A stretch of 32,479 nt of DNA from Atractiella rhizophila (lineage: Eukaryota): contig MU271370.1 in the NCBI GenBank assembly GCA_021432655.1, positions 25,862 to 58,340 of the forward strand. Reading direction: 5' to 3'. A model generated the notes under the pieces. The model was given only the letters and a program-made list of their open reading frames with translations, searched no databases and had not been told where the DNA came from. The translations under genes and the position numbers were made by a program. How positions within the stretch are numbered: the first letter of the stretch is position 1; each line of letters opens with the position of its first letter. This document shows, piece after piece, positions 1-32,479 of the stretch.

Positions 1-1680
1 AAGTCCCTCAGCAACCGACTCGCGGATGTTTTCGTCCGCACGTGGGATCTTGGACTCACCTCGTTTGGAGGTCCCGCGGTCCATTTTCACATCTTCCATC
101 AGAGGTTCGTTGATGGCAGAGGCAGAAAAGAGAGATGGGTGGATGAACAAACAGTGAGTTCCATTCCTCCGAATCACTGGGGCTGCTGTCAGCCATGCTG
201 TATGGCTCTCGAGGCAGAGATATCTGTGGAATGGATATTACATTCGCTCATTCGCTCAGGACGCTAAACTGAGAATTGTACCAGTACCAGGAACTCTTCG
301 CCGTATGCCAGAGTCTCCCAGGACCTGCGAGCACCAAGATGCTCTTCTGCCTTGCATTGCAGCATGCAGGACTCATTCCGGCCATTGTCGTATTCCTGAT
401 TTGGAGGTGGGAGTTCCATCACCTTCGAAGCAGACGTGTAGAGTTTATTAGGAGGCTGCTTCAGTCTTCCCGGTGCGATCGGCATGTATGCCCTCTCCCT
501 CAGTATCCAGCGGATCAGTGACACGCTACCCGCGCCGGTCTACGCTCTCCTTTCTGGCCTGAACGCATCTGCTGTGGGCGTCATCGCCCTGGCTGCCACC
601 CAATTGGCAGAGAAGGCGATAAGCGACAAGCTCACCCGTATCCTCATCATCCTTGGAGCTTGCGCCGGGTTATGCTACAATGCATTGTGGTACTTCCCGC
701 TGCTCATGCTGATAGGCGGCCTCACCTCCGTCGTTTGGAACGGTTGGATGAGCCTAAAAGTCGCAAAAGGGAAGGCCAGGTGGAGACGAAGAAATCAAAA
801 TGCAGACTCGACTACGGAGCAGGTGCGAGGGGACGCTGGTACGGTTGCGGTTGAGACCGTCGAGCTTGGTGCATCGGGGAGCTCGACAAAATCTACGGAA
901 GCTTTGCCTCCCACTTCCGATCATGTAACACCAGTCATATCTTCCTACTATACAATCCCAGTCAAAGTCGGGATCGCAATCATATTCCTATTCTTTGGTA
1001 CGCGGATCAAGACTAGATCTCAGAGCGTCGATTGCTGATTGATTGATTCAGCTTCCCTTATTGCCATCCTAGTCACGCGAGGTTCCATCAATAAGCCTCC
1101 ACTAGCTCTCGATCTCTTCGCCAACATGTATTTAGCTGGCACGATAATCTTTGGAGGTGGACCAGTCGTCATTCCGCTCCTCCGTTCCTACGTCGTCGGC
1201 CCAGGTTGGATCTCCAGCCGCGACTTCCTGCTCGGTTTAGCTCTCATCCAATCCTTCCCCGGCCCCAACTTCAACTTTGCCGTCTACCTTGGCGCACTCG
1301 CGTTACGACATTCCCACTTCCCAACCGTTTTTGGCGCCTTCCTCGGTTTCGTAGGACTCTTCTTCCCCGGCCTCACATTGGCGCTCGCTGTCCAAACTCT
1401 CTGGGGAGCGTTACGGAAGAGAAAATGGGTCGTGCACTTGCTTCGAGGGGTGAACGCAACTGCGGTAGGGTTGGTCTTTACGGCGACTTACAGGCTGTGG
1501 GAGATCGGTTACCTTACTGTGGATGTCACTCAGGGACAGAGTTTGGGCGTGGAGCCGTGGTGGGTCGTCGTCGCCGTTACTACCTACGCGGAAAGTGCCT
1601 GGTTCAACATACCACCGGCCATCGCGATTGTATCTGGGGCGCTGTTGGGACTTTGTTGGTACGGCGCTGTTGGACATTAA
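1..1680 (+). CDS. Long-chain (bi-domain) chromate ion transporter, CHR family; 5' end lies upstream of the window
   Basis: Exons 1-153, 285-406, 465-997, 1052-1680 joined by GT..AG introns give one frame: WDLGLTSFGGPAVHF...WVDEQT|YQELFAVCQSLPGPAST...GTIIFGGGPVVIPLL...ALIQSFPGPNFNF. The two FGG(G)P / PGP motif pairs are the CHR-domain signature. TAA at 1678-1680. Confidence 0.9.
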
Positions 1681-1708
1681 ATTTCACTGTTGGACATTAA
1701 ATTTCACT
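1667..1708. repeat. Perfect 20-bp tandem duplication spanning the CHR stop codon
   Basis: ctgttggacattaaatttca at 1667-1686 and again at 1687-1706 (+ct). Confidence 0.95.
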
Positions 1709-2006
1709 TTGATAGAGATGACACGAATTTTCCATTTTTCGCTTAATGCTATCGTTTCCATCTTATCTAGAGTTCATGCGTGGTCAAAGAGATTCGATGC
1801 AGAAGAGGCGAAGCCTATATTATGGGGAGGAGTGCTCTTGGGTAAGCTAACAGGGCCTGCGCTCCTGTATTTGTCTCCGTATAAAAAAGCAATATAGACA
1901 TGGTGGCCACTTTGTAGGACGACGATTTTACTAGAATTAAAGAGCCCCTAAGAAATCTATTCCACAGAGTCTAGAAACAATGTGCGAGAAAAATTACGCC
2001 AATGGT

Positions 2007-2972
2007 CTATTTATCTTGCTTCTCTTCGACCTTCATGCGCAAAATTTTTGCTGCAGCCTACGTCAGCGTAGTGCGTCAGTCGAAATCTTCGTAGCTGGAG
2101 GTTAACTCACATTCCTCATATGGGGCTCTGCCTGGGACACCCCAAGTTCTTTCGCCGCGAAGTACTGCCGATAGGCGTCCTCGATGTGGCCAGCTGCTGA
2201 GATGTGAGCTCACAGAAGGGAGCTGCATGAACGGTTGACGTACCACTTTCGAGTACAGCGCCAAGGTTGAACCTCACCTCCCCATCCTGAGGTTTCAGTT
2301 CTACGGCCTTCTTCAGATGTTCGATTCCCTTCTCGGTGTTTGGAGGAGTGCCAAAAATGTAACAGGTGGCAAGATTGTTGTGACAAGAATGGGCATCTGC
2401 GCTGTCTGGATCTAATTGAAGTGACTTTTCAAAGTGTGCGATGGACTGGGAAAGATTTTTGAGCTGGAAACTAGAAACAGCGACTGATGAGTGTGAAGAA
2501 AGGCAAGAAAGAAAGGAGGCAAACCTGACAACTCCCAAGTTGTAAAACACCAAAGGAGTTTCTTTGATCTTTCTCGCTTCCTCAAAGGCGTCTCTCGCTT
2601 GCTCTAAACTGTTTACTTCAATAAGACTGACAGCTATCGCCATCCGCTACATATAAGTTATCGCTGCAGTGGTGACAAGCGACTACAGCAAGGACTAACC
2701 CTTGCCCATCAATTTACGATACATAAAGTCCTCTGGCGTATCATTTGGCGCTAATTTGGGAGGAAATTCAGAGTGAGATAAACCTTCTGCGTGACGCTGT
2801 ATTGATTTGGAGAATGCGCGAACGCTATTAGGGAATGAAGTGCGCAGAGGGCGAGCTGGCAGTGGAGTGTCAACGTCAACTCTGTTGAGATGGAGAATGA
2901 CCTACCAGAGTGAACAAAAGCAGAACGAGCTGCAGAGGCTACTCTAAGCAGAGATTTTGTGGCGAGAGGCAT
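2007..2972 (-). CDS. TPR-repeat protein with a predicted mitochondrial presequence (6 exons)
   Basis: ATG at 2972. The N-terminus is Arg/Ser/Ala-rich and acid-free (MPLATKSLLRVASAARSAF). The spliced frame gives TPR-like helices: LEQARDAFEEARKIKETPLVFYNLGV, IAHFEKSLQLDPDSADAH, HLKKAVELKPQDGEVRFNLGAVLE, GHIEDAYRQYFAAKELGV. The last exon AAAKILRMKVEEKQDK ends at TAG 2009-2007. Confidence 0.8.
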
Positions 2973-3393
2973 TGTTTCTTAGACGGTAAAGGGATTCGTT
3001 CAGTTCAATGTGGCGTTCGAAAAATGACCTGGGTCATGTGACCTTCATTTTTGGTGAGAGCTCCGAGCTTCAAGGTGAGGACTTCAGCATAGCGACGGCT
3101 TCAAGATGTGGGCAGTGGGAACGACTGCAGAAAACGATACAGGATATACTTTGACTCCATTGCACAGGGGACGAGTACCAATCGTTTTGTTTATAGAATA
3201 GAGGCTTCTTTGACTGGAGCTAAGTACTTTGAGAAGGGGGGAAAGATGCGGTTGAATGTACAAGTTGAATGATGGGGAGTACTGATCGTTCAAGCAGACA
3301 ATAGATATTCTTCAAACACCAACTTGAAGAGCAAAGAATTCAACAACGATCCACAACACAAACCCGACATGTTGATCCTTCCTTCGACTTTGA

Positions 3394-6300
3394 TCAACGA
3401 GACCAAGTTGGGGAAGAGTTATATCTCGTGCCACCGTTAGTCGACCCAAGACCATTAGTTCTCCCATTGGTTGCTGGAGAAGTCGGCGTGAACGCATTCG
3501 GAGAAGTCGGACTCCATGCTGGAGACTTCGGTGACATGCCGTTAACACCATGCATCTGAGGAGATGTAGGACTATCCGACATGCATCAGCTTCAAGACGA
3601 TCAAGAGGGGATGGTAAAAGTGCGAACCTGAACGCTGGGCTAGCAGGCGAGTATGTTGGTGAAGCTTTCGGTCCCCCTTGTGATGGAGAGAAAGCGGGGG
3701 AGACGGGGGAGAAGCGAGGAGAACTTGGAGAGAACCTTGGCGAGGCAGCTGCAAAGTTCGGGCTAGTTGGCCTGTAATTTTGTCAGGTAAAGCCAACAGA
3801 TGCAAAAAAAAGTGACGAACGAGAAACGTGGACTTTGAGGGCTGAAGGAAGGAGAAGTTGGACTGAATCTTGGAGACTGGGGACTGAACCTTGGGGAGGA
3901 AGGACTAAAGGCAGGGCTAGCGGCTCCCCATCGACCAGTGGATGCACCAGTTGGGCTAAAGTATTTCTAAGCAGACTGCATGATCCGCAATATGAAACTT
4001 ACCGTCCCATAGGAGAAGTAGGACTGAACCGCGGACTGCTGGGAGAAAACGCCGGAGACGCAGGTGAAGCATGTATTCCCGGCGAGGTGGGGGAGTAGCC
4101 AACAGACATGCGATCCACCCAGGGTGACTGTGCACCGTAAGGGCTCGCAAACGCTGGGGATGTGCCACCATATCTTGGAGAAGTCGGACCATACGAAGGA
4201 CTGTTAGGGGAGTAGTGCGGACCTAAATACGAAGTTAGGCTTATACCCTTGAATTGCAGAAAAGCTTCTCACTAGATGGACTGTATCCAGCAGCACCGCT
4301 CCCGAGACCAGCCCCGTAAGGTGAAGCTGCACCATAACCAGAAGCGAAAGGATTAGAAGGTCCAGTGAAATCCTCCTGACCAGGATGCACGACGGGTGAG
4401 AACGCAGCCATAGGCAAAGCCTCTTCGTAAGGTCTCGCAGGCGTGCGACCATCAGCGTAGTCTGCGTAAGGTGTCATTGCCCCACCTGGGGTCATTGCAC
4501 CGTCGATTCCGTGAGGCATAAAAGCGACCGTTGGTAGGCGATGGTCGACAACGACGTCCTTCAATGCCTCGTCATCAAGTGCAATCTCGAAGCAGCCGGT
4601 TCCCATTGGAGCAACTTGACCAAGTAAAACATTCTCCGCCACGGCTGTGCAAGCGTCCTGCTCTCCGTTCGCCGCTGCGTCCATCAAAATTTCCACTGTC
4701 TCTTCGAACGAACACCTCATCAAAGCTCCAGTCTCAGCTCGGTTGATACCGTGGCGCGTAATAGACATGAGGGAACCACGATTTGTCATAAGATCGCAGA
4801 GAAGATAGAGATGGCGGTAGTTGACGTAGGACGATTCGAACTCGATAACGTTGCGCAACTCTTGAAAAACTGATGCCCTCGCCGCTTCGATCCCCAGCGT
4901 ATCAAATATCTCCACACAGTTGTTCGAAACTGTCCGACGACTATCGACTCCATCTACGCAAAGCACTTTGCGCAGATTCGTGCCATCCGTCTCCAACACC
5001 CACTCAACATCACCAGCGGGGTTGAACTCGCCAGCAGGTGTGATGGTAACCTTTTTCTCCTTGATCATGTACACCCTCTCGACGCCTTCGACGCCACGTA
5101 ACGTGATACTCGACAGCATGGACTGCTCAAGTTGCTTCAGAAAAATGTCTTCCTCTATCTCGATATCGTCGTCGTCATCTTTATCGCGCAACGGTCGACA
5201 ACGTATAACGAGCTTTTCGGCAGTATCCTCAGACCACATGACGAAGAGATCGTTCTGGAAAATTTCCGAAATCTTCCCAGCAACATACGCCATCTCCAAG
5301 TTCTTGTCCAACATTTTCGCACGATCCAACTCAAGGCGAAGGAGCCATTCGGACTGTCGGGTGATATTTTGCTCCATTTCCTCATCCGGGATGGCGAAGG
5401 TGGCTTCCACAAAGTCACGATCCTCTTCGATGATGGTCGTCGTTGGATTGGGGTCGTAGAAAATTTGCGATGAGGAAACTACAGTTCGTAAGGTCGTATG
5501 AGCGAGCTCCGTGGAGAGCTGTTTCGCTTTTCGCTGGTCACTGGCTATTTCTGGGCTGAGGAAGACTTTGAGAGACGGTGTCTTGATGTTACGAGCGACG
5601 TTGATGATCTCCTTCAAGCGAGGTACTCCTAACGTGACGTTCTTGCTCGACACACCGGCGAAGTGGAAGGTGTTGAGCGTCATCTGCGTTGCAGGTTCTC
5701 CAATCGACTGAGCTGCTAGTGTACCACACATCTCTCCTGGGTGGACTATCGACTGATTGAACTTTGACTCCACCTCTCCAAGTACCCACTCGAACGCTTC
5801 CTTGTTCAAGTGAAACTCTTGAAGAATGCGCTTAGACGCAAAATTTGAACGAACAAGAATCTGAAACATCAGGGTTGCATTCTGCTGCGCTTCCTCTGTC
5901 AGGGCATCATCCCCTCGGACGACGACCAGGCGTTTGAGAAGCTCCTGGACGCCAACGACGATATCAGCAGGAGGGAGGTCGGAAGGCTTTCGGACATCGA
6001 TATGAAAGATTTGTTGCGCATTCTTGAGGATACGCTTGATGTTGACCGGGAGGGCTTTGCGGTTGCTGCCGTCCTTGAAGATGTACGTCCGAAGAAGCTC
6101 CCTGTCCTCGAGCAGTTGTCGGTACTCCTCATCGAGGAGGGCTTGAAGGTCGATCGAGCTGTCGGCCAATCCAATTTGCAACGTCCCCTCCTTAAACCTC
6201 CACGCGGGATCCATCACGTCAACTTTGTACATTCGGTCGAAGTCATCGTTCTTCAAGCGAACATAATCGATATTCTGGAACTCCAACATCGCTCCGTCCA

Positions 6301-9300
6301 TCCCATCTTCTCCATATACAAACTGCACGACATCTCCTAGGGAATTTCGCACCGTCCCATCGTACGAAACTTGCACATCCTCCAAAGCCTTAACTAGTCG
6401 ACGCTGGATGTAACCAGTCTCAGCAGTCTTGACGGCGGTATCAATCAAACCTTCTCGTCCAGAAACGGCATGGAAGAAGAACTCCTGCGGAGTCAGACCT
6501 CGTAGGTAAGAGTTCTCGACGAAACCTCTCGATTCTGGGGAATAGTCGTCCTTCGTAAAGTGAGGGAGAGTGCGGTACTTGAATCCGAAAGCGATGCGCT
6601 TTCCTTCGACGGCAGACTGACCGACAAGTGCGGACATTTGGGAGATGTTGATGAAAGTACCCTTCGAACCGGCCGACACCATCTGCTTGACATTATTGTC
6701 GTCCTTCAAACTGACTTGTGCCTTCTTTCCTGCATCGTCACGAGCCTTATCCAAAGCTTTCCGCACTTTCGCCTCGAAACTCTCCCGGATGGTCATTCCC
6801 GGTTCCTGCTCCAACCTATCCTCCTGCGCCATCTGAATCAAGTTTGCAACCTCCGCCTTCGCATGCGAGACGAAACCCGTGATCGCCTCCATAGTCCCTT
6901 TGTCAGGGACCGTGTCACCGATGCCGATGGAAAAGCCGTTGTGGAGGAGCCAGTAGTTTACGACGGTCTGAACGCCACCAATGAAGATCTTTGTCGCCTC
7001 AGCGCCACGTTCGCGGAAAATAACGTGAACCAAACCTCCTTGAGCGGAAGCACCGACGATACCCTTGTTGAGGATGCCATAGATCAACTCGCCGTCATCA
7101 ATCAGGATGGACTTGTCCTGGTAAGGAATGCTCGTCGGGTCGTCCTCGTCGCCTTTCTCAAGGTTGATCCCTGCCGGGATGAGCATGGAGATGATCTGCT
7201 TCCCAGTCCAAAGCGGCTTCGGCTTAAGAATCGTAGGAGGAGGGACGACACCATCCCAATCAGGGACCCAGAGGAGGATATTCTGCACGAATTCGCGATC
7301 CATAAAACAGTCGCGGAGGGTGAATTTGCGAATGCCGAGGAGGGTGTCTTGGATGATACCCATTACGGGTCGGTTGGACTGAGGGGAGACAATCTGTTTT
7401 GAGACCGAAGCGATCTCCTTCAATTCAGCACGCGTTTCCTCTGACTGAGGAACGTGCAAGTTCATCTCGTCGCCATCAAAACTGCAAGCAAGTTAGTGAG
7501 TTGCCTGCAAAACAGGCTATACTCACTCCGCATTATAGGGACTGAGCGCAAAGCGAAATGGAAAGGTCAGTTAAGAATAGAAAGAGTCAGAAAGCGACAT
7601 ACGGCTAAGACAGATTCAGTAACAAGCACCGATGAAAAGATTGAGAGAACCTACAGTTACAGAAAGATTCAGACGGAAAGTAGAATAGTGCATAAGCTTC
7701 ACTCGATGTGCCACTGATATCACTATCAACACTGCACACACTTTTCAAAAGGAAGAGAGAGACTTACTCATACTCATCTTATGCAAACTCGGCTGCCGAT
7801 TGAACAAGACGTAATCCCCATCCTTCAGATGCCTCTCCACGATCCATCCGGACTGTAGGATGCATTCCTGCCTTCTATTATACCTCAAATCTATTCGATC
7901 CCCGGTATCCCTGACGACATATCGTGCTCCTGGATATTCGTTCGGCCCATTCTTCACCAAATTCTGGAGATAGTCGATGTTGTATGGAGTGACACGCTCG
8001 GGGTACGTTAAGTTCCTAGCAATCGAATAGGGAACACCGACTTGATCGAGGGCGAGGTTGGGATCACCGGTGATGACCGTTCGAGCCGAGAAATCGACTC
8101 GCTTTCCCATCAGATTGCCTCGTAGACGTCCTTCTTTTCCCTTCAGACGAGCCCGGATGGACTTGACGGGTCGACCAGACTTCTGGAGCGCCTGAGGTTG
8201 TCCTGGCAGGTCATTGTCCATGTACGTCGCAATATGCCACTACATCCTCAGTTGTCAGCTTCAAGCTTCGATAAAATATGTCAGTAGAGAGAAAACAAAC
8301 CTGTAAAAGACTTTCAGCTTCCGACGTAACATGACCTGGTGCACCCTCACTCTCCAACCTCTTTAGGTTGATGTTGGCTTTCAGGATTTCCGCAAGCTTG
8401 TAGGTCAAATCATCCTCGCTCCTCAACATTCCAGTTGAGATGGAGGGTCGTACAGGTGGAGGAGGGACGGGGAGAACGGTGAGGATCATCCACTGGGGAT
8501 GGGCCTCGGTAGGATGCAGTCCGAGCGTCAGAAGGTCTTCGTTCGGAATCTTCCGAAGGAGTTGGAGACAAGAACCTGCACTGAATTGACGACGGTCCGA
8601 TTGAGGCGCTGGGTTGTCCTGAGGGTATGGAATGTGTCAGTCATGTGAGCATACATGACTGGGAATTGTGGGAAATAGAGAAGTATAACTCATTGAAAAA
8701 CGCGAGGAATGAACAATAATGTACAACAAAGCTTTCAAGCAACACAGGATCGGAAGCTCTCTTGTACACTGAAGTGCCTCTGGATTGAGAGTCCAACAAC
8801 GGAGTTCAACTACAAAGACTGCTCCAAATGTAAAAGAGAGCGAATACGAAAGTCGTGGCTCAGGCGAGTCAGCGACAGAAAACACATGCTCCGTCACGAA
8901 ACCATTGTTCTTCATTGTAAGACGAGACACGAAAAATGGACATACCTCACTCCTTTTCTGATTGTACACCAAAAACAGCTTCAACCCCTCCCTCCTAATC
9001 AACGGCTGAGCATGTCCGCAACCTCCATGACCCTTCTTCTCCGGTTTGGACGGATCGACCGTCTCCGGATCTGGGTCCTCTTCGCAGATTCTCCGTGTCT
9101 TAGCAATCTTGTGCACCTCCGCCAACCTCTTCGCTGGATTGCGTGTATGTCGTAGGATGGAGACGATACGCTGGTCGTCGTACTGGTTGATGAGGAGTTT
9201 GCCACATTGAACGCAGATGGATTCGAGGATCTTCTTCATTCGTCCAAGGAAACCAATGTGATACACAGGTGCGGACAGCTCGATGTGACCAAAATGCCCA

Positions 9301-9624
9301 GAACCTGTCCGAATCACGATAGAGTACATGAGCTCCCATGCTTCTCGCCACCCTTCCTTTCTGGAGACACGAAAAAAGGGACGTACACTCTGTCATTCCC
9401 TCTCCGCACGTTGCACACTTAAACTCCCTCTCAGTAGTCCCCATCCTCCTATCCGCCAAGCCTCCCGTCTTCACCTTCCCTGCCAACTGACCTCCCTCCT
9501 CATAGACCTCCGCATGCTCCACCTTGCACACACTCAATGCCTTTATCTCGTGAGGGGGTAAAACGCCAAATTGAATGAGGTTGGGCCGTCGGAGAGGCGC
9601 TTTTGAATGAGGAAATGAAGCCAT
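3394..9624 (-). CDS. RPB1: DNA-directed RNA polymerase II largest subunit
   Basis: 12 phase-consistent exons: 9624-9387, 9304-8946, 8618-8301, 8239-7768, 7713-7655, 7604-7603, 7541-7527, 7481-4273, 4222-4003, 3955-3821, 3771-3628, 3571-3394. Motifs: CATC...[41 protein letters not shown], bridge helix [20 protein letters not shown], trigger loop [13 protein letters not shown]-terminal SP heptads. Confidence 0.98.
3440..4290 (-). repeat. Degenerate RPB1 CTD heptad region interrupted by four introns
   Basis: The spliced translation has about 6 Tyr1 heptads (e.g. [14 protein letters not shown]), about 13 Phe1 heptads (e.g. [21 protein letters not shown]), one WSPTSPN and no exact YSPTSPS. Confidence 0.85.
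7603..7604 (-). other. 2-nt micro-exon (CC) of RPB1
   Basis: Minus strand reads tcttag|CC|gtatgt, flanked by a 50-nt intron (7654-7605) and a 61-nt intron (7602-7542, CTGAC branch site). It is needed to read SVT-P-PYNADFDGD. Confidence 0.85.
8619..8945 (-). other. Unusually long (327 nt) RPB1 intron 2 with internal hairpins
   Basis: gag|gtatgt at 8945 and ctcag|gac at 8619. The other RPB1 introns here are 45-82 nt. Confidence 0.8.
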
Positions 9625-11772
9625 TGAAAGGAACTCGACAAACAGGAACAAGGAATCGAACGAAACTTTTTCTTGTTCTTCTCGAGAATTTTTCGATTTT
9701 TTTCAGAGAATTAAGAATAACACGATTAATAGAAAGTAAAACTGACGCGTTGTCGAGAGAAATACGAAGTTTTCAAGGGATTTAAGAGTTCAAAACCGAA
9801 TCCGACCCTTTCCCCAGAAAATCTCTCTAAAAATTCCGATTTCTTCTCCCAGTCTGGTCCCAGTGCTTCGCAGATGTCCTTCGTGCGCTCGGAAAGAGGT
9901 TCGGAGGCGTGTGAAGGCTGGGTGAGACGGTGTGATGTCGAGGTGTTGGTCGAAAAGGAGAAAACGGTGGCGGCATTTCCGCAGCAGTTTCAAACCACCG
10001 TCATGACTCGCCTCCGCTCAACAATGGGTTCAGCTTCTGTCCCGGTTTTCAAGGCCTTCATCCCTTACAATCCATTGAGATCGTATGAAAACGATATTTA
10101 TGATGTTTCTTTGCTTATATCACCCTTTTTCACGTGTCGGGAAGTTTTCTCCCAGCCCAAAACAGGCTGGAGAAGTGATGTGCCTTATTCACTTTCCGAT
10201 AGCCTCGGATAGGGTTTTTGCGCATCGATTTGCTTTCACAGGAGTCGGCTTGATCAGAGAAAGTCTTCACTGCTTGCGCTGAGATACTTTCAACGAAGTT
10301 CTGTGAAGCTTCAGCGAACAAAAGCTCTGAAAACAGACAACTAAACTGCTCCTCTCGCTCTTAGTAGCTAACCTCAAACCTCTCTGAATACCCAATACCC
10401 GCGCTTCTGTTTCCAACCTATCTTCACATGGGAGCACATCCATGTTTGTCAATCTCAAAATAATTGGAAAACAGGCAAATTTGTCAAGAATTACAACTCC
10501 TTTTGAACAAATCAAATAATGTCACTGCAAATTGTGCCTTCTGTAAATCCCCGTCGAAAATACCAACTTTTCCATAAATTGTGCGAATTCAATGGACAAA
10601 CACACCGTGCCAACCTAGGAACTAGTAATATCTTTGAAACTCGACATCGCGAGTTGAACCTACTGTAAATAGTAGTCTGCATGGTTTTGAGTCAAACTTT
10701 GTCACAGCCAGTAGAGCTTGTTCCTCCAGTTTCTTCGCGTCATTATCTTGACACCATGACGGTGCAGTATGGCGTTGATTGAGCAGAACACTTTCTGTCC
10801 TTCACCAGTGAAAAGGTACAAATCATAGGGGATCCAGTCATGGACAGTCATTACTATCGTATTGAACACAGCTGGGTCCCTTTCCCCCACCTCTAGAGAC
10901 TTCACCAGTTTCATGTTAGCTGAACTCGTAGCCTGTGCTGTAAGTGGATTGCAGGTGAAGGGGGGGCACTGCATACAGGAAGGTGAAAATCCGAATCGGA
11001 CAGACTTACGTCTGAGCAATTAAGCGCTTTTTTATTACAAGGGAGACCCGAGCTCTGGGAGCAAGATTTCGATTTAGCAGGTTGTTATCGTTTCTTTGCC
11101 TTTTGCGACTCAAAAACTCTCAACATCTCCGAGTCAATATTGCCAGTGCTGACCCAAATATTGCGCAACGCTTCTCTGAAGAACTGAGGAACAAAGTTTC
11201 ACAACAGAGTCAGCAACAGAGTATTAGAACAGGGTTGGTACTGTTAAGGAATGGCTGTGCCAAGGTATGCTCCAGGCGTCCCTATGCATAGACTATGCGA
11301 GGACACGGGTGTTCAGGTTAGGGATTCGAACGCTCAAATTCCCCTCTGCCCCCTTGGCCAACGATACTCTATCACTCTCTTTGGCTCATGCTCTCCTCGT
11401 AATGGCGAACCGTTCTGATTTAATGCTCTGTTTCTGCTAAGTCATAGGGTCTGAGGGCACAGATGGTAGTTGGACAAGATAGAGTGGCAAAGTAAGGCCA
11501 CGGTCAACGCGATGGCGAATTTGCATTTACCTATCTTTCGATCTTGCTAGAAGATTGAATGGACGGAGCACGGGGCACATGTTGTGTACCATTACGTTTA
11601 CAAGCTGGAGCAGGAATAATAGAATTTCATTGTAGTGTGAGAACCAATGCTTCGTTCTAAACCTGTCACAGCTTCAAAATCACTGAGCTTGAGAACCCTG
11701 GAAGGAGCGCAGTTTCTTTGGCAGGAGATGATGAAATCACGGCCGCGCCGTTATGCGAAAGCAATACCTCAT

Positions 11773-12990
11773 CTAATTTGCCACACCGTGGATTACTGTG
11801 ACCTCGAGGACAATGAAAACAACATAGACAAGCAACATAGCCACGCCAATCCAGCGGCAAAACCTGGCTCCAAACCACACCGTCAGGGTCAAAGCCAGCG
11901 TCGACCCCCAAAGAGTCACCAATTCTGACATCGTCACATTGCCTCCATCCAGTACACCCGTAGTGTCGACCATGACAATGCCCACACACAGCGACAGAAG
12001 GAAGATGTTGCTGCCGACACAATTCGCGACTAGAATGCCAGGGTGGCCACGGTAGCCGCTCATGACAGAGACGAACTTCTCGGGCAGCGTGGTGGCGATG
12101 GAGAGGATGACGACGCCGAATAGAACGTCCGAGATGCCAAACTGGTCTGTGATATTTGCCGCTGCTTGGGAGAGGATGTAGCCGGCGAGACCGATGGCGA
12201 GGAATCCAAATAGTAGGTAGAGACCATGATATCCTAGAGTGTGGCGTCTGCGAAGCTTTGACGGAACCGACTGAGGTGTGGCTCCTAGGTGGTCTGGTTT
12301 TACATTCGGCACGCGAGAGTTGATGAGCGGATCTGTCTCTGTAGCCTCCACTCTACTCGCGGCAATTATTGCTTCAGAACTACTGTGGCGATCACTGTCA
12401 ACGTCAGAGTCGCTGTCTGTGTCGCTATCACTGTCGCTGTCGGAATCCTGAGGTGCGGTAAGGATCCCTCGGCCAATGGCCAGGCCTACGAGCAGAAGAT
12501 AGATTCCAAACGTGGCGATGAGAAGAGGGCCACACAGCTCCCAGACGACATGCGTTGGAAAATAGAGAATTGGGACGACGAAAGTCGTCAGAGCGAGCAA
12601 CACGAGCGAGTATACCCGTGCGCTCTTGTCAAATTGGGTCGCCCTCCCCCCCTCAAAGGATAGCAGGCCGAGTGAGAAGGCGCCCAAGATGTTGGAGATG
12701 GCGGCGCCGATCACGTTGCCCATGGCTAGGGAGGAGCGGCCGTGCGCCAGGGATGCGACAACGACTGCAAGCTACGTTGCATTAATACTAGTGGTTAAAA
12801 GGTAACGTCGAACACTTACCTCTTCCCACTCCCCGCCGGCAGTGAGGAGCCCAACAACGGTCTCAGGGAGGCCTGTACGACGCGCAAATACGGCCGTGTG
12901 ATGGATGAATTTATCGGCCCCAAACTCGAGGAGGAACAGTGCCGCTAGGAAGGTGGCACCGTTGTAAATGATCACGTCAGCGTCCATCAT
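11773..12990 (-). CDS. CaCA-superfamily cation/Ca2+ exchanger (Na_Ca_ex, YrbG-like), 2 exons
   Basis: Exons 12990-12820 and 12771-11773, with a 48-nt GTAAGT..TAG intron. Alpha-1-like GEWEELAV...AMGNVIGAAISNIL and alpha-2-like IATTLPEKFVS...ANCVGSNIF repeats, multiple hydrophobic segments and an acidic (DS)n central loop at ~12391-12447. Confidence 0.88.
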
Positions 12991-13288
12991 GGTCCACTCT
13001 TAGGATAAATGGATGACGGCTAATAAGAGCTTTTGAGGCGGACTGCGTCGAATGTCAAACTTGGAATCCCACGAAATGTTTCTCAGACAGAGCCGCGTTG
13101 GATGACACAGGACGGGTGGCTGGTGGAGGGTGTTACTAGTACTCCCGACCGTAGAGTAGCAAGTTCGACAGCTTTGTGAATCGCACCACAACAGCAACGG
13201 TAAAGTGGTTCGAAGGGAAGCTGCAATTGATGACAGCATTTATTAATAACAACTTGAATGAACACGAAATGCGAGACAACCCTGGTCA

Positions 13289-13296
13289 TCACGTGA
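13289..13296. promoter_or_regulatory. Palindromic E-box TCACGTGA in the divergent CaCA / RING-E3 intergenic region
   Basis: Exact 8-bp palindrome in the ~470-bp interval between two head-to-head ATGs. It matches bHLH-type sites, but function is not shown. Confidence 0.25.
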
Positions 13297-13464
13297 GACT
13301 AGTTTCCAAATGCGGACGGCCAGCTGATTTCGGCTTGAACTTGAATTGTGAACACAGCAAAACGACGATTTCCCTTTGATCCTCTGTCCCTCTTCTCCTC
13401 CTACCTACCTTTCTCTCACGCCTCCTCTCCGCCAGCTTTCACCAAGTACAACAGTCTCACGCCG

Positions 13465-16437
13465 ATGCACCTCCCGTCGTTCTCGCTCGCTCCAATATTA
13501 ACTGCTCTCACGACAACAATCACCAGCCTTTTATACGTGCCCGGAGTCACGGCTTTTGTGCCCGCTTACCCTTCGAACGACTTGAGCGCTCTCATCGGAG
13601 GGACGGGGGCCGCTCAGAACGAGTATCTAAAGTTGACGCTGTGGGGTGAGGGCCAGGGAATGGCGTTCGTCTTTCTTTCTCTCCGTCTTTCTCAGATTGG
13701 TTGTTGATTGGATTTGGATGGGCGTTGTGGGTTGGGTTGCATGTCGGTGGTGTAGTGGCGAATACAAGATTTGGCTGAGCAAACAACTGGGAGAGATGCA
13801 GTGGCTCGTTGATGCCGATGGGGACAATGTTCTGAGAGAGAAGACCGACACAGGGAAAAAGGTGTGCCATTCTTTCCTTAGTATTTAATTTTGCGTCGTT
13901 TGGAAGGGAGACCGGGAGGAGAGAGTGTGAGCGAGTGAGATGTTGAATGAGGGACCTTCGACTTCGATTAGAGGGTGAAGGATGGAGAAACAGAAGAACT
14001 CGCCCTGCCCTCGTCCTTCTTGTTCAGATCACATTCTTATTATCTATTGAAGAGCGAACCGACGGCAAGTGACATTGATGATGTGCCGTTTGCGTCCTTT
14101 TCGCCTTCATTGTTTCTCTTCTGAACGCTTCCTCTGAGCAGAAGCGGAGCCTCTGTTCCATCCAACGGGGGTCCTATGATCCACTTTCCCAGTCCGTTTC
14201 CGTTCTCCCGTATCTTGCCAACTGGCATCGCTTCATCGTGCCACTTTGTTATTTTGTGTTTGGAGACAGGGGTCGAGTGGGATGCGGGGAAGAAACCAGC
14301 AAATTCGGTGTTGTTAGCTGCTTCGTTACTCCATTCCCAGAGCTATGTTCGCTGGAGTGTGGTCTGAGTGTGGTAACATCAACAGTTTCAGCTGTTCTGT
14401 CTCCACAACTCTCAAACCGTCTATCACCTGCCTCCCTTGACTTACAAAATAGCAGCCTGTAGTCTTTAAATGGCAGAACTAGGCAGTGATGGAATTAGAA
14501 GGAATGGTTACGGCTTCAAATGATCCTTGTGTCGTTACGGCGAGGCTCGAGGAGATGTCCAAAGGCTATAGAGACCTACGTCAGGAGGGGATGCTTATCT
14601 CCTCCCCTTGACTATTGCGTGGCTTTCCATCCCTAGTAGAAGTTCTTGAACTGTGAGATATTCGAAGCAAATACTGACGTCTTGCTGTTGTTGGATCTGA
14701 AAGGGTGTACTGCTCCATCTTCACGAGAACAACTCCACCGAACCCCTCACTTCCGTGCCGTGGGTCGCATTCATTTCCTGTGACCACAATATCACATCCT
14801 TCGATCCAACCACTCCGAACAACACAAACATCATCACCCTTGCGAAGCGAAAGGGGGCAACAGCTGTTGTCCTCTACAGCTTGCAGAACGAGACTTGCAT
14901 CGTCAATCCCAATTATCTTGCCGATACTGGTTTCGACGAGACCCAAGATAGCATTATGGTGGGAGTGACGACGGATTTGAAGAATACAAGGTTGGTGGAA
15001 GGACAGTTCGCGTACGTTTGCGTCGTCTATTGCTCACTGAATGCAAAACTCAACCAAATGGACAGCGTGGCTGGTGCTGCTTCCTATTGGTTCAACTCCT
15101 CCCTCCTGAATTCATCCTCTACTCCCATCGAGACCTTCCTCAATAATTTCAACATCACAGTCCCCGAGGAACCCGTGTCTACTACGACTGACGAAGTCTC
15201 CCCGTCCGCTGCTTCTGTTGCCGCTTCCCCAACTGCCAGCTCTGCTGGCCAAGAAACTGACAACTCTCAACATGTTGCCGAACCCTCTCGACGATCGCTT
15301 CGTCGGCAAGTCTCTCCATCCAACAATGCGAGCGTGCCCCTCTTCCTCCTCTCCGTGATGGCCTCCATGAACTCCACCCTGGCACAGGGGAATGGGACGG
15401 ATAATACGATTCCGAACCAGGGAAACGATGGAGACAAACGCGGACCGAATACCTCCTTGGCCATGATCATCCTCTATGCGATCACGGGTTGTGTCACCTT
15501 CATGTTCATCATCGTCATCATGTCTGGCGCCATTCGTGCCATCAGACATCCTGATCGGTATGGTCCCAGAGCGGCAGATGCGGCTGGAGGAAGAGGTGGC
15601 CAAACCGTAGCTAGGGGACTGACGAGGGCTATTCTGGATACTTTCCCGGTCGTCAAGTTCGGACGGACGAGTGAGGATGGAGGCGCGAGGAGGGACGGGG
15701 AGTCTTCAATTGAAGAAGCCGGAGAAGAGGCGAAGAAGTCGGTCACGACCGTGGAATTGGCGGATTTGAAGAAGGCAGATGGAGTTAATGGAGAGATGAC
15801 GGATGGAACGAAGAAGGGGGAGGGGAAGTCGGAGAGGGCGTCTGAGTCGACTGAGCCCGAGGTCACGGCTGCTGATGTCCATCATCTCGATGTGCAACAT
15901 CTCTCTTCTGAACCTGAAATCGAAGTCGCCTCCACCGCCACGGATGCTGCCGCCTCGGAGGACTCGAAAGGGAAGCGCAGGTCGATGTCTCCTCCGCCAA
16001 CCACAGCAGCAGCGACGACGACGGCCCCAGCGACAGATGATCCGACCCAAATCGACTCAGAACACACTTGCCCCATCTGCGTGGACTCTTTCAACGACGG
16101 AGACGACATCCGTATCCTTCCGTGCGACCAACGTCACAGATTCCACCGGGACTGCATCGACCCCTGGCTGCTCAACATGTCTCCTCTCTGTCCGCTATGT
16201 CGCTTGGACCTCTCTCGCCGTCGCGGAGAGGGAGAGGAGGAAGAGGTGGTGGAAGATCATGAACACAACGAAGAGTGGGATGCGGGGAAGAAACCAGCAA
16301 ATTCGGTGTTGTTAGCTGCTTCTTACTCCATTCCCAGAGCTATGTTCTCTGGCGTTTGGTCTGAGTGTGGTAACATCAACAGTTTCAGCTGTTCTTTCTC
16401 CACAACTCTCAAACCGTCCATCACCTGCCTCCCTTGA
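13465..16437 (+). CDS. Signal peptide / PA-like luminal domain / TM / RING-H2 E3 ubiquitin ligase, using the first duplicated copy; C-terminus replaced by ~55 intron-derived residues
   Basis: Exons 13465-13664 (signal peptide MHLPSFSLAPILTAL...), 13756-13861, 14704-15011, 15066-16437. PWVAFISCD and AKRKGATAVVLYS luminal motifs, TM LAMIILYAITGCVTFMFIIVIMSGAI, RING-H2 CPIC...LPCDQRHRFHRDCIDPWL...CPLC. Confidence 0.8.
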
Positions 16438-18248
16438 CTTACAAAATAGCAGCCTGTAGTCTTTAGATGGCAGAACTAGGCAGTGATGTAATTAGAAGGA
16501 ATGGTGACGGCTTCAAATGATCCTTGTGTCGTTACGGCGAGACTCGAGGAGACGTCCAAAGGCTATCTCATCTCCTTGACTATTGTGCTGCTTGTGCCTT
16601 TCCATCCCTAACGGAAGTTCTTGTTCTGTGAGAGATTCAAAGCAAATACTGACGCCTTGCTGTTGCATTGGATTTGGAAGGGGGTACTGCTCCATCTTCA
16701 CGAGAACAACTCCACCGAACCCCTCACCACCGTGCCGTGGGTCGCATTCATTTCCTGTGACCACAATATCACATCCTTCGATCCAACCACTCCGAACAAT
16801 ACAAACATCATCACCCTCGCAAAGCGAAAAGGAGCAACAGCCGTCGTCCTCTACAGCTTGCAGAACGAGACTTGCATCGTCAATCCCAATTATCTTGCTG
16901 ATACTGGTTTCGACGAGACCCAAGATAGCATTATGGTCGGAGTGACGACGGATTTGAAGAATACAAGGTTGGTGGAAGGACAGTTCGCGTACGTTTGCAT
17001 CGTCTATTGCTCACTGAACGAAAAACTCAACCAAATGGACAGCGTGGCTGGTGCTGCTTCGTATTGGTTCAACTCCTCCCTCCTGAATTCATCCTCTACT
17101 CCCATCGAGACCTTCCTCAATAATTTCAACATCACAGTCCCCGAGGAACCCGTGTCTACTACGACTGACGAAGTCTCCCCGTCCGCTGCTTCTGTTGCCG
17201 CTTCCCCAACTGCCAGCTCTGCTGGCCAAGAAACTGACAACTCTCAACATGTTGCCGAACCCTCTCGACGATCGCTTCGTCGGCAAGTCTCTCCATCCAA
17301 CAATGCGAGCGTGCCCCTCTTCCTCCTCTCCGTGATGGCCTCCATGAACTCCACCCTGGCACAGGGGAATGGGACGGATAATACGATTCCGAACCAGGGA
17401 AACGATGGAGACAAACGCGGACCGAATACCTCCTTGGCCATGATCATCCTCTATGCGATCACGGGTTGTGTCACCTTCATGTTCATCATCGTCATCATGT
17501 CTGGCGCCATTCGTGCCATCAGACATCCTGATCGGTATGGTCCCAGAGCTGCAGATGCGGCTGGAGGAAGGGGTGGCCAAACCGTAGCTAGGGGGCTGAC
17601 GAGGGCTATTCTGGATACTTTCCCGGTCGTCAAGTTCGGACGGACGAGTGAGGATGGAGGCGCGAGGAGGGACGGGGAGTCTTCAATTGAAGAAGCCGGA
17701 GAAGAGGCGAAGAAGTCGGTCACGACCGTGGAATTGGCGGATTTGAAGAAGGCAGATGGAGTTAATGGAGAGATGACGGATGGAACGAAGAAGGGGGAGG
17801 GGAAGTCGGAGAGGGCGTCAGAGTCGACTGAGCCCGAGCTCACAGCCGCTGATGCCCATCATCTCGATGTCCAACATCTCTCTTCTGAACCCGAAATCGA
17901 AGTCGCATCCACCGCCACAGATGCTGCCACCTCGGAGGACTCGAAAGGGAAGCGCAGATCGATGTCTCCTCCGCCAACCACAGCAGCAGCGACCACGACG
18001 GCCCCAGCGACAGATGATCCCACCCAAATCGACTCAGAACACACTTGCCCCATCTGCGTGGACTCTTTCAACGACGGAGACGACATCCGTATCCTTCCGT
18101 GCGACCAACGTCACAGATTCCACCGGGACTGCATCGACCCCTGGCTGCTCAACATGTCTCCTCTCTGTCCGCTATGTCGCTTGGACCTCTCTCGCCGTCG
18201 CGGAGAGGGAGAGGAGGAAGAGGTGGTGGAAGATCATGAACACAACGA
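14275..18248. repeat. ~2-kb intragenic tandem duplication (copy A 14275-16271, copy B 16273-18248)
   Basis: Both copies start gagtgggatgcggggaagaaaccagc and end gaacacaacga. The coding parts are near-identical. The intronic parts 14560-14700 and 16550-16680 differ by indels. Confidence 0.97.
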
Positions 18249-18669
18249 GGACGTGCGACCGCCATGGTTGGATGCAGACGCTATACCCCCACCTCACCCT
18301 TCTTGGGAACCACCGAGTCCGGCTGAGAGAGCAGTGAGGAGCGTGGGACGGTTCGTGAGGCGGAAAATCCAGGAGAGGTCGGCGTCGTCCGCGAGCGACA
18401 CCCCCGTTGTCGGTGGTGTTGTTTCCGCCCATGAAGCGGCGGGGGAGCCTTCGACGAGTTCAGCAATGCATGGGGATGCGGCGCAGGGGTTCACACCCAG
18501 CAGGTTCGCTAGGTATATCAGTGCTATGCGTGTGCGGAGGGGACAAGGACAAGGAAGGAGAAATGCGAATCCTTCTACAATCTCTGGGAACGGTGTTGCC
18601 GCCAGCAGTATACCAGAGGAAACTGCGAACACTGACGAGGCTGGAGAGGGGGAAGCGAGACGGTCATGA
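16681..18669 (+). CDS. Second copy of the TM-RING-H2 E3 3' exons, carrying the original C-terminus but no signal-peptide exons of its own
   Basis: Acceptor ggaag|GGG GTA CTG at 16680/16681, 54-nt intron 16989-17042, intact frame through the RING-H2 to TGA 18669. Confidence 0.8.
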   Translation, partial: GVLLHLHENNSTEPLTTVPWVAFISCDHNITSFDPTTPNNTNIITLAKRKGATAVVLYSLQNETCIVNPNYLADTGFDETQDSIMVGVTTDLKNTRLVEGQFAYVCIVYCSLNEKLNQMDSVAGAASYWFNSSLLNSSSTPIETFLNNFNITVPEEPVSTTTDEVSPSAASVAASPTASSAGQETDNSQHVAEPSRRSLRRQVSPSNNASVPLFLLSVMASMNSTLAQGNGTDNTIPNQGNDGDKRGPNTSLAMIILYAITGCVTFMFIIVIMSGAIRAIRHPDRYGPRAADAAGGRGGQTVARGLTRAILDTFPVVKFGRTSEDGGARRDGESSIEEAGEEAKKSVTTVELADLKKADGVNGEMTDGTKKGEGKSERASESTEPELTAADAHHLDVQHLSSEPEIEVASTATDAATSEDSKGKRRSMSPPPTTAAATTTAPATDDPTQIDSEHTCPICVDSFNDGDDIRILPCDQRHRFHRDCIDPWLLNMSPLCPLCRLDLSRRRGEGEEEEVVEDHEHNEDVRPPWLDADAIPPPHPSWEPPSPAERAVRSVGRFVRRKIQERSASSASDTPVVGGVVSAHEAAGEPSTSSAMHGDAAQGFTPSRFARYISAMRVRRGQGQGRRNANPSTISGNGVAASSIPEETANTDEAGEGEARRS

Positions 18670-18867
18670 TTCTTCTGAGCGCATTCATTTCGTGTTTGAC
18701 CTTGTTTCCTTTTTATAATGCTTCGCTTGATTCGCTTCAGTGTGTGTAGTGTATAGTACGTTTGCTTAGTGGACATTGGATCATATGCAAAGGTCGTCTC
18801 CTCTCATCTCATCGTCCAATTGAGTACCCCTCCTGTTCCAGGGATGTCACAACTTGCATGGACCACC

Positions 18868-19329
18868 CTACTCCACAGATGCAACTACCGCCTTCTCTGC
18901 GCCCCCGACAGCCATCTCTCCCGCCGTCCTGACCGCCTCCCTTCCCAATCCACCCTCGCGAACAGGGATGCGTGTCGCCGTCGCACCAAGGGTGTTGGCT
19001 TTGGGTCTCAAAGAACGGGCGGCTGGTCCATAGTCGAAGTAGACGCCGAGGAATTCGCGGGCAAATATCTCACCACAACCTTTAGGCCCATCATATGCGT
19101 CAAACTCAGGCCTCAATGAAGGGATTCATAGTGTGGCATAGAATGGGTTGTGGGTGACGCAGAGAGACGAACCTAGCATGACACCGTTTAAAAAGGGAAG
19201 GAAAAGGTTGATACCGAGCGTGGAGAGTATGGATTTGTACCATCTTTTTCGGAGAGTAGTTGAGGGAGATGAAGTTGGAGGGACAGACAGCAGGGCGTAG
19301 GTGAGCGAAGGGGGATCGTTGGAAGGCAT
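18868..19329 (-). CDS. MIM1: Mitochondrial outer-membrane import protein Mim1/Tom13
   Basis: Exons 19329-19173 and 19079-18868 splice to GINLFLPFLNGVMLG|CGEIFARE, matching the Mim1 INLxLPFxNGxMLGFGExxAxE signature. Confidence 0.85.
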
Positions 19330-21396
19330 TGCGAAGTTCTGCGTGAAGATGTCAGTGGCGAAAACATATACTTTGATTCGTTTCACCCTCACCTGTTTCC
19401 AGCCTTCTGTCCAGAAAACAAAGTAAAAAGTAAGAATGAAAATGGAGGTTTGAAGATCAGGTGATTAACTTGCACTGCTAGTATGAGTCATGTCCAAGGA
19501 ACAACAAACTTGCCTCGACTGGTGAACATTGTTGCTGCTCAGACGCTGCAAATATTGAGCCGAGGCGTGATGCAGTATGAAAACTGCGAAGAGTGTGAGC
19601 GCAGACATATCGGCAGGGCGTGTGTTCGGACTGTTGACTGGCATGACCTGTGACCGTGAGCTCGAGACGGTGTGCGGTGTTGCTTTGCCTTCCTATAAAA
19701 GACTATAAAGTCTGAACATGGTCTTGTGCACTCTCGTATTCACCATATTCTCTTTTTTTCGGCACAAAACTCCATCATGACGTAGGGCGATATAGCTGCA
19801 AGAGATTTCCTCATTTCCATGTTTACGCCCTCCATAGCACACGTTCCCTCCGTATTTCTCAGCAATGCCTCACCAGTTCTAGCATTGGAAGTTTTGTGAC
19901 AGTCTGTCTTTATGTTTCCTCCAAGGTAGCTGTGGTCAGCTCCAAAATCTCGCCCACAACTGAAAAGTAGAGAGAGGCGTGGTGATTGAATTCGTCATGT
20001 TGCGTCTTTTGGGCTAGAGGTGAGCCATTCAACTTGAACGTCGCACTTATAGTTGAACCTTCATCCTTTAGCAAATTTCACCGTCCTTTATCTTGCTAGT
20101 TGTGTCATTGTGAAGCAAACAGGTATTTATTTTAAAGAAAATGCGAAAATTGAAGTGATGAATAAATTTGCTCCTTTTCGCCATTAGCCCCGTTCTATGC
20201 TTGCTTGCTTTTCAACCTTGAGTGCAGTAGATAGAGCAAGACTCACCGACATATTATTTGGTTGCGCTTTTGGTCTCATCACTTCATACGATGTCTCAGC
20301 AGGAGGCTTTGTTTGATTATTCGCTTGACCTGATAATCCTGGCCAAGTGGAGAATACGCCTTTTGGGGTTGTCAGAATAATGAAAGAGATTAGCTTTCGG
20401 GGGAGAAATTGTCATCGGAATACGACGGTCATGGATAGACGCAAGTTCATTATTTTACTGGATCCATCACTTCATTTCATAAGATTTATTCCGTACATTT
20501 CCCATCTTATCTTGTTTCCCCACTTGTGGGATCAGCACTTGACGCAAACACTGCGAGGCTACTCACCCTTCCATTTATGACGTTCCGAGAGCAATTACTT
20601 GCCGCACTTGCATTGGCCTGGTTGTCCCATCATGCATCAGTATTTACAAGAGGGGATGAAAGAGGAAGTGTACCCTGAGCACATTGGCAATCTGTAACAA
20701 AGAAATATCATCAGACACATTTGGGAGAGGGAGTTGATATCAGACGGAGGCTCACTTTCGCCACATTTGCAGTCTGTCCTTCGATCAGTTCCTGTCATCG
20801 AACTGAAAGGTTGAAAGCTCACCACTGTTTCCGCAAGGCATTCTTGGTTTGTTAACTTGATTGATTGGTTTGATGAAGGTACTGTTCAGAGAATCGTGGT
20901 CGTTCTTCAAAGATATGATCGATGATCGAACCCTTTTTATACCTTCCAATTCACATTTGAAATGCGAAGGAGGAAATAGGGGCAAACTATTCAAGAGTTG
21001 CCCTCGTGACTGTGAACTCGCACAATTCCCTCTTGTGCCAATTGGCTGCGAGCGAGGGTTTTGTGCGAACTGGAGTGGCGCAGCACTTTCGAGAGAGCTG
21101 TGGTTTCAACTTTGCCAGTGTATTCCCCCAAATGCAGCATTTTGGAGTTATGGCGACTCCCTGAACGCGACCAGGCAGCACCCTACTCGATCCTCGTTCA
21201 TGACTTCCATATGGCTCGTGAGACCGCGAGGGTTGAACGTTGAACAGGAGAGCGTTGAGCGATCTCCGTTGACACATTGTGAGAAACGTATAAAGCTGCT
21301 CACTTTTCGTCTTGCAAATGGTGACCTCTTGTGTTTCAAGAAAAACAAAAGAGCAGCTCTAACGTTTCCCCAACGCCAGATTCAATCGGAGATAAG

Positions 21397-23403
21397 ATGC
21401 TTTCTGAGCGAGGTCTGAAAGACCAGGCAATTGGGAAGGAGAGCATTGTGCTTGGCAAGCTAAAGCAAGGAAATCAGGTAGGGATAAAGAAACCTTCGTG
21501 AGCTTTATGGAAACAAATACACCTGCTGAACTGTTTGGCAGTATTCCACTGATAACCCGAATGGTTCGTTCTACGAGTCATTTTCGCGAGGTTGGAAAGT
21601 GATGCGGCTCAGGAATCATCAACCTGGGAGTCGCAAGTAATGTATCATCGTGTCTTGCCTGATATTCGTATTTTAACTCTGCCTATTAGGTGCTCATGAT
21701 TGACGAGCTTGGAAAGGTCCAGCGGTCCCTTCTCTTCACTGGCGCCGCTGAGAAATATATTAGTTTGCAAGAGAAAATTTGAACCTCATCTATACTGTAG
21801 AACTTCCCTAACTCTAAAGTCAACTCTCGCTCACTTTTCTATTGGAGGATTACACCTATTCTGATGCCCCGACTTCATCTCTTCGTTTGAACCGCAGCTT
21901 TGCCGCGTTTTTCACGCAATATTTCAATGCTAGAGAACCGGTAACTAATGATCATATTGTGTGGACAACAGGCGTTGGTAATGCTCTGGACGAGGTACGA
22001 TCATTTTAATCGCTAGGTCTAGGGCTGACCAAGGGACAGCTTGCATGGGTACTAGCGAATCCTGGGGATCTGATCATGATGTCCCGTGTAAGCTTGTCAT
22101 TTGGACTGACGAGTAAACACTGATCCTGAGTCTAGCCTTATTACAGTAAGCTGGTCCTTAGGTCGTTCATTACATGTCGCCTCGATTAATGACGCGTTGA
22201 AGACGGATTCGTGCTGGATCTTGTCGCTCGATCTCAGGTCGATATTTTAGGCGTCAAACTTCCTGTTGACGTCCACCCTGGTGCTCCCGAGACCTTGCAG
22301 TATTTTGATAAGGTACATAGGAACTATAGCTACCTTAGTCTAATTTACTTTGCACTTTAGGCCTTGGACACTTTGGATGATAGTACAAGAAGAAAAGTTA
22401 AAATGATCATGCTTGTCAATCCTCACAACCCTCTAGGTAGCTCTTACTTCTTCTCGATAGCAACACTATGCTTATTGCTTTCAGGTTTCACGTACCCAAA
22501 GGAGACAATTTTGGAGTATTGTCGATTTGCTGAGAAGCAGGATTTGCAACTGTAAGATCGTTTTGTGAGCTTCAGTTTGCCCTAAGCTTCCTAAAGAATC
22601 GTGGATGAGATTTACGCGCTTTCTCTTTACGATACTCCCGGTACGCCCTCCACCTCGCAAAACAGGACTGTCTCTGAAATACGATATAGATGTCCCGGAT
22701 CCTACTCCTTTCACATCTATCCTCTCCATTGACATTCTTGCGGAAGCGAAATGTAACCCCAGCAGGGTGCATATGATTTATGGACCATCAAAAGTTTGTC
22801 TTTATACAACCTTCGGACATGTCTAAAAAGTGGAAAGGATTTCGGTGCAAACGGATTCCGGTATGTGATTGTTAAGGAATTGGTCTCTAATTCTTTTGAT
22901 ATTTCCCAGGCTTGGAGTCGTGGTTTCTCAACACAATCACGATGTGATTGAAGCGCTATGTGGGGTTTCTGTTGTTGGTAGACCCTCAAGTGTACCTGTT
23001 AGAGTTTCACCGTATTCGTGGGTTGTGTTGTATGCTAAGCATTGGAAAGGACGCCATCTTCTCTGCGCTTTTCACGTCCACATACCTCACGGAATATATC
23101 ACACTCAACCGACAACGCCTCTCGCGAGCTCGTGCTTTCGTAGCTTCCCGCCTCACCCAACTTGGGATACCTTATTACAAGAGCAATGCAGGCCTGTTCC
23201 TTTGGATTGATTTGAGGAGATGGATGCGCGAAGGTGGAGAGATGGAGCTGCGAGATAAAATGGCTGCAAACGGCGTTTACGTGACTCCTGGCAACACTTA
23301 TGGGGGAACTATAAAAGGCTTTTTCAGATTGACGTTCTCTCTCCTGCCTGAGTATACTAAGGTGGGTTTGGATAGAATAGAGACGGCCCTTAATGAGATC
23401 TGA
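21397..23403 (+). CDS. PLP-dependent class I/II aminotransferase of the ACC-synthase-like subgroup (~16 exons)
   Basis: Spliced motifs MLSERG, NPNGIINLGVASN, YTYSDAPTSSLRL, NPGDLIMMSRPYY, LVNPHNPLG, IVDEIYALS, PLP-lysine region YGPSK|DFGANGFRLG, NAGLFLWIDLR, GFFRLTFS. TGA at 23401-23403. Confidence 0.88.
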
Positions 23404-23539
23404 TGAAAATTGCCAATTTCTTTTTTCTGACGGAATGATAATATTTGGTAGCAAATTCATTCCTCTGGTAACAGTTTTGGTATGTACAAAGCAAGTCGGC
23501 GTGAAAAAACGTCGCTGTCCATCAGCTGAGAAGTATGCT

Positions 23540-26489
23540 TCACAACATTGTTATGCCAAAGGCAAGAGCAATCATAACAGTAAAGATTGATGCTTTGTCT
23601 ACTGTGTGAATAACAGAGGAATCAGAGTTGTCCGTTCGCGAACCATCCTGAGAAAACAGTTTCAGGTGATAATGTCAAAGGGCGAAAAATAACTCACAGT
23701 GTTGTTCGTGCTTGGGGTTGATTCGACAATTGCAGCAGTCCCAATACCACTTGTGCAGTTGATGGTTGGGTCCGAGATGACAATATCGTCGATTCTCAGA
23801 GTAAAGGCACTATAATCACAGTTTAGCTTAGCATCCTCTGGATTGCATGCAACTGCCGTACCTGAGGGGAGAGATAGAGAACACATCGTTTCCGGCAGCA
23901 GTTGCGGTGAAATTGTAACGAACAAACGGGCCTTTTCAAGGTTAGCGCTTTCAGGACTTGAGACACATTAAGAAACCAACCATTTTCATCGCTTCCGCTG
24001 GCGACCAGGAACGTCTCGTTCAGCGACCCAAATGTGACAACCGTAGATATCGGGCTATCTGTGAGCGCGAAAGCAGAGAAGGTAATGGTACTACATCATT
24101 CTGTTAGGAAAATCAAGCAGGGATGAGCAATCACGAACTAGTTTGTTCCTGCTTCAGCTGGTGTGGCTTGAGAGAGCGTTGTGTGATTGAACAACGTTCC
24201 CCAGTTGCCATCTCCATCTGGAGCTAAAGGCCTATCGGAATCCACACCGCACTGGGGAAAGTCGGTTCCTGTGGCGTTCGCACAAGTCCAAGGAGCAATG
24301 CTCGTGCTCGAAAGAGTGAAACCACCATCCGTCAAAAGATTCGGGTAGCAAGTGCAAACGGCGGCCGCCCTATATATATTCAAGTTCCTGAAACTGAGGG
24401 TTGCGGAGTCCAGAGGCGTTATCGCAAAATCGTCATTTCCCGAAGCGACAGCATAAAAGGTTATGTTATTGAACCCTCCTACTCCTTCTTCAGCGAAACA
24501 AAACGCCACCAGAAGAGCGACCTACCGACTGTCAAAGAATTGGGAACCGAAATTGTTTGATGGAACGATCCAAATTGCACAAGCACGTCCACAGCTGAGA
24601 TGCCAGAAACGTAGGCTTCGAATGTGATGGAATAATTGGTCCCAGCTACAGCGGCAGTTTGATAGTTCACAGTTGAAAAGTTTCCTACTGAAAGATAGTT
24701 GGAGCCAGCCTCGGTATCCTGAGCATTCAACAGCTCTGTGTCATTGATGTCAGCAAACAACTTCATCAATGTCAAGAACTACGTACGACAAGAGTCAGTG
24801 TTCGTGCAGGTAAAAGGTGCGTAAGACGTGTTCGAGGCCCCCAGACCTCCATTGCTAATAATTCTTGGAGCGCACTCAGTTAAATTGCCTATCGGTGTCA
24901 CCGTTGGAATCGGTCCAACAGATGTAGGAAATGTTGGAGTTGCTTGACTTGCACTTGAAGAGCTCGGAACTGGAATCGGGACAACCACTGACGGAGTAGT
25001 CGGTACTGCGCCATAAACATCAGAGCGGTCAACGGACTAGGCAATGCAGAGGACTATTTACCAGCTCCATTGCTTGTCGATGGACTCGTCGGTGGCGGAG
25101 CTGGGTTAGACGGGGTTATAACCGTGGGCTGGCCAGAGGCAGAAGTGGCTGTCCCCGTGCTGGCGGTTGCGGTACCGCCAGGGTTACCCGTATTCGGAGT
25201 GCTCGTGGTGGTTGTGGTTGTGGTTGTACTATCATTGGGGTTACCCGTATTCGGAGTGCTTGTGGTGGTGGTGGTGGTGGTTGTGCTCTCATTAGGGTTA
25301 CCCGTATTCGGAGTGCTTGTGGTGGTGGTGGTCGGTGGTTGTTACTCTATCATTCGGGTTACAGGCTTGTGGTGGTCGTGGTCGTGGTTGTACCATCATT
25401 CGGGTTACCCGTGTTGGGAGTGCCTGTAGTGGTTGTGGTGGTAGTAGGGGAGTCGGAGGGAGGAGACGTCGTTGTCGTCGTCGTTGTCGGGCTATCAGAT
25501 GGCGGTGGGCCATTGGTGGTGGTTGTGGGCGAATCGGAAGGGGGTGGTCCATCGTTGCTAGTGGTTGTTGGCGAGTCAGATGGCGGTGGCCCATCGTTAC
25601 TTGTTGTGGTGGGTGAGTCGGATGGAGGGGGACCGTCGTTCCGTGTGGTGGTCGGTGAATCAGATGGTGGAGGTCCGTCGTTTCGTGTCGTAGTCGGCGA
25701 GTCAGACGGAGGAGGTCCATCGTTCTGTGTCGTAGTCGGCGTATCAGATGGAGGGGGACCATCATTCCGAGTGGTAGTGGGGGAATCGGACGGGGGTGGC
25801 CCATCGTCCTGTCGCTTTCTGTATTGATGAGAGGGAACGATGGACACAGAGGACAGGAGGAGGGAGCCTTCGTTACTTTAACTTTTGTTTAGAGGTTTCA
25901 CGGAGGACACGGAGCAAACGTACCATAAGGGCGTCAGACGAAGTTCAGGCTGCCCCTTCGTTCGCGTGTAGATCGTGTACTCTTCAAAACCTGATTTCGT
26001 CATCACCATCAGCTCTTTCTTCCAAGCGAGAGAAGAGAGCGTGCTAACCGCCGTTCCCATGAACGTCTACTTTCCCAGCCCAATCTCCAAACTGGACAAG
26101 GGTCTCTACCTTTTCCTTTCCTCCGGTAGAAGCGAAGAAAGAAAGCGCGCTGCAAAACATGCATTAGAACTTCCAAGTCAGGGTAAAGTAGAAAGCGCAC
26201 TATTCTTCTCCTTCCTCAAGAGATGAGGAAAGAACGCGCGACAGAGTCGCGAATGAGGACACTCTGATATGCTCTCCTTTGTTCGAGAACCAAGGGAGGA
26301 CGCCATTTCCTGTGCGCAGACAAAGTATCAGATCGTCTCTCCATCGCTGTGGGAGAGCAGATGAGGGATGGACGTACGGCAAAGAGAAGGGTTGGAGCAT
26401 TTCCATCCATCATTCAAATCACCGATCGCGAATTGAGCCTTCACCGCAACTGCAGTCACTCCAACTATCCAAGCAAGTTGGAGCCTCAT
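23540..26489 (-). CDS. Secreted, probably GPI-anchored cell-surface glycoprotein: three carbohydrate-binding-like beta-sandwich domains plus Pro/Ser/Thr repeats; apparent frameshift at ~25330-25365
   Basis: ATG 26489 with signal peptide MRLQLAWIVGVTAVAVKA. Three mutually similar domains (EYALSFFA..TLVQFG; NYSITFEA..VLVQFG; NYTITFSA..TVVTFG, each preceded by W/F-x-C..C). YRKR before the repeats. Hydrophobic tail IFTVMIALAFGITML ending at TGA 23542-23540. Confidence 0.72.
25180..25810 (-). repeat. Coding minisatellites: ~7-8 x 42-nt (NDGPPPSDSPTTTx) followed by ~4 x 57-nt (TPNTGNPNDSTTTTTTTTS)
   Basis: Directly visible in the sequence and in ORF 25359-25847. The 42-nt units differ mainly at third codon positions. 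Confidence 0.92.
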
Positions 26490-28413
26490 GATGACCTTCT
26501 ATCACCGTTTAACGGTCTCACAGGTCAATTTCTGCACGTCCGTCTCTTGAGAGAGAAGTCGAAAGAGATCGACAGGACGACCCTCTGGACCCTTTTATAT
26601 CTCATCATGAATCATCGGGTCCCTCTGTAAGAGGCCGTCCAACGTTCCGGACAGAACAATGGCGGCTCTGCTAAACGCAGTCTAAGACCACCTTGGCAGG
26701 ACTCAACACACAACAACAAGAGCGAAAGCGCAGTCTGTTCGTTCAGCCTGTCCAGCACGACAACACCCACAAAGGGACTAAAGAATTAGCTCCCTCGCTG
26801 AGGACGTGAGAGAACATAGGAGCAGAGCCGCAACGGCATGTGGATGTGGACAAGAGGCCGAATCGGTGCTAGCACCTACCGAGGAATTTCGAAATGGAAT
26901 CTAGCTAGAATGTCGGCGTTGATCGATTGATTAATCTGAGCCTGCAAAGTTGCTTATGATGCCCAAGTTCAAGAGCGTTCGATATTCAATGCCAATGAAA
27001 GAGTCAAGTTCCGAAGAGCGAAATCGAGAACGGGAGACAAGGACAATCGGGATAAAACTGAGGCAACCAGAACACTATGGAGAGGTTTCCCTGTTCTGGG
27101 AAAATGGTGTTACTTCACTCCCGCTCTACCTGCGCTCTTTCATGAGCTCATAACTCACACGCTCTTCTAGATGTTCACAATAATCGTTGAAACTCGTCTG
27201 ACAGGAGTGTGGCACGTGACATTGAAGTTGGACAGGCGACATGAAATGTGTCGCTAGGTCAATCTAGGTCGATCCGTTCATCCTGTTGACGCTGGAGTAA
27301 GGGTATGAGTTCCTGGGTTTTCATTGTCTTCCTTAGAAACTCCAGGAGTGTGTTGTTGTACTTTGTCCAAGAAAAGGCGACGAAATACTTACTTCTTCCT
27401 AGTCACAGATTATTGTCGCGTCCTTTGGTGCAGAGAAGGATCATTGGGTTGACCTGTCTATCTGATATGTGCTGATATGCTTCAGAATCTCAACTTCACG
27501 TTAAGTTGCTAACAGGTACGTGAAAACCTTGGAGCTAAGGGTTCCTTTATTGCAGGCAATTTCTTCTTGTTGCGCACTTTCTAGTCAGTTTCAAGGAATC
27601 CAAGTTCTACATGAGTCCTTGTTATGAACACCTATCCATGTTAATTGGAATCCGCGCCGTCATTACATGCCACGACCTGCCGACTCGTACTTGTGCGGAA
27701 CAGAATGCTGCTCTACCTTTAGTTTAGAGGACGAATGTTCGATTGAATCGTGGTGCCAAAATCACAACTTTGGATACTAGTACGCTAGTATGTGGAGTCG
27801 GAGTTGGACAGACAGAGAAGGCACACCTGAAGTCGTTTTCCCTATTTCGTCTTGTCTTGACGGCCCGTCTTCACAAACAGGGTTCACACTGGCACGTCAG
27901 AATCCGCGCTGTCATGGCTGACCTTCGCCGGCAGACATTGACAGCAGCTCAAGCTCAAGGGTTGAGTGGCTCGAAACATTTAGCGAGTCACTGTGGGGTC
28001 AATCACCTCCACGCCAAAGGCATCATCATTGACCTAATGGCGATATTACTGGTGTCTGTCGCAGCATCACGACCGCGAGGACGACTCCGACTTGGAATCG
28101 CAAGCGTAATTCCAAGGTCTTACGAATGCCAGGATTCCTTGACGGCTTGATGTTCTCGTTGGTAGGTACCACAACTACAAAATCGCTGTCATCAAGACTC
28201 TCTTCAGTGTGTCGAGGATAGAATATGAATTAGAATGTTAAAACGTATCACTGTGGCGCCACTTCCATGCCTGGATACCATCCCATCTCATTCCAGATCA
28301 ATTTTCCTGTTCGCTTTCGCATTCTCTGGCCACGGCCTCCCAATGTTGCCTTCGCTCCCCCAAATCTGCTAACCTTTCGGTTTCTTTGACATATGCCTTC
28401 CTCTGTCGCGAAG

Positions 28414-29188
28414 TCACATTTGGAGGGTATCTAATGCAGTAGTAGTCAAAAGATGTAACGCCCGTTTTGGAGTGTCATACCCGTACCGCTCAACACGCTC
28501 GTACCAGTGCTTATCAAAGCCGACACACTTCAGCATAACCAATGGCATCGTGAGAAGGCCTTTTGCGAAACCGTCTCGTTCCACCGACTCGAGCTTGGAA
28601 GAATCGATGAATCCGTCGCACCAACCTTGATTTTCCAACTTCTCAGAGAGCTCCTTGTTCCGCTTCGAAATTAGGGATTGGCCCCAGCCCTCGTAACCTG
28701 CTACGCGAGACCACAACTTCCGAACCTTCTCTCTGTGGATCAGACAATATCTGTAGAATCGTGAGAGATCACTAACTGCGACTGGGAGATCGAGATAAGA
28801 TGTTGCATTCACTTCTCCCCTCCCAATCACCTTGTACACTCCTGACCTCAATTTGAGCTTCGCCATAAGTGATAGGTAAGTGCATACCGCCATACCACCA
28901 TTCACCTGGCCCATCCCGTTTGAAAAAGCAGTTGAGTTGTCTGACTTCTGTACCATCGTCTAGCTGCTCCAGACGCTGCACTTCGCATTGTGGAATGTAA
29001 AGCAGCCCATGTTTTCCGGGTGCTAGTGGAAGGTCCCAGCAGAAGCGAGCAGAAAGCGTCAGATATGGCTCTTGGTGAGATGAGTGTAGCCAGTTTTGGA
29101 AGCGCTGATCTGTCGAACCTCCGAATACCTGTACATAGTGAGGTTGAAAGGTGTGCAAAGAACTGTAGACCAATATATCGAGAATCAT
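28414..29188 (-). CDS. DUF6697-like hypothetical protein (partial model, ends uncertain)
   Basis: A 46-nt intron (28887-28842) joins the two overlapping ORFs into LPLAPGKHGLLY...FFKR..GEWWYGG|VYKV...VRKLW..GWG...LVMLKCVGFDKHWYE, which resembles the basidiomycete DUF6697 motif series. Recognised by eye only. Confidence 0.5.
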
Positions 29189-30539
29189 TTAATGAGAGGA
29201 GGCAAAGGAGGCAAAGGGCTAATGCATCTAAAGGTCAAAAGCGACTCTGGACAATGATATTAGTATGGTCCATAATAGTTCAAATCACATGATAGATGGT
29301 AGATAGATTATATCGTCAGTTCTTTGATCACTTCCTCCTTTGAACAGTGAGATTGTACGCATGAAGTAGCTTAACTGCGAGGTACAGCTCTAGCAAGTTC
29401 AGACGAAGAACCACTCCAGTACAGCGCAAAGAAAATGCCCACTCAACTTTGTCGTCTAAAAAGGGAAATCTTCTTCAGGAAAGGATGTACCATGGAAGTG
29501 ATGGCTCCTGGGACATATCATTTATAGGCGAAGGTATGAAGCCGACAATCAATGACAAATCCCATCAACAGAGCTAGACAGCTAATCGACACATCCCGTC
29601 CTCAACCTTTGTCAGTGGAGAAATGCCAGAGCACTGGTATTTGTCTGCAATGTGAAGCTGAACTATTGAGGCCAGCTATTTGCATTTGTCAAAATCCAGG
29701 AGGCATTTGATTCTGGTGAAGGGCCGTTGACTATTAATGATGATCGAATCTGGTCGACTAGAGACCAACAGTAGTTAAAGCCACATTGCGCGATTAAACA
29801 AATTTGTCTTCTCTAGTCCGCAATATGAGTGTCACCCATTCTTGCCGAATGCAAATGGAACGAGCGGACATGAAGGTCCTACCCTTTCATCCAGCTCCTC
29901 TGCTTTCTTAGGAGAGAAGTGAGTAGCTCTGAATCCGGCCAGAATACGTGCAAAACAGGGAACAACCAGTCTGCTTGTACAAAGACATGTTTCAGGGGAA
30001 AACCCCTTCCGATCGGGACGAAAAAGAAGAGTTCTGGATTGAGGTAAACTACGTGCTTTTGCTGTGACACCACGCCGCAGGCTCCGGCGTATTCTCATCT
30101 TATATCGCGCGCTTAAGAAAGTGGAGCCGACGATTGAATGCTCCTGAGAGTACTGCCTTCCATTCCTGGGAGATACAATGCTGAGTGAGGAGCACTCCAA
30201 ACCCATTAGACACGCTTTTCCTTGGGCGCGGAGTGGTTTGGACCACTATAGCAACCCGGCCCCAATGTCAGTTGGCACAGATCTCTCTCCTCCTCTCGCA
30301 GAAAGAAAAAGAATCTGCTGCAGAGAAAGGCAAGATAAAAGTGTGGCCACGCGATCAATGCGTTGTGCCATGTCACAATGTAATGAACACCATCAAAGTG
30401 AGGAGTCCTTCAGACTCTATCAGGAGAGTTGCACTTCCATGGCCCAGATAGCGGACCTCTTTCCACCTGCAAGAACTCTTGCCCACGCTTTCACACATAA
30501 GAAGGAACGCACCTTACAAATATCAGCATGACTAAACCT

Positions 30540-31873
30540 CTAACTCCTCCACCTGTCCTCCACTTCCACCTCCTCATCTTGTCTCATCCCAAAATCCTCC
30601 AACTCAAAGATCCCCGCACCTCTATCTCTCACTCTATCCAGCTCAGCTCCATCGGCTACCTCCTCTTTCTTAATGCGTACTTTTACCTCGATCGGTTCCT
30701 CTTCTTTAGGAGAGAGAGACCGAGATTGAGAACCTTGATTGGGCAGGATTTCTAACGCCTCCCGCTTAATATAAAGGGACACTTTCACCTCATCCTCCTG
30801 AAACTGGAAGGTCGAATCCATCGGAATATGATGGCTTTTCAGTCGAGATTTGGAGGACTTGGAAGATTTCGATGATTTGATTGATTTCGACGATTTGGTA
30901 GGTTTAGCTGGTTTGAATGTAGATGGAGAGCGAGGGCGATGATATGATTTTTGGACTTTCTTTGATCGATTACGAGAGGAATTGCCTACTGTGGAGGCAG
31001 AGGACAAGGGCTTGACGATGCTGTTCGATGCAGACTGTGAAAGTGCATTGTCTTCTTCTTGTTCGCTTTCCGAGGAAGAGTCGGACGAAATGAGAATATA
31101 TTCTTCCTATACCATCGTTAGCTTCAGCTGTTGTCTACGATTTAGCGCGGATTGAACTATTGTTAAGCTCAATTGCAGGTATCACACTTGCATTTTCTGT
31201 GGAAAATAACAAGAGGTACATAGCCATGACCTCAGCTCCGACATATAGTTGGGATAAAATTAAATCATATTTCCTTTCCGACATGGGCTCTAGGCGACAA
31301 CGCAACAATAATCGAGACCTTACCCTTCTTCCACCGCAGAAACAGCAACCCAATAAACAACTTGTCAACAGATGCTCCTTAGTTTGTGTTGCTTTAGCGT
31401 CGCAACGTCCCAACCACGATGAAGGAGGGGTGTTCACACTTTCAACAATGCAGGTGATGCCAGCGCAATGCCTCATCATTAAAGATAAACAATAAAAGAA
31501 AGTTGGTAATCAAACATCTGTTGTAGGTACTACCGTGAAACACATCCTCCTCATTCGAGTAGAATCCCTTTCCGCACAGTGCAAACTGACTCCAAAGAGA
31601 ACATAACGAGCGACGTACAGTTTCCACCTTCATCCTTGTAGTCGCCAGTCCATCTCCATTCCATAAACTAGCCCCCATTTCTGTCGCTCTGCTTCTTTGT
31701 TTCCGACCTACATCTTCAGCAGTTGGAGGAGATATCTCGCGATGTTTCCTTTTAATTCCATGCAGCTGCCTCTGCAACCTCTCCAGCACTAGCTCGTCTT
31801 CGTCAAGATCAATCACTTCAGCTGGCGGCGTATCTGGGAGAATGTGGACTCGGGAGGTGGTCATACTGAGCAT
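30540..31873 (-). CDS. Hypothetical multi-exon protein with low-complexity Ser/Lys/Glu-rich exons; may or may not join the DUF6697-like exons
   Basis: Candidate ATG 31873 (MLSMTTSRVHILPDTPPAEVIDLDEDE...). An in-frame acceptor tag|GAA at 31106 opens the EEYILISSDSSSESE...KSSKSSKSSKS...IKKEE exon. Intermediate splicing is not resolved. Confidence 0.4.
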
Positions 31874-32198
31874 ACTGCTGCGAATAGTCTTGTTGTCGTT
31901 CGGGATGGTGGGTGTGCTTGATTGTTTCCTGACGAAGATAACCACGTCATTCATGCATATGGACACACAGGAATTGAAAGTGAAAGAAAGGTTGTTGTCG
32001 AAAATGTTTTCAATATTTGTTGCAGAAAGTAATAAGAAAGTTACCAAGAAAGTGGTGTCCTAGCTAGACCACCCCCTTTTTCCAGCATCATCCTGCAATC
32101 ATAGTCATCGCTCACACAATGATTGTCTCCAAGCCCAACCTTGAGAATGGTCCTGCAACCCTGAAAAATCTCGACCTGAAGTGCTGGTGGTTGGGAAG

Positions 32199-32339
32199 CA
32201 ATTGGCATCGCATTTTGAAACTGTGGGTGACGCATTGCGCAATCGTTGCGAATGCCCCTCCATTTTGAGGCGTTGCCAATTGGTTTGACAGCATTGGGAC
32301 CGCATTTCCCAACTACTGCTAGAACATTGGGAAATGTGG
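32199..32339. repeat. Cluster of nested short inverted repeats
   Basis: caattggcatcgc (32199-32211) / gcgttgccaattg (32270-32282); inner gcattgcgcaa / ttgcgaatgc (32232-32255); ccgcatttcccaa / ttgggaaatgtgg (32300-32339). Confidence 0.6.
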
Positions 32340-32479
32340 AAACATTTCAATAATGGACAACTATCTGTCAAGATTGCTGCAACGGTTGGACGGGGGTTGG
32401 AAGGCCATGCTTGAGGCGTATTTGGGGTCTGGGACAGCATGAAGCAACATGGTTCATCAACTTTTTATTATTAAGACCC

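Follow-up and report, generated by a model that had tools for sequence, protein, structure and literature searches.

In Atractiella rhizophila (Pucciniomycotina, Atractiellomycetes), the largest subunit of RNA polymerase II (RPB1) carries a set of substitutions in the funnel helices, bridge helix and trigger loop that sequence comparison showed to be private to the Atractiella lineage in every set examined. The set is read as a compensatory re-packing of the interface between these three elements, the likeliest explanation at a probability of about 0.45. Atractiella Pol II would then probably bind amanitin less well than a typical fungal Pol II, as a by-product and not as a selected trait. The window was a 32,479-nucleotide stretch of A. 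rhizophila contig MU271370.1, and all positions refer to it. Residue numbers are those of S. cerevisiae Rpb1, counted from an alignment to solved chains (query 203 = Sc 679).

RPB1 exons were placed by tblastn of the NCBI protein P0003 on the window and by intron joints in spliced RNA contigs (X3, X4, X5, X9). Start and stop codons were checked in the window.

3394..9624, minus strand: RPB1 coding region, 11 exons, ATG at 9624-9622, TGA at 3396-3394
9624-9385, 9302-8945, 8617-8301, 8239-7768, 7713-7655, 7541-7527 (micro-exon), minus strand: RPB1 exons
7481-4271, 4220-4003, 3955-3820, 3770-3628, 3571-3394, minus strand: RPB1 exons, continued
7527..7541, minus strand: micro-exon of 15 nt directly 5' of the catalytic DFDGD motif, intron joints from RNA contigs
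3394..4220, minus strand: C-terminal repeat domain, mostly FSPxSPx heptads (10 F-type, 3 Y-type)

The window gene is the Pol II largest subunit RPB1, nearer to Rpb1 than to the largest subunits of Pol I or Pol III. Its best relatives among solved chains were S. pombe Rpb1 (E = 1.1e-239) and S. cerevisiae Rpb1 (1.4e-215), with weaker values for Pol III RPC1 (2.7e-97) and yeast Pol I RPA190 (6.8e-61). P0003, a 1776-aa protein named Atractiella rhizophila, matched at 100% with the runner-up at 79%; RPB1 of rusts was 79% identical over the 271-aa query region. Precomputed Pfam domains of P0003 were PF04997, PF00623, PF04983, PF05000, PF04998, PF04992, PF04990 and PF05001. The C-terminus holds 13 heptads of the form [YF]SPxSPx. 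The FSPxSPx type was considered as an Atractiella peculiarity and rejected, being common to rusts, Microbotryum and Rhodotorula.

The gene is expressed, correctly spliced and under present-day purifying selection. Spliced RNA contigs covered RPB1 in X3 (depth about 900) and X4. Over the pocket region X5 (6495-6769) and X4 (6522-6715) were identical to the window, and X3 departed from it at just two sites, 6491 and 6494, each of them synonymous on codon reading. Strain differences listed in the large exon fell at third codon positions in 24 of 26 cases. An artefact or non-functional copy is scarcely credible, be it an error of sequencing or assembly, a pseudogene or a divergent paralogue coexisting with a canonical RPB1. 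The assembly is admittedly not flawless: at the micro-exon the mRNA has 17 nt, of which the window DNA explains 15, and the public gene model P0003 is wrong beside the catalytic motif, where it gives R-S-D-F-D-G-D. Nevertheless, the mRNA at the micro-exon reads T-P-P-Y-N-A-D-F-D-G-D, and in X3 and X4 the spliced contigs give Y-N-A-D-F-D-G-D, so that the metal-binding motif N-A-D-F-D-G-D is intact. Funnel or bridge-helix sequence was reproduced by three further runs, and the frame is open across 1083 codons. A second Atractiella RPB1 was not found among the best 120 of 7700 matches in the protein collection, and the 90% cluster of the protein has a single member. The open frame, the RNA support, the nearly all synonymous strain variation and the lack of a second copy among those matches largely refute a pseudogene or paralogue. 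This is a functional, expressed RPB1 and apparently the sole copy in A. rhizophila.

The substitutions were read codon by codon from the minus strand.

6461..6751, minus strand: finding region, codons for Rpb1 723-819 (funnel helices, region F, N-terminal half of the bridge helix)
6749-6751, minus strand: D723, GAT; N in 229/229 readable fungal sequences
6656..6658, minus strand: T754; S in 229/232 fungi
6626-6628, minus strand: L764, CTT; C in 222/232 fungi; site of the C. elegans resistance allele C777Y
6614-6616, minus strand: S768, TCT; Q in 230/230 readable fungi
6611-6613, minus strand: A769, GCC; position hypervariable in fungi
6590..6592, minus strand: A776; P in 230/232 fungi, A also in S. 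cerevisiae
6464-6466, minus strand: V818, bridge helix, GTT; M in 232/232 fungi
6461-6463, minus strand: S819, bridge helix, TCT; A in 214 and G in 18 of 232 fungi
5660..5662, minus strand: F1086, trigger loop, beside retained H1085; Y in 67 other aligned fungi, F in S. cerevisiae

The original prediction had read region F and the bridge helix from 6461-6751, and its reading matched the minus strand exactly, in frame within the 1083-aa exon. The six changes it named (N723D, C764L, Q768S, S769A, M818V and G819S) were all recovered by alignment to S. cerevisiae Rpb1, with each codon checked singly; G819S describes the difference from S. cerevisiae, whereas against basidiomycetes the change is A-to-S. 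Retention of R726, Q760, Q767, E822 and H1085, which it had also stated, agreed with the codons, and L722, I756, G772, H816 and G820 were retained besides. Three further private changes were added: S754T, P776A and the trigger-loop change Y1086F. Q768S (TCT against CAA/CAG) differs at all three codon bases, and C764L requires at least two base changes.

Conservation was counted in 232 other fungal RPB1s from several phyla. The description of all six positions as normally conserved held for N723, Q768 and M818, which are invariant in the readable sequences, and for 819, which is only A or G. It did not hold for 769 (S in 169, I in 36, N in 14, V in 9, M in 2), and C764 is not fixed, L being present in three fungi besides Atractiella. 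Fixation of N723, Q768 and M818 in 229 to 232 other fungi implies strong constraint. In metagenome loci N723 was unchanged in 80/80, Q768 in 80/80 and M818 in 79/80. Across 384 other RPB1s (119 + 150 + 115) at most three of seven derived states were shared, and only seven sequences shared at least two. Atractiella is the lone member of its class in every set; close relatives were not found, the best matches being 77% among proteins under 595 aa and 81% among metagenome contigs. Run X5 did show a relative at roughly 95%.

Clustering was assessed in an alignment of 68 full-length fungal RPB1s of at least 1580 aa, with P0002, an odd Rhizopus fragment in several stretches, excluded. The module was defined as Sc 719-776, 810-830 and 1078-1095, segments drawn post hoc, after the hits had been seen. 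At strictly invariant core columns Atractiella changes 5/341, and all five lie within the 60/341 columns of the module (Fisher p = 0.00015). Its private changes fall in the module in 6/17 cases, against 17/233 pooled over the 67 other fungi (p = 0.002), and no other taxon has more than two there. A comparison of this kind against a broad fungal RPB1 set had been proposed with the original prediction. Taken together, the private residues and the module over-representation argue against divergence that is lineage-wide or at background level. An unbiased one-dimensional scan gave p = 0.029 for the five strict changes, four of them within 100 aa. Likelihood branch lengths placed the Atractiella terminal branch 2.6-fold over-represented in the module, a measure that does not single out Atractiella, since acceleration of 2.6-2.8 was also obtained for P0108, P0067 and P0071. 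Statistical support for the clustering is moderate, p varying between 0.00015 and 0.44 with the test applied.

The upper end of that range bears on neutral or nearly neutral drift along a long, sparsely sampled branch. The changes would be conservative and individually tolerated, and their clustering an effect of sampling and of post hoc definition. This is a possible but doubtful reading. The scan of the 17 changes at columns at least 97% conserved gave p = 0.44, 11 private changes lie outside the module, and the terminal branch (0.30) is among the three longest, in a lineage that stands alone for its class. Two of the five strict changes, P776A and Y1086F, are the S. cerevisiae state. The three accelerated taxa named above point the same way, as does the occurrence of each derived state elsewhere in eukaryotes: N723D in P0147, P0218, P0333, P0334 and P0338, Q768S in P0166 and the V818-S819 pair in P0251. 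Drift is harder to reconcile with the constraint implied at N723, Q768 and M818 and with the confinement of all five strict changes to the 60 module columns. In the other long-branch taxa, moreover, the module holds between none and two private changes (P0032 0/24, S. pombe 0/12, P0110 2/18).

Compensatory re-packing draws its support from the known behaviour of these elements. Catalysis and translocation are driven by the funnel, bridge helix and trigger loop, which pack together. A single substitution at a contact that is normally fixed may have been tolerated first, and neighbouring changes would later have restored normal trigger-loop and bridge-helix dynamics; the order, the coupling and any kinetic effect are inferred. 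In PMC5127505 the N-terminal hinge of the bridge helix is predicted to be M818, and F1086 lies near residues of the funnel helices in the closed state of the trigger loop. The same paper reports M818S and M818Y as viable in yeast without a clear phenotype, which also suits drift, and as interacting genetically with trigger-loop alleles. Foreign trigger-loop haplotypes, several from Pol II included, were defective or lethal in yeast Pol II, and in PMC12391331 the authors attribute this to coevolution with the surrounding enzyme. Coupling between the Atractiella residues is suggested by yeast genetics at M818 and F1086. Altered bridge-helix dynamics, which the original prediction had offered as its second option, fits better than toxin resistance, M818 being the predicted hinge (PMC5127505). 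Weaker amanitin binding is probable because the module surface is the alpha-amanitin site. Counting against re-packing, changes at toxin-contact positions (723, 764, 768, 819) are also expected under target-site resistance.

Target-site resistance had been the first inference of the original prediction. On this reading, selection by a Pol II inhibitor that binds the funnel or bridge helix, amatoxin-like or not and made by Atractiella or by root or soil organisms, would have remodelled the pocket, with P776A, Y1086F and S754T as compensation of cost. It is unlikely, its positive support being confined to location, although the residues, their privacy and their location in the module all stood. 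The toxin site is lined by four changed positions (723, 764, 768, 819) and by the variable 769, the changes are private and concentrated, and Q768S takes several steps at a residue that is invariant in fungi. The naturally insensitive enzymes of Giardia and African swine fever virus (ASFV) do differ at the toxin site. Enrichment of the changes for positions on a toxin-contact list was weak, with p = 0.027, 0.13 and 0.10 across the three thresholds applied, which counts against their concentration; the bridge-helix and trigger-loop members of the list came from PMC11333700, where G819 is a toxin contact, and funnel members were included as well. Three of the private changes, P776A, Y1086F and S754T, belong to the trigger-loop/bridge-helix network and are not known to be toxin contacts. 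Positions 723, 764 and 768 are alpha-amanitin contacts, and Bushnell 2002 is reported to place 723, 768 and 769 at the toxin site. The hydrogen-bond partners of the toxin include R726, Q767, Q768, E822 and H1085; of these, Q768 alone is lost in Atractiella. Retention of L722, R726, I756, Q767, G772, E822 and H1085 weighs against selected insensitivity.

The amatoxin producers Amanita phalloides (P0473) and Galerina marginata (P0489) had canonical residues both at the contacts and wherever Atractiella is changed, as did non-producers. In the stretches 719-777, 812-826 and 1076-1096, the sole differences of the producers are at 737 (both) and 728 (Galerina). Their identity with non-producing relatives at these positions means that the known producers do not protect themselves in this way. 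The sets contain further fungi of roots and soil, and these too keep a canonical pocket. Amatoxin uptake by fungal cells is poor, a further point against selection by such a toxin. Amanitin and its processing enzyme have been reported in vacuoles (PMC9134587), which argues in the same direction. ORFs of the neighbourhood were scanned (14/35 of at least 150 aa, and 34/66 of at least 90 aa in 9800-32479). None of these 48 belonged to prolyl oligopeptidase, P450, flavin monooxygenase, NRPS or PKS families; those found were a chromate transporter, TPR, a Na/Ca exchanger, two RING fingers, an aminotransferase, DUF6697 and TOM13. Neither a self-resistance copy nor a second, canonical RPB1 was seen among the best 120 of 7700 matches, nor a linked biosynthetic cluster among the 48 ORFs. 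Insensitivity of this Pol II to an amatoxin-like or unknown funnel-binding inhibitor by a new route (N723D, Q768S, M818V, A819S), unseen in laboratory alleles or producers, is rated improbable. If true, a fungal Pol II with natural target-site resistance would be on record for the first time, and an inhibitor still to be discovered could be expected in the root microbiome.

An expressed and viable enzyme from nature in which N723, Q768 and M818 are changed together is a ready-made experiment. It displays combinations tolerated by the funnel/bridge-helix/trigger-loop network, and the natural haplotype can be tested in the yeast systems already in use for mapping epistatic interactions within the active centre of Pol II. 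Should the set lower amanitin affinity, it would offer a new resistance route, of interest for amanitin-based antibody conjugates and selectable markers. The canonical RPB1s of A. phalloides and G. marginata are a useful negative. They might be presumed alike, as fungal Pol II coexisting with a funnel-binding toxin, but provide no precedent for remodelling of the Atractiella type.

Laboratory alpha-amanitin-resistance alleles (C. elegans ama-1 C777Y, R739H and G785E; Drosophila R741H; mouse R749P) lie in the same region as the Atractiella changes, in the funnel and under the bridge helix (PMC3276164). The equivalence of 764 to C. elegans C777, claimed in the original prediction, is stated there, and that of 769 to mammalian N792 follows from the mouse offset R749 = R726 (PMC3276164). 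Changes at 723, 768, 818 and 819 are absent from the resistance alleles of that source. Two of six known resistance positions are changed in Atractiella, neither to the allele residue: C764L is not Y, and L764 occurs in three other fungi, while S769A is a change at a freely varying fungal site. Mouse N792D, L745F and I779F are further alleles, with L722, I756 and 769/N792 as the corresponding resistance positions in S. cerevisiae. Atractiella keeps R726 and G772, together with L722 and I756 of these further alleles.

Naturally amanitin-insensitive Giardia Pol II differs at the equivalents of R726, C764 and G772 (cited in PMC3276164), and the insensitive ASFV RNA polymerase differs in the funnel rim helix (PMC10881513). 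Like Atractiella RPB1, these show natural, not laboratory-selected, divergence at the toxin site of an otherwise conserved enzyme. They are far more divergent overall, however, with R726, C764 and G772 altered or a funnel helix broken, whereas Atractiella has an ordinary fungal Rpb1 with a focused set of changes and is only a candidate for resistance.

No natural fungal lineage with this combination was found described in the literature searched, including PMC5127505 and PMC12391331. A close likeness is the epistatic network of yeast Pol II, in which M818 and F1086 are named nodes and the other residues changed in Atractiella lie in the same helices (PMC5127505, PMC12391331). That network derives from mutational and statistical studies in yeast, while the Atractiella set is a natural haplotype known from sequence. 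These papers infer lineage-specific coevolution of the same elements (PMC5127505, PMC12391331).

The segment at window 6461-6751 (minus strand), which covers RPB1 codons 723-819 in S. cerevisiae (Sc) numbering, lies in an exon of that strand (4241-7492) whose frame stays open for 1083 codons. The exon translation was compared with solved Rpb1 chains of Pol II (S. pombe E=1.1e-239, S. cerevisiae E=1.4e-215) and with the chains of other polymerases (Pol III RPC1 E=2.7e-97, Pol I RPA190 E=6.8e-61). On these matches the product reads as Pol II Rpb1, the Pol III and Pol I chains matching far worse. The single 100% match in a 5.8-billion-protein collection was P0003, a public 1776-residue protein named Atractiella rhizophila, followed by the RPB1 proteins of rusts, Microbotryum and Rhodotorula at ≤79% identity. 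The closest relative found by RPB1 search, with short proteins and metagenome contigs included, reached 81%, with none nearer. The relevant features are:

9624-3394, minus strand: RPB1 gene, 11 exons, placed by tblastn of P0003 and RNA joints
7527-7541, minus strand: micro-exon within 7481-7713, with canonical borders (cag before, gtgagt after)

The C-terminal domain (window 3394-4220) consists mostly of F-S-P-x-S-P-x heptads, with 10 of F type and 3 of Y type; 5 heptads end in R and the canonical YSPTSPS heptad was not found there. F-type heptads are also present in rusts, Microbotryum and Rhodotorula, so the F-type domain was rejected as an Atractiella peculiarity and assigned to Pucciniomycotina.

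In the P0003 gene model F-D-G-D is preceded by T-V-V-P-I-M-R-S-D, so that the universal Y-N-A-D motif is lost. Spliced contigs from sequencing runs X3 and X4 link 7655 to 7481 via 17 letters encoding P-P-Y-N-A-D; the catalytic motif is therefore intact and the public annotation is wrong. Window DNA explains 15 of these 17 mRNA letters at the micro-exon, and the two extra letters may reflect a 2-base assembly error or a strain difference.

The window stretch or part of it was contained in 20 runs, 3 of them with half of the sampled words or more. Contigs of X3, X4, X5 and X9 were compared with window 3200-9800. The spliced contigs of X3 (depth about 900) and X4 have introns with GT..AG ends on the RPB1 strand, which shows RPB1 to be transcribed and its RNA processed. 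Identity to the window over the funnel codons was exact in X5 (6495-6769) and X4 (6522-6715). Among the X3 differences listed, only 6491 and 6494 fall within 6461-6751; read by codon, they are the third positions of T809 and L808 and both are synonymous. Across the large exon, 24 of the 26 listed differences are at third codon positions (48 more lie beyond those listed), a bias which indicates that the derived sequence is under purifying selection at present. Some X3 differences are at partial depth (3499, 268/574; 6785, 1493/2100; 9204, 742/2308), a pattern that two alleles or two kinds of nuclei in the culture would produce. Besides window-identical contigs, X5 contains others about 95-96% identical (4469-4736, 5279-5736, 7481), with a loose end at 7481 that reads L-S-V-T-S-P-Y-N-A-D. 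These suggest a near relative, and its residues in the pocket would help to show when the changes arose.

S. cerevisiae numbering was counted from alignment blocks with the solved Rpb1 chains; the C. elegans equivalents of C764, R726 and G772 are C777, R739 and G785 (PMC3276164). Codons were checked individually. The six substitutions of the original prediction (N723D, C764L, Q768S, S769A, M818V and G819S) are all present, and R726, Q760, Q767, E822 and H1085, claimed as unchanged, are all retained, as are L722, I756, G772, H816 and G820. Further private changes in the same set are S754T, P776A and trigger-loop Y1086F. The Q768S codon (TCT) shares no base with CAA or CAG at any codon position, and C764L requires two or more base changes, so these two substitutions are old, multi-step changes and not read errors. 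An artefact or a paralogue is a highly improbable source of the set.

The description of about six normally conserved positions was correct for four near-invariant ones, 723, 768, 818 and 819 (the last as small A or G); 764 is only mostly conserved and 769 is not conserved. In the 119 other best fungal matches N723, Q768 and M818 are invariant, 819 is A in 103 and G in 16, 764 is C in 111, V in 4, L in 3 and S in 1, and 769 varies freely. After enlargement to 232 fungi by adding Agaricomycetes, N723 was found in 229/229 readable sequences, Q768 in 230/230 readable and M818 in 232/232. Across eukaryotes (150 representatives at 50% identity) the Atractiella states do occur, though rarely: D723 in 2, S768 in 1, V818 in 3, S819 in 11 and L764 in 4. 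Of 115 shorter fragments, 3 carry D723 and 0 carry S768 or V818. The Atractiella states at 723, 754, 768, 776 and 819 occurred in none of 80 metagenome loci, 79 of which keep M818. Two or more of seven derived states were found together in 7 of 384 RPB1 sequences, and more than three in none.

P0003 was aligned with 67 other matches of at least 1580 residues (P0002 was dropped), using P0003 residues 1-1480 as the core. Atractiella deviates at 5 of 341 strictly invariant columns (N723D, Q768S, P776A, M818V, Y1086F). All 5 fall inside the funnel, bridge-helix and trigger-loop segments Sc 719-776, 810-830 and 1078-1095 (the module; 60/341 columns; Fisher p = 0.00015). The module holds 6 of 18 Atractiella changes in columns ≥97% conserved (p = 0.017) and 7 of 39 in columns conserved at 90% (p = 0.12). 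An amanitin-contact list with provisional funnel members gave p = 0.027, 0.13 and 0.10 at the three thresholds. Unbiased controls were added because the segments were drawn after the hits were seen. A 100-residue scan statistic gave p = 0.029 for the strict set and p = 0.44 for the 97% set. Private changes lie in the module in 6/17 cases for Atractiella versus 17/233 pooled over the other 67 taxa (p = 0.002), with a maximum of 2 in any other taxon. Taken together, the clustering in the module is real, with only moderate support (p 0.00015 to 0.44 depending on the test). Partitioned branch lengths (LG+G4, fixed FastTree topology) put the Atractiella terminal branch at 0.469 for the module, or 10.0% of tree length, against 0.446 (3.8%) for the remaining sites; in relative terms the module is accelerated 2.6-fold. 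With values of 2.6-2.8 in three other taxa, Atractiella does not stand out by this measure. Plain drift is a somewhat doubtful account of the changes.

RPB1 sequences of the producers Amanita phalloides (P0473) and Galerina marginata (P0489) were obtained from 90%-identity clusters of two Agaricales matches and compared over 719-777, 812-826 and 1076-1096 with five other Amanita species, Psilocybe, Gymnopilus, Hebeloma and Agaricus. Both producers equal these non-producing relatives at N723, S754, C764, Q768, S769, P776, M818, A819 and Y1086; on this comparison known amatoxin producers offer no precedent for Pol II protection via these residues. Just past funnel helix alpha-21, L737 is M in A. 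phalloides and F in G. marginata. The position is L in 225/232 fungal RPB1s and in all the non-producing relatives shown, and is one of 23 and one of 25 private changes, respectively; its change in both producers may be coincidence. Amanitin and its processing peptidase are reported to colocalise in vacuoles (PMC9134587, review). A literature search found neither the Atractiella substitutions nor target-site changes in amatoxin producers described.

A Pfam scan of 48 ORFs around RPB1 identified a chromate transporter, a TPR protein, a Na/Ca exchanger, an aminotransferase, two RING-finger genes, DUF6697 and TOM13; prolyl oligopeptidase, P450, flavin monooxygenase, NRPS and PKS were not among them. 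Window 14400-18700 contains a roughly 2-kb tandem duplication, with copies starting 1977-1997 nt apart and 95-96% identity over the reported stretches, which gives two adjacent genes:

14701-16437: RING-H2 finger gene
16612-18669: RING-H2 finger gene

Adaptive target-site insensitivity, the toxin-resistant Pol II originally proposed, is unlikely.

The changed residues are more than a ligand surface. Bushnell 2002 is said to show Q768 bridging amanitin to bridge-helix H816, with N723 and C764 lining the pocket. The simplest account, with a probability of roughly 0.45, is that the funnel/bridge-helix/trigger-loop interface was re-packed in a coupled way along a long, isolated branch; such re-packing could plausibly weaken amanitin binding as a side effect. 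Direct amanitin contacts are given as G819, G820 and E822 (PMC11333700, review). M818 is predicted to form the N-terminal hinge of the bridge helix. In yeast, M818P is lethal; M818S/Y remain viable, act as suppressors of strong loss-of-function trigger-loop alleles and cause sickness in combination with gain-of-function alleles (PMC5127505). F1086 is described as close to funnel-helix residues on trigger-loop closure and is proposed to orient H1085 (PMC5127505). Placed in yeast Pol II, foreign trigger-loop haplotypes, several from Pol II included, were reported to be lethal or to cause defects; the authors explain this by the trigger loop having coevolved with the enzyme around it (PMC12391331).

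Follow-up and report, generated by a model that had tools for sequence, protein, structure and literature searches.

The gene for the largest subunit of RNA polymerase II in Atractiella rhizophila, a Pucciniomycotina fungus living in roots, raises the question of whether its active-site motif is assembled through an exon of only two nucleotides and, if so, whether that exon regulates anything. A sequence-only reading of the locus had proposed both, and had further suggested that skipping of the exon serves as an autoregulatory switch for the level of the polymerase. The window analysed is a stretch of 32,479 nucleotides of contig MU271370.1 (assembly GCA_021432655.1), and all coordinates below are positions in this window.

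The RPB1 coding region was placed by homology search at 3394..9624 on the minus strand, and no second copy was found in the assembly, where the remaining largest-subunit matches were assigned by motif to the Pol I and Pol III paralogues. The large exon on this strand (4272..7481, lower end approximate), which was delimited by sequence and homology and starts inside an Asp codon, matches RPB1. The best of the 120 matches listed is 100% identical to it and is named Atractiella rhizophila by its source, and after this top match the matches listed include rusts and Microbotryomycetes at ~66-71% identity to the RPB1 exon. The gene has the Rpb1 domains given in the Pfam list of its public protein model, P0001, together with a spliced NADFDGD motif and repeat-like tail exons. 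The C-terminal repeat region (3394-4272, minus strand) contains several introns, and its repeats, which include SPRFSP-type units, look degenerate and do not form strict heptads. A partial RPB1 labelled Rhizopus, P0002, ranked second by bit score (2086) at an identity of only 59%, a score that may stem from an internal duplication in that model. In the neighbourhood, a 332-codon stop-free frame at 11773-12771 on the minus strand resembles a membrane-protein gene with a D/S-rich linker and is apparently intronless, in contrast to the intron-rich RPB1 beside it.

All features of the active-site cluster lie on the minus strand, and re-reading the sequence showed that the coordinates, phases and splice signals first assigned to 7482..7713 are exact. 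In the direction of transcription, a 54-nt intron (7714..7767), seen as spliced in the RNA contigs of three of four runs and common in position to relatives, is followed by a 59-nt exon (7655..7713) that ends in phase 0 after NLSVT. A 50-nt GT-AG intron (7605..7654), in phase 0 after LSVT and at the same position in six of six related loci, leads to the micro-exon CC (7603..7604), which provides positions one and two of a Pro codon; this Pro stands two residues ahead of the Tyr of YNADFDGD. The micro-exon is created by a 61-nt GT-AG intron in phase 2 (7542..7602), and is followed by a 15-nt exon (7527..7541) that completes the Pro codon, encodes PYNA and begins the first catalytic Asp codon with two bases. 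A 45-nt GT-AG intron, also in phase 2 (7482..7526), then splits the first Asp codon of DFDGD, as had been proposed. These exons and introns were called from the sequence and recur in the RNA contigs described below. With its two canonical GT-AG neighbours, CC falls within the size limit for an internal micro-exon (<=15 nt), and its donor is the canonical GTATGT. The 113-nt gap between the 59-nt and 15-nt exons holds exactly one AG-NN-GT site, and a YAG-(CC or TC)-GT site leaving both introns at least 40 nt long arose by chance in 0.64% of 200,000 shuffles. The predicted fold of the whole cluster (7482-7654) was not notable (z -1.08).

Use of the micro-exon was assessed in assembled RNA contigs over positions 6200-9700 from four of 24 listed runs (X1, X21, X22 and X23); such contigs can drop rare forms, and the growth conditions of the runs are not given. 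One contig in each of X21, X22 and X23 (depth 669.9, 9.93 and 29.1, respectively) joins 7655 to 7481 through exactly 17 letters, which are identical to the predicted micro-exon plus the 15-nt exon. Skipping of CC would leave 15 letters at this joint, and the path of the public gene model would leave 23. Depth in X21 was 0 in the bin 7487-7603, while the bin 7604-7720 stood at the depth expected from its exon portion only (337.8 = 669.9 x 59/117). The X22 contig differs from the window at five positions within 6996-7481, in the downstream exon, which indicates that a second allele or strain splices in the same way. X22 and X23 come from a single study, and the material of X21 may be that from which the assembly was made, so that the three runs amount to at most two independent sources. 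Run X1 gave no contig spanning the joint, and an X1 contig at 7293-7505 that reaches 24 bases into the 45-nt intron was set aside as it could be DNA. The CC-containing joint predicted from the sequence was thus found in three of the four runs: the 2-nt exon is real and included, and it is present in the mature RPB1 mRNA, which codes for the normal VTPPYNADFDGD motif.

The route by which the two bases enter the mRNA is also constrained. The bases at the exon edges are GT and AG, not CC, so the two C's cannot derive from a shifted exon edge. Thirty open splice paths keep exon 7713-7655 whole, 16 of them using GT-AG introns only, and just one of the 30 yields the observed mRNA. Frame-restoring paths other than the micro-exon do exist on paper, which the sequence-only reading had missed, and RNA was therefore needed to decide between them. 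The public model P0001 takes one of these, an open GT-AG path that uses donors 7650 and 7522, omits the micro-exon as had been predicted of gene finders, and reads VVPIMRSDFDGD at a garbled catalytic motif. Were this deposited protein genuine, the polymerase would carry an altered motif, but its 23-letter joint is at odds with the 17 letters seen in all three bridging runs. It would also change residues that are invariant in the homologues: among the 120 matches listed, 106 hold DFDGD, and 105 of these read [PS]PYNADFDGD, the sole exception being the public model of the present gene. VTPPYNADFDGD itself is the reading of 87 of the 120, and the 14 without a DFDGD motif are fragments or broken models. 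The public-model path is refuted as the main form of the RPB1 mRNA, and we give next to no credence to its being a genuine path. It is slightly less far-fetched, though still extremely improbable, that the assembly is at fault, the two bases lying in truth at an exon edge beside a single 113-nt intron and the AG-CC-GT site being there by chance. The genomic sequence of 7542-7654 is that of the assembly; such an artefact would however require that two bases were lost precisely at a splice junction, together with a chance site of the rarity given above and a canonical GTATGT donor. Lengths of 50 and 61 nt are also closer than 113 nt to those of the neighbouring introns (45-61 nt) and of the intron in the relatives (59-71 nt). 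Introns of 82 and 327 nt are likewise spliced within RPB1 in the RNA contigs, and length alone would accordingly not bar the 113-nt intron that skipping would produce.

A pattern search that required an intron in the Asp codon identified six related metagenome loci (L005-L010) comprising three distinct sequences; further scans of genome contigs and viral contigs with the pattern returned no more. The Asp-codon intron is common to the six by construction of the search. This does not apply to two further introns, one in the MSM|M region and one after VT, which all six share with Atractiella at the same places. In each, the same 17-base coding content follows one 59-71-nt intron as a single undivided exon, and the AG-NN-GT pattern is absent from that exon in all six (three distinct sequences), contrary to the conservation that a check of relatives was meant to look for. 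Both outer introns and the split Asp thus correspond to those of Atractiella, and the differences are that these Microbotryomycetes-like loci have no internal intron and no 2-nt exon, and that their first codon is Ser, not Pro. In a tree of 25 rows and 235 columns, L005 grouped with Rhodotorula (100/97) and L009 with Phenoliferia (99/96), both Microbotryomycetes, and Atractiella fell on a long, unresolved branch; L008 (53 residues before the next intron) and the near-duplicates L006, L007 and L010 were left out. As judged by this sequence comparison, the bases of the micro-exon are, among the relatives examined, the first two of a 17-nt exon kept whole.

The 61-nt intron would then probably have been gained in the Atractiella lineage, two bases inside the older 17-nt exon. 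Gain in this line is the simpler story, although the relatives come from one clade and do not polarise gain against loss. The usual site of intron insertion is AG|G, and the insertion point here, CC|T, is not of that type. The 61-nt intron showed no likeness to the neighbouring RPB1 introns, so that an origin as a duplicate of one of them had no support in the comparison, and it has no second copy in the genome, which led us to reject an introner-like repeat. A less likely history is that the intron dates from early in Pucciniomycotina and disappeared in Microbotryomycetes, which would make the micro-exon an ancient conserved feature. The restriction of the comparison to one clade leaves room for such a loss, and intron loss is the most frequent way in which plant micro-exons disappear (PMC8831610). 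RPB1 models of rusts break near the micro-exon site in three of 22 named records. The motif is intact in the other 19, which would be less expected if all rusts had the 2-nt exon; this indirect evidence, from protein models, hints that rusts are without it. In the three defective models (P0008, P0014 and P0133) the catalytic motif is missing or garbled, probably because small exons there were called wrongly. An apparent phase-2 intron also lies just before YNADFDGD in the Pol III-type (L002 ~1905-1955, plus strand) and Pol I-type (L003 ~1990-2040, minus strand) largest-subunit genes of the Atractiella genome, one and three codons before the Tyr, respectively, as against two codons in RPB1; these positions were read from sequence only.

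Taken with the RNA contigs, the comparison makes it very probable that the micro-exon is a constitutively included 2-nt spliceosomal exon of RPB1, derived from an extra intron in an older 17-nt exon and joined by stepwise splicing. Each short intron would be recognised across the intron, and the two that flank CC would in all likelihood leave one after the other, because a 2-nt exon is too small to be held by two spliceosomes at once. The 61-nt intron may be removed first, a matter on which we are evenly divided; this order would rebuild the ancestral 17-nt exon and delete the sole acceptor that permits skipping. It is here a guess from predicted folding: among eight donors folded, that at 7602 was the least paired (0.93 unpaired, as against 0.28 for 7654 and 0.02-0.09 for 7526), but 109 of 500 shuffles left donor 7526 no more accessible, and for this donor the contrast is not significant. 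Introns flanking plant micro-exons are removed consecutively, the downstream one mostly first (PMC8831610). The earlier proposal of ordered, intron-definition splicing is made plausible by these plant data, but no intermediate was seen in the contigs. The 45-nt intron is predicted to form a hairpin (-16.7 kcal/mol, z -2.47) in which its donor hexamer pairs beside the branch site; six of 200 shuffles reached this hairpin, which was the best of nine introns folded. The form was not common to the relatives and was not significant in a context shuffle, and the hairpin is a weak lead. Beyond the supply of two bases the micro-exon would have no function, and any rare product of skipping would be an error that NMD removes.

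The more far-reaching proposal was that regulated skipping of the micro-exon, coupled to NMD, tunes the level of Pol II; a switch of this kind might also sense elongation rate. In silico, skipping does create the premature stop that had been claimed, at codon 485, and retention of any one of the three cluster introns stops the frame at codons 488-495, so an alternative isoform with a premature stop is available on paper. The genome also has UPF1 zinc-domain matches on two contigs, and in wild-type RNA a skipped form would be hidden by NMD. In Cryptococcus, NMD targets alternative splice-site events that shift the frame but for the most part spares retained introns (PMC5006051). Against a switch, neither a skip joint nor an intron-retaining form of the cluster is listed among the contigs of X21, X22 and X23, the three bridging runs, although infrequent forms may be lost from contigs. 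Elsewhere in the gene X21 has minor forms: besides the retained 327-nt intron described below (~16%), a joint 9305-9388 at 84.2 beside 2993.3 (~3%) and a letter at 8076 at 22.3 of 563.3 (~4%). This suggests, short of proof, that skipping lies below a few percent; contigs can lose 2-base variants, and NMD would deplete them. The exon is not conserved in the six related loci (three distinct sequences), and a stop upon skipping is the default for such exons, being the outcome in 63 of 89 Coprinopsis gene models (PMC12230235). Fungi have comparatively low exon skipping (PMC6142364), and the mostly open-access literature searched yielded no paper on RPB1 autoregulation through splicing and NMD in fungi. 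The inference of a switch is not upheld by these results, and we regard it as very unlikely. A checkpoint of wider scope appears equally doubtful: the three introns packed at active-site codons could make slow or mis-ordered splicing yield RPB1 mRNA that NMD clears in step with Pol II activity, a feedback of the polymerase on its own largest subunit, helped by the hairpin at 7526 and perhaps sharing control with the 327-nt intron. The two UPF1 matches (G000 C351 ~39743-40175 and C32 ~128912-129344) are near-equal and represent a duplicate gene or two alleles.

The 327-nt intron itself (8619..8945, minus strand), known from the RNA contigs, is partly retained in X21, at a depth of 211.1 beside 1098 for the spliced form (~16% of the summed depth). 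Its length is a multiple of 3, and the frame stays open through it for 102 codons until one stop near the branch site, an open frame equalled in 0.9% of 20,000 shuffles (post hoc). Its predicted fold is better than those of 99 of 100 shuffles (z -2.52), and it has no Rfam match and no second copy in the genome. The one Rfam match over 7300-10200 scored 18.1, far below the 45-bit cut-off, and was rejected. If regulation is sought, this intron is the more promising candidate; the micro-exon is most likely constitutive, and nothing shows it to be a regulatory switch.

Autoregulatory unproductive splicing coupled to NMD occurs in splicing-factor genes. RPB1 resembles these in that it could on paper give a frame-breaking form and that the genome has UPF1; it differs in that an alternative form was not seen, the exon is not conserved and no feedback route is known. 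Closer parallels are found among tiny exons. In Coprinopsis cinerea, 57 exons of 2 nt occur in 50 genes, and the 63 of 89 models mentioned above are those with an exon of <=3 nt that gain a stop upon its omission (PMC12230235). The RPB1 exon is likewise an internal coding 2-nt exon of a basidiomycete whose omission leads to a stop and to a broken model, but it belongs to another subphylum and adjoins the Pol II catalytic motif and a 15-nt exon. The earlier statement that a 2-nt exon in an essential gene is rare was overstated for basidiomycetes, where such exons are already documented, and the present one is ordinary in kind. The plant genes APC11, which is essential, and VPS55 have 1-nt micro-exons (PMC8831610); these too are sub-codon exons of housekeeping genes, missed by annotation, confirmed by RNA and merged into a larger exon in some lineages. 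Unlike the RPB1 exon, which has one form and is not conserved in the relatives examined, they are conserved throughout land plants, and in VPS55 some isoforms include the exon and others lack it (PMC8831610). No report of the present exon was found in the literature searched, which was mostly open-access and makes this a weak negative.

The finding corrects a public gene model whose altered Pol II motif could pass for real divergence, and contributes a 2-nt exon, confirmed by RNA, whose near-complete inclusion is required because the gene is essential and single-copy. Far greater importance would follow only if regulated skipping were shown. As it stands, the RPB1 exon is a clean natural substrate for the study of minimum exon size and of the order in which flanking introns are removed, and the relatives with an undivided 17-nt exon make it a simple case for dating the birth of a micro-exon.
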